A stretch of 64,000 nucleotides of DNA from a virus, in IMG/VR virus record IMGVR_UViG_3300025598_000030, positions 20,181-84,180 of that record; one strand, written 5' to 3'. Position 1 is the first letter of the stretch. Each line of letters begins with the position of its first letter. The notes under the pieces were generated by a model. That model was given only the letters and a program-made list of their open reading frames with translations. It was not told where the DNA came from and did not search any database. The translations under genes and the position numbers were made by a program. Below are positions 1 to 64,000 of this stretch, in pieces.

Positions 1-1191
1 CAATATAGTTGCCTGGGCATTTAAGCATGCATTAGGGAATCCATTAGTTAACCCGCAACTTGCAAAATTTACATTTATACCACCTTCAGTGCCGGAATAA
101 GGACCAGCTCTTCCCCAAGCCAAGGTCAATCCACCGGGTAATATCTGATAACCGTTTACTGTAAGACTTTGGTTCGTTCCTTGGAATGTCGAAGTAGTTA
201 AACCTCCTAAAGCATTAGCAGACACAGTTATCGGAGCTGATCCATTATAAGTTGTTCCGTCAAAGAATGTGAGAGAATTTTGAACCGAACTAGCAGGTCC
301 TACAAAACTATTTGCAGAAATATTTCCTGAACTATCTCTAGCAACTACAGTATTCGGAGTAGAATTAGTTGTAGCATATTCAACAGTCGTTCCATTGACA
401 TATAAACTATTAGCACGAGTTGCTGTTCCATTTATTAAATTAACTGATACATTACCACTAGAATCTCTAGCAACTATGGTATTTGCAACAGAACTGGTAG
501 TTGCAATACTATAAGATCCTGAATCATTTAGAACCGAATCAGCTTGTAAAGCATGAGCTGCAGTTCCATATAACATTGTTCCGGTTGTTAAAGATACTGC
601 CGATCTTCCTAATGTATCAGCTCCCGATAATGTTATTCCTTGAGAAATAACATTGAATGATGCTTGATTAGGATCTGTTACATTAACAGTAAATCTACTA
701 TCAGCTGAATTAACGTATACTGTAGAACTGTTAACTATAACCCTCGATACTAAATGAGATTTTCCAAGAGAATCTGCTATTGTTGAAAGCACCGCTCCAT
801 TCGATCCATACCCTGATGATAGCGAAATAAAAGTTCCGTTCGATTTAATCGACACTTGATTATTCGCGGGATTTAACCAAAAGTCTCCAGTTTGTAAATT
901 TCCTGGAGTACTAGTGGCTGTTGAAATTACCGATAATTGTTTAAAACTAGATCCATCATAAACTTTTAGATTAATATTTTTTGAATCAAACCAAAGTTGT
1001 CCCTGCAATGGAGCACTAGGTGCTGTATTATTTGAAAAATTTTCTAACAAATATAATAGATTATTATCAATAATACCGCCATACCCGGCATAATTTTTTC
1101 CTACAAAAGTCAATGAAGTAGACTGATCAATTGACCCGTCTGCAACAGTAACTAATGTATTTCCATTTGATTTTTTTAATATATACGGCAT
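1..1191 (-). CDS. Tail fibre protein (partial, runs off the left edge)
   Basis: Not in the ORF track. Read by hand from ATG at 1191: MPYILKKSNGNTLVTVADGSIDQSTSLTFVGKNYAGYG...LLENFSNNTAP...GQLWFD, the same N-terminus as the three upstream genes. Near the edge it reads GYQILPGGLTLAWG, a typical fibre C-terminal motif. Confidence 0.8.
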   Translation of the reverse strand, partial: MPYILKKSNGNTLVTVADGSIDQSTSLTFVGKNYAGYGGIIDNNLLYLLENFSNNTAPSAPLQGQLWFDSKNINLKVYDGSSFKQLSVISTATSTPGNLQTGDFWLNPANNQVSIKSNGTFISLSSGYGSNGAVLSTIADSLGKSHLVSRVIVNSSTVYVNSADSRFTVNVTDPNQASFNVISQGITLSGADTLGRSAVSLTTGTMLYGTAAHALQADSVLNDSGSYSIATTSSVANTIVARDSSGNVSVNLINGTATRANSLYVNGTTVEYATTNSTPNTVVARDSSGNISANSFVGPASSVQNSLTFFDGTTYNGSAPITVSANALGGLTTSTFQGTNQSLTVNGYQILPGGLTLAWGRAGPYSGTEGGINVNFASCGLTNGFPNACLNAQATIL

Positions 1192-1217
1192 TATTTTATT
1201 CCAAATTTATTTAATAA

Positions 1218-2804
1218 TTATGAGTAATAACCTATTATTCTAATAGCTACTGCTTCCATACCGCCACCATTTTGGGGTCTTGCAGGTATAGAATAATCAA
1301 AGCTTCCTGCAGGATGAGTGGTTAATCCCACTGTCTCAGCAGTCTGTCTAACCGGTACAGTAACTTGTACCATACCTATATTTTGATTCCAATACTTATA
1401 ATCACCATTTACTGATCTAGCTAATAAGAAAGTATCCGACCAAGGCCATGTACTATTATTCCCAACAGTGGTTGAATTTCTACCTAAAACTACTGCGATA
1501 TTATAATTACTCGGCCACACACCATCACCTAAATAGTGTGCAAGATAATGGATTTCTAAAATTAAAGATTTAACATTAGCTGGAATTCCGCCCACTCCGG
1601 CAGCGGTATAAGTAGTCCACCCTACATTTAATACAGGAGTATTAGGATCTACACCACCACTGCTATTTAAAAATGCAGAACCATTGCCAGTCATATCGTA
1701 TACAGTTATTGGAGTTATAAATCCATATGTTGGTTCTATTGCATTTATTTGTGATATTAATGCTGCTTTTGTGCTATCTACATAAGATTTAACTGCTTGT
1801 TGAGTCGGCAAACGATTATTAGCATTAGCGGTCAATGATCCATCAGAATCAAACAATCCGACAGTAGTAGATGCCGAGTCAGTTAATGTCGTAAAACTTA
1901 CATTCCCTGCAGACAAACTAGACCCTACAAAATTTTGAGAATAAACATTACTCCATCTCAATCCCGATGTTCCTAAGTTAACCGAATTGGTAGTAGATGG
2001 ATTTAAGCTGGTATCTAAGGACCAAGCTCCGCTAATTAATCCAGAAGTGCTGCTTAATAAATTTGCACTTATTCCTGTTACCGCAATATTTCCGCTAGAA
2101 TCTCTTTCTACAATAGTACTCGGAGTTGCAGATATAGCAGCCGAAACTTCTCCGCCACCGTCACCTAATAATTGATTAGCAAGTAATGCAGCTTGAGAAT
2201 AACCAATCAATACAGTATCATTTGTTGAACCATAATTTTTAAGATTAATACCCTTCTGTATTGAAGTATACCCAGTAACCGGAGAACCTGTATTAATAGT
2301 GAATGATGAATTACTAACAATTGCTACCATTTCCCCATTAACGAACCATTCTATAACCGGATGAGCAGTATTAGATTGATCTAAAATAGTAGTCGATACT
2401 GATCTAGTAGTACCATAACCCGGGATTCCGTCAGGACCGATAATACTAAATCCTGTTCCATTGTTAATAGAAAGTTGATTATTAACAGTATCATAATATA
2501 AATTACCAGTAGAACTAGCATATGCTTGGTTAGTTGATAAAACCGCCAATGGTTGCCAGACAGAATTATAAACTTTTAAAAGATTATTTGTTTTATCAAA
2601 CCAAAGTTGGCCGGTTAATTGATTAACAGGAGCAGTTGTATTTGCAAAATTCTCTAATAGATAAACATAATTTTCATTCTGTAATTGACCAAAATTATAT
2701 AAATTTTTACCCGGCAACGATAATGTGGTAGTTATATCATAACTCCCATCCGCAATAGTTGTTAATATCGTTCCATCACTTTTTCTTATAGTATACGGCA
2801 TCAT
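1218..2804 (-). CDS. Tail fibre / baseplate-attached fibre protein (528 aa)
   Basis: Shared N-terminal module (MPYTIRKSDG...GKN...LLENF...GQLWFD), Thr/Ser-rich body and a PTQQAVKSYVD motif. Confidence 0.75.
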   Translation of the reverse strand: MMPYTIRKSDGTILTTIADGSYDITTTLSLPGKNLYNFGQLQNENYVYLLENFANTTAPVNQLTGQLWFDKTNNLLKVYNSVWQPLAVLSTNQAYASSTGNLYYDTVNNQLSINNGTGFSIIGPDGIPGYGTTRSVSTTILDQSNTAHPVIEWFVNGEMVAIVSNSSFTINTGSPVTGYTSIQKGINLKNYGSTNDTVLIGYSQAALLANQLLGDGGGEVSAAISATPSTIVERDSSGNIAVTGISANLLSSTSGLISGAWSLDTSLNPSTTNSVNLGTSGLRWSNVYSQNFVGSSLSAGNVSFTTLTDSASTTVGLFDSDGSLTANANNRLPTQQAVKSYVDSTKAALISQINAIEPTYGFITPITVYDMTGNGSAFLNSSGGVDPNTPVLNVGWTTYTAAGVGGIPANVKSLILEIHYLAHYLGDGVWPSNYNIAVVLGRNSTTVGNNSTWPWSDTFLLARSVNGDYKYWNQNIGMVQVTVPVRQTAETVGLTTHPAGSFDYSIPARPQNGGGMEAVAIRIIGYYS

Positions 2805-2811
2805 TCATTCC

Positions 2812-4719
2812 TTAAGGTAACGTAATCGAGCCCTGATATGTCCAAACTCCGTTGACTACTTCAAATAACATAGCAGTGTATACCGTTGTATAAACAGCAT
2901 TAGTTGGTTGTGTTACAACACCTACATTGGTTACAACCTGTTGAGCATTTTGAACGCCACCTGCATCAACAAATGCATAATTTTCGGTTACATTAGTATT
3001 CAATTGAGGGATACCTACTGTAGATGCAGAACATAATACACGCATCACAGTGCCGTTAATTAAATCATATGTCGGATCAGCATTGACCGGTGGCGCTAAG
3101 ACCGTAAGCCAACTAGCAATTGTTGTGGTAGGATTTGTCATATTAGTAATATCAACACTAAAAATAAACCCTTTTGTACCGACAAGATATAATTTATTAT
3201 CTACATATTGTTTATTAGCTGCATCTGTAGGATCAGTACATGTATTAACATTAGTAACCTTTGAACTATTAACATTAACTACTCCACCGCCGGCAGGTTT
3301 TAAATTCATATCAACCGACGTACCGACACCAGGAGCTACCATCGATATAGTACCGGTAGTAATACTTACATTAGTGACCGTTAAGTAATTTAAAGTCCCT
3401 AATTGATTAATTCCGATTGCAGAAGTTATTGAAGACCCTAATGTTGATGACGTTAGAACTGTAGTTCCATTAATTTGATAAGAATTATAGTTATTAACAA
3501 GGTTAAAATTATCGTCCACTTGCCATGAACTTAAAGAATTACTCCAATTTAGATTATGGGTTCTAGTACCCATTAATGTAATTCCGCCACCATCAGCTAA
3601 TGAATCACTAGGTGAAGCACTATATGCTAATTGAATATTTTTGTCTGTAATCTGTAAATTATTTGTTTGTAATGTAACCGTTGTTCCGGCTATAGTTGTA
3701 TTACCTTTAATAGATACAGGACCGGTAACTGACAATGTTCCGGTCATAGTTAAATCAGAGTTTACATTTACTATACTGGTACCGGTCGATGCTCCTGGGA
3801 AAAATGTTAATGAAGGTTTTCCGAATGTCGTATCATCGCCGTTTAATCGAATCGCTGTAAAATATCCCGGAGTTAAACTACTATTTGCTCTGATATCAAA
3901 TAATTTATTCAACTCATTACTATTCAAGTAATTAGCGGTACTACTTGAAACAATCGAAACACTACTATTTGTACCTACATATAATCCAGCATTATTTAAA
4001 ATATTTAATCGTTGTGTTGTGTATTGAGTTGCAGTAGCATTAATTTGTAAATAATTCGCTGTTAAAAAGTTTGTAATTGTTGTTACAGCATCGGCATTTG
4101 TTGCATCTCCGACAAATTTAAGTCCAGGAACAGAAGGATTTAAATTTATTCCCGGCGATACTGAAGTCATTCCATGAAACGTCGATGCAAATGTAAACGA
4201 TGCAGTAGTTGCCATCGCAATTAATACACCGTTATTATATAAACTAGCAACTGTATTTGTATTATTACTCGAATCTGTGATTACATCATTAACCCAAACA
4301 TTTGTTGTCGAAGTGGTGGCATTATTTTGAGGTCCAGCTAATATCCAATTTCTGCCATCTTCTGTAAAATATAAAGTATGATTTGTGGTATTAATCCAAA
4401 GATCTCCCGCATTAGCTAATGTAGGAGTAGTAGGATATAATTGTGCACTTGAAACTGATTTAAATACATTATCTAAGGTATAGACATATAATTTTCCATC
4501 GACTCTATTATACCAAAGCTGACCCACTAGCGGGGATCTCGGTTGAATCCCATCAGTTGCAAAATTTTCTAATAACTGAACAAGGTTGTCATTATAATAT
4601 TGTCCATAGGCATTTACATTTTTACCTATTAATGCTAAACTAGTAGCTAACTGATCAACTGTGCCGTCAGCCAATGTAAGCAATACTGTACCATCTGAAT
4701 TTTTTATTGTATATGCCAT
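2812..4719 (-). CDS. Tail fibre protein (635 aa)
   Basis: Same N-terminal module; fibre motifs ITDKNIQL, ADGGGITL and DPTDAANKQYVD. Confidence 0.75.
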   Translation of the reverse strand: MAYTIKNSDGTVLLTLADGTVDQLATSLALIGKNVNAYGQYYNDNLVQLLENFATDGIQPRSPLVGQLWYNRVDGKLYVYTLDNVFKSVSSAQLYPTTPTLANAGDLWINTTNHTLYFTEDGRNWILAGPQNNATTSTTNVWVNDVITDSSNNTNTVASLYNNGVLIAMATTASFTFASTFHGMTSVSPGINLNPSVPGLKFVGDATNADAVTTITNFLTANYLQINATATQYTTQRLNILNNAGLYVGTNSSVSIVSSSTANYLNSNELNKLFDIRANSSLTPGYFTAIRLNGDDTTFGKPSLTFFPGASTGTSIVNVNSDLTMTGTLSVTGPVSIKGNTTIAGTTVTLQTNNLQITDKNIQLAYSASPSDSLADGGGITLMGTRTHNLNWSNSLSSWQVDDNFNLVNNYNSYQINGTTVLTSSTLGSSITSAIGINQLGTLNYLTVTNVSITTGTISMVAPGVGTSVDMNLKPAGGGVVNVNSSKVTNVNTCTDPTDAANKQYVDNKLYLVGTKGFIFSVDITNMTNPTTTIASWLTVLAPPVNADPTYDLINGTVMRVLCSASTVGIPQLNTNVTENYAFVDAGGVQNAQQVVTNVGVVTQPTNAVYTTVYTAMLFEVVNGVWTYQGSITLP

Positions 4720-4723
4720 ATTC

Positions 4724-5365
4724 TTAAGTCTTTATAATATATGCAGTCGAAGTAGACTGATAAGTTAATGATCCATTACTTACAGGTAACCCTGCAATCT
4801 GAGGAACATTGAAATAATCTATTGCCGAACTTCCGTAATTAATGCCGATAACCGCATATAAATCCGGATAGTTGTATCTATAATAAGATGAACCATCACA
4901 AAGAAGCCATCCAGTAGGTGCAGGAACACTCGAAGATGGCCATATTATAATCATCCCTGTCTGCGGTGTCGAAACATCCGATAGAAAATCTGTTTTAGAT
5001 ATGCTTAATGCATTGCCATTATCAGAGATAGCTAGTAATGCATCTCCGGATGCTGCTGTTTCTGTAGGTAATGACGATATCGTATTAGAGTTAAATGAAT
5101 TAACTGCATTCCAATTTAATCCATCAAATACAGATAAAGTCGATGTAGCATTATTAAACCATAACTGTCCTGCTGTCGGATTGGCTGGAGAAGTGGAATT
5201 TGAAAAATTTTCTACTAAATGAAGGAAATTTGTAGCAAATGCTTGTCCATAATTAGGATAATTCTTTCCGATTAAGGTTAAACTAGTATCAGTAATATTA
5301 ACACTATTATCTGGAATAGTAACTAATGGTTGTGTAGGATCTGATTTAGATATTACGTATGGCAT
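4724..5365 (-). CDS. Short fibre protein with phage tail-collar domain (213 aa)
   Basis: Same N-terminal module plus the tail-collar motif PQTGMIIIW...PTGWLLCDGSSY...YPDLYAVIG...YIIKT. Confidence 0.8.
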   Translation of the reverse strand: MPYVISKSDPTQPLVTIPDNSVNITDTSLTLIGKNYPNYGQAFATNFLHLVENFSNSTSPANPTAGQLWFNNATSTLSVFDGLNWNAVNSFNSNTISSLPTETAASGDALLAISDNGNALSISKTDFLSDVSTPQTGMIIIWPSSSVPAPTGWLLCDGSSYYRYNYPDLYAVIGINYGSSAIDYFNVPQIAGLPVSNGSLTYQSTSTAYIIKT

Positions 5366-5367
5366 AA

Positions 5368-6036
5368 TTAACTTCCATTAGTTAGACTTTGTATTCTAAC
5401 AGTATAATCAACTTGAATTAATCTATTTAGAGCTTTCTGAACCGGATGGAAAATGACATGTGTTAACAATGGACCAGAATTCTGACCAGTCGGGTCATAA
5501 CCTCTGAGGCCCAATTCATCAAAAACAAATGTAGTATTAGATGATACACTGGCATCAAATGCTGGTTGCCCTGATGGCTCACCAAAATCTAATAAACAAC
5601 TAACTAAAACATCAGAATAATATGTTCCGGGAACATGTCTGACTTCCATAAAATTTCTAGATGGGTCAACATCATACGGGTTATTTGCATCAACTACTTT
5701 ATAATAAGTTTGATTATATAACGCAGCATCTGATCCTACTACATTCGGAGTAAGATAGGTAATAATTCCGGTAGGATCTATTCTACTTCCGCCATTTCCG
5801 AATGCCATTTCACTGATAAAATTCTGACCTAAATTTGCAACACTATTAGCTAATGCTATAGAAAAATTCTCGTAATGAATTGCGTTTCTTTTATCAACAA
5901 AAACTTCTTTTGTTTCTGGATCAAAGATTTTAATGTGACCTTGAATTCTAAGAGATCCTGTTTCATTGGGATTTTTAGAACTTGGTTGATTTTTTATCAT
6001 ATTTTCTTCCATTTTTTCGTTTTTATATTTGTCCAT
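5368..6036 (-). CDS. Putative baseplate structural protein (gp8-like position)
   Basis: Globular ORF (GHIKIFDP...NAIHYEN...FDELGL...LLTHVIFHPVQKALNR) following the giant wedge gene. Start moved from 6096 to the ATG at 6036, which lies 5 nt behind an ATAAATA motif; 6012 and 6000 are alternatives. Confidence 0.6.
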   Translation of the reverse strand: MDKYKNEKMEENMIKNQPSSKNPNETGSLRIQGHIKIFDPETKEVFVDKRNAIHYENFSIALANSVANLGQNFISEMAFGNGGSRIDPTGIITYLTPNVVGSDAALYNQTYYKVVDANNPYDVDPSRNFMEVRHVPGTYYSDVLVSCLLDFGEPSGQPAFDASVSSNTTFVFDELGLRGYDPTGQNSGPLLTHVIFHPVQKALNRLIQVDYTVRIQSLTNGS

Positions 6037-9000
6037 AGTAATATTTATCCGGGATAGTTGCCGGCGCATCACGTAAAAATACTGCAAATAACCCATTATC
6101 AGTTAATATCGATGTATTTGTTGAAGCATACATGTTATTTGTAGCAACTTTTTGTAATACTGTAATATGTGTTCCGGTTATTAATCCAGTTAAATTTAAA
6201 TTTAAAACAGCAGTCGCTGTTGTACCATAAGATGTTAAATTATTGATTACATAATCAGGCTGAATATAGTTTATACCAGTATACATAAATCCGTTGATTG
6301 AATTTATATTATTTGAATTTAAGTAAACCCATACTTGGTTAGTTGTTGTAACTAAGTAAGAATCATATAAATTAACCGAAGTTGAGAACGTAGCGGTACT
6401 AGCAGTCGATGTTGATCCGATTATATTAAACGGATATGGATCATAACCTACTGAAATATCTTGTTTATAATAAGATAACTTATTCAACAAGTTTCCGGCA
6501 TAAAGAACAGTAAACTGATCATTTAATGTACTTGTAGTTAACGAAATTCCATTAATTAGATACGAAGCAGTATTAGTAACTGTAAGAATTTGTTTAATTG
6601 TTGTTTCTTTATAAGGAGCATTTTGAGATATTCCTTGATCTATTACTGATGTCCCTGCAGGATATACCGAATTTGCACCGGTTCCTAACGAACTTCTTCT
6701 TAAATTACTCAATACATTATTATTAACAGTCAAATATTCGATCCATTCGCCGTTTATTAATATGGCTCCTGGAATTTTTCTAACTAAATCTGGCTCAGTT
6801 AATACATCCGCATCTTCTACTACAATAGTAGTTGACGTAGAATATAATGGTTCAGCTAATTGAGTGGTATTCCCTCTACTTAATCTCTTGAATTGCGAAC
6901 GTCCTAAAATATCAGTAAAGACTCTATATCCTACTGAACCTTTATTTAAATAAGCATTGGTCATACTAAGTACAGAAATAGTTTGTCCTTGAGTGTAAGG
7001 ATACGTATCTCTAATAGATAAAATCTGTCCTGTACTATCTAATGAAAAATCTAGACCGTTAACTAGAGCATTATTTTCAATTGTTACCCAAATATACTGG
7101 TCACTCAATGCAGGTCTACTTAATGTATAACGGTTTGATGGTCTAGAAATAAATGTGTCAGTTCTAATCAGACTATTATCTCCGTCAGTAAATGATATCA
7201 CCTTTAATACATTTCCTACACCGTAATTTGCACTAGGTTTAATATAAATGTATCCGTTATTAAAGTAATAATCACTAAATGTATGGTTCGTTATGGCCAT
7301 TGCATCGCCTGTTTGTAAGAAACCATTATAGAAAACCACAGTATTATTCGGTTGATCCACATAGAAATCTATACCGTTTCGTATTTTGATGCCGTTTACG
7401 TAGATTTCTACTTCACTCGAATCAAATGTTCCTGATGGATATGTATCGTTCGGATCGATCAAGAATACTGTTTGCCCACCCGCAACCGAATAATATACAG
7501 TTGTAGGTGAAATTAATCTCTTAGTGTCGATTTCAACGATAGCTTGTGCATTTGCTGGACCCAAATTACCGGGATATACAGTTAGCTGATAAGAACTTGT
7601 AATTCCATCTCCTACAAAATATTCTTCAGTAACATCGCTAAACTGATTGTGGGTTGAGGAGAATGACCATGTTTGCAATGTATAATCACCGATCGGTAAT
7701 CCACTTACAATTAATCGACCTGAACTGATAGTGTATTGAGTCGGAGTAAGCTGTATACCATTTAATGTAGCATATATACTTCCAATTTCTTCAGCAAATC
7801 CGACATGTGCACTTATAGTTGTCACATTAGATTCTGTTACAAAATCATTAGTAATTAAATCAACACCTCCGATACCTACAATAGTTATTCCTACAGTTCC
7901 TGTGCTGGTCTGGGTATTAATAATAATAGTATCATTGTCAAAGTTTAAATTATAATCATATCCGTATGATAATACTTCATTATTAAAGACAACCATTGCA
8001 GAATCTACATTAGGAGGCATCATAGGTAGATTAAACACAGTAGTAGTTGAGGTTTGAATAATTTGATTAATGGAATGCGATACTAATGGGCTACCGGTAT
8101 GCGTTCTTGTATATACCGATATACCTACACTTTCGTACATCTGTCCTTTTATCATTTCTTCCGGACTATTACTGATATACGGAGAAATGAATTGATCACC
8201 ATCGACTATTATATCTTCTGGATTGATTCCGAATGCTGTCGTGTAGCCTAAATCACCACCGTCTAATATAGTATCTAATACTCCCGGAGTAAGGTTATAA
8301 TCCCAGAATTCTAAAAGAGTTGTTCCAGGAGTAATTGTTTCAATAATAGGAGTATCGAATATTACCGCTGAATATACAGCATAGTTAATATACTGTAATG
8401 TGATCGGAAATGCTGTCGAATTAGACGGCCATGTTCCTGTTATAGTATAGACGCTAGTATTCGGAGCCGGGCCACTAATTCCACCAACTGCAGCAATCAC
8501 TCCGCCGTTGAATATGATTTCATAATTACTTGGGTTGGCAGCAATTGCTGCTGCTTCATTTGAATTACTAATACTCACAGTTATTGCATTAGTATCTGCA
8601 TTAGATTGATTATAACTATTAGTAGGAATATTTAAACTAAACCCGATAGTATAAGAATTTGTTACACTGGTTACTAATACTGTGCTACTTCCAAATTTAT
8701 TATCATTAGCAGTTGCTGTGCTAAGAGCCACGGTATTCACACGTAATCCTGGTGATATTCCTTGAATAGTGTTTACAAACAAGGTGTTTGTTCCTGTAAT
8801 TGCAGTAGCAACCACTGTTGCTGTTGTATAATAACTAGAATCGTCGCCATATAATGAATTACCGTATGGTGTCATGTCCCAATTAGTAGTGTAATCGAAG
8901 GTTAATCCCTGAATTTGAGGAATAGAAGGATCTATTCCACTCATTAATTGAGATACATCATTTCCCGGCATTCCTATAGTCGGGTCATAATAGTAATTAA

Positions 9001-12000
9001 CTCTATCCACTGCGCTGAATATATCGATTCTCTTATTATATGTAATAGATACAACCTGTCCCTGTGTTGGGACAAAATTTAATATTAATTTCGATACTAA
9101 TCTATGATATCCATTAATAAATTGTTTAGTGGTAGCAATATTATATTGTGTTGCTAAGACTCTAGTTCCGATATCATTATTGCTTATTATTATAGAAATA
9201 TTAGATTTTGCATTATCTGCCGGCCATGATAATGTAAATTCATATGTATTACCATCTGCAATAAATTGATCATAGACCGAAGTGTTTGATATCTCACTCG
9301 ATGGCGTTATTCTATCAAACTTCATTTCTAGAGAATTTTGTCTAACTTTAGTATTAGACATCCTAGCATATACCTTAGCTGGAATTAATGAAGTAGATCC
9401 CCCGCCTACTAATGTTATGGTAGGTGTTTTTGTATATCCACTTCCTGGATTAGTTATAATAACAGAAGTTACTTTTCCTAAAGAAATATATGCTTCACCG
9501 GTGGCTCCTAACCCCGTGTCACCTATAGCAGGTATTATCTGTACTTGAGGAACAGCAGTATATCCACTTCCTGCAGAAACTACATATGCACTATCTACCG
9601 ATAAAGTGTAATTATCATTCCAAGATTTCCAAGGATATTCAGTTAAGAGCTTAGGTATATCTAAGACGTTAACAAAAGAGGAGTTTTCATTATCGTAGTA
9701 TGCCGGAAGATCAAAATCAGTTATATATGATTGAGAGTTGTCTAATATATCATAATTAATTTGATAATTTCTAACTTTACTGTGATACGGTTTAACCTCT
9801 TCTAAATATTCTTCATAATATTCACTATTTTGGAATCTATAAACAGGACGCTGATCTAATGATCCAGCTAAATTTTTCACATTTAAGAATGCTGTTTTAA
9901 ATGCCCAATCTAGGAATTTCTGTTCACTAAATGCATATTTTACTGCTTTAAAGAATGTGTAATTCCAATAAACCTTCAATGATCCTACAAATATATCATT
10001 TTTAATAGCATTTAAAACATTAACTAATTCTGTTATAGGAGTTTGATCATATAATGTTTGATCATATGTAAAATAAGAATCATAATTATAGGTGCTATTT
10101 GCTATATTCCAGAGGTCGTCACTGAGTTGTATTGTGGCATTTTCGCTTAATACTAAGTTGTATTGATCAGTAAAATCGCCTCCTGAACTAACTTTTTCTA
10201 AAATAATATATTTGCCGTTGCCTTGATTTGCAACCTTTACATAAGATCCATCAGCAACTGTGAGCGTATTCAATTGCCATATTTCGTCTACCGTAGCAGT
10301 TAATGATTTCAATTCATCATAATCATTACTGCTCCAATCCACATAAGACCAATATTGTGTTGTATCATAATCTTGGGTATGCATTTTAACCCATTTATTA
10401 TTAATTCGTTGATACTGAGCCCATAAGTTATCACTATTACTATCGGATGTTACTATTACGGTATATGGTCTTACGACTAATGTTGGAGAACTACTGAATC
10501 CTATACCTGCATTGACTATTGAAGTTGTAATAATATTTCCATTGCTATTAATAGTTGTCGTAATCGATGCGTTTCCTAATGTATCACCCGGTGCTGCGAT
10601 TATTTCAACAGAAGGGCCAGCCCACGCTATCGGATTTCCGTAACTATCTAATTCAACCGGTAATAATGTTCCATAAGAAGTGCCAGAATTAACAATTTGA
10701 ACGCTAGTTATTGATCCATCAGTTATTTGACAAGATAGAATTGCTGGTTCAATTCCGATCGTTACTAAATTAACCAACTCATCGTATGAATTAACAATTA
10801 AATCATAAGTTCTAGAATATACATCTGGGATTTCTTCCTTACTGTTTAAGTTAGTAAAATCCGCAATATCAGTGATGCGATATTGAGAGAAAATCCCATT
10901 AACATATTCGATAACATTATGTAAAGCTTCTGTTCGATTAACAAACATGCTTTGTTTTGGTCTAAATTCTATACCATATTTTTGTCTATCACTAAGGGTA
11001 GGATCCGGAACAGGGTTTCCTAAACTATCATAACCAACTAAGCTATCGATTAACTTTCTATTAAGCATAGTTGTCGGCATATAATTTTCATCACCTTCAC
11101 TCAATAATACCCATTCTGTATGTTTGTTAATAGAATTATTAATACTATCAGATGCAATATTCAAATAAATGTTATTAGAATCAAGATCATTAGTTACATT
11201 AGTAATTGCAATAGAATTTTGTGATAATATAGATACAAATTTTGTACCATTACTAGCAGGATTATAAATCAAATTAGAAACATCGTTTGCAGATAATCTT
11301 CTATTTGAAACATTAGGAACTATAACAGTATTTTTAACCCAATAAAAATACACATTAGTAGCTGCACCTGTATTAGAATCATAATATTGTTTTACACTTA
11401 TAACACTATCATCAGGATATTTCGGTTGTCCACTAATATTCTCAGCTAATCCGGCAGTTGTATCTGCTAAAGCACTCCATTGACTTGGCAGATATTCACT
11501 TTGTATCCATTCATATACATCTATACTGCAACCTGGGAATAAATTTCCCCATGAATTCTTTCTGTATTCTAAATCACTTTGTTCATACCATACATACTTA
11601 ACTGTAGATAAATCCCACCATAATTCACCAACGTGTTCTTCTATCCAGCTAGTGTTTGTATCAACATTTACTCCTTGCACACCGATGCTATATGTTGCAG
11701 GATCAAATTCTGTTTTATATTTGATTTCTTGATCAGCTAATCCTAAAATTTTGCCTTTTACAGGATCTACTATGTCTAGATAATCTAAAATTTTCGACGA
11801 TTGACTATCTATTGTAATGGCTTTCTTGATCTTAGAAAGGTCTACCAAATCATCTTCTTGTCTTAAAATATTCCAAGTAGGTGAATTTTTAATAATTTCT
11901 GCAAATTGATAAAACGCCCCATGATCAGGAGTTGCAGTAGGTGCTCCTACAAATACATTTCCGTTAGAAATTGCAACGCTAGACCCATAACTACTACCAT

Positions 12001-15000
12001 TTAATAATGTTCCATTATCAAACAATTCTCTTGCAAATATGAATTTAGCATTTCTTCTTTCAAAAACATAAACCGAACCGGAATTAGAAATATCATCATA
12101 AAATTTAGTCGTATTATTATCAAAAGTGGTTGTACCACCATCTATCATGGTATTCAAACGTTGAACACCGGTTGACGAAATATAAATTGTATTATTATCT
12201 TTTATATTAATAAAAGTTCCGAAGTTTAATCTTTGATTTTTCAAAGGATTATGTATCGTTTGTATTAATTGATACCCAGATGATGTATTATTATAAACAT
12301 AAACTTTTCCAGGCCCATTGATGTCATCACCTACAGATGCCGAGGATACAAACAAGTATTGACTGTCATCTGTTATTGCTATTGCCGATCCCCAATAATC
12401 TGTAATCGAAAGATCCGATGGCGGACTAATCGAATCGATTAAAGTAGTTCCGTTATAAATTCTTACACTAGAACTAGTATTATGAACTGTTGGCATAGAG
12501 ATTGCAATAACAGAACCTGTTGCATCACCGGTAATTAGGTATTTGTCTGTACCAGTAGTAAGGTTAATGACATTATTTAGAGTCAATGTTCCATTTATAC
12601 CAGTTGCAGTAGTTTCAACATTTAAATTAAATGAATAAACTTTCGACTCTAACGGTGAAGTAACATATAATGTTTTATTTCCGTAAATATCAAATGATTT
12701 TGTAAGATAAATCTCATCACCAAACGATGTAGTAGTTGTGTTTATATAATCAACTATAAACTGTCCGGTAACAAAATTAACCTGAACTAAGTTCGCATCA
12801 GGAGCACCCGAAATAATGATATTAAAATCAGGATCATATATTAAAGATTTACCAAGAGATGTTTGAGATGAACTTAATGTAGGATCATTTACTTCAAAAG
12901 TCCCAATTAATGCAGGTGTTTGATTATATAACCCATTATAAATGAATACTTTTCCATATCCAGTGCTAATATCATGATAATATGGCGCACTTACTGCTAA
13001 AATATCTGCATTAACTGCTGTAGCTAAACGATACCCGAAACGTTGGTCTATTGATTGTACCCCATTTACAAACGATATAGAAGGATTAAAATTATTATTC
13101 TTTTGGTAAACTGCCCATTTTGATTGTAAAGTTCCAGCATCGCCCATATCGGCCCATATTGTCTCTCCAAAATTTAAAAATAAATTATTTTGAAGATTAT
13201 CAATATCGTCGAAGCTACTAACTCTTACACTAATAAATTTAAATAATAATGCGTTTGTAGTCGACGGAGCTATTGAACTTAATGTAGTTTCTACCGCAAA
13301 TGAAGTTAAATTAGGTATACTAATTATTTCATAGACACCGTCGGTATTGTTATCTAATCCAATAATAGAAACGATATCACCTACTGATAAATTATGATAG
13401 ACATCAGTTGTAAACACCATCGAAGTGGCCGGGTTTAATATAGCTGAATTTATTACATTTGCTACTTGTTTTGTATAACGTCGAACATCCCAATCATGAT
13501 TATCTGTAAATCCGATCCAGATAGTATCCCCATCATTAAGACTAGTATTATTAGCAATATCAAATAAACTATTTTTATTATAAGCGGTAGCAGTAATATC
13601 ATCTATTCTTACATAGCCTGCAGTAGGTAATAATAAATTGTTACTGTTATATGTACATGATGGTATTGTAGAAAATACTTGATTTGAAGAATAATCTGTC
13701 GGAATGATGCTTAGATCTGATGGTAAAATATACGATATAGCATCATTATTTCCGATTATTGGTTGGTCAACAAATGTTATAATTTGACTATTTTCTTTAA
13801 AATCTGTTTCTCTTAATGGAAATTCTATCTCATTATATGTTGTATAATTACCGTAAGATCCGATTCTAAATGCCCATTCCTCATTGAATTGCAATTGCCC
13901 TTGTAGATTATGTATACTGGCTTTTGATAGTTTTTGTATAGCATTAGCTGTGCCTTTTTCTCTAATAAATCCTTGATAGAATTTATATTGAGCTATCGGG
14001 TCAACTATAATATTAGTTAGATAATTTCTCGGAGTATAACCTATTAAATGTTGTGCAGCTTTTTGCTGTCCGGCATCGAAATTATCTATATCTAAACTAT
14101 AGAAATCTTCAAATTGACTTATTTTATAATCAAAATTCGGTAACAATGCAGCGACCGGTTTTGTTCCTAAAATATTCCATGAACTAGCATCAAAGGTTGC
14201 AACTCCCGATAGGCTAGTTTTAGCTGCATAATATTTTCCGGAATATTTAACAACATCAGCAGCTGAATAATCAGTAAAGGGTTGCCAGCTTGATATAATT
14301 GCTTCGTCATATACAAATCCCGGAACCAAGTAATCGCCATTCCAATCTCCAGTAATGAATCCAGAGATCTTCATTCTAGATTGTCTATATCCGGTTTCAA
14401 TATCGTAAACAATGTCTCCGAATATAGTATTATTATTCAATATAATCGAATGTTCTTTTTGAACTAAATTCAATCTTGCAAAATATAACCCTTGGTTAGT
14501 ATTCTGCGCTGTAATAGAACAAATATTATCTTCTCTTGAAATATTAAATTTGTCATGTGGAAATGGTAACCCTGTAGCAGTTAATAAACTATATTCATAA
14601 AAACTATCGAGTACATTATCTACTACAGAATCAGTAAATTGGAATTGAATCTGATTAGAAAATGGACTAATAGTTATAACAGAACCATTACCCCATGATT
14701 GAGTAGTCCAATATAAAAATTCTTTAGCACTAAAATTCCAATCAATCACTGAGCCTAAATCGGAATTATATTGATTAAATTGGAAACCTTGATTAATTAG
14801 GTATTGACCATATCCTAATATAATATCATATATTTCTTGTATTGTATCAAATTTCGAACCATATGGTATTATTGTAACATTTTCATCAAAAGATTTAGTA
14901 GCTAATGCTGATGATCCGCCGACAATCGGTAATTGTGATATTTTAATATGATTGATAATATTAAAAGAGGAACCAGAATTTTCTGTTGCATTAACTGTAT

Positions 15001-18000
15001 AAAATTGATTGTTATATTCAACAATTTGTCCTGTTTGATAAAGAGTATTTTCTGTCCATGTTAAGAAAGGAACTGTTTTCCCTCCTACAGTAACCAATGT
15101 ATCACTAGAGGTATGTATAGGCAATTGCACACTAAATCGTGGATTTTCTTTATCATAACCTTTAATTACAAATTGTGCATTATTTTTTTCTACAATAATA
15201 CCAGAAATACTCACAGTCTTAACAGGATTACTAATTGTATAAAATAAAGTATAATCTTCTTCTGATAATGCAACTCCGGGACTAGCAGAATTAGGACTTA
15301 CTGAATCGATTAATATTTCTAATTTATTTTTACTCAAAAACCCGCCGGCTTTATAGAATAGATTAAAATTTGCATATAATAAATCGTTTTTAAGACTGGT
15401 CAAATATCCTAAAGACTTCTTTTTTCCATTTTCCACTACAAGCATACTATAACCAGAAGTTAAAGTATTATTATCTGAAAAAATAGAAACAGAATTTAAA
15501 TTTAAGAAACTATTTAAAGAACCATAGCGATATTGACCTGTTGCATCTTTAGTCAACCTAGCAGGATCATACATTTTTGCAGCATAATCAGCAGGCTTTG
15601 ATAAAGCACAAATTACTTGTGCTGCAAATGGCCAAAGACTGCTGCGTCTCCATGCAGTTTCGGCCGGACTGTAATCGCCAAATACCCAATCTTGTGTGCT
15701 ATTATTAAAAAATCCTTCATTAACAATACCACTCCAGTATCTAAGGTCGACAAGGTTGCCGTGTTCGTCTACCGGAATCGCATTGGTTAATCCTGGTCTA
15801 ACATATACTTCGTCTACCCCTGCTCGATCTCCGTACCTTATCAACCCTGCCTCTAAATCTTGCCATAAATTTAAATTTCCAGACGTATAAGGAGCAGGTC
15901 CGTATTCTTCTTCCCACCAAGAAGGCATAATACTAAATCCCAACATCTCCCAAGGGCAGGTATCCGGGCGATCGGTATCAAAATAATACTTATAAATGCC
16001 TCTCCACCCGCCGGCCGGCAGCGGAGTCTCTGTAATATAATCGACATTTGATCCGTAATTATAAGTTTTGTAATTATCTACATCATAATCGAGATTTTCT
16101 ATATAATTTATATTAAATGTAGAGGTCCATTTAATGAAGTCTGCTGAAACTAATTTATATATCTCTGAATATGTATAATCATTTGTTCTATATAATCCGG
16201 GAAGAATTTTATCAATGTTAATTAATTCTCGATTATATTCAACCTTAATATTATTAAAAACTCTTAATTCGAATTCTAATAATATTAAATCTCTGAGATC
16301 ATAATTTCCTTGATTAAAATTATCGATAGTTGTATATGCAATAGTTAAACTGCCGTCATGCCCTTGTAATACTACTTGAGGTACAGAATATGAATAATCT
16401 ATAAAAATATTTGGAATATATTTCGGATATAATCCTAACTTTGTAGGAGTCGGAGGAACATAATTACCTATTGTAGATGTATAATCTTTAATTACTAAGA
16501 CATCACCGACAGATAATGTAGCAGTTACTTCTACTGTTGAATATGTTTCATTAAATGTATAATCTCGACCGTATGCTAACGAACTATCATTCAAATATAA
16601 TAAAACAGATCTATAAGAAAGATTATCTAACGAGTACCCAGAAGTTAATGGATATGTGGTATTTCTAACGTCAGTTATGGTATATTTTTGTGTAACAACA
16701 TTATTTCCATAAGCGATCATATCACTTTGACTATATGGAAATGAAGAATTTTTACTTAAATTTATTTCAGATAATATCGAGTCTAATGCATCTGCAGGAG
16801 TTAAATTTATATCTGCATTGGTAGAAAATTTAATAAGATTTAATTTAAATTGATAATAATCATTTCCTACTGATCTAATTGCAGGGATTAATCCGTGCTC
16901 TATATTAGTAATAAATTCTTGAGAAAAGGATAGTGGATTATTACTTGTAATAATTCTAGATCCATATTTGCTTATATCGGGCAAACTTTTTAGATTACTA
17001 ATACCTGGATAATTCCCAACAAATCTAGGATCCTTATCGACCATTGTTTTAACATGATCGGAAATCTCACTAAATGTAAATTGCAAAATTTGTCCGTTTA
17101 GTGGATTATTAGTCAGGTTGATCGGAGTTTCATATACCCCAGTATCATTAGGATCTGAAGAAGTATACAAGTTAATTAAAACATTTGTAGCAGTATTCAC
17201 CGAATTATTCAGTTTGACAGATAATTCAGTTTTGTCTTTCACTAATGTATATTGCGAATTTAGTAATTTTGCATTATTAACAAATACTTCTAAAGTTAAG
17301 TCATTAATTAATGCAGGATTATCAAATGCTGTAACAGATATGCTATCACCACTGTTTATTGATTGAAATTGTTGTACAGGTATTTGATAAGACTCACCCT
17401 TAGTCCATATGTTAACAAAATTAAACCCCAAATCGCCATTGTTAATTCTTAAGAATGTCTCCGATGTCGGAACATCTGTTACTGCTGTAGGAGATAATAA
17501 TTTAATAATATCTGAATTAAAGTAATTTTGAAATAAGAATAATCCTTCTATTCCGACATCTTTATACAATAATGGAAATCCTAATATAGGATCATTTGTT
17601 CCTGTGCCGATTGCATAACCGAATAACTTATTTCCTGAAAAAATAGAATCATAATACGTTTTATCGCTATAACTATTCCCATTAGCATCATATAAATCAA
17701 ACAACGGAGCTTGATTTAAAACAGTACGTTGTTGAGCAGTGACCCATTCAGAACCATTAAACCACCATTCTATTGCTTTACCGGTAGTGCCGAAAAGCGT
17801 TACCATACTATTTCCGAAGACTGGATCGATCTTTTTAACTAGATTAATTTTATAGACGCCGAAAATACTACTTAACGTAGCTTCGAATACTTTACCTCTT
17901 ACTAACGGGTCAGTATCAGCATTAAAAATTACTAATTGACCTGGTTGTAAAGGTAATCCATCAACAGTAGCCGATGTTGCGCTTTCTATAGTAGAAAATG

Positions 18001-19321
18001 CATCTTTTGTTACTTGATCAATAACATCAACAGAGGGTATACTATTTGTACCGAAATTATAAAGTTGTAAATCAGGTCTAAATTCTATGATAGGATAGAC
18101 AGCTCGTTGATTGATCGGAAATGTTGGAATATTTCCATTAGCAGCGGCTGATTTACGAATAACATCACTATGGAACCAACGATTATATCGAGACCACGGA
18201 TTGAGATCTCTACTTGATCGATTAATAGTAATATATTCCGGAGTTAATGGAAGATTTTGAAAATTATCAAAAGGATAATCGTCAAATAAAGTTGTATCAA
18301 AGTTATCATCATATTGTGTTGAGACATTTTCAGGAGTTTGTAAAACAGAAAAATCTACCAATCTAATAGAATCCCCCACTCCTTCAACAATATAATCTTT
18401 ACCTAAATAAGATTCAGGAATTACATTTCCAGCAAAATTAATTTTTAATCCATTAATTAATTCTATTCCATTAGCAGTAGTGTAAGTTGCTTTACCGATA
18501 ATATCTGCATTGATATCTAAATAAGAATTTTCTGTAATATTTCTAACTAAGATATTTCCCGGCACAACAGTCGTATCATCAGATGCATAATAAAGAATTC
18601 CGGGCAAAGTATCAACTACTGTAAAAATAATCTGCCCATTGCTAACACCGTTGCCGGTTAATGAACCGCCCGAGCCTGGTTCATTATTTGTTTTAATATA
18701 GAATGTATGTTTAGAATTAATATTAAGAACGTAAGTTACGCCTTTATAAAATGTTAGAACTGGATCTTCAGTTAGCCCATCTGGCGTGAATACAAAATAA
18801 CTTCCATCCGCAGAATCTGTTACTGTATACGTGCTAACGGTATTTCGTTGTTGGCCAGTTATGGTAACTGCATCAGGACCCATCGGTAACCAGTAGTATT
18901 CTCTAAAATTAACAAACTTATCCCAATCAATATGTGGATAATATGAATTAACATCAGGTGAAAACAACTTATTAAAATTACTTGTATTAGCACCATAGAA
19001 AGATAATTGATTTACTAAATCATCTATACCAAAAACATTTTTAATATTTCCTAGAGAATCTTGATTGATCAATGCTGGTTCAAATTGATATTTGTTTCTT
19101 AGTTCATTGCTACTAATATTAGAATTATTAACATAAACATCAGTTAATGAATTGTATGTCGGGCTTAATTTGCTACCTACAAATCCGTTAAATCTTGTTA
19201 AAGATGGAACCGAATAGAGAGGATCAAGTGCTCCGGATAAAAATTTAGTATTTTTATTGGTTTGAAAATAAGAAGGAAGTAAATTTACTGATTTTCTACG
19301 GTTTTTATTTGAATTACTCAT
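6023..19321 (-). CDS. Giant virion / baseplate wedge-region protein (4432 aa, gp7-like position)
   Basis: One uninterrupted ORF directly downstream of the gp6 homologue. It contains FG-GAP-like propeller motifs, W-x4-Y-x4-V-x-Y motifs, GSGYT repeats and F-x-GDG repeats. The function is inferred from synteny. Confidence 0.7.
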   Translation of the reverse strand: MSNSNKNRRKSVNLLPSYFQTNKNTKFLSGALDPLYSVPSLTRFNGFVGSKLSPTYNSLTDVYVNNSNISSNELRNKYQFEPALINQDSLGNIKNVFGIDDLVNQLSFYGANTSNFNKLFSPDVNSYYPHIDWDKFVNFREYYWLPMGPDAVTITGQQRNTVSTYTVTDSADGSYFVFTPDGLTEDPVLTFYKGVTYVLNINSKHTFYIKTNNEPGSGGSLTGNGVSNGQIIFTVVDTLPGILYYASDDTTVVPGNILVRNITENSYLDINADIIGKATYTTANGIELINGLKINFAGNVIPESYLGKDYIVEGVGDSIRLVDFSVLQTPENVSTQYDDNFDTTLFDDYPFDNFQNLPLTPEYITINRSSRDLNPWSRYNRWFHSDVIRKSAAANGNIPTFPINQRAVYPIIEFRPDLQLYNFGTNSIPSVDVIDQVTKDAFSTIESATSATVDGLPLQPGQLVIFNADTDPLVRGKVFEATLSSIFGVYKINLVKKIDPVFGNSMVTLFGTTGKAIEWWFNGSEWVTAQQRTVLNQAPLFDLYDANGNSYSDKTYYDSIFSGNKLFGYAIGTGTNDPILGFPLLYKDVGIEGLFLFQNYFNSDIIKLLSPTAVTDVPTSETFLRINNGDLGFNFVNIWTKGESYQIPVQQFQSINSGDSISVTAFDNPALINDLTLEVFVNNAKLLNSQYTLVKDKTELSVKLNNSVNTATNVLINLYTSSDPNDTGVYETPINLTNNPLNGQILQFTFSEISDHVKTMVDKDPRFVGNYPGISNLKSLPDISKYGSRIITSNNPLSFSQEFITNIEHGLIPAIRSVGNDYYQFKLNLIKFSTNADINLTPADALDSILSEINLSKNSSFPYSQSDMIAYGNNVVTQKYTITDVRNTTYPLTSGYSLDNLSYRSVLLYLNDSSLAYGRDYTFNETYSTVEVTATLSVGDVLVIKDYTSTIGNYVPPTPTKLGLYPKYIPNIFIDYSYSVPQVVLQGHDGSLTIAYTTIDNFNQGNYDLRDLILLEFELRVFNNIKVEYNRELINIDKILPGLYRTNDYTYSEIYKLVSADFIKWTSTFNINYIENLDYDVDNYKTYNYGSNVDYITETPLPAGGWRGIYKYYFDTDRPDTCPWEMLGFSIMPSWWEEEYGPAPYTSGNLNLWQDLEAGLIRYGDRAGVDEVYVRPGLTNAIPVDEHGNLVDLRYWSGIVNEGFFNNSTQDWVFGDYSPAETAWRRSSLWPFAAQVICALSKPADYAAKMYDPARLTKDATGQYRYGSLNSFLNLNSVSIFSDNNTLTSGYSMLVVENGKKKSLGYLTSLKNDLLYANFNLFYKAGGFLSKNKLEILIDSVSPNSASPGVALSEEDYTLFYTISNPVKTVSISGIIVEKNNAQFVIKGYDKENPRFSVQLPIHTSSDTLVTVGGKTVPFLTWTENTLYQTGQIVEYNNQFYTVNATENSGSSFNIINHIKISQLPIVGGSSALATKSFDENVTIIPYGSKFDTIQEIYDIILGYGQYLINQGFQFNQYNSDLGSVIDWNFSAKEFLYWTTQSWGNGSVITISPFSNQIQFQFTDSVVDNVLDSFYEYSLLTATGLPFPHDKFNISREDNICSITAQNTNQGLYFARLNLVQKEHSIILNNNTIFGDIVYDIETGYRQSRMKISGFITGDWNGDYLVPGFVYDEAIISSWQPFTDYSAADVVKYSGKYYAAKTSLSGVATFDASSWNILGTKPVAALLPNFDYKISQFEDFYSLDIDNFDAGQQKAAQHLIGYTPRNYLTNIIVDPIAQYKFYQGFIREKGTANAIQKLSKASIHNLQGQLQFNEEWAFRIGSYGNYTTYNEIEFPLRETDFKENSQIITFVDQPIIGNNDAISYILPSDLSIIPTDYSSNQVFSTIPSCTYNSNNLLLPTAGYVRIDDITATAYNKNSLFDIANNTSLNDGDTIWIGFTDNHDWDVRRYTKQVANVINSAILNPATSMVFTTDVYHNLSVGDIVSIIGLDNNTDGVYEIISIPNLTSFAVETTLSSIAPSTTNALLFKFISVRVSSFDDIDNLQNNLFLNFGETIWADMGDAGTLQSKWAVYQKNNNFNPSISFVNGVQSIDQRFGYRLATAVNADILAVSAPYYHDISTGYGKVFIYNGLYNQTPALIGTFEVNDPTLSSSQTSLGKSLIYDPDFNIIISGAPDANLVQVNFVTGQFIVDYINTTTTSFGDEIYLTKSFDIYGNKTLYVTSPLESKVYSFNLNVETTATGINGTLTLNNVINLTTGTDKYLITGDATGSVIAISMPTVHNTSSSVRIYNGTTLIDSISPPSDLSITDYWGSAIAITDDSQYLFVSSASVGDDINGPGKVYVYNNTSSGYQLIQTIHNPLKNQRLNFGTFINIKDNNTIYISSTGVQRLNTMIDGGTTTFDNNTTKFYDDISNSGSVYVFERRNAKFIFARELFDNGTLLNGSSYGSSVAISNGNVFVGAPTATPDHGAFYQFAEIIKNSPTWNILRQEDDLVDLSKIKKAITIDSQSSKILDYLDIVDPVKGKILGLADQEIKYKTEFDPATYSIGVQGVNVDTNTSWIEEHVGELWWDLSTVKYVWYEQSDLEYRKNSWGNLFPGCSIDVYEWIQSEYLPSQWSALADTTAGLAENISGQPKYPDDSVISVKQYYDSNTGAATNVYFYWVKNTVIVPNVSNRRLSANDVSNLIYNPASNGTKFVSILSQNSIAITNVTNDLDSNNIYLNIASDSINNSINKHTEWVLLSEGDENYMPTTMLNRKLIDSLVGYDSLGNPVPDPTLSDRQKYGIEFRPKQSMFVNRTEALHNVIEYVNGIFSQYRITDIADFTNLNSKEEIPDVYSRTYDLIVNSYDELVNLVTIGIEPAILSCQITDGSITSVQIVNSGTSYGTLLPVELDSYGNPIAWAGPSVEIIAAPGDTLGNASITTTINSNGNIITTSIVNAGIGFSSSPTLVVRPYTVIVTSDSNSDNLWAQYQRINNKWVKMHTQDYDTTQYWSYVDWSSNDYDELKSLTATVDEIWQLNTLTVADGSYVKVANQGNGKYIILEKVSSGGDFTDQYNLVLSENATIQLSDDLWNIANSTYNYDSYFTYDQTLYDQTPITELVNVLNAIKNDIFVGSLKVYWNYTFFKAVKYAFSEQKFLDWAFKTAFLNVKNLAGSLDQRPVYRFQNSEYYEEYLEEVKPYHSKVRNYQINYDILDNSQSYITDFDLPAYYDNENSSFVNVLDIPKLLTEYPWKSWNDNYTLSVDSAYVVSAGSGYTAVPQVQIIPAIGDTGLGATGEAYISLGKVTSVIITNPGSGYTKTPTITLVGGGSTSLIPAKVYARMSNTKVRQNSLEMKFDRITPSSEISNTSVYDQFIADGNTYEFTLSWPADNAKSNISIIISNNDIGTRVLATQYNIATTKQFINGYHRLVSKLILNFVPTQGQVVSITYNKRIDIFSAVDRVNYYYDPTIGMPGNDVSQLMSGIDPSIPQIQGLTFDYTTNWDMTPYGNSLYGDDSSYYTTATVVATAITGTNTLFVNTIQGISPGLRVNTVALSTATANDNKFGSSTVLVTSVTNSYTIGFSLNIPTNSYNQSNADTNAITVSISNSNEAAAIAANPSNYEIIFNGGVIAAVGGISGPAPNTSVYTITGTWPSNSTAFPITLQYINYAVYSAVIFDTPIIETITPGTTLLEFWDYNLTPGVLDTILDGGDLGYTTAFGINPEDIIVDGDQFISPYISNSPEEMIKGQMYESVGISVYTRTHTGSPLVSHSINQIIQTSTTTVFNLPMMPPNVDSAMVVFNNEVLSYGYDYNLNFDNDTIIINTQTSTGTVGITIVGIGGVDLITNDFVTESNVTTISAHVGFAEEIGSIYATLNGIQLTPTQYTISSGRLIVSGLPIGDYTLQTWSFSSTHNQFSDVTEEYFVGDGITSSYQLTVYPGNLGPANAQAIVEIDTKRLISPTTVYYSVAGGQTVFLIDPNDTYPSGTFDSSEVEIYVNGIKIRNGIDFYVDQPNNTVVFYNGFLQTGDAMAITNHTFSDYYFNNGYIYIKPSANYGVGNVLKVISFTDGDNSLIRTDTFISRPSNRYTLSRPALSDQYIWVTIENNALVNGLDFSLDSTGQILSIRDTYPYTQGQTISVLSMTNAYLNKGSVGYRVFTDILGRSQFKRLSRGNTTQLAEPLYSTSTTIVVEDADVLTEPDLVRKIPGAILINGEWIEYLTVNNNVLSNLRRSSLGTGANSVYPAGTSVIDQGISQNAPYKETTIKQILTVTNTASYLINGISLTTSTLNDQFTVLYAGNLLNKLSYYKQDISVGYDPYPFNIIGSTSTASTATFSTSVNLYDSYLVTTTNQVWVYLNSNNINSINGFMYTGINYIQPDYVINNLTSYGTTATAVLNLNLTGLITGTHITVLQKVATNNMYASTNTSILTDNGLFAVFLRDAPATIPDKYYYGQI

Positions 19322-19335
19322 TATAAAGTTGGTCC

Positions 19336-22300
19336 TTAACTACTCGAAACGATCAATGTTGCATTTAATTCTGATGCTGTTAAACTACTTAGTATTTGTA
19401 TATCACTGACTGTTGCGCCACTAATAAAAATTTCGTTACTCTGGCAAGTTATCTGAAATAAACTTCCAAAACTGTTATTAGTCGACTTCGGAACTATAAC
19501 AAAGTTAGTAATGTCCGGTGTCATTATATTCATAACATACGTTACTAACTCACCGAAATTAAAGGTTTGTCCGAAATCCCAATTTTCTATTGCAAAAAAG
19601 TTATTAATTGCAGTTAAAATACTCGATTGTAAACTAGTTGCACTAAGTGTGCTTGTTGGACTTTGAACTGCTTTGAAAGTTGCTTGTAACGATGTCGGTG
19701 CCGGGCCACCGAATAATACTTTGTAAATTGCAGGATGATATACGATTTCATCACTTATGCTTTTAATTGGTTCTAAATATGATGAATAATTATTTTCTAA
19801 ACTTTGTGATGTTGGAGTAATAGGTGCTGTTCCAGTTCCTGACATTAACCAACTTCTATATTCTGAATCATAACTACTGCTTAATAGATAAACATCAATA
19901 ATATTCATCTTCGATGGATCTAATCTTCTTTCATTTGCAGCATTATGTATATAATGAAACTTAATATTTTTTCTACCAGATCTTGCAAAATACAAGTAAG
20001 GAGACGGAGTGTCATATGAATTTGTCGAACTTGAATAAATTTTTATAAGATCTATATCATAAAAATAATATTTCTGTCCATCAATTGGGTTTACCACTGC
20101 ATTTTGATTAGGATAAGCAATTATGCTACCATTATATAAAGAATAAGTACTACCGGTAGCTGATTTTAGAAAATAGATAAATTTATCTTTGTATCCTGTC
20201 TGTAAACTATTACTATCAGGAGAAACAATATTGTTAAATGTATCAGGATCATCAATTTGACCATTATCATTGCGATCGTAAAAACTAATTAAAACTTTTT
20301 TAGGTTCTACATAACCGTCAGATTCGATAACAGCGCTATTAATTTGCCATGAATAATCATAACCTAATGAGATAGTATCTGGAGTAGGTCCTTTATTAAT
20401 CGACAATACATCTATACGATCTTTTACAACTGTATCATTTGTAAAATCATAATTCTTTGTCGATGTATCCACAAAGAAAGCTGTTTGAGCTGCGCTTTCA
20501 AATACATAATCAAGAGTTCTATATCTAACATTATATTCTTTTCCAGTCCATTGAAATGCCACCATCCAACTAGCATCGAGATTCGAATTGCTAATGTCTT
20601 TTTGATGAGATAAACTGAAAGAATTTAATAGATCTAAATTAGTATCTACAATTATATACCATGTTCGTGTTGTAGCATCGAAACTTAGTCCAAAATTTCT
20701 CTTTGATAGTGATAAATTTGCAATTTCAGTCTGTATATCATAAGATAGAATATTAATAAATTTAGGTATAATAGTCTGAGGTATTGCACTCGATGGGATG
20801 CTCAATGATGGGCTTTGTAATGATCCATTATTAATTACTTGTCCATTTCCGAATATGCTACCTGTCATAGTAATCGGCCCAACTCCGGTAACTAAATTTC
20901 CTGTTCCATTGTTAGAACCATCACCTATAATATTAACCACTTGTGCCCATATATATGATTTAGTTGTATCATCACTTATATTAGTAAGTTGTCCATTTGG
21001 TAAAAAGTAATTATTAGCAGGTGGTACAAATTTTATCAAAGATCCTGCCGATATATAAGACAAGTTACCAGTACCTAAATATCCTACAGAAACAGGGCCA
21101 GTGTAAGAGTTAAAATATCCATTAGTTTGATTTGTTAATAAATTCGATTGATTCCATGCAAGATTTGCATAGCTTAAATCAACTCTAGGATATTGATCTA
21201 AATAAAACGAGTTTAATCCTGCAGATCCTATAACTGTTGAAAGTTGTGTTTGTAAAACAGAGAAAATTTCATTTCGAGTAGTGAAAGAAAATTGAAAATT
21301 CCCTTCGTTATATTCTTTATATAAAATACCATCTGTTGCAAAAATATCAGTAGAACTATATGCTCCACTAACATCACTTAATTCATAATATTTGCTGATT
21401 CCGCTGCTAACTCTATTGATACTTTTAAGTTTAATAATATCAGGACTAACGTTGAGAGGAGCAATATTATAATCCTCAGCAGTAATCATTCTATTTTGAG
21501 TATAATATGTCTGAGGAGCTTTTAATTTAATATCGTCACTAGATTCACTACCTGAAGCATTCGATACTGTATATTGTAAACTTAAAATTAATGTTAATAA
21601 TTGAGACTGTCCTGAACTATCTGTAAAAGGAATTTGAACAGAAACATTGCTTAATTGCTCTGGTTTAATACTATAAGTTAATCCGCTACTTTGTCTATAA
21701 TATAATGCAAATGATCCATTTGGTAAATTTCCAAAACTGCCATCAGCAAACGATAGATCTATTTGATCATTATCTCTAGTTAAGACCGCATAGATATTGC
21801 GCTGGCCGGAATTCAAGCTATTATAAATGACATTATTGCCTGTTAGTGCAGGAACTTGTTGCCATAGAGTCTGTAAAGTAGTGCCGTCGAGGCTTTTTTG
21901 CCAAAGCCATACATCTGTATCATTAATGTTATTGACATTAATACCTACTAATTCGTTCGGCACCGGACTACTTACTGAAAAGCTAGCATTAGACAATGTA
22001 CCTTCGCGAAAATGAATAAAAAACCCGGTATTTGCACTACCACTTCCTTGATTATCATTTTGAAAAATTATTCCTAATGAATTACCAAGTTGCGGTGTTT
22101 CTTCATAGATATAATTATTATTAGCAAAGGTCGACGATACTAATTCAAATGATAATGTTGTTCCTGCTATGCTCTTTGTAAAACTAAAAACTGGCACATC
22201 GGCATTATTAGAATTAATCTTATATTGTTCTGTAGATATCCCATTAATCACAGAACTAATAACAGGTTTACCAAACTGTGTCGGCGAAACCATTGCAGAA

Positions 22301-22779
22301 TTTAAAATTGTAATGAATTGTTGATACCAATTAGAATTAGTAGGATCATCCCATCCAACAATGACATTCGATAAGTTTGTTCCATTAACATCATAAACAT
22401 TACCAGTAGTAGATATAGAGGTAATTTTTAATAATCCATTTGCAGGAACATTTCTTTTAGGATTGTAACTAATTAGCTGTGCTAATCTTAGAATACTATC
22501 TCTTCTTTCAGCTGTCTCTAAAAAGTTTTCTCGAGCATTTAAATCAATTCGAAAACTGAGATTTTGTCCTAAAAAAGCAATTAGATCAACAAGTGCTATA
22601 TATTCACTGCTATCAATATAATCGTTAAAATCTTCAGGAAAATTCTCTCTAAGATATGTAATCATTGTTCGACGTAATGTGTCGAAATCATAACTTTGAA
22701 ATTCTGCGTTTTGGAAACTCTGGTAAATCTTTTTCCAATCTTCTGCTACTAATAGTTGATTAGTTGTTGATGGTATCAT
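19336..22779 (-). CDS. Baseplate wedge subunit, T4 gp6-like (1147 aa)
   Basis: DFDTLRRTMITYLRENFPEDFNDY, ARENFLETA and APQTYYTQNRMITAEDY motifs of the gp6/baseplate-J family; adjacent to gp25. Confidence 0.88.
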   Translation of the reverse strand: MIPSTTNQLLVAEDWKKIYQSFQNAEFQSYDFDTLRRTMITYLRENFPEDFNDYIDSSEYIALVDLIAFLGQNLSFRIDLNARENFLETAERRDSILRLAQLISYNPKRNVPANGLLKITSISTTGNVYDVNGTNLSNVIVGWDDPTNSNWYQQFITILNSAMVSPTQFGKPVISSVINGISTEQYKINSNNADVPVFSFTKSIAGTTLSFELVSSTFANNNYIYEETPQLGNSLGIIFQNDNQGSGSANTGFFIHFREGTLSNASFSVSSPVPNELVGINVNNINDTDVWLWQKSLDGTTLQTLWQQVPALTGNNVIYNSLNSGQRNIYAVLTRDNDQIDLSFADGSFGNLPNGSFALYYRQSSGLTYSIKPEQLSNVSVQIPFTDSSGQSQLLTLILSLQYTVSNASGSESSDDIKLKAPQTYYTQNRMITAEDYNIAPLNVSPDIIKLKSINRVSSGISKYYELSDVSGAYSSTDIFATDGILYKEYNEGNFQFSFTTRNEIFSVLQTQLSTVIGSAGLNSFYLDQYPRVDLSYANLAWNQSNLLTNQTNGYFNSYTGPVSVGYLGTGNLSYISAGSLIKFVPPANNYFLPNGQLTNISDDTTKSYIWAQVVNIIGDGSNNGTGNLVTGVGPITMTGSIFGNGQVINNGSLQSPSLSIPSSAIPQTIIPKFINILSYDIQTEIANLSLSKRNFGLSFDATTRTWYIIVDTNLDLLNSFSLSHQKDISNSNLDASWMVAFQWTGKEYNVRYRTLDYVFESAAQTAFFVDTSTKNYDFTNDTVVKDRIDVLSINKGPTPDTISLGYDYSWQINSAVIESDGYVEPKKVLISFYDRNDNGQIDDPDTFNNIVSPDSNSLQTGYKDKFIYFLKSATGSTYSLYNGSIIAYPNQNAVVNPIDGQKYYFYDIDLIKIYSSSTNSYDTPSPYLYFARSGRKNIKFHYIHNAANERRLDPSKMNIIDVYLLSSSYDSEYRSWLMSGTGTAPITPTSQSLENNYSSYLEPIKSISDEIVYHPAIYKVLFGGPAPTSLQATFKAVQSPTSTLSATSLQSSILTAINNFFAIENWDFGQTFNFGELVTYVMNIMTPDITNFVIVPKSTNNSFGSLFQITCQSNEIFISGATVSDIQILSSLTASELNATLIVSSS

Positions 22780-22802
22780 ATAGCCTTTCTCATAAGATAC
22801 CG

Positions 22803-22809
22803 TATTTAT
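22803..22809 (-). promoter_or_regulatory. Putative late promoter ATAAATA upstream of the gp6-like gene
   Basis: Matches the T4 late promoter core TATAAATA; the motif recurs before structural genes throughout the window. Confidence 0.6.
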
Positions 22810-22830
22810 TTGAGTAATAATATACGTATA

Positions 22831-23271
22831 TTATTGCGATAATAATCCTAATTCTCTATCGAATGATAAAGACATGCTAGCTGTTTGGTCTGTTCCGATA
22901 TATTGAAGTGTAATTTCTAAAAGAATTCCGTATTCTTGTTCTACAGTATCTAATTGTATCGGAACAACTCTCGGATCATTATTGCAAATTCTGTTAATAT
23001 CATCTGCTATAGCCTGTTTAACACTATCGGTAAATGGCTCGTATATTAAACTCCAAATAATTGTGCCGAAAGTAGGATTCATTACTCTCTCACCTAAGCG
23101 AGTATTAAACTGATTTAATAAATCTTGTTTAATAAGGTCAAAATCGTATAATCTTACATTATTTGTAACATCAGTGTTTACCGAACTATAACCAAAATAA
23201 AATTGACTTTGTTTATAAGTTAATGTAGGTTTAAATTGAACTGGGTTTATTTCTATATTTTTATAAGGCAT
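22831..23271 (-). CDS. Baseplate wedge subunit, gp25/GPW family (146 aa)
   Basis: IKQDLLNQFNTRLGERVMNPTFGTIIWSLIYEP...DPRV motif. Confidence 0.9.
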   Translation of the reverse strand: MPYKNIEINPVQFKPTLTYKQSQFYFGYSSVNTDVTNNVRLYDFDLIKQDLLNQFNTRLGERVMNPTFGTIIWSLIYEPFTDSVKQAIADDINRICNNDPRVVPIQLDTVEQEYGILLEITLQYIGTDQTASMSLSFDRELGLLSQ

Positions 23272-23279
23272 GTTCGTAT

Positions 23280-25649
23280 TTATGGGCCGGTAGTATTACT
23301 TGTTGTTGGCGTTGTAGTGGGCCCGACAACATCGCCTGCACTATTAGTTAGAGGTACTGAAGAATCATACGTAGGAATCGGTGTACCTTGCAATTGTCCT
23401 AAGAAACATTCATAATATCCTTTCTTAGTTGCATAAATGTCAGGTGTACAATAACCTACAGCTCTTACTGCTGCATCAAAATATCCGGGATCTGTTTGAG
23501 ATAGTTTAACTCTGTCTGCAATATATATTGCACTAACATAAGCTGAAATTTTAGGATCATTTAATAAAGACGGATTATCTACTAATGCCGTTGCAGATGG
23601 TAATAACCCTCTATCATATAATAACTTGCTATATTTTGTATAACTAGTCCGACCAGTAATTTGAATATACCCTCTACCGATAAATTTGGTACCGTCTCCT
23701 GAGGTAGTATTTCCTAAAGATCTGTATTGATTGTCAGGCGACCCAAACGGCGGCGGTCCGTATAAAAATTCAGGTAATTTAGATGGGTCAGCGGCTTTTT
23801 CTTGAGCTAAAGCTAAGTCACCTTTGAATATAGATGGAAAGACCTGTAATAATCTATTAGCAGAATAATTAAATTTCTCAGTTTGTATCTGCCATTTTGA
23901 TTCTCCTCCTGTTATACCTAATAAAGAAGCAATAGATATAGGAGTATTCAATCCAACTGCGGTACAAGCTGCTTTAAGTTGTGTAATTCCTGTTAGATTA
24001 GACGGATTTGAAATATCTGCTGCATATTTAGGTTCGCATGTACCAGATAATACCTCGGGTAAGTTAGCAGATGAGGCCGAAGAAACAGCCGAAGTATCAG
24101 GAATTCCACTAGCTGCTCTACTTTGTACAGTGACATCGGTATTAGTTGAACTAAATTTCACAGGATCTATATTTTCATGTTGATCCCACGGTTCGTGTGT
24201 CGGAACGCGCTGCATAATACTACTAATAGGATTAGCTTTATAAAATGTTCCGTGTGCCCATCCGTTCTCTGCTTTTCTATTAGGTAAGCTATATGTAGGC
24301 AACTGAGGAGGTAAACTGGCTAATTCTGCACTTGCAGCGGCTGCTGCCGATGGTCCATTTAAATGTATCTTTGCGCCAGTTGCAATTATATTTCCGCTTG
24401 CTCCGAAATGATGTGTACCTGCAGTACTTAATTTTACATCACCCTCTGCCGAAATATCGATTCCTGCTCCTGTAGTTGCTAATAAACCTTGATCTACCAA
24501 TATGTTTAAATTATTCCCTACACTGACCTTTAAATCTTTTCCTATTGTTTCGTCTTTATTTTTAGCAATAGATATCTTTGCATAATCATCTACGATTAAA
24601 TTATAATACCCGGCAATATTCTGTTCCATATTTCCCAATGCACGAACATTAATATTTCTGCCGGCTTCGATGTTAATATCTCGATCAGCTCTGAAATTAA
24701 AATCTGCTTCAGAGTGTATACTAACACTATCAGCAGCATATACATCTATTTTACCATTTGACGTTAATTCAATCCAAGCAGTTCCTTGGCTATTAGCAAT
24801 ATAAATCAAATCACTGCTGTTATGCATTAAAATTTGATGACCGGTTCTAGTACGTATACGTACTAATTCGTCTACAATTTTTCCAGTTTTTGGATCGACC
24901 CTGCCATCATCCATGACAAATTGTGTGCCTCCTAATCGCTTAATAGGCACTAATGTTTTTTTATCATATCCTACTGCTGCTTTTCTTCCAGTTAAATCTA
25001 AAGGACCCGGAGTACTGATACCATAAACTGTGCTTGGCATTTCTCGTCTAGCAGAACTAGATGTAATACCTCTAATATTATCGATTAATAGTCCTTGTGC
25101 TAATAATCGATCAGCGAATGGATGAATTGGGCGATATTGAGAACTGGGCATCGGGTGATCCTTAACTGTTCTCATCATAAATTCACCCACTGGCAATCTT
25201 GATGTTTGATATTTTAATTGCTGTTCGGGACTTATAAAAACTTTATCGCTCGCTGCAATTCCGGGAACGCTATGATTTTGGTAAGTATCCGGACAACACC
25301 CTAAAATGTAACCTTGATTAGGATCGCCGTCGATAAAAATTACCAATACCCATGCACCTATATCAGGAGGAACCATCCACATGCCATAACTATGTTGTAC
25401 ATCTTCATATTTTTTAGGATCAGTTCCTTCAAATAATTGATTCATCGTTCCCCAAAATGGAGGAAGATAATATGCACGACCTGTTAACTGTTCTGCATTA
25501 GGATCGTCTGTTGTACCTCTTTGAATAGAAACTTCAAATGCTCCCATTCTAGTCGGGTCGAGATGATTTGTTACCCTGGCTTTATATGGTCCAGGACTCG
25601 GCATCTTTTTTGTAAATACCGATGTTATTCGTTTATCAACTGCACTCAT
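23280..25649 (-). CDS. Baseplate hub / central spike protein, gp5-like, with C-terminal GH19-type lysozyme domain
   Basis: OB-fold motifs DPTRMG and WMVPPDIGAWVLVIFIDGDPNQG; RTRTGHQIL; beta-helix repeats; then GES...E-x-FNYS...GNTTSGDGTKFIGRGYIQITGR, the GH19 signature. Confidence 0.85.
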   Translation of the reverse strand: MSAVDKRITSVFTKKMPSPGPYKARVTNHLDPTRMGAFEVSIQRGTTDDPNAEQLTGRAYYLPPFWGTMNQLFEGTDPKKYEDVQHSYGMWMVPPDIGAWVLVIFIDGDPNQGYILGCCPDTYQNHSVPGIAASDKVFISPEQQLKYQTSRLPVGEFMMRTVKDHPMPSSQYRPIHPFADRLLAQGLLIDNIRGITSSSARREMPSTVYGISTPGPLDLTGRKAAVGYDKKTLVPIKRLGGTQFVMDDGRVDPKTGKIVDELVRIRTRTGHQILMHNSSDLIYIANSQGTAWIELTSNGKIDVYAADSVSIHSEADFNFRADRDINIEAGRNINVRALGNMEQNIAGYYNLIVDDYAKISIAKNKDETIGKDLKVSVGNNLNILVDQGLLATTGAGIDISAEGDVKLSTAGTHHFGASGNIIATGAKIHLNGPSAAAAASAELASLPPQLPTYSLPNRKAENGWAHGTFYKANPISSIMQRVPTHEPWDQHENIDPVKFSSTNTDVTVQSRAASGIPDTSAVSSASSANLPEVLSGTCEPKYAADISNPSNLTGITQLKAACTAVGLNTPISIASLLGITGGESKWQIQTEKFNYSANRLLQVFPSIFKGDLALAQEKAADPSKLPEFLYGPPPFGSPDNQYRSLGNTTSGDGTKFIGRGYIQITGRTSYTKYSKLLYDRGLLPSATALVDNPSLLNDPKISAYVSAIYIADRVKLSQTDPGYFDAAVRAVGYCTPDIYATKKGYYECFLGQLQGTPIPTYDSSVPLTNSAGDVVGPTTTPTTSNTTGP

Positions 25650-28600
25650 TTTTTATTTGACCCATTTATTAAATTTATTAAAGGACTAGATGCTGCAGAT
25701 GCACTCTTCGATCCGTATTTGCTTACTACAGACGGAGATACATTTGATACATTAGGAAGTCCTGTTGGAACCACTGAATTTATAGTATTTACTACAGCCT
25801 CTACACTAGGGGAATTTCCTGTTAATTGTGAAAAACCTGATTGAAGTGTACTGACCTTACCTGAAACTGCTATAGGAGAAAGTGCCGATCCAGCAACTAC
25901 CGAAGCTTTATTATTCGAAATTAATTTATTGATATTCGGTATACTAGCAGCTCCTGGAATATCTGATAAAGTTCCACCATTTTTTAAGATATATCTTACA
26001 TCACTAATGTTTATATCAGCATCAGGCGCACTAATTGTCGGTTGGGTTGAGGGAATATTTTTAAGTCCTTGTACCGGTATATTATTAATCAATAACCCAT
26101 TACTTACTGCGGCATTAATATCAACATTCTTAGGAACATTTTGTGCCGCTTGAATAATTGTATTATAGATTTTAGATCTCAATCCGCCACTTAAACCTGC
26201 TAATCTATTAGGATTAATACCTAAAGTAGATTCTAGAGAATTTACATTACCGTTTATATTAGATAATTGTGCAGAATTACTAGAGACTAATCCTGCAGCA
26301 TTATTACCTAAATTATTCACTTGACTTAATGCACTACTAGAAAGATTGGAAGAATTTGCACCCGAAGCTATAGCATTTTGAGCAATTGTATTAGGTGAAA
26401 CATTATTAAATCCTATCGAATTGGCTACATTACTTAATTGATTTACCGACCCGCCTGCACTATTAATATTTGTTGAAAAATTCGTCAAACCTGAGTTAGT
26501 TAATCTAATAGCAGAAGCAACATTTAGTAATCCTAAAGCCGAAGATCCGGATAGACGATTAATTAAAGACCCATTAATTCCTGATGCGCCGGAAGATAAT
26601 GAATTAATAAATGATCCTATCGATAATCCTCCAGTTGGAGAACCTGAAATGCTTTGTAAATTACCCGGAAGAAGGTTAGATAAATCTCCAGGTAACCCAT
26701 TAAGTGATAGAGATGATGCAATTTCCGCAGCCAAGGTATCTTCAGTGGCTCTAACTGTGGACGGAGTATCAGGAGGTGGATTAATATTTTCTCTCACCGG
26801 ATCAGGGTATTCTATTACCGGTAATGGGAGTTTAGTTGGCGGAGGTACATCGGTATCTTCCACTTGTGCAGTTAATCTAATTAAATCTAATTTTTGTGTA
26901 AACTTTCCGTCTTTAAAATAATTAACTATTTGAGTTACTCTAAATACTCCGCTATACTTAGCAGTATATACCGACTTACCTGTTTTTGAATCAGCTACTG
27001 ATTGAAAAATAGCTTCACCGGTAGTCGGGTCAATATCTAAAGGATTTTTAAAATTTATAACAATATGAACATCGCCGTGGATAAATGGCGCTTCGTCTTG
27101 TCCTACAGTCCCATCTGGATTCTTAGTATGACGTTGATTTCCGATATTATCTGTTACTAGATAATATGGATCTCCTATGATGTTTAATTCTGCAGTGCAT
27201 TGATCGACATTTTCTAAAATTGCTTTATGCATAGACTTAGCTAGGTCTGCATATGGATCAGTAGTGGGCAATGCAGTATTAGGCACACCTGATACTACAA
27301 CCATTGTATTGTCTGTTGCTACTTTTATAGGAGGTTTTCCTAACCAACTTTTTTCTCGATCGGCAAGTTTAGAATCAGGTAATGCTGTTTTACTAGATCC
27401 CGACTGTTCTGTTAATCCTCCATTAGACGGAACTCCTACCTTATTGCCTAATGCTTTAGGTATTGCACTAAAAAATAAAGTATTAAATTGCAATCTAAAT
27501 CCTGTAATGTCTACATTTTTACCAGAATATATATAATTGTATTCTCGATGAATACTTTCTTTTAACTTTGAAGTATCTGCTGTAGCAGGAACTTTAGGAG
27601 GAAACCTAGAATAATGTATTTTATATGGTACAACAACATATCTATATTTAAAAAGAGGTAGGTTTGTTTTAGGATTGTCAATACCTAAATGTTCTGTTTC
27701 AACATTGACCATAAAATAATCAACCATACCGTTTTCATCAATTTTAAAAGTTTCTGCTATATTTTTTACATATTCGCTATCTCGTATCACCGAAGAAATA
27801 CAATCTACGACATCTTGTCCTTTTGCAAATTGTGCTATAGGATTAACAGGATCGTAAGGGATTGTATCTGTATTGTTATTATCTGTGACTTTTGATTGGT
27901 CTATAAATTCATAAGCAGTGTTAGATTTATAAAGTTCGACTAATTTCTTACCAGCAATCTCATTATCTTTTGTATAATCTAATCCGGTATCTGTTGGGGT
28001 AGGGAATACGATTTCAAATATATCATGACTAACATTACCTTGAGAATTACTAAGCGCTTGTGCTTCTTTTAGCTTTCCTGTATTAATACCATCCATAAAG
28101 CTGGTTAATATATCTTTAATAACACTACCTTTAATCTGTACAGTATCTTTAAGATTTTGAACCTCGCCTAATGCTTGTTCATTCCAAGGAACTGCACTGC
28201 AATTATAAACCGTTCCGCTTTCTTTTACTTCAATATCAATTGAAGTAAATTTCATAGGAAAGTATCTTGTAGATTTATCGATAATCTCAGGATCTGATAA
28301 ATCAGGTCCATCTGGGTATCCTATAAATTGCATTTTAAGCATATATGGACAATTAATATAACTATCATGCCCGGAAGCAATTGCAGAAACATGCAATGCT
28401 TCTATAAAACCACTCATACTATATGGTTCAGTGATTTGAAATTTAATATTAGTAGCAGGAGACATGCTAGTTTTTTTATCACCGCCGACAATATTTTCTA
28501 TTTCTACTTGATCGATATAAAAATCAAATTGCCCTGGGCTTTGTGTATTAAAATTTTGTAAGAGAGAGGAAAACGATTCATTTAATCTGTTAATTTCTGC

Positions 28601-28963
28601 AATTACATTTTGATTATGTTTAGCTTGAGTGGAATTAGGATTAGTATATAACTGCGAGGCAGGAGCAGTACGCTGAATTGGATTTTGTAAACCTGTTGTT
28701 CCTTTACCTCCTGATCTAGCAATAATCCAATAGTCTTGATTATCGTCAAGATTGAATGGATTAACCAATGCATTACCTTTAAGAGATGCTAAAGTGAAAT
28801 TGTAAGTATAAGATTTATAATTGTTTAAAATATTAGATCCTAAAGTTTTTCCTGCTATAGGTATCTTATTTTGTTCAGTACTGCTTTTAGACGGGGTTTT
28901 ATTTTCTGTTTTAGAATCCCCGGAAAATGATTGTTGTTTCGGTGCAATTACGAGAGCTGGCAT
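25646..28963 (-). CDS. Putative baseplate hub protein (gp27-like) with low-complexity C-terminal extension
   Basis: Lies between the gp53-like and gp5-like genes; motifs FQITEPYS, LNIIGDPYYL and YSGVFRVTQIVNYFKDGKFTQKLDL are typical of hub proteins. Confidence 0.6.
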   Translation of the reverse strand: MPALVIAPKQQSFSGDSKTENKTPSKSSTEQNKIPIAGKTLGSNILNNYKSYTYNFTLASLKGNALVNPFNLDDNQDYWIIARSGGKGTTGLQNPIQRTAPASQLYTNPNSTQAKHNQNVIAEINRLNESFSSLLQNFNTQSPGQFDFYIDQVEIENIVGGDKKTSMSPATNIKFQITEPYSMSGFIEALHVSAIASGHDSYINCPYMLKMQFIGYPDGPDLSDPEIIDKSTRYFPMKFTSIDIEVKESGTVYNCSAVPWNEQALGEVQNLKDTVQIKGSVIKDILTSFMDGINTGKLKEAQALSNSQGNVSHDIFEIVFPTPTDTGLDYTKDNEIAGKKLVELYKSNTAYEFIDQSKVTDNNNTDTIPYDPVNPIAQFAKGQDVVDCISSVIRDSEYVKNIAETFKIDENGMVDYFMVNVETEHLGIDNPKTNLPLFKYRYVVVPYKIHYSRFPPKVPATADTSKLKESIHREYNYIYSGKNVDITGFRLQFNTLFFSAIPKALGNKVGVPSNGGLTEQSGSSKTALPDSKLADREKSWLGKPPIKVATDNTMVVVSGVPNTALPTTDPYADLAKSMHKAILENVDQCTAELNIIGDPYYLVTDNIGNQRHTKNPDGTVGQDEAPFIHGDVHIVINFKNPLDIDPTTGEAIFQSVADSKTGKSVYTAKYSGVFRVTQIVNYFKDGKFTQKLDLIRLTAQVEDTDVPPPTKLPLPVIEYPDPVRENINPPPDTPSTVRATEDTLAAEIASSLSLNGLPGDLSNLLPGNLQSISGSPTGGLSIGSFINSLSSGASGINGSLINRLSGSSALGLLNVASAIRLTNSGLTNFSTNINSAGGSVNQLSNVANSIGFNNVSPNTIAQNAIASGANSSNLSSSALSQVNNLGNNAAGLVSSNSAQLSNINGNVNSLESTLGINPNRLAGLSGGLRSKIYNTIIQAAQNVPKNVDINAAVSNGLLINNIPVQGLKNIPSTQPTISAPDADINISDVRYILKNGGTLSDIPGAASIPNINKLISNNKASVVAGSALSPIAVSGKVSTLQSGFSQLTGNSPSVEAVVNTINSVVPTGLPNVSNVSPSVVSKYGSKSASAASSPLINLINGSNKK

Positions 28964-28964
28964 T

Positions 28965-29267
28965 TTATATACCTAATAATGTTTTTAAAGTTTGCAGCTG
29001 GGGAAGGTATATTGCCTGGCCGGCATATAAATCATAGATAGGATCTTTAATTATATCCTTGTTTCTTACAGCGAATACCCACCACAATGAAGGATCTCCG
29101 TATAGATCATATGCTAGCAAATCCGGTCGATTAGCATATTGACTAGTAACAACAAACTGTACATCGTTAGTTACATTAGGAATATTACGAAAATTGATAA
29201 TATCCAAGTATCCATTAGAGACTACTGTGGTATAATAAGGGCTATTTTTAGAATAAGTTGCGGACAT
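28965..29267 (-). CDS. Baseplate wedge protein, gp53-like (LysM-like)
   Basis: RPDLLAYDLYGDPSLWWVFAVRN...GQAIYLP motif. Confidence 0.85.
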   Translation of the reverse strand: MSATYSKNSPYYTTVVSNGYLDIINFRNIPNVTNDVQFVVTSQYANRPDLLAYDLYGDPSLWWVFAVRNKDIIKDPIYDLYAGQAIYLPQLQTLKTLLGI

Positions 29268-30175
29268 TATAAGTATCCTTGAGCACGTTGATTACCGGTC
29301 AACCATCCAGAAACTGTACCATTTAACATTTCTCGTCTGCTATAAACCGGAGATAATGTCAAATTAATTGTTGTAAATACCGGCACAGAAGAAGATCCAT
29401 ATAAAAAATTATTCTGATCGGCGCCGGCTGTAAAGTAATCTATACCTTCCGGCAGATCAAAATTAAATCCTTTAATAACAACAGGAACCATATCTAACAT
29501 ATAAGGACCATAGGCCATTAATCTACAGACCGGCGGCGGCGCTCCTGCATTAGGATCATCACCAAATTTCATCTTAGTAAGAGCTCTTAATAAATGTATT
29601 ACTCCTAATAAAATTTGAGATTCGATATCATTTTGAGCTGAAAATTTACCGGTAATTTTAATATCACTTACTGCACTACTTTTATAAAAATTTTGAGTAT
29701 AGTTAGAATGAACAGCATTAAATGGTTCATAATTAGCGCTATGATCTAATGTAATCGACGGAGTATAAGGAAAAATTATTCCTCCATTTCGTTTAAGTTC
29801 ACCATTAGGACCTGCTGCTTGATTAATTAAATAGGAGTCCGGAACTATTAATCTAACTCTTTGATCTATATGACCAAATTTTGCTACGGCTCTAGGCGGA
29901 GTAGTCGGAGTCGCACTAGGTTTAAGAGATGCTGTTAATGATTCTGCTAATCCTGCGACATTTGCTGATAATTGTTGCGAAAGATTGACTATATTAGTAG
30001 GATTCGATATTTTTTTTAAACTTTCAGCATCCGACACACTGGGATTTGTAATAGCTTCGGATGCGATAGATCCTGACGATGCTTGCGATGTTTGTATCGT
30101 TCCATCTGCATTAGTAGTTGTTACTAATCCAGACGAATCTGTTTGAGAAGATGTTGGAAATCCTGTAATGGCCAT
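29267..30175 (-). CDS. Putative tail tube initiator / baseplate-tube junction protein (gp48/gp54-like)
   Basis: IIFPYTPSI and PPPVCRLMAYG...VPVVIKGF motifs; immediately upstream of the gp53-like gene. Confidence 0.6.
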   Translation of the reverse strand: MAITGFPTSSQTDSSGLVTTTNADGTIQTSQASSGSIASEAITNPSVSDAESLKKISNPTNIVNLSQQLSANVAGLAESLTASLKPSATPTTPPRAVAKFGHIDQRVRLIVPDSYLINQAAGPNGELKRNGGIIFPYTPSITLDHSANYEPFNAVHSNYTQNFYKSSAVSDIKITGKFSAQNDIESQILLGVIHLLRALTKMKFGDDPNAGAPPPVCRLMAYGPYMLDMVPVVIKGFNFDLPEGIDYFTAGADQNNFLYGSSSVPVFTTINLTLSPVYSRREMLNGTVSGWLTGNQRAQGYL

Positions 30176-30194
30176 AGTTAATCTCGTTATCTGC

Positions 30195-30211
30195 TATTTA
30201 CCCTATAAATA
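30195..30211. promoter_or_regulatory. Back-to-back late promoter motifs (GTAAATA on minus, TATAAATA on plus)
   Basis: tatttac at 30195-30201 and tataaata at 30204-30211 in the divergent intergenic gap. Confidence 0.55.
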
Positions 30212-30229
30212 ATATTGGTATTTAATTGG

Positions 30230-30258
30230 TTGACATTTTGTTGTTTTTTTGCTACAAT
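30230..30258 (+). promoter_or_regulatory. Sigma70-type promoter for the late sigma factor gene
   Basis: TTGACA (30230-35), 17-nt spacer, TG-n-TACAAT (30253-58). Confidence 0.8.
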
Positions 30259-30284
30259 AACCCTAAGGAAGGAAAAATATAATA

Positions 30285-31193
30285 ATGACCATAACAACAA
30301 GTCCTACAGGAAGAAAAGTAAAATATTTAAATAATAGAGATTTATTAGCAGAAATACATAAAAGCAAATGCAGTTTTTCAAGTTTTACAAAGCCCGAATA
30401 TAATCAACATGACGTTATTTTAACTGGTTTAGATAAAATCAATATAAGAACTATAGCAGAAGCTAAACGAAATAGAGCAAAAAGAATCGGCATAGAAACA
30501 TTTAATCAAGCTAGATTAAACGGTGATAAAAAGATAAAATTGATTGAGTGTACTCCCGATTATAAAACTATAGATAAAAAAGATGTTATTATACGAATTA
30601 TGACATATGATCATATTCCGTTATCACCTAGTCGTAAAAAAACAGCAAAGACTACTGCGGATCGTCACGAAAAAGTAAATTTTCCACCTTTCCAGCATTG
30701 GAAATTTGATGAGAATGAAGAATTAATTTGTGTTGGTAAAAGCCATTGGAAAGGCTCTATAGATTCCGGAAAGTTTAGTAAAGATCATGGCAGAGTTACA
30801 GAAAATCTAGGCAGAATGTATATCAAATTAAGCGAGCGTTATGCACAACGTAGTAATTGGAGAGGCTATACTTATGTTGATGAGATGCGTGGGCAAGCTA
30901 TCTTACAGTTAAGCCAAATTGGATTACAATTTGATGAATCAAAAAGCGAAAATCCATTCGCTTATTATACTGCTGCAGTAACTAATTCATTTACTCGCGT
31001 ACTTAATTTAGAAAAGAAAAGTCAAAATATTCGAGATGATTTACTCGAAGTCAACGGATTAACGCCTAGTCTCACTAGACAAACCAAAGAAGAATTCGCT
31101 GATGAGGTTGCAAAACAGGCCGAAATTTACAAAAACATCCGTATGCCAAAAAGTCAAGAAAGTGATTTTGCATCAGATGAGGATGAAGATTGA
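30285..31193 (+). CDS. Late transcription sigma factor, T4 gp55-like (302 aa)
   Basis: YLNNRDLL, NWRGYTYVDEM and FDESKSENPFAYYT motifs; upstream of gp47/gp46 as in T4-like phages. Confidence 0.88.
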   Translation: MTITTSPTGRKVKYLNNRDLLAEIHKSKCSFSSFTKPEYNQHDVILTGLDKINIRTIAEAKRNRAKRIGIETFNQARLNGDKKIKLIECTPDYKTIDKKDVIIRIMTYDHIPLSPSRKKTAKTTADRHEKVNFPPFQHWKFDENEELICVGKSHWKGSIDSGKFSKDHGRVTENLGRMYIKLSERYAQRSNWRGYTYVDEMRGQAILQLSQIGLQFDESKSENPFAYYTAAVTNSFTRVLNLEKKSQNIRDDLLEVNGLTPSLTRQTKEEFADEVAKQAEIYKNIRMPKSQESDFASDEDED

Positions 31194-31218
31194 TTATTAT
31201 TTGCAATCCTGTTAAAAT
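31190..31218 (+). promoter_or_regulatory. Sigma70-type promoter for gp47/gp46
   Basis: TTGATT (31190-95), 17-nt spacer, TG-n-TAAAAT (31213-18). Confidence 0.55.
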
Positions 31219-31236
31219 AAAACATGGAGTATAATA

Positions 31237-32250
31237 ATGTCACTATTTAAAAAAGTAGCAGCCTTTACAGATCTACACGTCGGTCTCAAGGGTAATAGTC
31301 AATTACACCTGCAAGATTGCGAAGAATTTGTAGATTGGTTTATTGAAAAGGCCAAAGATGCCGGTTGCGATACTGGCATCTTTTTAGGTGACTGGCATCA
31401 TCAGAGAAATTCAATCAATCTAATCACTTTAGATACTAGTGTACGTCTTTTAGAAAAACTCGGAAAAGCTTTTGACCAATTTATTTGGTTTCCCGGCAAC
31501 CATGATTTATTTTTTAGAGATAAACGTGATGTACATAGTTCTTCCTTCGGACGTCATATTCCTGGAGTGACTGTTATCGATACTGTTACTACTATCGATG
31601 ATGTCACTTTAGTTCCATGGCTAGTTAAAGAAGAGTGGAAATCTATTTCAAAATCTAAAAGTAGGTATGTTTTCGGCCATCTCGAATTGCCTACATTTAT
31701 GATGAATGCTATGGTTGCAGCTCCAGACCACGGATTATTGCAGCCTACTCATTTCCGTAATCAGGAACTAGTGTTTAGTGGACATTTCCATAAACGTCAA
31801 AATCAAGGAAAGATTTGGTATATCGGTAATGCGTTTCCACATGATTTTGCCGATTCGTGGGACGATGAAAGAGGAATGATGATTATGGAATGGGGTAGAA
31901 CTCCTGAATTCCACGCTTGGACCGATGCTCCTAAATATCGTTCGATCAAACTCAGTCAACTGATAGAAGATAAAGATAACATTTTAAAATCTAAGATGTA
32001 TCTCAAAGTTACAGCTGATGTAGAATTAAATTACGAAGAAGCTATCTTTCTAAAAGAGAGTTTTATGGCTGATGAAAATGTGAGAGAATTTAGTATGGTT
32101 AGAGATCGTATTAGCTTAGAAGGAGTTGAAGAAACACCAACTGAAGCTACAATACAAAGTGTAGATCAAATTGTAACACAAGAATTACTTAACATTTCAA
32201 GCGAACAGTTTAGTTCGGCAACATTATTGGATATTTGGCAACGTCTATGA
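31237..32250 (+). CDS. Recombination nuclease, gp47/SbcD/Mre11 family
   Basis: Metallophosphoesterase motifs DLH, GDWHH, GNHD, GHLE and SGHFH. Confidence 0.93.
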   Translation: MSLFKKVAAFTDLHVGLKGNSQLHLQDCEEFVDWFIEKAKDAGCDTGIFLGDWHHQRNSINLITLDTSVRLLEKLGKAFDQFIWFPGNHDLFFRDKRDVHSSSFGRHIPGVTVIDTVTTIDDVTLVPWLVKEEWKSISKSKSRYVFGHLELPTFMMNAMVAAPDHGLLQPTHFRNQELVFSGHFHKRQNQGKIWYIGNAFPHDFADSWDDERGMMIMEWGRTPEFHAWTDAPKYRSIKLSQLIEDKDNILKSKMYLKVTADVELNYEEAIFLKESFMADENVREFSMVRDRISLEGVEETPTEATIQSVDQIVTQELLNISSEQFSSATLLDIWQRL

Positions 32251-34037
32251 CAAACATTGAACTCGAAAGTATGACACTCAAGAATTTTATGAGTGTCGGT
32301 AATCAAACACAATCTATAAATTTTAAAAGCGACTGTTTAACCTTAGTATTAGGAACAAATCTTGACCTCGGAGGTGAAGATACAGGTAGTCGAAATGGAA
32401 CAGGCAAGACTACTATGATTAATGGATTGAGTTATCTTTTTTTCGGAGAGGCATTATCTCGAATTAAGAAAGAAAACTTAATTAACAAAACTAACGGCAA
32501 GAATTTGTTAGCTACTGGATCATTTAAAATCAACGGTGTTCAATATAGGATCGAACGTGGCCGAAAGCCAACATTTCTTAAACTTTATATTAACGATAAA
32601 GAACATGTTGGCCGAGATAATGAAGAATCTCAAGGCGATAGTAGAGAAACTCAAAAATATATAGAAAATCTAGTCGGTATGAGTCATACTATGTTTAAAC
32701 ATATTGTTGCTCTCAATACCTACACCGAGCCATTCCTTAGTTTAAAAGCTGCTGATCAGCGCGAAGTTATCGAAGAGCTTATCGGTAGTACAATGTTAAG
32801 TACTAAAGCCGAATCATTGAGATTGTTAATTAAGGAAACTAAAGATGCTATCACTACTGAACAAATAAAAATTGATAGTGTTAAAAATGCTAATGAGGGT
32901 ATACAACGCAGTATCAATTCATTAATTGCAAAGCGTGACTTATGGAACAAAAAGCAAGAAAAGGATCTTGAAGATTATGCTGCAGCGATTGCCGAATTAG
33001 AAAGTTTGGATATTTCTGCGGAACTCCAATTACATAACGATTTAAAAGTATGGAAAGATAATAATACTCAGTTACAGAATTTGAAGAAGCAAAAAGCTGG
33101 TTCGGATTCGTCATTGATACAAGCTGATAGAAATGTCAAAAGATATACTAATGAATTAGAAAAATTAGCAGACAATAAGTGCCCTCAATGTGATCAAGAT
33201 TTGCATAATGATACACATGTCACTTTAATTGCCAATACAGAGAAAAATTTATCTGATGCTGTTGATTATTATAATACTGTAAAGAGCAATATCGATGAAT
33301 TAACTTTGCAAATTAATGCAATCGGTGATATCGGAGTATGTCCTAAGACCTTTTATTCTACTGAGGCAGAAGCGTTAGGACATCAAAATCAATTAATGAA
33401 TTTAGAGAAAGCATTAATTGATTGTAGTAATCAGGTAAATCCATATACAGATCAAATTGAAGAGCTAGAAAAAACTGCCTTACAGTCTATTTCTTGGGAT
33501 AAGATCAATGAATTAACGAAATTAAAAGAGCATCAAGACTTTTTACTTAAACTATTAACTAACAAGGATAGTTTTATCCGTAAAAAGATTATCGATCAAA
33601 ATCTTGCACATCTTAATCATAGACTTAGCTATTATTTGGATAGATTGAAACTTCCGCATTTAGTTAAATTTAAAAATGATTTAGAAGTAGAGATTACAGA
33701 TTTTGGTAAAGACCTAGACTTCGACAATTTATCTAGAGGCGAACGTAATAGACTTATTTTAAGTATGAGTTTTGCTTTTAGAGATGTTTGGGAAAGTCTA
33801 TACCAAAGCGTTAACTTGTTATTTGTCGACGAGTTAATGGATTCGGGAATGGACTCTGCCGGTGTTGAAGCAGGACTAAGACTGTTAAAACAAATGGCTA
33901 GAGAAGGTGGTAAAAACATTTACTTGATTTCTCATAAAGATGAACTGGTTAGTAGAGTTGACAGTATCTTAAGGGTAGTTAAAGAAAATGGATTTACTTC
34001 TTATTCAAATTCAACCGAGCCAGTAGGACTATTATGA
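32247..34037 (+). CDS. Recombination ATPase, gp46/SbcC/Rad50 family
   Basis: Walker A NGTGKTT, coiled coil with CPQC zinc hook, LSRGE signature, LLFVDE Walker B and ISH. The ATG at 32247 overlaps the gp47 stop (ATGA). Confidence 0.93.
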   Translation: MTNIELESMTLKNFMSVGNQTQSINFKSDCLTLVLGTNLDLGGEDTGSRNGTGKTTMINGLSYLFFGEALSRIKKENLINKTNGKNLLATGSFKINGVQYRIERGRKPTFLKLYINDKEHVGRDNEESQGDSRETQKYIENLVGMSHTMFKHIVALNTYTEPFLSLKAADQREVIEELIGSTMLSTKAESLRLLIKETKDAITTEQIKIDSVKNANEGIQRSINSLIAKRDLWNKKQEKDLEDYAAAIAELESLDISAELQLHNDLKVWKDNNTQLQNLKKQKAGSDSSLIQADRNVKRYTNELEKLADNKCPQCDQDLHNDTHVTLIANTEKNLSDAVDYYNTVKSNIDELTLQINAIGDIGVCPKTFYSTEAEALGHQNQLMNLEKALIDCSNQVNPYTDQIEELEKTALQSISWDKINELTKLKEHQDFLLKLLTNKDSFIRKKIIDQNLAHLNHRLSYYLDRLKLPHLVKFKNDLEVEITDFGKDLDFDNLSRGERNRLILSMSFAFRDVWESLYQSVNLLFVDELMDSGMDSAGVEAGLRLLKQMAREGGKNIYLISHKDELVSRVDSILRVVKENGFTSYSNSTEPVGLL

Positions 34038-34339
34038 TAAACAAGTATATAGAATTACATGAAAAATTTATGGAATTACTCGCAGAGTATCATAATAATC
34101 ACATTTATTTTATAAGGAAGCCGAATACTTATACGTTGCGATTAGTTGCAAAAACGATGAGAGAGCTAAAAAGGCTCACTCGTGAAATGAAAGTTAACAA
34201 CGTAGAACTTAGTCGTACTTTATTAGAAGAAAAAAGAAAAAGTGTGATAGAAAATAAAATACAAAAGGAGATGAGGAAAAATGAGCGACTTAAACGAATC
34301 AACAGTCAATACGACGGAACAGATGGTAACAACACTTAA
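34034..34339 (+). CDS. Small basic helical protein, possible diverged paralogue of the next gene
   Basis: ATGA-coupled to gp46; residue register similar to 34281..34496. Confidence 0.55.
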   Translation: MINKYIELHEKFMELLAEYHNNHIYFIRKPNTYTLRLVAKTMRELKRLTREMKVNNVELSRTLLEEKRKSVIENKIQKEMRKNERLKRINSQYDGTDGNNT

Positions 34340-34496
34340 GACATATGTAGATGAAAATAGTAAGTTTATAAATGGAAATTCAGCGGCAGGAACCCGTGCA
34401 CGTAAGGCGTTAGCCGAACTTGGCAAACTAGTAAAAGCTCGACGTAATGAAATTACTGCCGAAAAGAATGCACGTAAAATTAATAAAGTAAATTAA
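34281..34496 (+). CDS. Histone H1-like (Hc1-family) small DNA-binding protein
   Basis: GNSAAGTRARKALAELGKL motif; Shine-Dalgarno-like GAGG upstream. Confidence 0.7.
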   Translation: MSDLNESTVNTTEQMVTTLKTYVDENSKFINGNSAAGTRARKALAELGKLVKARRNEITAEKNARKINKVN

Positions 34497-34499
34497 TTA

Positions 34500-35453
34500 A
34501 TGAAAGTACTATTTCACACCCATACTCCTTGTTATTTAGGAACGACCGTTTCTGTAATGAACTATGCAAGATATAATCAAGAAGTATTAGGTAATGAGAG
34601 CATTATTTGCTATAATCATGATTTTAAGGGAGAAATGATCAATGGTAACCTTGATAAAGATGTGCTAAAAAAATGGACTGATATATGTGAAGTTAGAAGC
34701 ACCACTGATGGAAACTATAATGATGTCTGTAAAGATGTCGATGTTGCATATTTTCAAAGAAGTGGCGAGCCAGAACCATTACCGAATACTGCTAGAACTG
34801 CTATTCATGCTGTTTTTCAACTTAACACCCCACATGGTGATCGATATGCATATATTTCGGAATGGTTATCTAAAAAAGTAACCGGCGGTGTTGCACCTTG
34901 GGTTCCATATATAGTGCAGATGCCGAAGCCTAATCAAGATATGAGAGAATTTTTCGGTATTCCTAAAGATAAAATCATTATCGGTAGATTAGGAAGTTGG
35001 AATATTTTTGTCGACGGAATGGAATGGGCATGTCAAGCTATTGTTAATATTGTAAACAAACGGAATGATATTGTTTTCCTATTAGTCAATACTAAAAAGT
35101 TTTACGAACATCCTAATATCATTTATGTAAATGGGATTGCAGATGAACAAATAAAATCTAATTTTATAAACACATGTGATGCAATGATACACTCTAGATG
35201 GCAAGGAGAAAGTTTCGGAATGGCTATCTGCGAATTTCTATTTCATAATAAGCCAGTACTATCATGGAACGGAGGAGTCGATCAGCATCATATCGATCTT
35301 CTAAAAGATACCGGATTATTGTATAATAGCACCGCTGATTTAGAGAATAAATTAGATAATATTAAATCGTTTAATGGCGATTATCATAAAATTGTCGAAA
35401 AATTTAATCCTAATAATGTAATGCAGCAGTTTAAATCAGTATTTTTAGATTGA
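34500..35453 (+). CDS. Glycosyltransferase, GT-B fold (GT4/group 1-like)
   Basis: CDAMIHSRWQGESFGMAICEF contains the E-x7-E motif; also REFFGIPKD...IGRLG. Confidence 0.85.
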   Translation: MKVLFHTHTPCYLGTTVSVMNYARYNQEVLGNESIICYNHDFKGEMINGNLDKDVLKKWTDICEVRSTTDGNYNDVCKDVDVAYFQRSGEPEPLPNTARTAIHAVFQLNTPHGDRYAYISEWLSKKVTGGVAPWVPYIVQMPKPNQDMREFFGIPKDKIIIGRLGSWNIFVDGMEWACQAIVNIVNKRNDIVFLLVNTKKFYEHPNIIYVNGIADEQIKSNFINTCDAMIHSRWQGESFGMAICEFLFHNKPVLSWNGGVDQHHIDLLKDTGLLYNSTADLENKLDNIKSFNGDYHKIVEKFNPNNVMQQFKSVFLD

Positions 35454-35878
35454 TGACTTGGTTCTATCAAGGACAAATAGTTACTGAACTTCCTGAGACC
35501 TGTGTTGGTTTTATATATCTTATTACTAACACTATCTCAGGACGTATGTATATTGGCAAAAAACTGGCAAAATTTTCAAAAACAAAATATAAAACAGTTA
35601 AACTTAAAAACGGCAAAAAGAAACGTAAAAAAATCAAAGGCACAATAGAATCAGATTGGCAAACATATTACGGTTCCAGTGATGAACTTAATCGAGATAT
35701 AGAAAAATTAGGCAAAGAAAACTTTCAAAGAGAAATATTACATTATTGTAATAGCAAGGCACAAACTTCATACTTAGAAGCAAAAGAACAATTTGACCGG
35801 CGCGTGTTAGAATCCACTGAATATTACAATGGTCATATACGTGTTAGAGTCCACGGCTCACATATACTCAAAAAATAA
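35453..35878 (+). CDS. Stand-alone GIY-YIG family endonuclease (141 aa)
   Basis: GFIYLITN...MYIGKK, YYGSS, FQREIL, E...YYN motifs; ATG overlaps the glycosyltransferase stop (TGATG). Confidence 0.85.
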   Translation: MTWFYQGQIVTELPETCVGFIYLITNTISGRMYIGKKLAKFSKTKYKTVKLKNGKKKRKKIKGTIESDWQTYYGSSDELNRDIEKLGKENFQREILHYCNSKAQTSYLEAKEQFDRRVLESTEYYNGHIRVRVHGSHILKK

Positions 35879-35885
35879 GGCAAAA

Positions 35886-36245
35886 TAAGCAGTAAGGCTA
35901 GCATCGGCTGATATCGGATGCCCATGATAACCACACGAAAGTGATGGGGACGGAAGACTCTGCGCTGCACAGAGGACTCAACTACTATCCTTAACAGGAC
36001 GAGGATCGCGAATTGCTGCGGTTTAGTTGCTTAAGAAAAGAATTCAGGCACAAAGAAGGGAGAAAAACCCTACGTTGTTACATAAGACTAGCGTTTGTGT
36101 AATAGCCGCCGTCATATAAAGACGCTGCTCGAGGTACCGGATGACCGCCTCTGTAATGCAGTAACGCTAGTGGCTGTGATACTCAGATAATCTACAGTTT
36201 TTTGCCCGGCAACGGGCAAAGCATGGCTGCTTTATCTAGATAATC
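35886..36245 (+). ncRNA. Candidate large structured non-coding RNA (family not recognised)
   Basis: GC-enriched gap with no credible ORF. It holds many stems, GAAA and GCAA tetraloops, G-U pairs favouring the plus strand, a long-range closing helix (35886-96 with 36022-33) and a 9-bp loop/distal complementarity (36087-95 with 36163-71). Confidence 0.65.
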
Positions 36246-36261
36246 ATTAAAAAAAAGAAAA

Positions 36262-36309
36262 TGCTTCGAGCTGATAAGCGAAGAAGCAGGTGAGCTCTTG
36301 CTCACCTTT
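36262..36309 (+). terminator. Tandem hairpins ending the non-coding element (terminator or DNA hairpins)
   Basis: TGCTTC...GAAGCA (36262-88), then the perfect AGGTGAGC-TCTT-GCTCACCT (36288-307). The T tail is short. Confidence 0.45.
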
Positions 36310-36312
36310 CGC

Positions 36313-36319
36313 ATAAATA
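36313..36319 (+). promoter_or_regulatory. Putative late promoter ATAAATA
   Basis: Motif 21 nt upstream of ATG 36341. Confidence 0.55.
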
Positions 36320-36340
36320 AATTATAGTGTGGAAAAATAA

Positions 36341-37489
36341 ATGAGATTAACTGATGTATTATCGAAAAATGAGTTAAGAACTTTAAGAGAAGCAGATAAT
36401 GCGCTAGTACCTGCAGGTGGAAGAAAAATAACAGGTGGAGCAATAGTACCTGCAAATAAAGCAAATGATCCTCGTTCCGGAGAATTCCTTGGAGGAAGTT
36501 CTACAAATCCATCAGGCAATCAAAGTAATATGCAGTATCAAGTGCCTAATACTCAGAATCCTAACGGAATTAATCCGGCTAACTGGTTTAAACCTCAAAA
36601 TCCTAATGCTGTAAAGATTAATCAAACTCCACCACCTGGTCAAACAACTCAAGCAGGTCCTACTGGGGCAACTCCACCACCTGGTCAAACAACTCAAGCA
36701 GGTCCTACTGGGGCAACAACAACTCCGAATACGCCAACAGGAATTACAGGGCCTGCGGGAACAACCCCACCGCCGCCTGGTCAAACAACTCAGCCTGCTA
36801 CAACTACAGCAGCAAATTCTGCAGCAGGACTTAATATGCCAAAAAGTGGGATTATGTCTAAAGCTGTTGGCAAAATTGCTACCGGTCTTGGAAAAGCAGT
36901 CGGAGGAGTTCAAGGTGCTGCTCAAGGTGCTAAATTAGCATTTAATCGAGGACAAAGTGCTGCGAGTGCTGCTGCAACTAGAAATGTTGCTCAAGCAGGT
37001 GGAATGAGTCCTGGTCAAATACGTTCAGCGCTTAATACACCGAAAGGATCAGCAACTCCTGGAGGTACTGCACCTAGTGCTAGTGGTACTAGAGGCGCAG
37101 CTGGTACAGCAGGAATAGGTAGTGGCGGAAGAGGATCTGGTGCTGCAGGTGCTGCAAGCGCCGGAGGTGCTTCAACTAATACTAGAACTGCCGGTACATC
37201 TGGTCCAGCAGGACGTAGCCCATTTCCGAATTTAGTAGGACAAGATTTTGATAGCACACACAATGTACCAGTCACTGCTGCAGGCGCTGCAAAATGGAAT
37301 GCAGAAAAAACTAAAACTCAACAAAACCTTGATTGGTTTACTCAAAAAGAAACTGCTGCTACTAGAGCAGGATATTTGCCGAATAAAAACACAGGAGTAT
37401 GGACAGCACCGGCAGCTTCTGGAACACAACCTACTGCCGAATCGGTAGAAGACATAATTAGATTAGCTAAACAACTAGCGGCTCGTTAA
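36341..37489 (+). CDS. Gly/Ala/Thr/Pro-rich low-complexity protein, possible internal head protein (382 aa)
   Basis: Late promoter motif upstream; N-terminal LREA and C-terminal ESVEDIIRLAK; largely disordered composition. Confidence 0.65.
   Translation: MRLTDVLSKNELRTLREADNALVPAGGRKITGGAIVPANKANDPRSGEFLGGSSTNPSGNQSNMQYQVPNTQNPNGINPANWFKPQNPNAVKINQTPPPGQTTQAGPTGATPPPGQTTQAGPTGATTTPNTPTGITGPAGTTPPPPGQTTQPATTTAANSAAGLNMPKSGIMSKAVGKIATGLGKAVGGVQGAAQGAKLAFNRGQSAASAAATRNVAQAGGMSPGQIRSALNTPKGSATPGGTAPSASGTRGAAGTAGIGSGGRGSGAAGAASAGGASTNTRTAGTSGPAGRSPFPNLVGQDFDSTHNVPVTAAGAAKWNAEKTKTQQNLDWFTQKETAATRAGYLPNKNTGVWTAPAASGTQPTAESVEDIIRLAKQLAAR
36626..36715 (+). repeat. 45-bp tandem repeat x2 (TPPPGQTTQAGPTGA)
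   Basis: Identical copies start at 36626 and 36671; a degenerate third copy lies near 36764. Confidence 0.9.
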
Positions 37490-37704
37490 AAGAACGGCAT
37501 CCCGCTTTTTTGAGTCGTTTCTAGATTAGATTCTATAATGTTACCGATAATTTTTCGATCATCTATATCCATATTATAAGCTTCGGAAATAGTAACACCT
37601 CCTCTCATAAACCAACATATCTTATATAGTTCATCTTTAAGGGCTTTTGAATCATTTTCCATATCTAGAACCAGTTGGTTTATCTCTTCTAGATCAAGAG
37701 ACAA
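37486..37704 (-). CDS. gp51-like baseplate hub / tail assembly protein; possibly reached by -1 frameshift
   Basis: ELYKICWFMRGGVTISEAYNMDIDDRKII pattern; TTG start with no clear Shine-Dalgarno; lies in the -1 frame of the upstream gene. Confidence 0.6.
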   Translation of the reverse strand: MSLDLEEINQLVLDMENDSKALKDELYKICWFMRGGVTISEAYNMDIDDRKIIGNIIESNLETTQKSGMPFF

Positions 37705-37709
37705 AAGCC

Positions 37710-38570
37710 TTATCCGAAAAAAGTTGAAGGATCGAATGTTAATGGAACTTCAACTTCCTCTGCAGAGCCAGCAGCAACCATTTCATCAGTGGCTTTAACA
37801 CGTAATGGCTTAATCGCAATATCATCTTTAAGCTTATCTAGATGATTTTTCACAGCATTGAAGATATTTTTATCGCAATTTTGCATAAATTCTGAAATAA
37901 ATTCACGTTCTGTTACAGAACCTGCAGTAGTATCAATACGATATATAGTATTTGATACTAGATCTAAAGTCATTTTTGTTAATTTATTGAAACTGTCCGC
38001 AAATAATTCTAATTTTTTATCTTCATCTATAGCTTTATCGTTAACTAAATTAATTATTCGTTGAGTTTCAAAGGATTCTGCACTAGCTTTTGATAGTTCT
38101 CTATAATTTAAAGGTCTTACATATATAACGAGATTAGAAGCTATTTCGATTCTTTCGTCCCATGCAGGCGCAGACACTAATTGTGCAAGAATATCTTTAA
38201 GATCTATACCGTATGTAGCATCTACGCCTTTAACTGTAACAGTTGTATCCATAAATTCGCCATAAGTTGCTAGCCTGATTGCAATTAATATAGCATCAAT
38301 GTCTGTCTGAGGACATTGCCACCCATCGAGTATGTTAGGAACACAGCTTTGAATCACATCAGCAACTGCTTGCCCATTAAGTAATGCATCTGGAGTTTTT
38401 AAAATCAACTCATCTCTAGCAGTCATAGAATATACAGGATATTCGTTTGTAGGGGTACGTTGCAAAGACCCGTCGGGCCAATACTTTCCTTGACTAGGTA
38501 AAGTAATATAAATCTTAGGTTGTCTCATTAATCCTAATAATGGATTAGTTTTTTGTGGAGGAATCTGCAT
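37710..38570 (-). CDS. Baseplate hub assembly chaperone, gp26-like (286 aa)
   Basis: PKIYITLPSQG, MTARDELILK and DIDAILIAIRLATYGE motifs; ends in FFG. Confidence 0.8.
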   Translation of the reverse strand: MQIPPQKTNPLLGLMRQPKIYITLPSQGKYWPDGSLQRTPTNEYPVYSMTARDELILKTPDALLNGQAVADVIQSCVPNILDGWQCPQTDIDAILIAIRLATYGEFMDTTVTVKGVDATYGIDLKDILAQLVSAPAWDERIEIASNLVIYVRPLNYRELSKASAESFETQRIINLVNDKAIDEDKKLELFADSFNKLTKMTLDLVSNTIYRIDTTAGSVTEREFISEFMQNCDKNIFNAVKNHLDKLKDDIAIKPLRVKATDEMVAAGSAEEVEVPLTFDPSTFFG

Positions 38571-38583
38571 ATTTTTAACTCCG

Positions 38584-38620
38584 ATAAATAATTAATAGCG
38601 TGCATATTATTTATATGCAC
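38584..38620. promoter_or_regulatory. Face-to-face late promoters with inverted repeat
   Basis: ATAAATA on plus (38584-90), TATAAATA on minus (38615-08), and the inverted repeat GTGCATAT-n5-ATATGCAC (38600-20). Confidence 0.6.
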
Positions 38621-38639
38621 AGATAACTGAGGCCTTACG

Positions 38640-40922
38640 ATGGCAAATGTAACCGGTTCTATTGGCGATCAACATGTTGTTTTAGAAAATGCAGCTACAG
38701 AAGCTACATTAAAGGCTTTATTACAGGCCTTTTTAGCTAAAAATGCGGGAGATGCATCTACACTTAAAAAAATTGCCGAAAAAGTTAATCTTAATACTGA
38801 AGAAGTTGAAGAACAATTAGAAGATTTAGGTGAAGAAGCTGAAAAAACCGGTACTGAATTTAAACGAACTACCGAAGATATATCAAGATCACGCAAAGGT
38901 TTCATTAACGCTTTTGATAGTTACACAAAAGAGTTCACTGCAGGCACCGCAAAAGCTAGCCAATTATTCGAGGCATTCGGCACTCTTAACAATACATTCG
39001 GTGTATTAGCCACTGTATCTGCCAAACTGCTAGCTATTCAAGAGCAGTATCTAGTAACATACCAGCAGATTTCCGGAGCAGGTGCTAATTTTGCAGGTAG
39101 TTTGACAGATATGAAAATGGCTTCTGCTGAATCTTATCTATCTTTAGAACAATTCGGACGACTTGTAACAGAAAATTCTGGTTCTTTTGCTAGAATGGGT
39201 AATAGTGTTGATGGTGGTGTTAGAGCATTTACAAAATTATCTCACGAATTGATTAACGGTACGACAGGAAAAAGTTTATTAGGGCTAGGCTATACTACTG
39301 ACGAATTAAATCAACAAATGGTCGACTATATAGCGAATACCGGCGGTAGAACTCGAGAAGAAATGGCTAATACTAAGGAAATTTCTAATTCAACTAAAGA
39401 ATACCTAACAGAATTAGATGCTTTATCTACAATTACAGGTAAATCTAGAAAAGAACAAGAAGCAGCAGCTAAAGAAGCAGCAGCTAATCAAGCTGTACAA
39501 GCAAAACTGCAAACTATGAGCGTAGAAGAACGCAAGAAATATGAAATTGCTAGAGCTGAAGCATTTGCAAGAGGCGGAAAAGGTGCGGAAGAAGCATTGC
39601 AAAGCGCATTACTAGGCTTTCCGCCTATGACTAAAGCTGCACAAGAATATACCGCAGTAGCAGGTAACATGAATGATGTTACAATGGAACAGGCTAAAGC
39701 AATTACTGATAGTACAAAAAGCGTTAAAGATATGAAAAATGGCGCAGCAGCGTACAACGAAGCAGCCATTAAAGATAAAAAAAATCTAGGTACTGCAGGC
39801 GATGCTATGATAATGAGAGGCGGAACTATGGCAAGTACTGCTGCTTCGATATATCAAACCGCTAATAGAGCAGTAGCGCAAGGTGCTGAAACTACTGCTA
39901 AATCATTAAAACAAGTAACTGACGTTTCTGATGAACAAGCTAAACGAGCAGAATCACAAGCTGCAGATGCTGCAGAGTCGAGCAAAGCTATGCAAGACCT
40001 TGCTGCAAATCTTAATACTTTCTTAAATCCGATAATAAAATACGGAGCAGGTGCTATTAATGCATTAATAAGCGGGTTTAACAAGCTTCCTCATTGGCTT
40101 CAGTTAACTGTAGAAGGTTTAGCAGCAGCCTATTTGGCAATTAGAGGTTATAAAGCTATGGTCGGCGTAAAAAGTGTTGCCGGCGGCATAGCAAGTAACA
40201 TGGCAAAAGGTGCTGGAGGAGGACCGGGCGGAGTATTAGGTGAGGTTGAAAAAGCAGGTCCGGGAACTGGCGGTGTTTTACAAAGTTTAGCAGGAGGACT
40301 TAAATCTTTTGCTAATCCGCAGATTTTACTAGGCGCTACAATTTTAGCTGGCTCAATCGCAATCATTATTACAGGAATCGGTGCTGGAATTGCAGCAGCT
40401 TCGTGGTTAATGGGCAAAGCTTTACCTACTTTAGCTGAAGGATTAAGCAAGTTTGCTAACATTAATGGCGATAATCTCAAGAAAACCGGCGCAGGATTAG
40501 GTGTTCTCGGCCTGGGACTAATGGCATTTATACCATTCGGTATTGCAGGGATGCCTGCTGTACTAGCAGTAAACTTAATGGCCAATGGTTTAGAAAAGAT
40601 GGCCGCCGTAGATCCTAGTAAATTAGAGCGTGTTGCCGGTGCTATGAAATCTATAAAAGATAATACTCCTGGTATAGGTGCTAGCATATCTGCAGGTATA
40701 TTCGGCCTTGTTAGCAAGGTTACTGGCGGAGGATCAGCAACTGCTACACCTGCAACAGCTACCGCAGGTATTGATGTCTCACAGAATTCGCTCTACAATG
40801 CCGTAAAAGAGTTAAATAACACATCAAATGGTATGCTTGAAGTGTTAAATGAAATAGCAGGACACAGCAAACGCACCGGTGATGCAGTTAAACGACTGAA
40901 TAACAACAATTGGGCCAATTAA
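38640..40922 (+). CDS. Tape-measure-like protein (gp29-like, 760 aa)
   Basis: Ala/Gly-rich, helical, with hydrophobic segments in the C-terminal third; adjacent to the gp26/gp51-like chaperones. Confidence 0.6.
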   Translation: MANVTGSIGDQHVVLENAATEATLKALLQAFLAKNAGDASTLKKIAEKVNLNTEEVEEQLEDLGEEAEKTGTEFKRTTEDISRSRKGFINAFDSYTKEFTAGTAKASQLFEAFGTLNNTFGVLATVSAKLLAIQEQYLVTYQQISGAGANFAGSLTDMKMASAESYLSLEQFGRLVTENSGSFARMGNSVDGGVRAFTKLSHELINGTTGKSLLGLGYTTDELNQQMVDYIANTGGRTREEMANTKEISNSTKEYLTELDALSTITGKSRKEQEAAAKEAAANQAVQAKLQTMSVEERKKYEIARAEAFARGGKGAEEALQSALLGFPPMTKAAQEYTAVAGNMNDVTMEQAKAITDSTKSVKDMKNGAAAYNEAAIKDKKNLGTAGDAMIMRGGTMASTAASIYQTANRAVAQGAETTAKSLKQVTDVSDEQAKRAESQAADAAESSKAMQDLAANLNTFLNPIIKYGAGAINALISGFNKLPHWLQLTVEGLAAAYLAIRGYKAMVGVKSVAGGIASNMAKGAGGGPGGVLGEVEKAGPGTGGVLQSLAGGLKSFANPQILLGATILAGSIAIIITGIGAGIAAASWLMGKALPTLAEGLSKFANINGDNLKKTGAGLGVLGLGLMAFIPFGIAGMPAVLAVNLMANGLEKMAAVDPSKLERVAGAMKSIKDNTPGIGASISAGIFGLVSKVTGGGSATATPATATAGIDVSQNSLYNAVKELNNTSNGMLEVLNEIAGHSKRTGDAVKRLNNNNWAN

Positions 40923-40923
40923 T

Positions 40924-42660
40924 ATGACATGGAAACGCTTTTTTTCACCTGTATCTTCCGGGGCAATGAGCCCGTTAAGTCAAAGCGGCCGTGCAAATCC
41001 TACACGTACTAACTATTCATCATATCTTCCGGATGTTTATAGCGGGCATCCTAACCGTTTAGAGCGTTATAGCCAGTATGATACTATGGATATGGATCCG
41101 GAAGTTAATGCTGCATTTGACATTTTAGCTGAATTCTGCACTCAAATGAACGATGAAAATGGTACACCATTCCAAACATTCTTCAAAGAACAAGCTACTT
41201 CTACTGAAATTAAGATTATTAAGAAATACATGCAGCAATGGACTAAGTTAAACAAGTTCGGAACACGTATTTTTAAGATTATTCGCAATACTTTTAAGTA
41301 TGGTGATTGCTTTTTCATTAGAGATCCTGAAACTTTAGCTTGGTTTTATATAGATCCTAGTAAGATTGATAAGATTATTGTTAACGAAAGTGAAGGTAAA
41401 GAACCCGAACAATATGTTATTCGTGATATGAATATCAATTTTCAAAATTTAACAGTAACACAGATCAACCCAACTAATCAAAATAGTACTCCGGGCGGTA
41501 CTGCTTATGTAACAGGCGGCGCACAACAACGAGGTATGGTCGGGGCATATCCTCAAGCTACCGGAAGTCGATTCACTCAAAACCAAAATCAATGGGCTAT
41601 TGATGCTAAACATCTAATACATCTTAGCTTAAGTGAAGGATTAGATAATAATTTTCCATTTGGCAATAGTTTAATGGAAACAATTTTTAAAGTTTATAAG
41701 CAAAAAGAGTTATTAGAAGACGCAATTATTATCTATCGCGTACAGCGTGCACCAGAACGTCGTGTATTTTATATCGACGTAGGTAATATGCCTAGTCATT
41801 TGGCTATGAGCTTTGTTGAACGTGTTAAAAATGAAGTAAATCAACGTAGAATTCCTAGTGTATCAGGAGGCGGGCAGAGCATTATCGATGCTAGCTATAA
41901 CCCTTTAAGCATTAACGAAGACTATTTCTTCCCACAAACTGCTGAAGGACGTGGCAGCAAAGTAGAAACATTACCGGGCGGTACTAATTTAGGTGAAATT
42001 AGTGACTTGTTATTCTTTACACAGAAGTTAATGCGTGCATTACGCATACCTAGCAGTTACTTACCAACCGGCGCAGCCGATGATCAAACCCCGTTTAACG
42101 ATGGGAGAGTCGGTACTGCATATATTCAAGAGTTGCGTTTTAACAACTATTGCGAACGTTTACAGAGTTTGATTAACGAACAGTTTGATACTGAATTTAA
42201 ATTCTATCTATATAGCAAAGGTATTAATATCGATCCTAACTTATTCGATGTTAAGTTTAATCCTCCGCAAAACTTTGCTGCACATCGTCAAGCAGAAATG
42301 GATCAAGCTAGAGTTAGTACATTTGGTAGTGTATCGGAGATTCCATATTTGAGTAAACGTTTTGCATTGAAACGTTTCTTAGGATTAACTGCAGAAGAAA
42401 TTGCAGAAAACGAGCAGATGTGGAGAGAAGAAAACGTAGATACAGAAACTCCATTAAATGCACAAGGAGAAATGCGTTCAGCAGGTATTACTACTTCAGG
42501 ATTAGGTAGCGATATGGCAAGTTTAGGACAAAGTGATGCAGGCACTGAAGAATTACAAAATATAGGTAGCGAAGCAGCTGGAGGGTCACCATTAGGAGGA
42601 CAACCGGCTTCAGGCGGTGCTCCTCCTCCGCCATCCGGTGGTGCTGCTCCTCCGGCATAA
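40924..42660 (+). CDS. Portal vertex protein, T4 gp20-like
   Basis: LEDAIIIYRVQRAPERRVFYIDVGNMP, EDYFFP, GSKVETLPGG and ALRIPSS motifs. Confidence 0.95.
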   Translation: MTWKRFFSPVSSGAMSPLSQSGRANPTRTNYSSYLPDVYSGHPNRLERYSQYDTMDMDPEVNAAFDILAEFCTQMNDENGTPFQTFFKEQATSTEIKIIKKYMQQWTKLNKFGTRIFKIIRNTFKYGDCFFIRDPETLAWFYIDPSKIDKIIVNESEGKEPEQYVIRDMNINFQNLTVTQINPTNQNSTPGGTAYVTGGAQQRGMVGAYPQATGSRFTQNQNQWAIDAKHLIHLSLSEGLDNNFPFGNSLMETIFKVYKQKELLEDAIIIYRVQRAPERRVFYIDVGNMPSHLAMSFVERVKNEVNQRRIPSVSGGGQSIIDASYNPLSINEDYFFPQTAEGRGSKVETLPGGTNLGEISDLLFFTQKLMRALRIPSSYLPTGAADDQTPFNDGRVGTAYIQELRFNNYCERLQSLINEQFDTEFKFYLYSKGINIDPNLFDVKFNPPQNFAAHRQAEMDQARVSTFGSVSEIPYLSKRFALKRFLGLTAEEIAENEQMWREENVDTETPLNAQGEMRSAGITTSGLGSDMASLGQSDAGTEELQNIGSEAAGGSPLGGQPASGGAPPPPSGGAAPPA

Positions 42661-42675
42661 TTGGTAAATAACAGT

Positions 42676-42921
42676 ATGTTATTGAAAGAGTTTATATATT
42701 TTAGTCAAGATGATGCAGAAATGCGTAACAATGATCGTTACGACATCGGGCACGATTCTAGTGTACTTGATTTGAAAGATACCCGTAAAAGTCGTCTTAC
42801 ATTAAGCGCGTTGAATAGATTAAGGAAAGCAGGCGATGCTCGTCAGCAAGAAAAAAGAGCCGAACTCGAATTAGTAAGGAAAATGTACGCAGCACCTAAA
42901 CCAGAAGCTTCGCCTCTATAA
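42676..42921 (+). CDS. Small head-module protein (81 aa)
   Basis: Between the portal and core genes; ATG at 42676 lies 5 nt after GTAAATA (42664-70). Confidence 0.65.
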   Translation: MLLKEFIYFSQDDAEMRNNDRYDIGHDSSVLDLKDTRKSRLTLSALNRLRKAGDARQQEKRAELELVRKMYAAPKPEASPL

Positions 42922-42983
42922 ATCTACATTTTTCCAAAATAGACCGTTTTTGGCCTATTTCGCATAAGTATTCTACAATGGCT

Positions 42984-42990
42984 GTAAATA
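42984..42990 (+). promoter_or_regulatory. Putative late promoter GTAAATA for the core/protease/scaffold/capsid operon
   Basis: Motif in the intergenic gap; strong AAGGAG Shine-Dalgarno before 43037. Confidence 0.55.
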
Positions 42991-43036
42991 TTACTCGACA
43001 GCCTTGCCGATTTTTTATTATTAAGGAGAACCCGCA

Positions 43037-44107
43037 ATGTCTAACAAATTTGAAAAATTACTAGACTATCTAGTAAATGAAGAAATGGACAAAGCCAATG
43101 AGCTTTTCCATGAAATTGTTGTTGAAAAATCAAGAACAATTTATGAAAATTTAATTTCTGAAGAAGCACGTGAAGAAGATGAAGAAGATGATGAATCTAT
43201 GGAAGAAGCACGTGAAGAAGATGAATCTATGGAAGAAGCACGTGAAGAAGATGAAGAAGATGAATCTATGGAAGAGTCATGGATGAGCGACGAAAGCGTC
43301 TATGAAATCGGCGGCGATCCTGCCGATGATCTTGAACATGATACTGTAGACCATGATGCACCGGGTACATTCGGTATGGGCGGTGAAGAAGATCATGACA
43401 GCTTCGGAGATGACGACATGGGCGGCGATCATGATATGATGGGCGACGACGACATGGGCGGCGATCATGATATGATGGGCGGCGATGACGAACCAGTTAC
43501 AAAAGGTGATCTAGAAGCTATCGAAGATAGTATTGTAGATAAAGTTGTTAGCGCTCTAAAAAATACCAAAGGAGCTGAAGTAGATTTCGGCGATGACGAT
43601 ATGGGCGATGACGATATGGGCGATGACTTCGGTGGAGAAGACGGAGAAGATGATTCATTCGACTTTGATGACGAAGATGACGAAGATGATGAAGAAGACG
43701 AAGAAGACGAAGAAGACGAAGGGGAAATGAACCTCGACGAAAGTTTTCTAAGAGAATATAGTCAAGTCGTACGTAGCGGCAAAGATTACACAGCCGGTAG
43801 TCCAGGCGAAGAAGGCTCTGTGCATAAAAAGAGTGCAATTGCAACAGGCGGTCCTGGTATCAATACCAAGGCAAATGCTAAAAATATTGCACAGAATGAC
43901 AGAGAAGGTGACGAAGACGGCACTAAACCGAAAGGTAAGGCCGGTGGTCTAGTCGGAACTGTAAAAGGTGAATTTACCGATAGTAGCACATTGAATGTGA
44001 ATAAAAATCGTGTAAAAGGCGACGGATACAATAAAGCAGCAAAAGCACATAAAACTGGTGAAAATCAAGTAAATGATAAATCTATTGTTGCAAAGAGAAG
44101 TCGTTAA
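43037..44107 (+). CDS. Highly acidic prohead core protein (gp67-like position)
   Basis: Asp/Glu-rich with a basic C-terminus; lies between portal and protease. Confidence 0.7.
   Translation: MSNKFEKLLDYLVNEEMDKANELFHEIVVEKSRTIYENLISEEAREEDEEDDESMEEAREEDESMEEAREEDEEDESMEESWMSDESVYEIGGDPADDLEHDTVDHDAPGTFGMGGEEDHDSFGDDDMGGDHDMMGDDDMGGDHDMMGGDDEPVTKGDLEAIEDSIVDKVVSALKNTKGAEVDFGDDDMGDDDMGDDFGGEDGEDDSFDFDDEDDEDDEEDEEDEEDEGEMNLDESFLREYSQVVRSGKDYTAGSPGEEGSVHKKSAIATGGPGINTKANAKNIAQNDREGDEDGTKPKGKAGGLVGTVKGEFTDSSTLNVNKNRVKGDGYNKAAKAHKTGENQVNDKSIVAKRSR
43160..43720 (+). repeat. Intragenic tandem repeats (EEAREEDE..SM x3; DDDMGGDHDMMG x2; DDDMG; EED)
   Basis: Near-identical DNA copies such as gaagaagcacgtgaagaagatgaa and gacatgggcggcgatcatgatatgatgggc. 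Confidence 0.85.
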
Positions 44108-44116
44108 GAGAATCAA

Positions 44117-44752
44117 ATGAAACTATCTTACCTAAGAGAGAACCTAAGTTTTGATCAGGCTCGTGTAGAATTACACGAGTCTACAGATGAAAAAGGAGGC
44201 AAGAACCTTTATCTTAAAGGAATTGCTATTCAAGGTGGTATTCGCAACGCTAACCAGCGGGTTTATCCTGTAGGCGAAATCACTAATGCTGTCAAAACTC
44301 TGAACGATCAAATACAGAATGGTTACTCTGTATTAGGTGAAGTAGATCATCCAGATGATTTAAAGGTAAATTTAGACCGTGTTAGCCATATGATCACTGA
44401 TATGTGGATGGACGGTCCTAATGGATATGGGAAGATGAAAATTCTTCCCACTCCAATGGGCAATTTAATTCGTACTATGCTCGAAAGTGGCGTAAAACTA
44501 GGTGTCAGTAGCAGAGGCAGCGGTAACGTTGATGAACGCTCTGGTGAAGTAGCTGATTTCGAGATAATCACAGTTGATATAGTAGCCCAACCCTCAGCGC
44601 CGGGAGCTTATCCTACACCAGTTTATGAACACCTAATGAACGCAAGAGGTGGAAACAGAGCATTTAGGGTAGCGCAAGAGAGTAAACAAGATCCAAAAAC
44701 TCAACAGTATCTCCGTGAGGCGATGCTGAATATTATTAAAGGTTTGAAATAA
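44117..44752 (+). CDS. Prohead protease, T4 gp21-like
   Basis: NANQRVYP, LGEVDHP, GVSSRGSG and DIVAQPSAPGA motifs. Confidence 0.95.
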   Translation: MKLSYLRENLSFDQARVELHESTDEKGGKNLYLKGIAIQGGIRNANQRVYPVGEITNAVKTLNDQIQNGYSVLGEVDHPDDLKVNLDRVSHMITDMWMDGPNGYGKMKILPTPMGNLIRTMLESGVKLGVSSRGSGNVDERSGEVADFEIITVDIVAQPSAPGAYPTPVYEHLMNARGGNRAFRVAQESKQDPKTQQYLREAMLNIIKGLK

Positions 44753-44769
44753 CCTTAAAGGGAGAAGTG

Positions 44770-45867
44770 ATGTTGGACGCATTCAAACAATTAGTAGAAT
44801 CAGGCGTAATGACAGAAGAAACTAAATCAATGGTCGAATCTGCTTTTGCTGCTAAAATTCAAGAGAATCGCGATCAAATCACCGCTGAACTTCGTGAAGA
44901 ATTCGCACAAAAATATACACATGATAAAAGTGTTATGGTTGAAGCAATTGATCGGATGTTGAGCGAGAGATTGGCCGCCGAAATGGCTGAACTTGCTGAA
45001 GATAAGCAATCACTAGTTAATGCTCGTGTTGCTTACGAAGGCAAAATGAAGAGAGATGCTAAGGTATTAGAATCATTCATCATGCGTCAGCTAGGAAAAG
45101 AATTAGTTGAATTCCAAAGCGATCGTAAAAAAGTTGCTGAGAATTTTTCTAAGTTAGAACAGTTCATCGTACACGCATTGGCAAAAGAAATTACTGAGTT
45201 CTCTCAGGATAAACGTGATTTAGCTGCAACGAAAGTTAAGTTAATGAAGGAAGCTAAAGCTAAGTTCGATGATATTAAAGTTAAGTTTATTAAACGTAGT
45301 GCTCAAGTTGTTGAAAGTACAGTTAATAAGAAATTAAAATCCGAAATCAAGCAATTGAAGGAAGATATTTCAAACGCTCGAAACAATGACTTTGGTCGTC
45401 GTTTATTTGAAGCATTTGCAACAGAATATTCTACATCTTATCTAAATGAAAAATCTGAAACAAGTAAATTGTTGAAGATTATCCAGAAGAAAGATTTAGC
45501 ACTTGCTGAAGCAAAATCTGCTTTAAATGAAAAAGCAGCGTTGGTTGAATCTAAGGAACGTGAAATTCGCGTTGCAAAAGATTCTGCAGAACGTAAAGCT
45601 ATGTTAAGTGAAATGTTAGCTCCATTAGGTGCTGACAAGAGAGAATTAATGCGCAGCTTATTAGAAAGTGTACAAACTTCCAAATTATCTGCAGCATTTG
45701 ACAAATACCTACCCGCCGTAATGGAAGGTGCTGTAAAGAAAAAAGAAACTTCAAAAGAGACTTTAACTGAAAGCACAATTGTTACAGGCGATCGCGAAGT
45801 GAAGACTCAGCCCCAGGTAGGCTTAGATAATATCTTAGATATCCGCAAGTTAGCGGGTCTAAAATAA
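44770..45867 (+). CDS. Prohead scaffold protein, T4 gp22-like
   Basis: Coiled-coil protein between protease and capsid; GRRLFEAFATEY motif. Confidence 0.85.
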   Translation: MLDAFKQLVESGVMTEETKSMVESAFAAKIQENRDQITAELREEFAQKYTHDKSVMVEAIDRMLSERLAAEMAELAEDKQSLVNARVAYEGKMKRDAKVLESFIMRQLGKELVEFQSDRKKVAENFSKLEQFIVHALAKEITEFSQDKRDLAATKVKLMKEAKAKFDDIKVKFIKRSAQVVESTVNKKLKSEIKQLKEDISNARNNDFGRRLFEAFATEYSTSYLNEKSETSKLLKIIQKKDLALAEAKSALNEKAALVESKEREIRVAKDSAERKAMLSEMLAPLGADKRELMRSLLESVQTSKLSAAFDKYLPAVMEGAVKKKETSKETLTESTIVTGDREVKTQPQVGLDNILDIRKLAGLK

Positions 45868-45888
45868 CTATAATTCAAGGAGACATAA

Positions 45889-47070
45889 ATGTCACAGTTA
45901 TTAAATGAAAGATGGTCCGAGACAAAGGAAGCTCTGCTTGAAGGCCTATCGGGTAATCGTCGTGCTTCTATGCAGGTTTGCTTAGAAAATACTCGTCGTT
46001 ACTTGGCTGAAAGCGCAACAGCAGGAGCAACAAGTGCTGGTAACGTAGCAACACTTAATCGTGTAATTCTACCAGTTATCAGACGTGTAATGCCAACAGT
46101 TATTGCCAACGAAATCATCGGCGTACAGCCAATGACAGGCCCTGTTGGTCAGATCCACACACTACGTGTACGTTATGCTGATTCAAGCTCAGGTGACAAT
46201 ATTGTAGCAGGCGAAGAAGCACTAAGCCCGTTCAAGATTGCTGCTGCTTACTCTGGTAACAATGTTGATGCAACTCCAAAAGCTGCTGCAACAAGCGTAC
46301 TTGAAGGTACACCAGGTAAGAGAATGAGCATCCAGATCCTCAAGGCTCCAGTAGAAGCCAAGTCACGCAAGCTATCAGCTCGTTGGACATTTGAGGCTGC
46401 ACAGGATGCACAGGCTCAGCAAGGTATTGATATCGAAGCAGAAATCATGGCAGCATTAGCTCAGGAAATCACAGTTGAAATCGACCAGGAAATCCTAGCT
46501 TCACTACGTGGATTGGCTTCAGTAGAACAGTCATATGACCAGAGTTTAGTTTCTGGTACAGCAACATTCGTCGGCGACGAACATGCTGCACTAGCAATCC
46601 AGATCAACCGCGTAAGCAACCTAATTGCACAGCGTACACGTCGTGGCGCAGGCAACTGGGCAGTTGTATCAAACCAGGCTCTAACAATTCTACAGAGCGC
46701 AACAACTTCAGCATTTGCTCGTACAACTGAAGGTTCATTCGAAGCTCCAACAAATACTAAGTTTGTTGGTACATTGAACGGCGCTATGAAGATTTTCGTA
46801 GACAGCTACTTAGCTGACAATATCGATAACAACCAGGTTCTTATTGGTTATAAAGGCACAAGCGAAGCTGACGCACCAGCTTTCTACTGCCCATACATTC
46901 CTCTAATGAGCTCAGGCGTTGTTCTAGATCCAGCAACCTTCGAACCAGTCGTAGGCTTCCTAACACGCTACGGTTATGTTGAACTCAGCAACACCGCAAG
47001 CAGCTTAGGTAACGCAGCCGACTACCTCGGTAAGGTCGCTATCGTAAGCGCAAACGTAAGCTTCAAGTAA
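45889..47070 (+). CDS. Major capsid protein, T4 gp23-like (393 aa)
   Basis: GVQPMTGPVGQI, AKSRKLSARWTFEAAQD, FYCPYIPL and GFLTRYG motifs. Confidence 0.97.
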   Translation: MSQLLNERWSETKEALLEGLSGNRRASMQVCLENTRRYLAESATAGATSAGNVATLNRVILPVIRRVMPTVIANEIIGVQPMTGPVGQIHTLRVRYADSSSGDNIVAGEEALSPFKIAAAYSGNNVDATPKAAATSVLEGTPGKRMSIQILKAPVEAKSRKLSARWTFEAAQDAQAQQGIDIEAEIMAALAQEITVEIDQEILASLRGLASVEQSYDQSLVSGTATFVGDEHAALAIQINRVSNLIAQRTRRGAGNWAVVSNQALTILQSATTSAFARTTEGSFEAPTNTKFVGTLNGAMKIFVDSYLADNIDNNQVLIGYKGTSEADAPAFYCPYIPLMSSGVVLDPATFEPVVGFLTRYGYVELSNTASSLGNAADYLGKVAIVSANVSFK

Positions 47071-47095
47071 TAGAATTACTTGTAAATTTACACAG

Positions 47096-47120
47096 AAAGC
47101 CCGCCCTGTGCGGGCTTTTT
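47096..47120 (+). terminator. Intrinsic terminator after the major capsid gene
   Basis: AAAGCCCGC-CCTGT-GCGGGCTTTTT. Confidence 0.88.
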
Positions 47121-47132
47121 GCTGATTACAAG

Positions 47133-47200
47133 ATAAATATTATCAGTTCGCTCATAAAGAGAGTTTATGCAGTACCCACTGCGTAGATCCTAGAACGATC
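47133..47200 (+). promoter_or_regulatory. Late promoter (ATAAATA) followed by a structured 5' leader
   Basis: ATAAATA at 47133-39; GTTC/GAAC closing stem, CTC-ATAAA-GAG and TTTATGCAGT-ACCC-ACTGCGTAGA hairpins. Confidence 0.55.
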
Positions 47201-47219
47201 TTAATATAAGGAGAAACAA

Positions 47220-47888
47220 ATGGGACGTCCAATTAAAAAGAGATTTTTTGCAGGAACCGCTGTAGTTGCTGATACTGCAGGTATGGGAGTTGTTACGCCA
47301 AACGGTGTAACTATTGTTACTAGCGGAACGAATTATTCTTCTGCACCTACAGTTGTATTCAGCCAACCAGATATATTCGGCGGCACAGTTGCTACTGGTC
47401 ACGTTACTGTTAGCGGCGGAAACATTACTAGTTTTGTAGTAGATAATGGGGGATCCGGATATATGTCCGATCCTGCAATTGCATTAACAAACACTACAGG
47501 AACCGGCGCAACATTTACAGTTGCACTTGCTCCGATTAGTAATACAGGTAAAATTACGGTAACTGCTTACTTACCGTCACCTAAAGGATTAAGTTCTAAA
47601 ACTTCAAATATTCTAAAACAAGAATCAAGTCATCGTTATCTAGTACAAAATGCAGACGGCGACGGACAATGCAAGTTAGTTGCTTCGGGTAGTTTGACTG
47701 CAGGCCAAATGAATCTTGTTGCTACTGATAGTGCAGGTGGTACTTACTATGTAACGAAGTTGACTAGCCGTAAAGCTTATCTAACATCGATTAATGGTTC
47801 GCAATTTACTAACGGTGTTGCATCATGGTTGCTTGCTAGTGCAGGATCACCACAAGCTAATGTTAGTGTAACAATTCCTGTTTCTTAA
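47220..47888 (+). CDS. Virion structural protein, possible head decoration (222 aa)
   Basis: Follows the capsid gene with its own promoter, AAGGAG Shine-Dalgarno and terminator; GTNYSSAPTV and GGSGYMSDP beta motifs. Confidence 0.6.
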   Translation: MGRPIKKRFFAGTAVVADTAGMGVVTPNGVTIVTSGTNYSSAPTVVFSQPDIFGGTVATGHVTVSGGNITSFVVDNGGSGYMSDPAIALTNTTGTGATFTVALAPISNTGKITVTAYLPSPKGLSSKTSNILKQESSHRYLVQNADGDGQCKLVASGSLTAGQMNLVATDSAGGTYYVTKLTSRKAYLTSINGSQFTNGVASWLLASAGSPQANVSVTIPVS

Positions 47889-47905
47889 TAGGTAATTGAT
47901 TAATT

Positions 47906-47937
47906 AAAAAATAGCTGCCTAGTGCAGCTATTTTTTT
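47906..47937 (+). terminator. Intrinsic terminator (possibly bidirectional)
   Basis: AAAAAATAGCTGC-CTAGT-GCAGCTATTTTTTT. Confidence 0.88.
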
Positions 47938-47950
47938 GGGTAAATAAAGT

Positions 47951-48460
47951 ATGCCTTTCTATTCAAGTAACATAATTCAATATGGCGAAGTTCCTCAACA
48001 TATCCCTTGGAATGATGATGGTTCGGGGTTTTATAATGCTAGATTTCCTGACGGAAAATTTGTAGATACTGTTTTACCATTGCTACATATAGCTAATTCA
48101 TTGGTTAATGATATTAAAAATAAAACATATTATATATCATTTTCTGGGTTCAATATCAACAATATTCCTACTACTATATCCGGTATTGAAGTAGAATTAT
48201 CTATGAATAGAAGTGGAAGAATTACCGATGAAACTATACAATTAACTTATAATAATCAATTAATTGGAGAGAATAAAGCAGACGGTGATTTAGGTATTGA
48301 TAAAATATATGGTGGTTCTAATGATTTATGGGGTACAAATTTAACACCTGCAATAGTTGCAGATCCGACATTCGGAGTAACTTTACGTTTTCAAAGTCAT
48401 CCCAGCTGGCCACATAAGTCTATTCCTTTAATAGAATACGTTTCAATAAGTGTCTATTAA
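47951..48460 (+). CDS. Hypothetical beta-rich virion protein (169 aa)
   Basis: ORF starts 4 nt after GTAAATA (47940-46); YGGSNDLWG motif. Confidence 0.65.
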   Translation: MPFYSSNIIQYGEVPQHIPWNDDGSGFYNARFPDGKFVDTVLPLLHIANSLVNDIKNKTYYISFSGFNINNIPTTISGIEVELSMNRSGRITDETIQLTYNNQLIGENKADGDLGIDKIYGGSNDLWGTNLTPAIVADPTFGVTLRFQSHPSWPHKSIPLIEYVSISVY

Positions 48461-48487
48461 AGAATAAATACAGTAAAGGAAAAAGTA

Positions 48488-49498
48488 ATGACCACTAATG
48501 TCTTGAAATTACCCGGCGATTATCTTATAAACACTCCAAGTGGTAATATTACTCTCGACGCCACTGGGGTGAGTTCTGGTACTGCAGTGACCGGTACTGT
48601 AAGAATCATTGGTAATTTAGATATTATCGGCAATCAGACATTAATTGAAAGTACAAGTAGTTTAATTAAAGATAATATTATCATTTTAAATGCAGAAGAA
48701 ACTAATGCATATGTTACTTTAGGTAATAGTGGTATTGTAATTGATAGAGGTAGTTATGCAACATTAACAAACGCCGCTACATTATTATATGTAGATTCGA
48801 TCGGTATTAGTCCTGTTACCTGGACAGATAGTTCCGGAACAGTATATCAAGGATTATTTGATTTTCGTTCAGCAGGAACCGGCACTGCAATACAAGCAGC
48901 CGCGTTAAGAACTAACGGACCAAATGGCACAATTAACTTTTTAGGTGTTGAAAATCCATATGGAATGCTTAATGTTAAAGGTACGATCAATTATGCATCT
49001 AGAGTTTTAGATAACGATGACATTCCTAACAAATATTATGTAGATAATAGGATTTACACCGGTACTAATTTTGCTCAGAAATTACAGGTAGGAAATACTT
49101 TTGTACAACTTGGTGATAATTCAATACCACCTAATCAACAATACTTTTCATCAATTAATACAATGTTTGTCGGACTCGGTTCTACTAGTAACGTTGTCTT
49201 TAAATTAATTGGAACCAGTGCAGTATTTTCCGGAATCAGTTTAAACAATAATGTTATACAAGCTAATACCGGATCTGATTTGATTTTACAAGCAGGCGGA
49301 AACGGATCTATTGATCTTAATTCTGCTTTAAGGCTACAAGATCAAACTTCAATACCTCTTCCATTAGTTAATCAAACAGTTTTATATGCGTCGACAACAA
49401 CCGGCGGCGGCGGCACTGGGATATATTTTACAAATACAAATAAATCCGACGAACTAGTTAGCCGCAGAAAAGCAATAATTTATAGCATCATATTTTAA
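48488..49498 (+). CDS. Virion fibre-associated structural protein (336 aa)
   Basis: ATAAATA at 48464-70; IKDNIIILN...GIVIDRG and DDIPNKYYVD fibre motifs. Confidence 0.65.
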   Translation: MTTNVLKLPGDYLINTPSGNITLDATGVSSGTAVTGTVRIIGNLDIIGNQTLIESTSSLIKDNIIILNAEETNAYVTLGNSGIVIDRGSYATLTNAATLLYVDSIGISPVTWTDSSGTVYQGLFDFRSAGTGTAIQAAALRTNGPNGTINFLGVENPYGMLNVKGTINYASRVLDNDDIPNKYYVDNRIYTGTNFAQKLQVGNTFVQLGDNSIPPNQQYFSSINTMFVGLGSTSNVVFKLIGTSAVFSGISLNNNVIQANTGSDLILQAGGNGSIDLNSALRLQDQTSIPLPLVNQTVLYASTTTGGGGTGIYFTNTNKSDELVSRRKAIIYSIIF

Positions 49499-49508
49499 GG
49501 TATAAAAA

Positions 49509-49826
49509 ATGTCAATAAAAAATACATTAGTTCATTCTACGACAACACAAATATTTTCCGCAGTTAGTGCAGAACAAGCTGTAACTACTATGTTTTTCTG
49601 CAATACTTCGTTAACATCTAGTACAAATGTTAATGTATTCTTAGTTCCTATTGGCGGAGCTGCCGGTAATTCAAATTTAGTTATAAATGCTCTTCCAATA
49701 CCAGCAACTGAAACATTTGTATTCGATGCTGAAAAAGTTATACTCGAAAGTGGAGAAAGCATCTGGGCACAATCAACTGTAGATAATATTTTAATTGCAA
49801 CTGTAAGCTCAGTACAAACATCATGA
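49509..49826 (+). CDS. Small beta-rich structural protein (105 aa)
   Basis: In an operon with its neighbours; pattern resembles 62304..62702. Confidence 0.65.
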   Translation: MSIKNTLVHSTTTQIFSAVSAEQAVTTMFFCNTSLTSSTNVNVFLVPIGGAAGNSNLVINALPIPATETFVFDAEKVILESGESIWAQSTVDNILIATVSSVQTS

Positions 49827-50629
49827 GATATATTAAAAAACTTGCATTATATTCTAAAAGTCCTATGGATGATAAATTTTCTGTTCTTCAGGACAATCGA
49901 ATTGTAACAACTAGTAAAACTACTTTAGAAGTTCCTACCGGCGCAAAAACTGATAGACCTTCCACTATTGTCGACGGTACTGTAAGATATAATACTACCT
50001 TAAATGAATTTGAAGTATATAATAGTATGGGAGGATTGAATACAAACCCACTTAATACTAATTGGGAAATTATCAGAACTATTAGACAGGCTACAATTAC
50101 TCCTCAAAATTTAGGATATGGCAATTATAATGATATCTATTTCGGTCCTCTAGCATATGATGTCGATATAACAAAACCACAAAATGTTTTAGTATTTGTT
50201 GATAATGTTTATCAAGTGCCGACTACAAATTATACTTTGGTTAAAAATCCTACAGCAGCGATTGCAACAGCAACTATAGCTGTAAGCAATACCTTTACTA
50301 TCTATCTTAATACCTTGACAAATATTGATGTAGGTGAATCGGGAATATGGAGAACAATTTCAGGCACTGGGATACAATTAGGTACTACGATCACTTCAAT
50401 TACTACCAACCTCAGTGTACCAAATAATGGCTATCCTGTAGGTATAAGTTTATCCGCGACATTATCTCAAGGAACACAAGTCACAGTTCAATATGGTTCG
50501 TATCCTGTATCCGGTGCAGCTACTTACATTAAATTTACAGGTCCGGTTCCGGCTAAACCGGTCTTTAGTTTATTAGGATTCGATGGCTATTTCCCAGCTG
50601 GGCCAAATCGTAACCTTTTTGAATCCTAA
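49823..50629 (+). CDS. Virion structural protein (268 aa)
   Basis: VPTGAKTDRP...GTVRYNTTLNEFEVY and NVLVFVDNVYQVP motifs typical of T4-like fibre/baseplate proteins. Confidence 0.7.
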   Translation: MRYIKKLALYSKSPMDDKFSVLQDNRIVTTSKTTLEVPTGAKTDRPSTIVDGTVRYNTTLNEFEVYNSMGGLNTNPLNTNWEIIRTIRQATITPQNLGYGNYNDIYFGPLAYDVDITKPQNVLVFVDNVYQVPTTNYTLVKNPTAAIATATIAVSNTFTIYLNTLTNIDVGESGIWRTISGTGIQLGTTITSITTNLSVPNNGYPVGISLSATLSQGTQVTVQYGSYPVSGAATYIKFTGPVPAKPVFSLLGFDGYFPAGPNRNLFES

Positions 50630-50652
50630 CAACCCCATTTAATAAAACAATA

Positions 50653-50755
50653 ATAAATATAACGATGTCGAGAATGTTCCCGACAGGAACAAACTGTGGC
50701 AAACCCGCAATGTAAGGTGGTTACCCGTGAAAATCGGTGATGACAAGGAGCCACA
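50653..50755 (+). promoter_or_regulatory. Late promoter plus structured leader enclosing the Shine-Dalgarno of the giant gene
   Basis: ATAAATA at 50653-59; TGTGGC (50695-700) is complementary to GCCACA (50750-55), which abuts AAGGAG and the ATG. Confidence 0.55.
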
Positions 50756-53700
50756 ATGGCTATTGGTCGTATTTCAGGTCCGTTATTATCTTCTAATCTA
50801 TTACGCGATGGTGTAAACCTAGCCTTTGAAACTAATTTATTATATCTTGACGTCAATAATGGACGTATTGGTATACGTAACAGTAATCCGGCATACGAAT
50901 TAGATGTCAATGGAACTATCAATGCTAATAATTTAAAAGTTTTATATACTGGGCCGAATACAGGTGTAGCTCAATTAGGTAATCTTGTAATACAAAATGG
51001 AGTTATCACCACTAATGTTGGGCCAATCACTATACAACCTAGCGGTAATGAATCTGTAAATATTGTCGGCGATACTATTGTTACAGGAAACTTGCATGCT
51101 ACCGGTAATATTACTGCAGATGGTAATATTGTTTTAGGAAATAATACTGTTACAGATACAGTTATATTTGAATCGGAAATTGGTTCAAATATCGTTCCGA
51201 CAATTAACGACGCATTTAATTTAGGTAGTCCTGAAAGAAATTGGCTCAATGCATATGTTGATACGTTAGTTACTAATCAGGTTACTAGCACTAATACATT
51301 AAGCATCGGCTCGACTGCCGGTTTAGTACAAATTAATGCTGAATTAAGAGCATTAGGATCAAATCCGATTGGTACTGCACCGGTAATCACTAACGTTCTC
51401 CATGTTACAGTAGACGGTAATGATACCAATGATGGGCGAGCAGCTGATCCTAGTCGAGCATGTCGCACGGTTAGCGGAGCTGTCCGTAGTCCATATTATC
51501 GTCCGGGAACATTAATTAAAGTTTATAGCGGACATTATTTAGAAAATAATCCTATATTATTACAGCCAAATACTGCTGTAGTAGGAGATGATTTAAGAAC
51601 TACTAGTTTAGAACCGATTAATAAAACACAAGATCTTTTCCATGTTCAAAGTGGATGCTATCTTGCACAGATGCAGTTTTTTAATGGCAGAAGCGGATTA
51701 TTACCTGGTCCATATGTTAATGGAACTAATCGAGGTGCTTATTGTACTGCGTTCCCACCGCAAGTTAACGGAGCTAAGATCGACCTTTATCAATCGCCAT
51801 ATGTACAGAATTGCACTAATCAAAGCGGTCCTTGGTTAGTTGATGGAACAATGTTTGTTCCGAACCAAACAGTACAAGTTCCTCAAGGTGTAGGCATTGC
51901 TACATTTGAAGCAAATACAACAACACTAACAGTACAATTAACAAACGGATCGATCGTTCCGGGATTAAACGTTATTAGTGGACCACAAGATCCGGGATTT
52001 TTTAGTGCTAGAACCTTAATATTAGCTAATATTACATTTATTCAAGAACAAGTGGTTGCATTCGTTAATCAACAAGTTGCTGCTGCTACTCCGGGGTCTG
52101 CTTTTTACAATTTTACATATAACCAAGCTAAGTGTTTCAGAGATGTTGGATTAATTGTACAAAATATTTCCTATGATGTTACTTTTGGTGGTAATGAAAA
52201 AGCAGTTGAAGCAGGATTAGCCTATTGGAATGGCGTTATTAATCTTATCGAAGGTCAACAAATACAAACTACTGCAGCGATTGAATACATCGATACATTA
52301 TGTCAGTCTATTATTGTTAACCAGACAGCTCCTGTGATTACGACAGGTACCTCTCAAATAATTAATACTTCGATGATCGGTGGAGGAATCGCTAGCCAAG
52401 AAATTACCAATGCTGTTAATATCATTACTACGATTATTAATGAAGGGCCGAGTGCAGCTCCGACTAGCTTTAATAGTTGCGGACCCGAAGCTCCTTTAGT
52501 TAGCGCTGAATTATTATTACAAGCTAATAGAAATTTTCTACAAAACGAAGTAGTAGCATATGTAAATGCAACTTATCCGACTTTTGTTTATAAACAAGAT
52601 TATTGTTTTAGAGATACTGGATTAATTGTTGATGCAGTAACACAAGACATTATCCTCGGCGGGAACACCAAGAGCATTGAATGCGGTTTGAGCTATTATA
52701 CCGGAGCAAAGGATGATAGTAGCGTAGCCGAAACTGTTATTATCAATAACTTTAACTTAATTAAAAATATAATTCAAAATGGTCCAAGTGTTGCTCCTCC
52801 TTCTATTAGCGGACCGAATTTAGGAGGAGGATTCTCAAATGCACAAAATATTTTACTTAAGAACTTATTATTTGTTCAATCAGAAGTAAGTGCATATGTT
52901 CGTAGCCTGTTTAATAATAATTTTAGATTAACGCAGATACAACAAAATAAATGTTACCGAGACATTGGTACAATATTAACTGCAATCGCTAATGATGCTG
53001 CAGCCGGCGGTAATGTTAATACATTACAATCCGCATTAGCATATTACAATAACGGAGTAATTATTCTCCCTGGCAATCAGCCTGCAGAAACATTAAATGC
53101 ATTAGATTATATGCAATATATTGCGGTTAACATTATTAAAAATAACAAGTTAACCAATCTTTATCAGAATTATATATCTCAAACATTCAATCCGATTGCA
53201 GGTACTGCGATTCAAATCAATAATATCAATTCTAATATTGATAGAATTACTACAATTATTAATAATGGTCCTAACACATTAATTAACGGATTACCGATTA
53301 CACCTAGCCCGATCGGATTAAAAGCTTTAGGAGATGCATATACACAAACTGCAGCTACTTTACTAAATGCCAATCGATACTTTGTTCAATCCGAAGTGGT
53401 AGCCTATATTGACAATTATATCTATAGTAACTCTTCATATTATCAAAATTATAGTAGAACGAAATGCTTAAGAGATACCGGGTTAATTGTTGATGCTCTC
53501 GTGTTAGATCTGTTATTTGGCGGAACTAGTCAGAGCGATTTTGCTGGATTACAATATTGGAATCAAAATGGATACGTTGGGTTAATACCTTCGGAGTTAA
53601 CAACAACAACCGCTGCTATAAATTTTATTAGTAGTTTATCACAACAGATTGTACAAAATAGTACGAACGGTACAAGATATACTGCTACATATTATAATGG

Positions 53701-56700
53701 AGCATCGCCTAGTACACAAAATATTAGTTTAACTGCTGCAACCACTAATGAAGCTACATTAATTGCTAATGACTTTTCTGTAATTACAAATATTCTAAAC
53801 AATGGAACCACTGGAGTGACAGATCTAATCATTCCTAATGGCATTAATCCTGCAACAGGTAACATACTTAATGCAGTAAATTTATTGCAAGCAAATAAAG
53901 TTTATATACAAGAACAGACAGTTGCATTTGTAGAAAATACAAAAACTGCAGGGTTTACATATAGTCAGGCTAAGTGTTATCGAGATGCAGGGTATATGGT
54001 TGATAGCGTATGCTTTGACTTATTATATGGCGGTAATAAACAAGCTGTTCAAAGTGGCGTTTATTATTATTCATTCTCAACCATAGCCGGAGCTATTGCC
54101 ACTAACGAAGTAGCTCAAACTACATTAGCATATAATTATATTAAAACATTGGTCTCCTCTATTGTTAGGGGTAAACTTATAACAAATACATATCAGACCG
54201 CTGTTATGCAGGTACTTCCCGGCGAGACTGGATCATCATTAGAAGTTGAACAGATAAATTCTAATATCGATTTAATTACAGATATTATTACAGTAGGCCC
54301 TAGTATTGCTCCTCCTCCAACTCCGATTAGTAATCAATTAACCTATAACTATAATGCTATTAATGCATTTAACTTATTAACCTCAAATAGAGATTTCTTA
54401 GCAGCAGAGTTGACTGGATGGGTTGATGATACTTTTAGCGTAGGATTTAATTATAATGCTGCGAATTGTTATAGAGATACCGGGTTAATTATTGATAGTA
54501 TTGCATTTGATATTTTACAAAAAGATAATAGTCAAGCAATCTTTGCTGGATTACAGTATTGGAATCAAAAAGGATATACAGGAGCAATTAGTAAAGAATT
54601 AACAACAACTACCGCCGCAATTAATTATGCAAGTTGGTTAGCACAGAAAGTTATTACTAATACAACTGTTACTTCTTTACAAACAGCAACTACACAGATC
54701 TTTAATTTTGCAGCAAGCGGATCTACTACTGCAAGCGGTATAGTTTCTTCATTATTCTCGACAATTACGAATATTTTAACTAACGGAACTGTCGGAGTTA
54801 CTAATATTATTACTCCGAATGGTACTGCAACATCCAATACATTAATTCATAATGCTTATAACCTATTGCAGGCAAATAAAACATTTATCGAAAATGAAGT
54901 AGTTGCTTATGTTGATTTAGGTTTATCAAATTATTATTATGATAAAACAAAATGTTCACGAGATACCGGATTAATAATCGACGCTATTGCATTAGATTTA
55001 TTATATGGTGGAACAAGTCAAAGTGATTTTGCCGGATTGCAGTATTGGAATCAAGCAGGATATACTGGGCAAATTACAGTCGAATTAAATCAGACAGTAG
55101 ATGCAATTAACTTTGCTAGCTCTCTTGCACAACAAGTAGTACAAAATATCACTAACGGCACAAGATATAATCCTATATATTATCCATCGGGCCCGACTGC
55201 TCAGCAGACAGGAACTGCAGCAACTTCAGTAGAAGCTGAAATAATTGCAAATGATTTTTCTGTAATTACAAATATTTTAACAAACGGAACAGCCGGTGTA
55301 ACTGATCTTATTATACCTAATGGATATACTCCAGTTAGTACTGCTACTACAAATGCATACAATCTATTACAAAATAATAGAACATTTATTCAAGAACAAA
55401 CAGTTGCATATGTTGAGGCAACTAAACCCTCGTGGTTCGTTTATAGCACAGCAACATGTTACCGTGATGTTGGATATATAGTCGATAGTATTAGTTTTGA
55501 CTTATTATATGGCGGTAATAAACAAGCTGTTCAAAGTGGCGTTTATTATTATTCATTCTCTCCGACAGCAAGTGCAATTGCTCCGACAGAAAAAAATCAA
55601 ATAACCGCAGCATATAATTATATACAAACACTGACGAATTATATTGTACAAGGTATTGCTGTGCCGAATCCGTATCAAACTGCAATATCTCAAAGTGGAG
55701 TCGGCGGATCGGCCGGTACAAGTGTTCAAGTTTCTGCGCTTGATAATAGTATTAATAGAATTACAACTATTATCAATAATGGACCTACAGTCACTATAGG
55801 CGGATCGCTTATAACACCGACACCGATATCATTAACACAGAGTTCGGTATCTGCTGTGAAAAATGCTGTTTCTCAATTAGAATCTAATAGAGATTTCATA
55901 AGAGCTGAAGTTATTGCTTATCTTGATAATTTTATATATAGTCAAGCAAAACCAGGTTTTGTTTATGATCAAACTAAGTGTGCAAGAGATGTAGGATTAA
56001 TTGTAGATTCTCTAGCTGAAGATTTATTATTCGGCGGCAGCAGTCAAAGCAATTTCTCCGGATTGCAATACTGGGCACAATCTGGATATACAGGTTCAAT
56101 TGCAACTGAATTAACTACAACTACTGCTGCTATTTCTTATATTAGAGATTTAGCAATTAAAGTTATCACTAATGATACTACCGGAATTAGATATCAAACA
56201 TCTACGGTTCAAACTACAGTTTCCGGGATTGTTGTAACAAATAGTGAAAAACAAAAGATCTATGATGAGTTTAACTTAATAGTCGATATTATTAATAATG
56301 GAACAGCTGGAGTTACTGATTTAATTATACCTAACAGTTTAACTTCTAGTACAAATGCATTTGTTGCCGGAGCTTATACTTTATTAGAAGCTAATAAAGC
56401 ATATCTACAATCGGAAGCTGTTGCATTTGTAGAAGCTACTAAAACATATGGATATGTATATAATTCAAGCAAATGCTATCGTGATATCGGCTATATGGTC
56501 GATAGTGTAAGTTTTGATTTATTATATAACGGCAATAGACAAGCAGTACATAGCGGAGTTTATTATTATGGTTTTAGTAATATAACCGCTATACCTAATG
56601 AACAACCTCAAGTAACTGCAGCATATAACTTTATTCAAAATATTAGTTCATATATCATAACAGGACAACGTGTACCGACTCAATATCAATCAAATGTTGC

Positions 56701-59700
56701 ACAAGTTCTAAGTCCTAATGTTGGAACAACTGCACAAGTAGTTGCAGTTTCTAATAATATTAGTTTAATTACTAGTATTATCAATACAGGAACAAGCGCA
56801 GCATTAGCACCTACTCCAATTTCTGTTATTCCTAGTGTAGTACCTGCTGTAATTAATGCAGCTAATTTATTGTCTGCTAATCGCGCATTTATTCAAGCAG
56901 AAACAGTAGCTTATATTAACAAAATATATCCTGTAGGATTTAATTATAATAGAGATACTTGCAGACGAGATGTTGGATATATTATCGATAGCGTGAGTTT
57001 TGATTTGTTGCATAACGGTAATAGACAGAGTATACAAAGTGGTGTCTATTATTATAATTATGATAGCAATAATAGTGTTATTACCTATGAATTAGCACAA
57101 GTTACCGCTGCTTATAATAGAATTAAACAAGTCGCACGAGGTGTTATAACAAATAATACCGTAACGACTACTATCGGAAATACATCCACTCAGATCTTTA
57201 TATCAACAGCAACTCATGCTTCAAGTTCGCAAATAGCATATATTGAAAATGAAGTTGATATCATCACAGACATTATTAATAATGGTCCTAGCCCGTATTA
57301 TCCAAAGAAACCGATTAATTTATCATCGAGTAATGTACAAGGGGATATTGACGCCTACAACTTATTGCTAGCGAACCGTACATTCATACAAAATGAATTA
57401 ATTGCTTATATTAACTATTGGTTTGCAAAACCATTTAATTACGATAGAAACAAATGTGAAAGAGACACCGGATTAATAGTCGATGCAATAGCTCAAGATT
57501 TGTTATTCGGTGGAACCAGTCAAAGCGATTTTGCAGCTATTCAATATTGGAATCAAAATGGTTATACTGGAAACATCACAGTTGAATCGGCACAAACAAT
57601 CGAAGCTATTACATATCTTAAAAATTTAGCAAAAGAAATAGTACAAAATTCTACTGGGCCGACAACAAGATATTCCACGACTGCAACGCAAACCATCTAC
57701 AACGGTTCTCCAGGAACTATTAATGATGCTGCCGCAATAGAAACAGATTTTAATTATATAATTAATATCTTAACTAATGGTACTACAGGTGTAACTGATG
57801 AAATAGTACCAAATAGTTTAAGTGCTAACGGAACCACCGCTAATGCAGTATCATTATTAAAAGCTAATAGAACCTATTTGCAACAACAAGTAGTAGCGCA
57901 TGTTAATGCAACATATTCTAATACTACATTTAATAATTCAACTCCATTACAAAGCAAATGTAAAAGAGATACTGGTTTAATTGTTGATGCATTGGCTCAA
58001 GATTTATATTTCCCCGGAACTAGTGGAAACAGTCAGATCGTATTTTCAGCATTACAATATTGGGCACAAGGCGGTAATTTAAATATTCAAGGATCAGAAC
58101 TTGTAGCCACCGAATATGCAATTAATCAATTAAGTATAGCAGCAGCCTCAGTTATTACAACTACGTTAGAAAAAAACTTTGTAACAAATGAATTCAATTT
58201 AATTATCGGGTTATTAAACGGAACAATCAATCCGTCTACTATTACAGATTCTATTGTACCAAATTCAATAACTGCAGGTACAGGAGTGGTACTTGCTGCA
58301 TATAATGCATTGCAATCGAATAGAGATACCATTATTTCGACTGTAGCTAGCGAGTTACAAACCACATATCCGTATGTTTGGGGAACAATTGATCAAGCAA
58401 TTTGTCGTAGAGACATGGGTTTCATTATTGATAGTATCAGTTATGATTTATTATATAATGCAGATCCAACTTATACATCTCCTTCTAATAGACAAGCTAT
58501 TCAAAGCGGTATCTATTATTTAGGGTTCTCGAATACAACTAATATTCCGAATGAACTACCACAAACTGTTGCTGCATATACATATTTAAAGAAAGTAGTC
58601 AGCTATGTTATTTCTGCAAAATCATTAAATGGTTATGCTTCTGGACAAGTTACTAATTTACCAGCTGGAACAAATGCGGATATTTCTGCAGTTGTTAATA
58701 ATATCAATTTATTATTAAATGTTGTCCAAAATGGGCCGGCAGCGGCAGGAGGGATATACACTCCGATTGGGTTAACACCGAATTCTGTATCATATAATGC
58801 ATTCTTGCTCTTGCATAGTAATAGAAGCTTTATACAAAATGAAATAGTCAATTATATCAAAAATTGGTCATACACAACTAGCACATGTCTTAGAGATGCT
58901 GGATATATAATCGATAGTGTAACATTTGATTTAACATATGGCGGTAATAGACAAGCTATACAAAGTGGAGTTTATTATTATACAAATACCGGTACAAATA
59001 GTGTATTACCATCTAATGAAATACCACAAACTACGGCTGCATACAATTATATTCAAACATTAGCAAATTATGTTATACAAGGGATTCAATTACCGAATCC
59101 ATATCAAACAGCAGTCGCTCAGGTTATTAGCGGATCAGTCGGTACTACCAATGAAGTAACTGCTATTGATTCTAATATTAATAGAATCACAACTATAATT
59201 AATAATGGTCCTGGAGTATTAATCGGTGGAAATCCTGTTACCCCAACCCCGATAGGGTTAACCCCGAGCTCTACAGCAGCAGTTGTTAATGCTGCTAATT
59301 TATTAGAAGCCAATCGTTCATTTATACAAGCAGAAGTAACTGCTTATATCGATGCAACATATTCGAGTGTGTTTATCTATGATAAGATCAAATGTGAAAG
59401 AGACACGAAATTAATTGTTGATAGCGTAGCATTAGATTTAATTTATGGTGGAAACTCACAAAGTGCTTTTGCAGGACTACAATATTGGTCACAAGGTGAT
59501 TATACAGGTTCAATTGGTAGAGAAGTAACTACAACAACTAATGCTATTGAATATGCACAATCTCTAGTAACAGCAACTATTGCTAGCTTCCCATCTGCTA
59601 TAACTAGTGTTAATGCAAATTTCAATGAAATTATAACTATTATTAATTCTGGTACCAATGGAATAACAGATATTATTATTCCTAATGGATTACCATCGAC

Positions 59701-62296
59701 AAATACATCAACGGTAGCAGCATACACTGCAATTCAAGCTGCTAAAACAACAATTCAACAACAGACAGTCAATTGGGTAACTGCAAATAATCCAGGGTTT
59801 GTCTATAATACATCAACATGCTATCGTGATGTTGGATATATTATTGATTGTGTTAGCTTTGATTTATTAAATGGGGGTAATCGACAAAGTATTCAAGCAG
59901 GTGCATATTATTATGCATCGAGTTATACTACGACTAATATTCCTAATGAAATTCCTCAGGTAGTAGGGGCCTTTAATCAACTTAAATATCTAATTAATCT
60001 GGTTATTCAAAGTCAACCTCTTCCGACGTCACATCAAAAGAATTATAATCAAGTCATTATTCCTTCATATGCAGGAGTACAGAGTGCTATCTACGGTGAA
60101 GAAACTATAACCTCTGATGCAATAGCATATCTCAATAATATTAGTCAAAATATAATAAGTAACACACCTGTTCCGGTTGTAAGATCTACAGCAACACAAG
60201 TGTTTATTAATACTTTAGAAGGGGGAATACATGCAGCCTCGGCTATTAATAGATGTTATACAATTATATCTGATATAATAAAAAATGGTCCGGATGCTGC
60301 ACCATTGCCATTCACTGGATCGGGATTATTTGCAACTACTGGAGTAAGTTCGGATGACGTAAGAAACAGTCCTACAATTATTTCTATTACTTCTCAGACA
60401 AATAATGTTTATACGATCACATTATCCGGTCCGACTGTAGGCGATGCACAAAATGGAACTTTATATTTCGGCAATACTTTAGTTTTCCCTGCTACAGATG
60501 CACAAGTTGAGGAATTAAGTTTAAAATATACCGGAAATACCAGTACATGGGATAGTCGTAAAGTTGATCAGATCGGCGCGATGGGCGGTACATTGATCGA
60601 CGGTGCTGTAATTAGCGATCGAAGCCCAATTCAATCGTATGTATTCGACGCATTTACTCAAATTAATCAAGGCGGAAGAGGTATACACATCACCAATAAT
60701 GGTTATGCGCAGCTTGTATCGGTGTTTACAATCTTCTGTAGCGTTGGTGTACAAACTGATAACGGAGGAATCGCATCTATTGTTAATAGTAATGCTAACT
60801 TCGGTAATATATGCTTATTATCTAATGGGTTTGGCAAATTAGAATTTAGTGGAACTATATATAATCCTCCGAATCCGACATATCAGGTTAATGGTGAATA
60901 TTATCCATTAGGATATTATCCACAAAATGGACAAGTTGAAATCTATATACCGGATACAGCATTTCGACCCCATATTGCATTAATTATGGAAGTAGAACCT
61001 CCATTAACTACTGTCGATTATCAAGGAAATATAGTTCCTTATATTAATAATCAAGGGTATCCGGGGTTCTTAAATGCTACTCCGAGTCTCGCATCATTAA
61101 CTACCGGTAGTCTTACTATATCCGGTATCGATACTACAGGTATTGCTGTGGGAAATACGGTATATATTCAAGACCAATTCGGTAATACAGGAACTACTGT
61201 TAATGGAGTATTTTCTCCATATATTATACCTGGAACCATTGTAACAGATGTTAGTTATCAAACTATTACATTAAACTATGGATTAGGTAGTGGCGGATCT
61301 GATCCTACAAATACTGTACAATTAGTTAATAGTAACTACTTTAATTTATATTTCTGCGGAAATGCATATTATACTGTATTGTCAAGCGATGTAAGTGACG
61401 CATTTGCAACTAAAATTAATCCAGATGGAAGTACAAGTCAAAAATATGAATTAGGTAGTAATATATTAAGCGCTGCTAATACAGCACAGCAAAACAGCCA
61501 AATAGGATATGAAATTGATATATTATTTGAATTACAAGCTATTTTATGTTCAAATGGTAACATTTTAACAAATGCACATGTTAACGGCGAATCTATTAGT
61601 TTTATATATAATCGACTTAATTTAATTATAGGCATAATTGATGCTGCTAATATAACATTAGCAACAAATTATGCTGTTCCCACAAAAGTAGGAACACCGC
61701 CGGCGGGAGCAAGTGTAGCAATATCGACAATAAATGCCCAAACGGAATACTTAGTATCTTACTTAATTTCATTCATCGAAGGGGATCCTTATTTCTTTAC
61801 TAGCTTTAATGTAGAGAAATGTAAGAGAGATATTCGACTTACATTAAGGCAATTAACATATGATCTCGAAACTGGCGGAAATTATTATAGTTATTATTCA
61901 GGACTAAGTTACTGGTATCGTTCAGGAACTCATCATATTGTGTCCTTAGAAGAAAATGTAACTGATGCATCTCTCTTCCCAGATGGCGCTATTGTAAACT
62001 TTTATCAAAGAAGCTATCAATCTGCTTCTGGATATACGTTTGAGTATGTAGGTGCTGGTGTAACATACAGTGCATTGCCACAGCGTGGAGTTAAAGATCC
62101 TGTTCAAGGACAGGAAGTAGTTCAATTAAATAATGGTAAGGTCTTCTATACTTCAACCGACCAGAATGGTGATTTTAGAATTGGCCCTTCACTTGTTATT
62201 AGCCAGGCCACTGGTGTATTAAGTGGTAGAACGTTTACAAAGAGCTTGTTTGCTAATATGACACCGTTCATTTTAGCAATTGAAGGCGGAGGTTAA
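50756..62296 (+). CDS. Giant virion fibre/structural protein with beta-helix-like domain and 18 C-x-RD repeats (3846 aa)
   Basis: Fibre-like N-terminus; GNDTNDG...VVGDDLRTT...SPYVQNCT and DAFTQINQGGRG...YAQLVSVF segments; 18 C-x-R-D-x-G...D..GG-type units counted by eye. Confidence 0.8.
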   Translation: MAIGRISGPLLSSNLLRDGVNLAFETNLLYLDVNNGRIGIRNSNPAYELDVNGTINANNLKVLYTGPNTGVAQLGNLVIQNGVITTNVGPITIQPSGNESVNIVGDTIVTGNLHATGNITADGNIVLGNNTVTDTVIFESEIGSNIVPTINDAFNLGSPERNWLNAYVDTLVTNQVTSTNTLSIGSTAGLVQINAELRALGSNPIGTAPVITNVLHVTVDGNDTNDGRAADPSRACRTVSGAVRSPYYRPGTLIKVYSGHYLENNPILLQPNTAVVGDDLRTTSLEPINKTQDLFHVQSGCYLAQMQFFNGRSGLLPGPYVNGTNRGAYCTAFPPQVNGAKIDLYQSPYVQNCTNQSGPWLVDGTMFVPNQTVQVPQGVGIATFEANTTTLTVQLTNGSIVPGLNVISGPQDPGFFSARTLILANITFIQEQVVAFVNQQVAAATPGSAFYNFTYNQAKCFRDVGLIVQNISYDVTFGGNEKAVEAGLAYWNGVINLIEGQQIQTTAAIEYIDTLCQSIIVNQTAPVITTGTSQIINTSMIGGGIASQEITNAVNIITTIINEGPSAAPTSFNSCGPEAPLVSAELLLQANRNFLQNEVVAYVNATYPTFVYKQDYCFRDTGLIVDAVTQDIILGGNTKSIECGLSYYTGAKDDSSVAETVIINNFNLIKNIIQNGPSVAPPSISGPNLGGGFSNAQNILLKNLLFVQSEVSAYVRSLFNNNFRLTQIQQNKCYRDIGTILTAIANDAAAGGNVNTLQSALAYYNNGVIILPGNQPAETLNALDYMQYIAVNIIKNNKLTNLYQNYISQTFNPIAGTAIQINNINSNIDRITTIINNGPNTLINGLPITPSPIGLKALGDAYTQTAATLLNANRYFVQSEVVAYIDNYIYSNSSYYQNYSRTKCLRDTGLIVDALVLDLLFGGTSQSDFAGLQYWNQNGYVGLIPSELTTTTAAINFISSLSQQIVQNSTNGTRYTATYYNGASPSTQNISLTAATTNEATLIANDFSVITNILNNGTTGVTDLIIPNGINPATGNILNAVNLLQANKVYIQEQTVAFVENTKTAGFTYSQAKCYRDAGYMVDSVCFDLLYGGNKQAVQSGVYYYSFSTIAGAIATNEVAQTTLAYNYIKTLVSSIVRGKLITNTYQTAVMQVLPGETGSSLEVEQINSNIDLITDIITVGPSIAPPPTPISNQLTYNYNAINAFNLLTSNRDFLAAELTGWVDDTFSVGFNYNAANCYRDTGLIIDSIAFDILQKDNSQAIFAGLQYWNQKGYTGAISKELTTTTAAINYASWLAQKVITNTTVTSLQTATTQIFNFAASGSTTASGIVSSLFSTITNILTNGTVGVTNIITPNGTATSNTLIHNAYNLLQANKTFIENEVVAYVDLGLSNYYYDKTKCSRDTGLIIDAIALDLLYGGTSQSDFAGLQYWNQAGYTGQITVELNQTVDAINFASSLAQQVVQNITNGTRYNPIYYPSGPTAQQTGTAATSVEAEIIANDFSVITNILTNGTAGVTDLIIPNGYTPVSTATTNAYNLLQNNRTFIQEQTVAYVEATKPSWFVYSTATCYRDVGYIVDSISFDLLYGGNKQAVQSGVYYYSFSPTASAIAPTEKNQITAAYNYIQTLTNYIVQGIAVPNPYQTAISQSGVGGSAGTSVQVSALDNSINRITTIINNGPTVTIGGSLITPTPISLTQSSVSAVKNAVSQLESNRDFIRAEVIAYLDNFIYSQAKPGFVYDQTKCARDVGLIVDSLAEDLLFGGSSQSNFSGLQYWAQSGYTGSIATELTTTTAAISYIRDLAIKVITNDTTGIRYQTSTVQTTVSGIVVTNSEKQKIYDEFNLIVDIINNGTAGVTDLIIPNSLTSSTNAFVAGAYTLLEANKAYLQSEAVAFVEATKTYGYVYNSSKCYRDIGYMVDSVSFDLLYNGNRQAVHSGVYYYGFSNITAIPNEQPQVTAAYNFIQNISSYIITGQRVPTQYQSNVAQVLSPNVGTTAQVVAVSNNISLITSIINTGTSAALAPTPISVIPSVVPAVINAANLLSANRAFIQAETVAYINKIYPVGFNYNRDTCRRDVGYIIDSVSFDLLHNGNRQSIQSGVYYYNYDSNNSVITYELAQVTAAYNRIKQVARGVITNNTVTTTIGNTSTQIFISTATHASSSQIAYIENEVDIITDIINNGPSPYYPKKPINLSSSNVQGDIDAYNLLLANRTFIQNELIAYINYWFAKPFNYDRNKCERDTGLIVDAIAQDLLFGGTSQSDFAAIQYWNQNGYTGNITVESAQTIEAITYLKNLAKEIVQNSTGPTTRYSTTATQTIYNGSPGTINDAAAIETDFNYIINILTNGTTGVTDEIVPNSLSANGTTANAVSLLKANRTYLQQQVVAHVNATYSNTTFNNSTPLQSKCKRDTGLIVDALAQDLYFPGTSGNSQIVFSALQYWAQGGNLNIQGSELVATEYAINQLSIAAASVITTTLEKNFVTNEFNLIIGLLNGTINPSTITDSIVPNSITAGTGVVLAAYNALQSNRDTIISTVASELQTTYPYVWGTIDQAICRRDMGFIIDSISYDLLYNADPTYTSPSNRQAIQSGIYYLGFSNTTNIPNELPQTVAAYTYLKKVVSYVISAKSLNGYASGQVTNLPAGTNADISAVVNNINLLLNVVQNGPAAAGGIYTPIGLTPNSVSYNAFLLLHSNRSFIQNEIVNYIKNWSYTTSTCLRDAGYIIDSVTFDLTYGGNRQAIQSGVYYYTNTGTNSVLPSNEIPQTTAAYNYIQTLANYVIQGIQLPNPYQTAVAQVISGSVGTTNEVTAIDSNINRITTIINNGPGVLIGGNPVTPTPIGLTPSSTAAVVNAANLLEANRSFIQAEVTAYIDATYSSVFIYDKIKCERDTKLIVDSVALDLIYGGNSQSAFAGLQYWSQGDYTGSIGREVTTTTNAIEYAQSLVTATIASFPSAITSVNANFNEIITIINSGTNGITDIIIPNGLPSTNTSTVAAYTAIQAAKTTIQQQTVNWVTANNPGFVYNTSTCYRDVGYIIDCVSFDLLNGGNRQSIQAGAYYYASSYTTTNIPNEIPQVVGAFNQLKYLINLVIQSQPLPTSHQKNYNQVIIPSYAGVQSAIYGEETITSDAIAYLNNISQNIISNTPVPVVRSTATQVFINTLEGGIHAASAINRCYTIISDIIKNGPDAAPLPFTGSGLFATTGVSSDDVRNSPTIISITSQTNNVYTITLSGPTVGDAQNGTLYFGNTLVFPATDAQVEELSLKYTGNTSTWDSRKVDQIGAMGGTLIDGAVISDRSPIQSYVFDAFTQINQGGRGIHITNNGYAQLVSVFTIFCSVGVQTDNGGIASIVNSNANFGNICLLSNGFGKLEFSGTIYNPPNPTYQVNGEYYPLGYYPQNGQVEIYIPDTAFRPHIALIMEVEPPLTTVDYQGNIVPYINNQGYPGFLNATPSLASLTTGSLTISGIDTTGIAVGNTVYIQDQFGNTGTTVNGVFSPYIIPGTIVTDVSYQTITLNYGLGSGGSDPTNTVQLVNSNYFNLYFCGNAYYTVLSSDVSDAFATKINPDGSTSQKYELGSNILSAANTAQQNSQIGYEIDILFELQAILCSNGNILTNAHVNGESISFIYNRLNLIIGIIDAANITLATNYAVPTKVGTPPAGASVAISTINAQTEYLVSYLISFIEGDPYFFTSFNVEKCKRDIRLTLRQLTYDLETGGNYYSYYSGLSYWYRSGTHHIVSLEENVTDASLFPDGAIVNFYQRSYQSASGYTFEYVGAGVTYSALPQRGVKDPVQGQEVVQLNNGKVFYTSTDQNGDFRIGPSLVISQATGVLSGRTFTKSLFANMTPFILAIEGGG

Positions 62297-62303
62297 AAGA
62301 TTT

Positions 62304-62702
62304 ATGGCATTATTACCGTTAAATGTATTCAAAACTAAAACAGCAAAATTACAAAGTACCTGGACTACCGGAACTACAGCAACGGTATATACCGCTCCTG
62401 TTGGGGTTACGGCAATTATTCTAATGACGCAGGTGGCAAATATTGATCCGATTAATCCTCATGCTGTCACATTTGCACATTATAGAAATTTACCTATTTT
62501 AAAAAATGCACAAGGATTTGGAGGACAAGATCCTCATGTAGTGACACCATTAGTTGTGGGATACCAAATTCCACCAAATGATGCTGCTAGTATGACTACA
62601 GGAAAAATGATTGTCGAGCAATTAGATAGTGTTTATTGTTATACCGATGCAGATAATGCCTGTGTGATAACTTTAAGTGTATTAGAAACGGCGAATAGCT
62701 AA
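62304..62702 (+). CDS. Small beta-rich structural protein (132 aa)
   Basis: ATG at 62304 (MALLPLNVFKT); VYTAPVGVTAIILMTQVAN motif. Confidence 0.65.
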   Translation: MALLPLNVFKTKTAKLQSTWTTGTTATVYTAPVGVTAIILMTQVANIDPINPHAVTFAHYRNLPILKNAQGFGGQDPHVVTPLVVGYQIPPNDAASMTTGKMIVEQLDSVYCYTDADNACVITLSVLETANS

Positions 62703-62736
62703 TGAATAATTTTAATTATAAAACGGAGAAATTTTA

Positions 62737-64000
62737 ATGCCAGGTCTTATTAGCGGTCGTACACTTGTTAATCCTACAGGTACGTTAAGCCCGACACGTT
62801 ATCAATTTTTAAACTTAGCCAATGCGCAGCCTGCATTGGGTCCTTCTCCTACCACAGGTACTGGGTATACATTAATATCTTATGCCACCGGTACTGTATT
62901 TTCTAGCAGTTTAGGTAATTTAAACTTTAATTATGGAGTTATATCTCCCAATACTCCTAGTTTATCTACTATTACGTTACAAGTAAGTACAATAACTGGA
63001 AATATAAGTTTAGTTACTCAATTAGTTAGTATTACCGGTAATTTAACTTTTACTAATACTGTTTCTAGTTTTATTAATCTAGGTGGTAGAGAAAGTGTAA
63101 GAATTCCCAATTATTACGAAGGAGTCACTCCTCCTACAAATACAACGTTTTGGGCAGGTGATCATTGGTATGAACCAACTAATCAAGTATTATATGAATA
63201 TGTATTAGATGATATCGGCGAAAGATGGGTAGATATTACAGGACCTTTCTTTAGTACTGATGTAGCACAATTTGGGTATGTTGGTAGTATCGGCGGAATT
63301 GGATACTCTGGAAGTCGAGGAGATAAAGGTGATGCAGGAGGATATACCGGAAGTCAAGGCTTATTAGGGTATTATGGTAGCCAAGGAATATCCGGATATC
63401 TCGGGTCAATCGGGTATATAGGAAGTGCCGGTGTCGGGTATATCGGATCAAAAGGATATACTGGAAGTAGCGGATTAGGATATACCGGTTCACTCGGATA
63501 CGTCGGCAGTGCCGGCTCGGGATATACCGGTTCACTCGGATTACAAGGGTACACCGGTTCACTCGGATACGTCGGCAGTGCCGGTTCGGGATATACCGGG
63601 TCAGTGGGCCTTTTAGGTTATGTCGGTAGCAGTGGGTTAGGGTATTCTGGATCTTTTGGGTCGTTGGGATATTTTGGATCGAAAGGGTATACCGGATCAT
63701 TCGGATTACAAGGATATACTGGTTCACTTGGGTATATCGGTAGTGCTGGTTCGGGATATACAGGATCTTTTGGATATACTGGTAGTAGCGGATTAGGGTA
63801 TAACGGATCAGTTGGTTACACTGGTTCACAAGGACTAGGTAGTCCTGGTTATTTCGGTAGTCAGGGTAATATCGGATATACTGGTTCACTTGGGTATATC
63901 GGTAGTGCTGGTTCGGGATATACAGGATCTTTTGGATATACTGGTAGTAGCGGATTAGGGTATAACGGATCAGTTGGTTACACTGGTTCACAAGGACTAG
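62737..64000 (+). CDS. Collagen-like fibre protein (partial, runs off the right edge)
   Basis: Not in the ORF track. GGAG Shine-Dalgarno and ATG at 62737 (MPGLISGRTLVNP...), GDHWYEP motif, then G-Y-T-G-S-x repeats from about 63274 to the end. Confidence 0.85.
   Translation, partial: MPGLISGRTLVNPTGTLSPTRYQFLNLANAQPALGPSPTTGTGYTLISYATGTVFSSSLGNLNFNYGVISPNTPSLSTITLQVSTITGNISLVTQLVSITGNLTFTNTVSSFINLGGRESVRIPNYYEGVTPPTNTTFWAGDHWYEPTNQVLYEYVLDDIGERWVDITGPFFSTDVAQFGYVGSIGGIGYSGSRGDKGDAGGYTGSQGLLGYYGSQGISGYLGSIGYIGSAGVGYIGSKGYTGSSGLGYTGSLGYVGSAGSGYTGSLGLQGYTGSLGYVGSAGSGYTGSVGLLGYVGSSGLGYSGSFGSLGYFGSKGYTGSFGLQGYTGSLGYIGSAGSGYTGSFGYTGSSGLGYNGSVGYTGSQGLGSPGYFGSQGNIGYTGSLGYIGSAGSGYTGSFGYTGSSGLGYNGSVGYTGSQGL
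63712..64000 (+). repeat. Exact 127-bp direct repeat (period 162 bp) within the collagen-like gene
   Basis: 63712-63838 equals 63874-64000. A further ~72-bp-period duplication lies at about 63480-63600. Confidence 0.9.

What the first reader, a model, noticed from the sequence alone, without database searches (positions are those of the whole stretch)
35453..36309. Minimal GIY-YIG nuclease gene followed immediately by an unrecognised, ornate ~360-nt structured RNA
Seen in sequence: 7 nt after the nuclease stop, a GC-enriched non-coding tract begins in an otherwise tightly packed genome, and it is covered by stems. A long-range helix TAAGCAG-TAAG (35886-96) / TTTA-G-TTGCTTA (36022-33) encloses GCATC/GATGC, CCAT..CAC-GAAA-GTG-ATGG, CTCTG/CAGAG (35958-74) and ATCCT/AGGAT. 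Next comes a 13-bp G-U-rich hairpin (36074-106) whose loop region ACTAGCGTT is exactly complementary to AACGCTAGT (36163-71), suggesting a pseudoknot. Further stems are CGTC/GACG, GAGGT..CGG-ATGA-CCG..CCTC and TTTGCCCG-GCAA-CGGGCAAA (36201-20) inside AGATAA/TTATCT. GNRA loops and G-U pairs point to a plus-strand RNA. Known: GIY-YIG homing endonucleases such as I-TevI carry C-terminal DNA-binding modules; this 141-aa protein has only the catalytic domain plus a Lys-rich insertion. Inference: the RNA may be the nuclease's partner or specificity factor, a replication-primer RNA, or a new ribozyme. I do not recognise it as tRNA, tmRNA, RNase P or a group I/II intron.
Basis: partly seen in the sequence, partly recalled or inferred. 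Interest (0 to 1): 0.88.

Follow-up and report, generated by a model that had tools for sequence, protein, structure and literature searches.

The report
Full-length Polynucleobacter-1 twin-box phage RNA
The gene-free 430 bases behind a small nuclease gene of this uncultured freshwater T4-like phage encode a real, knotted non-coding RNA whose first third is an orphan motif catalogued in 2010, and whose uncatalogued rest shows one short word twice for a reader that is still unknown.

Summary
The structured tract is real. Window 35896-36032 is a full-length match to Rfam RF01718, Polynucleobacter-1 (93.3 bits, cut-off 37). RF01718 covers only the first third. The next ~280 nt (36033-36309) match no Rfam family above cut-off.

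The 3' part carries two 16-nt direct "twin" units. Their 7-nt word (here AGATAAT, 36185-91 and 36238-44) is identical within each RNA. It takes 11 forms and changes at least 54 times on a tree of 134 loci.

A GIY-YIG gene lies directly upstream in 93 of 99 RNA loci and is inherited vertically there. It is not an obligate partner:
- The nuclease family occurs without the RNA in 6 of 6 cultured phages examined.
- The RNA occurs behind other genes and in a bacterial genome.

I found no complementary partner for the word, and function is unknown. This scan has met the same RNA family before on other DNA; I reuse its name "twin-box".

The parts
35450..35878 (+). GIY-YIG nuclease gene, catalytic domain only. 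142 aa from TTG at 35450, or 141 aa from ATG at 35453.
   Evidence: Pfam PF19835 SegE_GIY-YIG, E = 1.5e-33, residues 4-130 on model 1-123. PHROG phrog_447, E = 9.7e-38.
35879..36309 (+). The whole RNA gene as I read it, about 430 nt: 5' domain, pseudoknotted middle domain, twin-box module and trailing hairpins.
   Evidence: No plus-strand ORF. GC 0.44-0.47. Fold z = -3.1. Conserved as a unit in related loci. The ends are inferred from conservation, not mapped.
35896..36032 (+). 5' domain: Rfam RF01718, Polynucleobacter-1 RNA.
   Evidence: 93.3 bits against a gathering score of 37, model positions 1-141 of 141, E = 1e-18.
36074..36106 (+). Hairpin whose loop (36087-36095) forms the 5' strand of the pseudoknot.
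   Evidence: 11 of 11 pairs have changes on both sides; 87.5% of cells are paired (helix 1).
36163..36171 (+). 3' strand of the pseudoknot, AACGCTAGT, pairing with 36087-36095.
   Evidence: 8 of 9 pairs have changes on both sides; 86.4% of cells are paired (helix 2). Examples: TTAGCG/CGCTAA, TTAGTG/CACTAA, ATAGCA/TGCTAT, TTTACG/CGTAAG.
36125..36161 (+). Helix CTGC/GCAG enclosing helix GAGG/CCTC. Inside lies the invariant core GGTACCGGATGACCGCC (36133-36149).
   Evidence: Outer helix: 4 of 4 pairs covary, 93% of cells paired. Inner helix: 2 of 4 pairs covary. 14 alignment columns are invariant in 63 sequences, most of them in this core. All 63 unique RNAs carry the core.
36179..36194 (+). Twin unit 1: ATA-CTC-AGATAAT-CTA. 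The word AGATAAT lies at 36185-36191.
   Evidence: same word as in unit 2; the unit runs from -6 to +3 around the word.
36201..36220 (+). Hairpin TTTGCCCG-GCAA-CGGGCAAA between the twin units.
   Evidence: A perfect 7-bp hairpin in 141 of 142 unique loci, with compensatory variants: CTTTGCC/GGCAAAG, CTTAGCC/GGCTAAG, CTTCGCC/GGCGAAG, TCTCCCG/CGGGAGA.
36232..36247 (+). Twin unit 2: TTA-TCT-AGATAAT-CAT. The word AGATAAT lies at 36238-36244.
36263..36309 (+). Two trailing hairpins. The second (36288-36306, followed by TTT) looks like a terminator and is the probable 3' end.
   Evidence: Read from the sequence. Equivalent hairpins are visible in other loci. The simple terminator scan did not call it, so the 3' end is an inference.

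Best explanation
Window 35879-36309 (+) encodes a stand-alone structured non-coding RNA of about 430 nt. It is the full-length form of the Polynucleobacter-1 motif.

Probable transcription (inferred): it is transcribed with, or just behind, the GIY-YIG gene. It lies at the end of the plus-strand replication and recombination gene block and ends at a terminator-like hairpin that faces the convergent baseplate genes.

Architecture (shown):
- a 5' domain that is RF01718;
- a pseudoknotted middle domain built round an invariant GGUAC...ACCGCC core;
- a module that displays the same 16-nt unit twice, on either side of a GC-rich hairpin.

Two things point that way. The word changes often and always in both copies. 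The four fixed differences between the copies are all transitions, so a single G/U-containing strand (for this window 5'-G-AUUAUCU-GGG-UA-3') could pair with both.

The nuclease gene is a long-standing, vertically inherited neighbour in this phage group, and probably shares the transcript. It is not an obligate partner.
For: Real RNA of a known family:
- RF01718 scores 93.3 bits.
- All 11 loci found with a 5'-domain pattern carry RF01718 and share the downstream 300 nt.

One unit, not two:
- Of 119 loci found with a 3'-domain pattern, 109 have the 5' domain at the right distance. Six are cut by the locus end and 4 lack it.

Structure, counted on 63 unique sequences:

| Measure | Observed | Shuffled |
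|---|---|---|
| Cells paired | 87.2% | 71.0% |
| Cells changed on both sides | 348 | 104 |
| Covariation score | 0.460 | 0.173 |

- 0 of 500 shuffles reached the observed values for these three measures.
- Slid controls reached at most 47.6% paired and a score of at most 0.095.

Twin units:
- The 7-nt word is identical in both copies in 58 of 63 unique RNAs, with 9 different words.
- In a wider set, a strict pattern found identity in 133 of 162 unique loci. Nearly all the rest were identical on inspection.
- 11 words and at least 54 changes on a tree of 134 loci built with the words masked.
- Flanks -6 to -4 and +2 to +3 are mostly the same in both copies. Positions -3 to -1 and +1 differ by transitions only. 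Beyond that, transversions dominate.
- The twins persist in divergent RNAs that RF01718 misses (L024, L049, L070) and in a bacterial copy (L207).

Not a leader:
- In 15 of 52 loci the RNA fills the whole 447-516 nt between the nuclease stop and the convergent gene.

Nuclease as neighbour:
- GIY-YIG and gp46-like protein distances correlate: Spearman 0.835, 0 of 500 permutations as high.
- The nuclease family occurs without the RNA in cultured phages.
Against: - No transcript evidence exists, and the two ends are inferred only.
- No partner strand was found in four searches: no complement of the word inside the RNA; 95 complements in the flanking loci against 79.4 expected; 0 matches to the predicted partner in the 64-kb window; no exact match in the 3-Mb bacterial genome that holds a copy.
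- A protein reader, or a reason for the identity that I have not thought of, is therefore not excluded.
- The three flank positions -3 to -1 were fixed by my own search pattern. The unselected list shows the same CTC/TCT contrast in 58 of 63.
- The helix between the two long repeats is only moderately supported: 74.5% of cells are paired.
- The tight link to a nuclease remains compatible with a functional tie. The gap is a median of 7 nt, a GIY-YIG gene lies upstream in 93 of 99 loci, and in other loci a PD-(D/E)XK nuclease takes the same place.
Confidence: 0.55

Rival explanations
1. The conserved RNA gene is a landing site for selfish DNA enzymes. Free-standing homing nucleases (GIY-YIG, PD-(D/E)XK) and, in bacteria, an integrase settle next to it because they cut or recombine within its invariant sequence. 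Homing nucleases and integrases do the same at tRNA, tmRNA and rRNA genes. Under this reading the adjacency says nothing about what the RNA does.
For: - Two unrelated nuclease families take the same place directly upstream: GIY-YIG and PF24608 PDDEXK_15.
- In the Oxalobacteraceae copy a 221-aa tyrosine recombinase (PF00589, 5.8e-27) lies about 400 nt downstream on the same strand.
- In six cultured phages the GIY-YIG homologue lies in a range of genomic contexts, in some on the strand opposite to its neighbours. PHROG relatives are annotated as homing endonucleases.
Against: - In this phage group the nuclease is nearly fixed (93 of 99) and tracks the gp46-like protein (Spearman 0.835). That is not the patchy pattern of an active homing gene.
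- It is conserved about as well as gp46: mean distance 0.21 against 0.26.
- It lacks a DNA-binding domain.
- No cleavage site is known.
Confidence: 0.2
2. The RNA is a functional partner of the upstream nuclease. It could be a guide or specificity factor whose twin words aim two protomers. It could instead be an inhibitor or antitoxin-like RNA that holds a dangerous nuclease in check.
For: - The gap between nuclease stop and RNA is a median of 7 nt, and the pair is rarely separated.
- The link holds while other neighbours come and go.
- The GIY-YIG gene is replaced by another nuclease, not by a random gene, in the L003 and L244 groups.
- The protein has a catalytic domain only.
- The two identical, fast-changing words look like guides.
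Against: - The nuclease family occurs in 387 cultured phage records. All 6 examined have only 28-148 nt, or an overlapping gene, behind the gene. None of 5 whole genomes has RF01718, and none of the 6 loci has twin units.
- The RNA occurs behind a methyltransferase-like gene and behind genes with no Pfam family. In a bacterium no co-oriented gene lies upstream of it.
- The word is not depleted from the phage's own flanking DNA.
- No target was found.
Confidence: 0.12
3. The RNA is a cis-regulatory leader of the gene downstream of it (here the 382-aa ORF at 36341-37489). This is how I recall the 2010 catalogue classing Polynucleobacter-1.
For: - The table row in PMC2864571 reads 'y y ?' for this motif. 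I recall, but did not see, that the second column means cis-regulatory.
- In the window and in L010 and L012, a plus-strand ORF starts 30-60 nt after the last hairpin.
Against: - In 15 of 52 loci there is no room for any downstream plus-strand gene.
- The downstream gene, where present, is not conserved: tblastn with the window's 382-aa protein found no match in the 11 + 80 loci.
- The RNA ends in a terminator-like hairpin.
Confidence: 0.03
4. The RNA is a ribozyme or a self-processing RNA. On this reading the twin units mark two equivalent cleavage or ligation sites.
For: It has size, a pseudoknot and an invariant 17-nt core typical of catalytic RNAs. It has two equivalent sites.
Against: No match to any ribozyme or intron family in Rfam at E up to 10. 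No interrupted gene. Nothing was tested directly.
Confidence: 0.05

Closest known systems
Polynucleobacter-1 RNA motif (Rfam RF01718; Weinberg et al. 2010, Genome Biol 11:R31, PMC2864571). I saw the table row only.
   Same: Window 35896-36032 matches the whole 141-position model at 93.3 bits. Habitat agrees: the paper's row says Burkholderiales and fresh water/estuary. The window's DNA is held by runs labelled freshwater metagenome (19 of the 20 listed). A copy lies in an Oxalobacteraceae genome.
   Different: The catalogued motif is 141 nt. The conserved RNA here is about 430 nt, with a pseudoknotted middle domain, twin units and trailing hairpins that no Rfam model covers. In 15 of 52 loci it cannot be a leader.
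cow-rumen-2 RNA (Rfam RF02947)
   Same: A weak match at 36075-36170. The same blocks come in the same order: a hairpin with UAGC in its loop, AUAGCCGCC, then GGAUGACC within a short helix, then UAA (alignment).
   Different: 15.7 bits against a gathering score of 66, E = 4.6. It is not a member. The likeness is a lead to a possibly shared module and nothing more.
Large ornate phage-borne RNAs of unknown function such as GOLLD and ROOL (recalled; not searched here)
   Same: Several hundred nucleotides, many helices and pseudoknots, carried by phages, no known function.
   Different: No sequence or model match. Twin co-varying words are not a feature that I know of in those RNAs.
T4 Seg-type free-standing GIY-YIG homing endonucleases (Pfam PF19835)
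   Same: The upstream protein matches the SegE GIY-YIG domain over its full length.
   Different: It has no C-terminal DNA-binding module (142 aa). It is nearly fixed and vertically inherited in this phage group. It has one copy per genome in 387 cultured phage records.

Membership tests
Rfam RF01718 Polynucleobacter-1 | Covariance-model score at or above the curated gathering score (37 bits) over the full model | tested here: met
   93.3 bits, model 1-141 of 141, not truncated.
Rfam RF01718 Polynucleobacter-1 | Consensus hairpins present in order | tested here: met
   The alignment to the consensus structure line shows all helices filled, with posterior probabilities mostly at the top level.
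Rfam RF01718 Polynucleobacter-1 | Position as a 5' leader of a conserved downstream gene (the proposed cis-regulatory role; the column meaning is recalled) | tested here: not met
   15 of 52 loci have no room for a downstream plus-strand gene. The window's downstream protein has no homologue in the 91 loci searched.
Rfam RF02947 cow-rumen-2 | Score at or above the gathering score (66 bits) | tested here: not met
   15.7 bits, E = 4.6.
Group I / group II introns, RNase P RNA, tmRNA, tRNA | Match to the Rfam model, or an interrupted host gene | tested here: not met
   None listed at E up to 10 in 35700-36450. The flanking ORFs are complete.
GIY-YIG nuclease superfamily (SegE-type domain) | GIY-YIG catalytic domain | tested here: met
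   PF19835, 116.1 bits against a cut-off of 25, E = 1.5e-33.
Free-standing homing endonuclease | Separate DNA-binding module | tested here: not met
   The domain covers residues 4-130 of 142 and no second Pfam domain is found.
Free-standing homing endonuclease | Patchy presence among close relatives and a history that departs from the backbone | tested here: not met
   Present in 93 of 99 RNA loci. Distances track the gp46-like protein: Spearman 0.835, Mantel 0 of 500. At deeper range the gene does sit in varied contexts, so the test is negative only within this group.
RNA-guided nuclease system (protein with its guide RNA) | Obligate co-occurrence of the nuclease family and the RNA | tested here: not met
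   6 of 6 cultured phage loci have the nuclease without the RNA. 0 of 5 genomes hold RF01718. The RNA also sits behind non-GIY genes.
RNA-guided nuclease system (protein with its guide RNA) | A variable guide segment with identifiable complementary targets | tested here: inconclusive
   A variable word exists, but no complement was found in the RNA, the loci, the window or the bacterial genome. The hosts are unknown.
RNA-guided nuclease system (protein with its guide RNA) | Physical binding of RNA and protein, and RNA-dependent cleavage | not testable with these tools
   Needs biochemistry.

The most novel reading that the evidence does not exclude
The twin units are two copies of a programmable guide. 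Each pairs, with G-U wobble, to the same roughly 13-16-nt sequence (for this phage 5'-GAUUAUCUGGGUA-3') in a host or rival-phage nucleic acid. The folded body recruits the co-transcribed small nuclease (GIY-YIG, or PD-(D/E)XK where that has replaced it), one protomer per unit. That would make an RNA-aimed nuclease of a kind not described before.
Probability: 0.04. Interest if true: 0.95.

Novelty: new variant of a known kind. Interest (0 to 1): 0.6.

Why it matters
Polynucleobacter-1 has stood in Rfam since 2010 as a 141-nt orphan motif. My full-text searches found it named only in the 2010 catalogue and, by accession number, in two genome papers.

This window and its relatives show the motif is the head of a roughly 430-nt knotted RNA.

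The RNA carries a rare kind of signal. Two copies of one short word change together again and again, which points to a specific reader and so to a testable function.

It would add a member to the small set of large, ornate phage RNAs whose roles are open. It also gives Rfam a reason to extend the family model. The finding is not unique to this window: the scan has reported the same family on other DNA.

Tried and rejected
**Searches and tests that gave nothing**
- Cultured relatives of the RNA. blastn of 35400-36400 against 50,697 phage records found only 4 records, all matching the nuclease part.
- RNA-seq. No RNA holder was listed among the 20 runs returned, all on record as DNA, 19 of them labelled freshwater metagenome and one bioanode metagenome. 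I did not lay reads, since DNA contigs cannot show a transcript.
- Promoter and terminator scan of 34000-38000. Nothing was called at the RNA's ends, and counts were at shuffle level.
- Whole-RNA MAFFT alignment with RNAalifold. It was too poorly aligned to use: 731 columns and few helices. I replaced it with anchored segments A1 and A2.
- The genome contigs pattern scan was too loose. Only 1 of 120 loci (L207) was the RNA.

**Hunt for a partner of the twin word**
- No complement inside the RNA, G-U pairs allowed.
- Complements in the flanking loci: 95 against 79.4 expected. Only ATCATCC was raised, at 15 against 5.1.
- Predicted partner RTTRTYTGGG in the window: 0 matches, with 0.94 expected by chance.
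- Predicted partner of the bacterial copy in its own genome: no exact match. There were 27 one-mismatch matches against 19 for the reversed control, and one of the 27 is the RNA gene's own opposite strand. None of the 8 places fetched lies in a tRNA gene.

**Ideas considered and dropped**
- tRNA T-arm as partner or mimic. Only some members read GUUCRACUC; the window does not.
- Stop-codon reading of the word. It would fit U-R-A at word positions 4-6, but AGTCAAG, GAGAAA and AGCGAAA break it.
- A -10 promoter box. T6 is lost in several words.
- CsrA sites. 26 of 63 RNAs lack GGA.
- A mini CRISPR array. The 'spacer' is a conserved hairpin and the repeats differ.
- Gene conversion between the copies. 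The fixed transition differences lie inside the unit.
- Minimal pairs. The closest loci with different words still differ at 11% of RNA positions, so no clean two-mutation case was found.

**Sources I could not see**
I saw only the table row.
Full report
**What is in the window**

The ORF at 35450-35878 (+) is a 142-aa GIY-YIG protein. It matches Pfam SegE_GIY-YIG over the whole model (E = 1.5e-33) and PHROG phrog_447.

Its neighbours are phage genes:
- upstream, a gp46-like SMC/AAA protein, an Hc1-like protein and a glycosyltransferase;
- downstream on the other strand, a 72-aa ORF and a T4 baseplate protein.

The window is part of an 84-kb IMG/VR virus record that CheckV rates 24% complete.

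From 35879 to the next ATG at 36341 there is no plus-strand ORF of 40 aa or more. GC rises from 0.30-0.32 in the nuclease gene to 0.44-0.47 in the tract. The tract folds at -135.9 kcal/mol against -118.2 +/- 5.7 for shuffles (z = -3.1).

**Part of it is known**

Rfam's gathering-threshold scan of the whole window gives two hits:
- RF01718, Polynucleobacter-1, at 35896-36032 (+): 93.3 bits against a cut-off of 37, over the full model;
- RF02980, freshwater-2, at 47147-47222, which is unrelated to this finding.

A permissive scan of 35700-36450 lists nothing else above its cut-off. The only suggestive weak match is cow-rumen-2 at 36075-36170 (15.7 bits, cut-off 66, E = 4.6). It shares three sequence blocks in the same order.

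In the literature library the motif name occurs only in the 2010 catalogue, where I saw its table row. Its accession number occurs in two further genome papers, seen in the search listing only. A search combining the genus name, 'RNA motif', 'bacteriophage' and 'pseudoknot' returned the same single paper.

**The RNA is three times longer than the catalogued motif**

- A pattern from the 5' domain found 11 viral contigs. All 11 carry RF01718 at 86.9-104 bits. In all lineages the following ~300 nt are alignable with the window's.
- Of those 119, 109 have the 5' domain at the expected distance. Six are cut by the locus end. Four lack a hit, and two of these (L247, L270) are GC-rich chance matches.

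**Covariation in the middle domain**

I collected 84 RNAs, of which 63 are unique and full-length, and aligned two anchored segments.

On segment 1 (A1) the named structure fares as follows:

| Measure | Observed | Shuffled |
|---|---|---|
| Cells paired | 87.2% | 71.0% |
| Cells changed on both sides | 348 | 104 |
| Covariation score | 0.460 | 0.173 |

None of 500 shuffles reached the observed values for these three measures. Slid controls reached at most 47.6% paired and a score of 0.095.

Per helix:

| Helix | Pairs with changes on both sides |
|---|---|
| Hairpin 36074-36106 | 11 of 11 |
| Pseudoknot 36087-95 / 36163-71 | 8 of 9 |
| CTGC/GCAG | 4 of 4 |
| GAGG/CCTC | 2 of 4 (the other 2 invariant) |
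| CGTC/GACG | 0 of 4 |
| CGG/CCG | 0 of 3 |

The core GGTACCGGATGACCGCC is nearly invariant.

**Covariation in the twin module**

- The hairpin between the twin units is perfect over 7 bp in 141 of 142 unique loci, with compensatory variants.
- A helix between the long repeats is moderately supported, at 74.5% of cells paired.

**The twin units**

Two direct repeats flank that hairpin. In the window they read ATA-CTC-AGATAAT-CTA (36179-94) and TTA-TCT-AGATAAT-CAT (36232-47).

- The 7-nt word is the same in both copies in 58 of 63 unique RNAs, with nine different words. The other five carry shorter shared words (GAGAAA, GACAT) in another register.
- In the wider set of 200 loci, a strict pattern found identity in 133 of 162 unique, complete loci.
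- Of the other 29, inspection showed identical words in nearly all. The exceptions are L021, L023 and L034 (which share GACAT), L084 (GGAAAT), two loci that are not the RNA, and one cut locus.
- On a FastTree of 134 loci built with both words masked, the word takes 11 forms and changes at least 54 times. This set was chosen for identical words, so the count measures turnover, not identity.
- Flank positions -6 to -4 and +2 to +3 are mostly the same in both copies. Positions -3 to -1 (CTC against TCT) and +1 (G against A) differ by transitions. Beyond these positions transversions dominate. The CTC/TCT contrast was part of that script's pattern, but it also shows in the unselected list.
- Twin units also occur in three divergent RNAs that RF01718 does not detect (L024, L049, L070) and in a bacterial copy.

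A single strand containing G and U at the four differing positions could pair with both units. That is an inference.

I looked for such a strand and found none, neither in the RNA, nor in the flanking loci, nor in the window, nor in the bacterial genome.

**The nuclease**

Taking the 80 best viral-contig relatives of the GIY-YIG protein (67-81% identical, out of 376 confirmed):
- 63 have the 5' domain by nhmmer and 9 more by Rfam, making 72;
- 2 are cut within 21 nt of the gene;
- 3 carry a divergent twin-unit RNA;
- 1 (L084) keeps only the core;
- 2 have other ORFs downstream.

The loci are largely syntenic: a gp46-like gene in 75, and convergent baseplate genes in 54.

Taking the RNA as the starting point, 99 loci with enough upstream sequence were examined:

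| Upstream ORF | Loci |
|---|---|
| GIY-YIG (ending a median of 7 nt before the RNA) | 92, plus L309 on inspection |
| PDDEXK_15 nuclease | 2 |
| Methyltransferase-like | 1 |
| No Pfam family | 3 |

The seven loci of the L003 group also have the PDDEXK_15 gene there.

Pairwise distances of the nuclease track those of the gp46-like protein in 45 loci: Spearman 0.835, with 0 of 500 permutations as high. Within this group the gene is therefore inherited with the backbone.

Outside the group:
- The family occurs once each in 387 cultured phage records, at under 60% identity.
- In Melnitz-3, P-SSM7, phiM12, Ps15, S-SRM01 and B3 the gene lies in other contexts. It is followed by coding genes after 28-148 nt, or is overlapped by one.
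- None of five of these genomes holds RF01718.
- None of the six loci has twin units.

**Not a leader**

In 15 of 52 loci with the convergent 72-aa gene, the distance from the nuclease stop to that gene is 447-516 nt. The RNA fills all of it. The window's 382-aa downstream protein has no Pfam or PHROG family and no homologue in the other loci.

**A bacterial copy**

One of 120 genome-contig pattern hits is real. It lies in an Oxalobacteraceae assembly.

- The RNA there is full-length, with twin word AGCGAAA.
- A DUF6641 gene lies divergently upstream.
- A 221-aa tyrosine recombinase lies about 400 nt downstream on the same strand.

**Verdict**

Its head is a known orphan motif, so the claim 'unrecognised' falls. 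The body, with its pseudoknot, invariant core and twin units, is uncatalogued. I did not find it in print.

The nuclease is a conserved neighbour and not a demonstrated partner.

I favour a stand-alone RNA that shows one short sequence twice to a base-pairing reader.

The same family has been reported several times by this scan on other DNA. I noticed the twin repeats independently before reading those notes, and I reuse their name for them.

Noticed in passing
window 47147-47222 (+): A second Rfam hit in the window: RF02980, freshwater-2 RNA, 59.9 bits against a cut-off of 49.9.
   Followed up: no
window 35877-35885 and 36046-36056; the same places in most related loci: An AAGGCA(A)AA-like motif stands twice. 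One copy overlaps the nuclease stop codon, just before the 5' domain. The other lies in the linker between the 5' and middle domains. They may be processing or start sites.
   Followed up: no
L024 2921-3220, L049 2921-3210: In two loci a small ORF of about 95 aa, with a Cys-rich C-terminus, is inserted between the GIY-YIG gene and a divergent twin-unit RNA.
   Followed up: no
L024, L049, L070 (about 450 nt after the nuclease or the small ORF): A divergent RNA type that RF01718 does not detect. It starts alike (AAGGTTAGCGGG...), keeps the twin units (ACATGAA, GCATGAA) and the trailing hairpins, but has a different core.
   Followed up: partly
window 36341-37489 (+): A 382-aa Pro/Gly/Thr/Ala-rich low-complexity protein with tandem PPPGQTTQAGPTGAT repeats. 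It has no Pfam or PHROG family and no homologue in related loci.
   Followed up: no
Most related loci, just after twin unit 2 (e.g. L033, L054, L065); absent from the window: A small hairpin with a UUC(G) loop and a covarying stem: ACGC/GCGT, GTGC/GCAC, CTAC/GTAG, CATC/GATG. The window lacks it and has an A-run there instead.
   Followed up: partly
Phage records: The GIY-YIG family (phrog_447) is widely annotated as 'NAD synthetase' in cultured T4-like phages. Next to the Pfam GIY-YIG match, this looks like a propagated misannotation.
   Followed up: no
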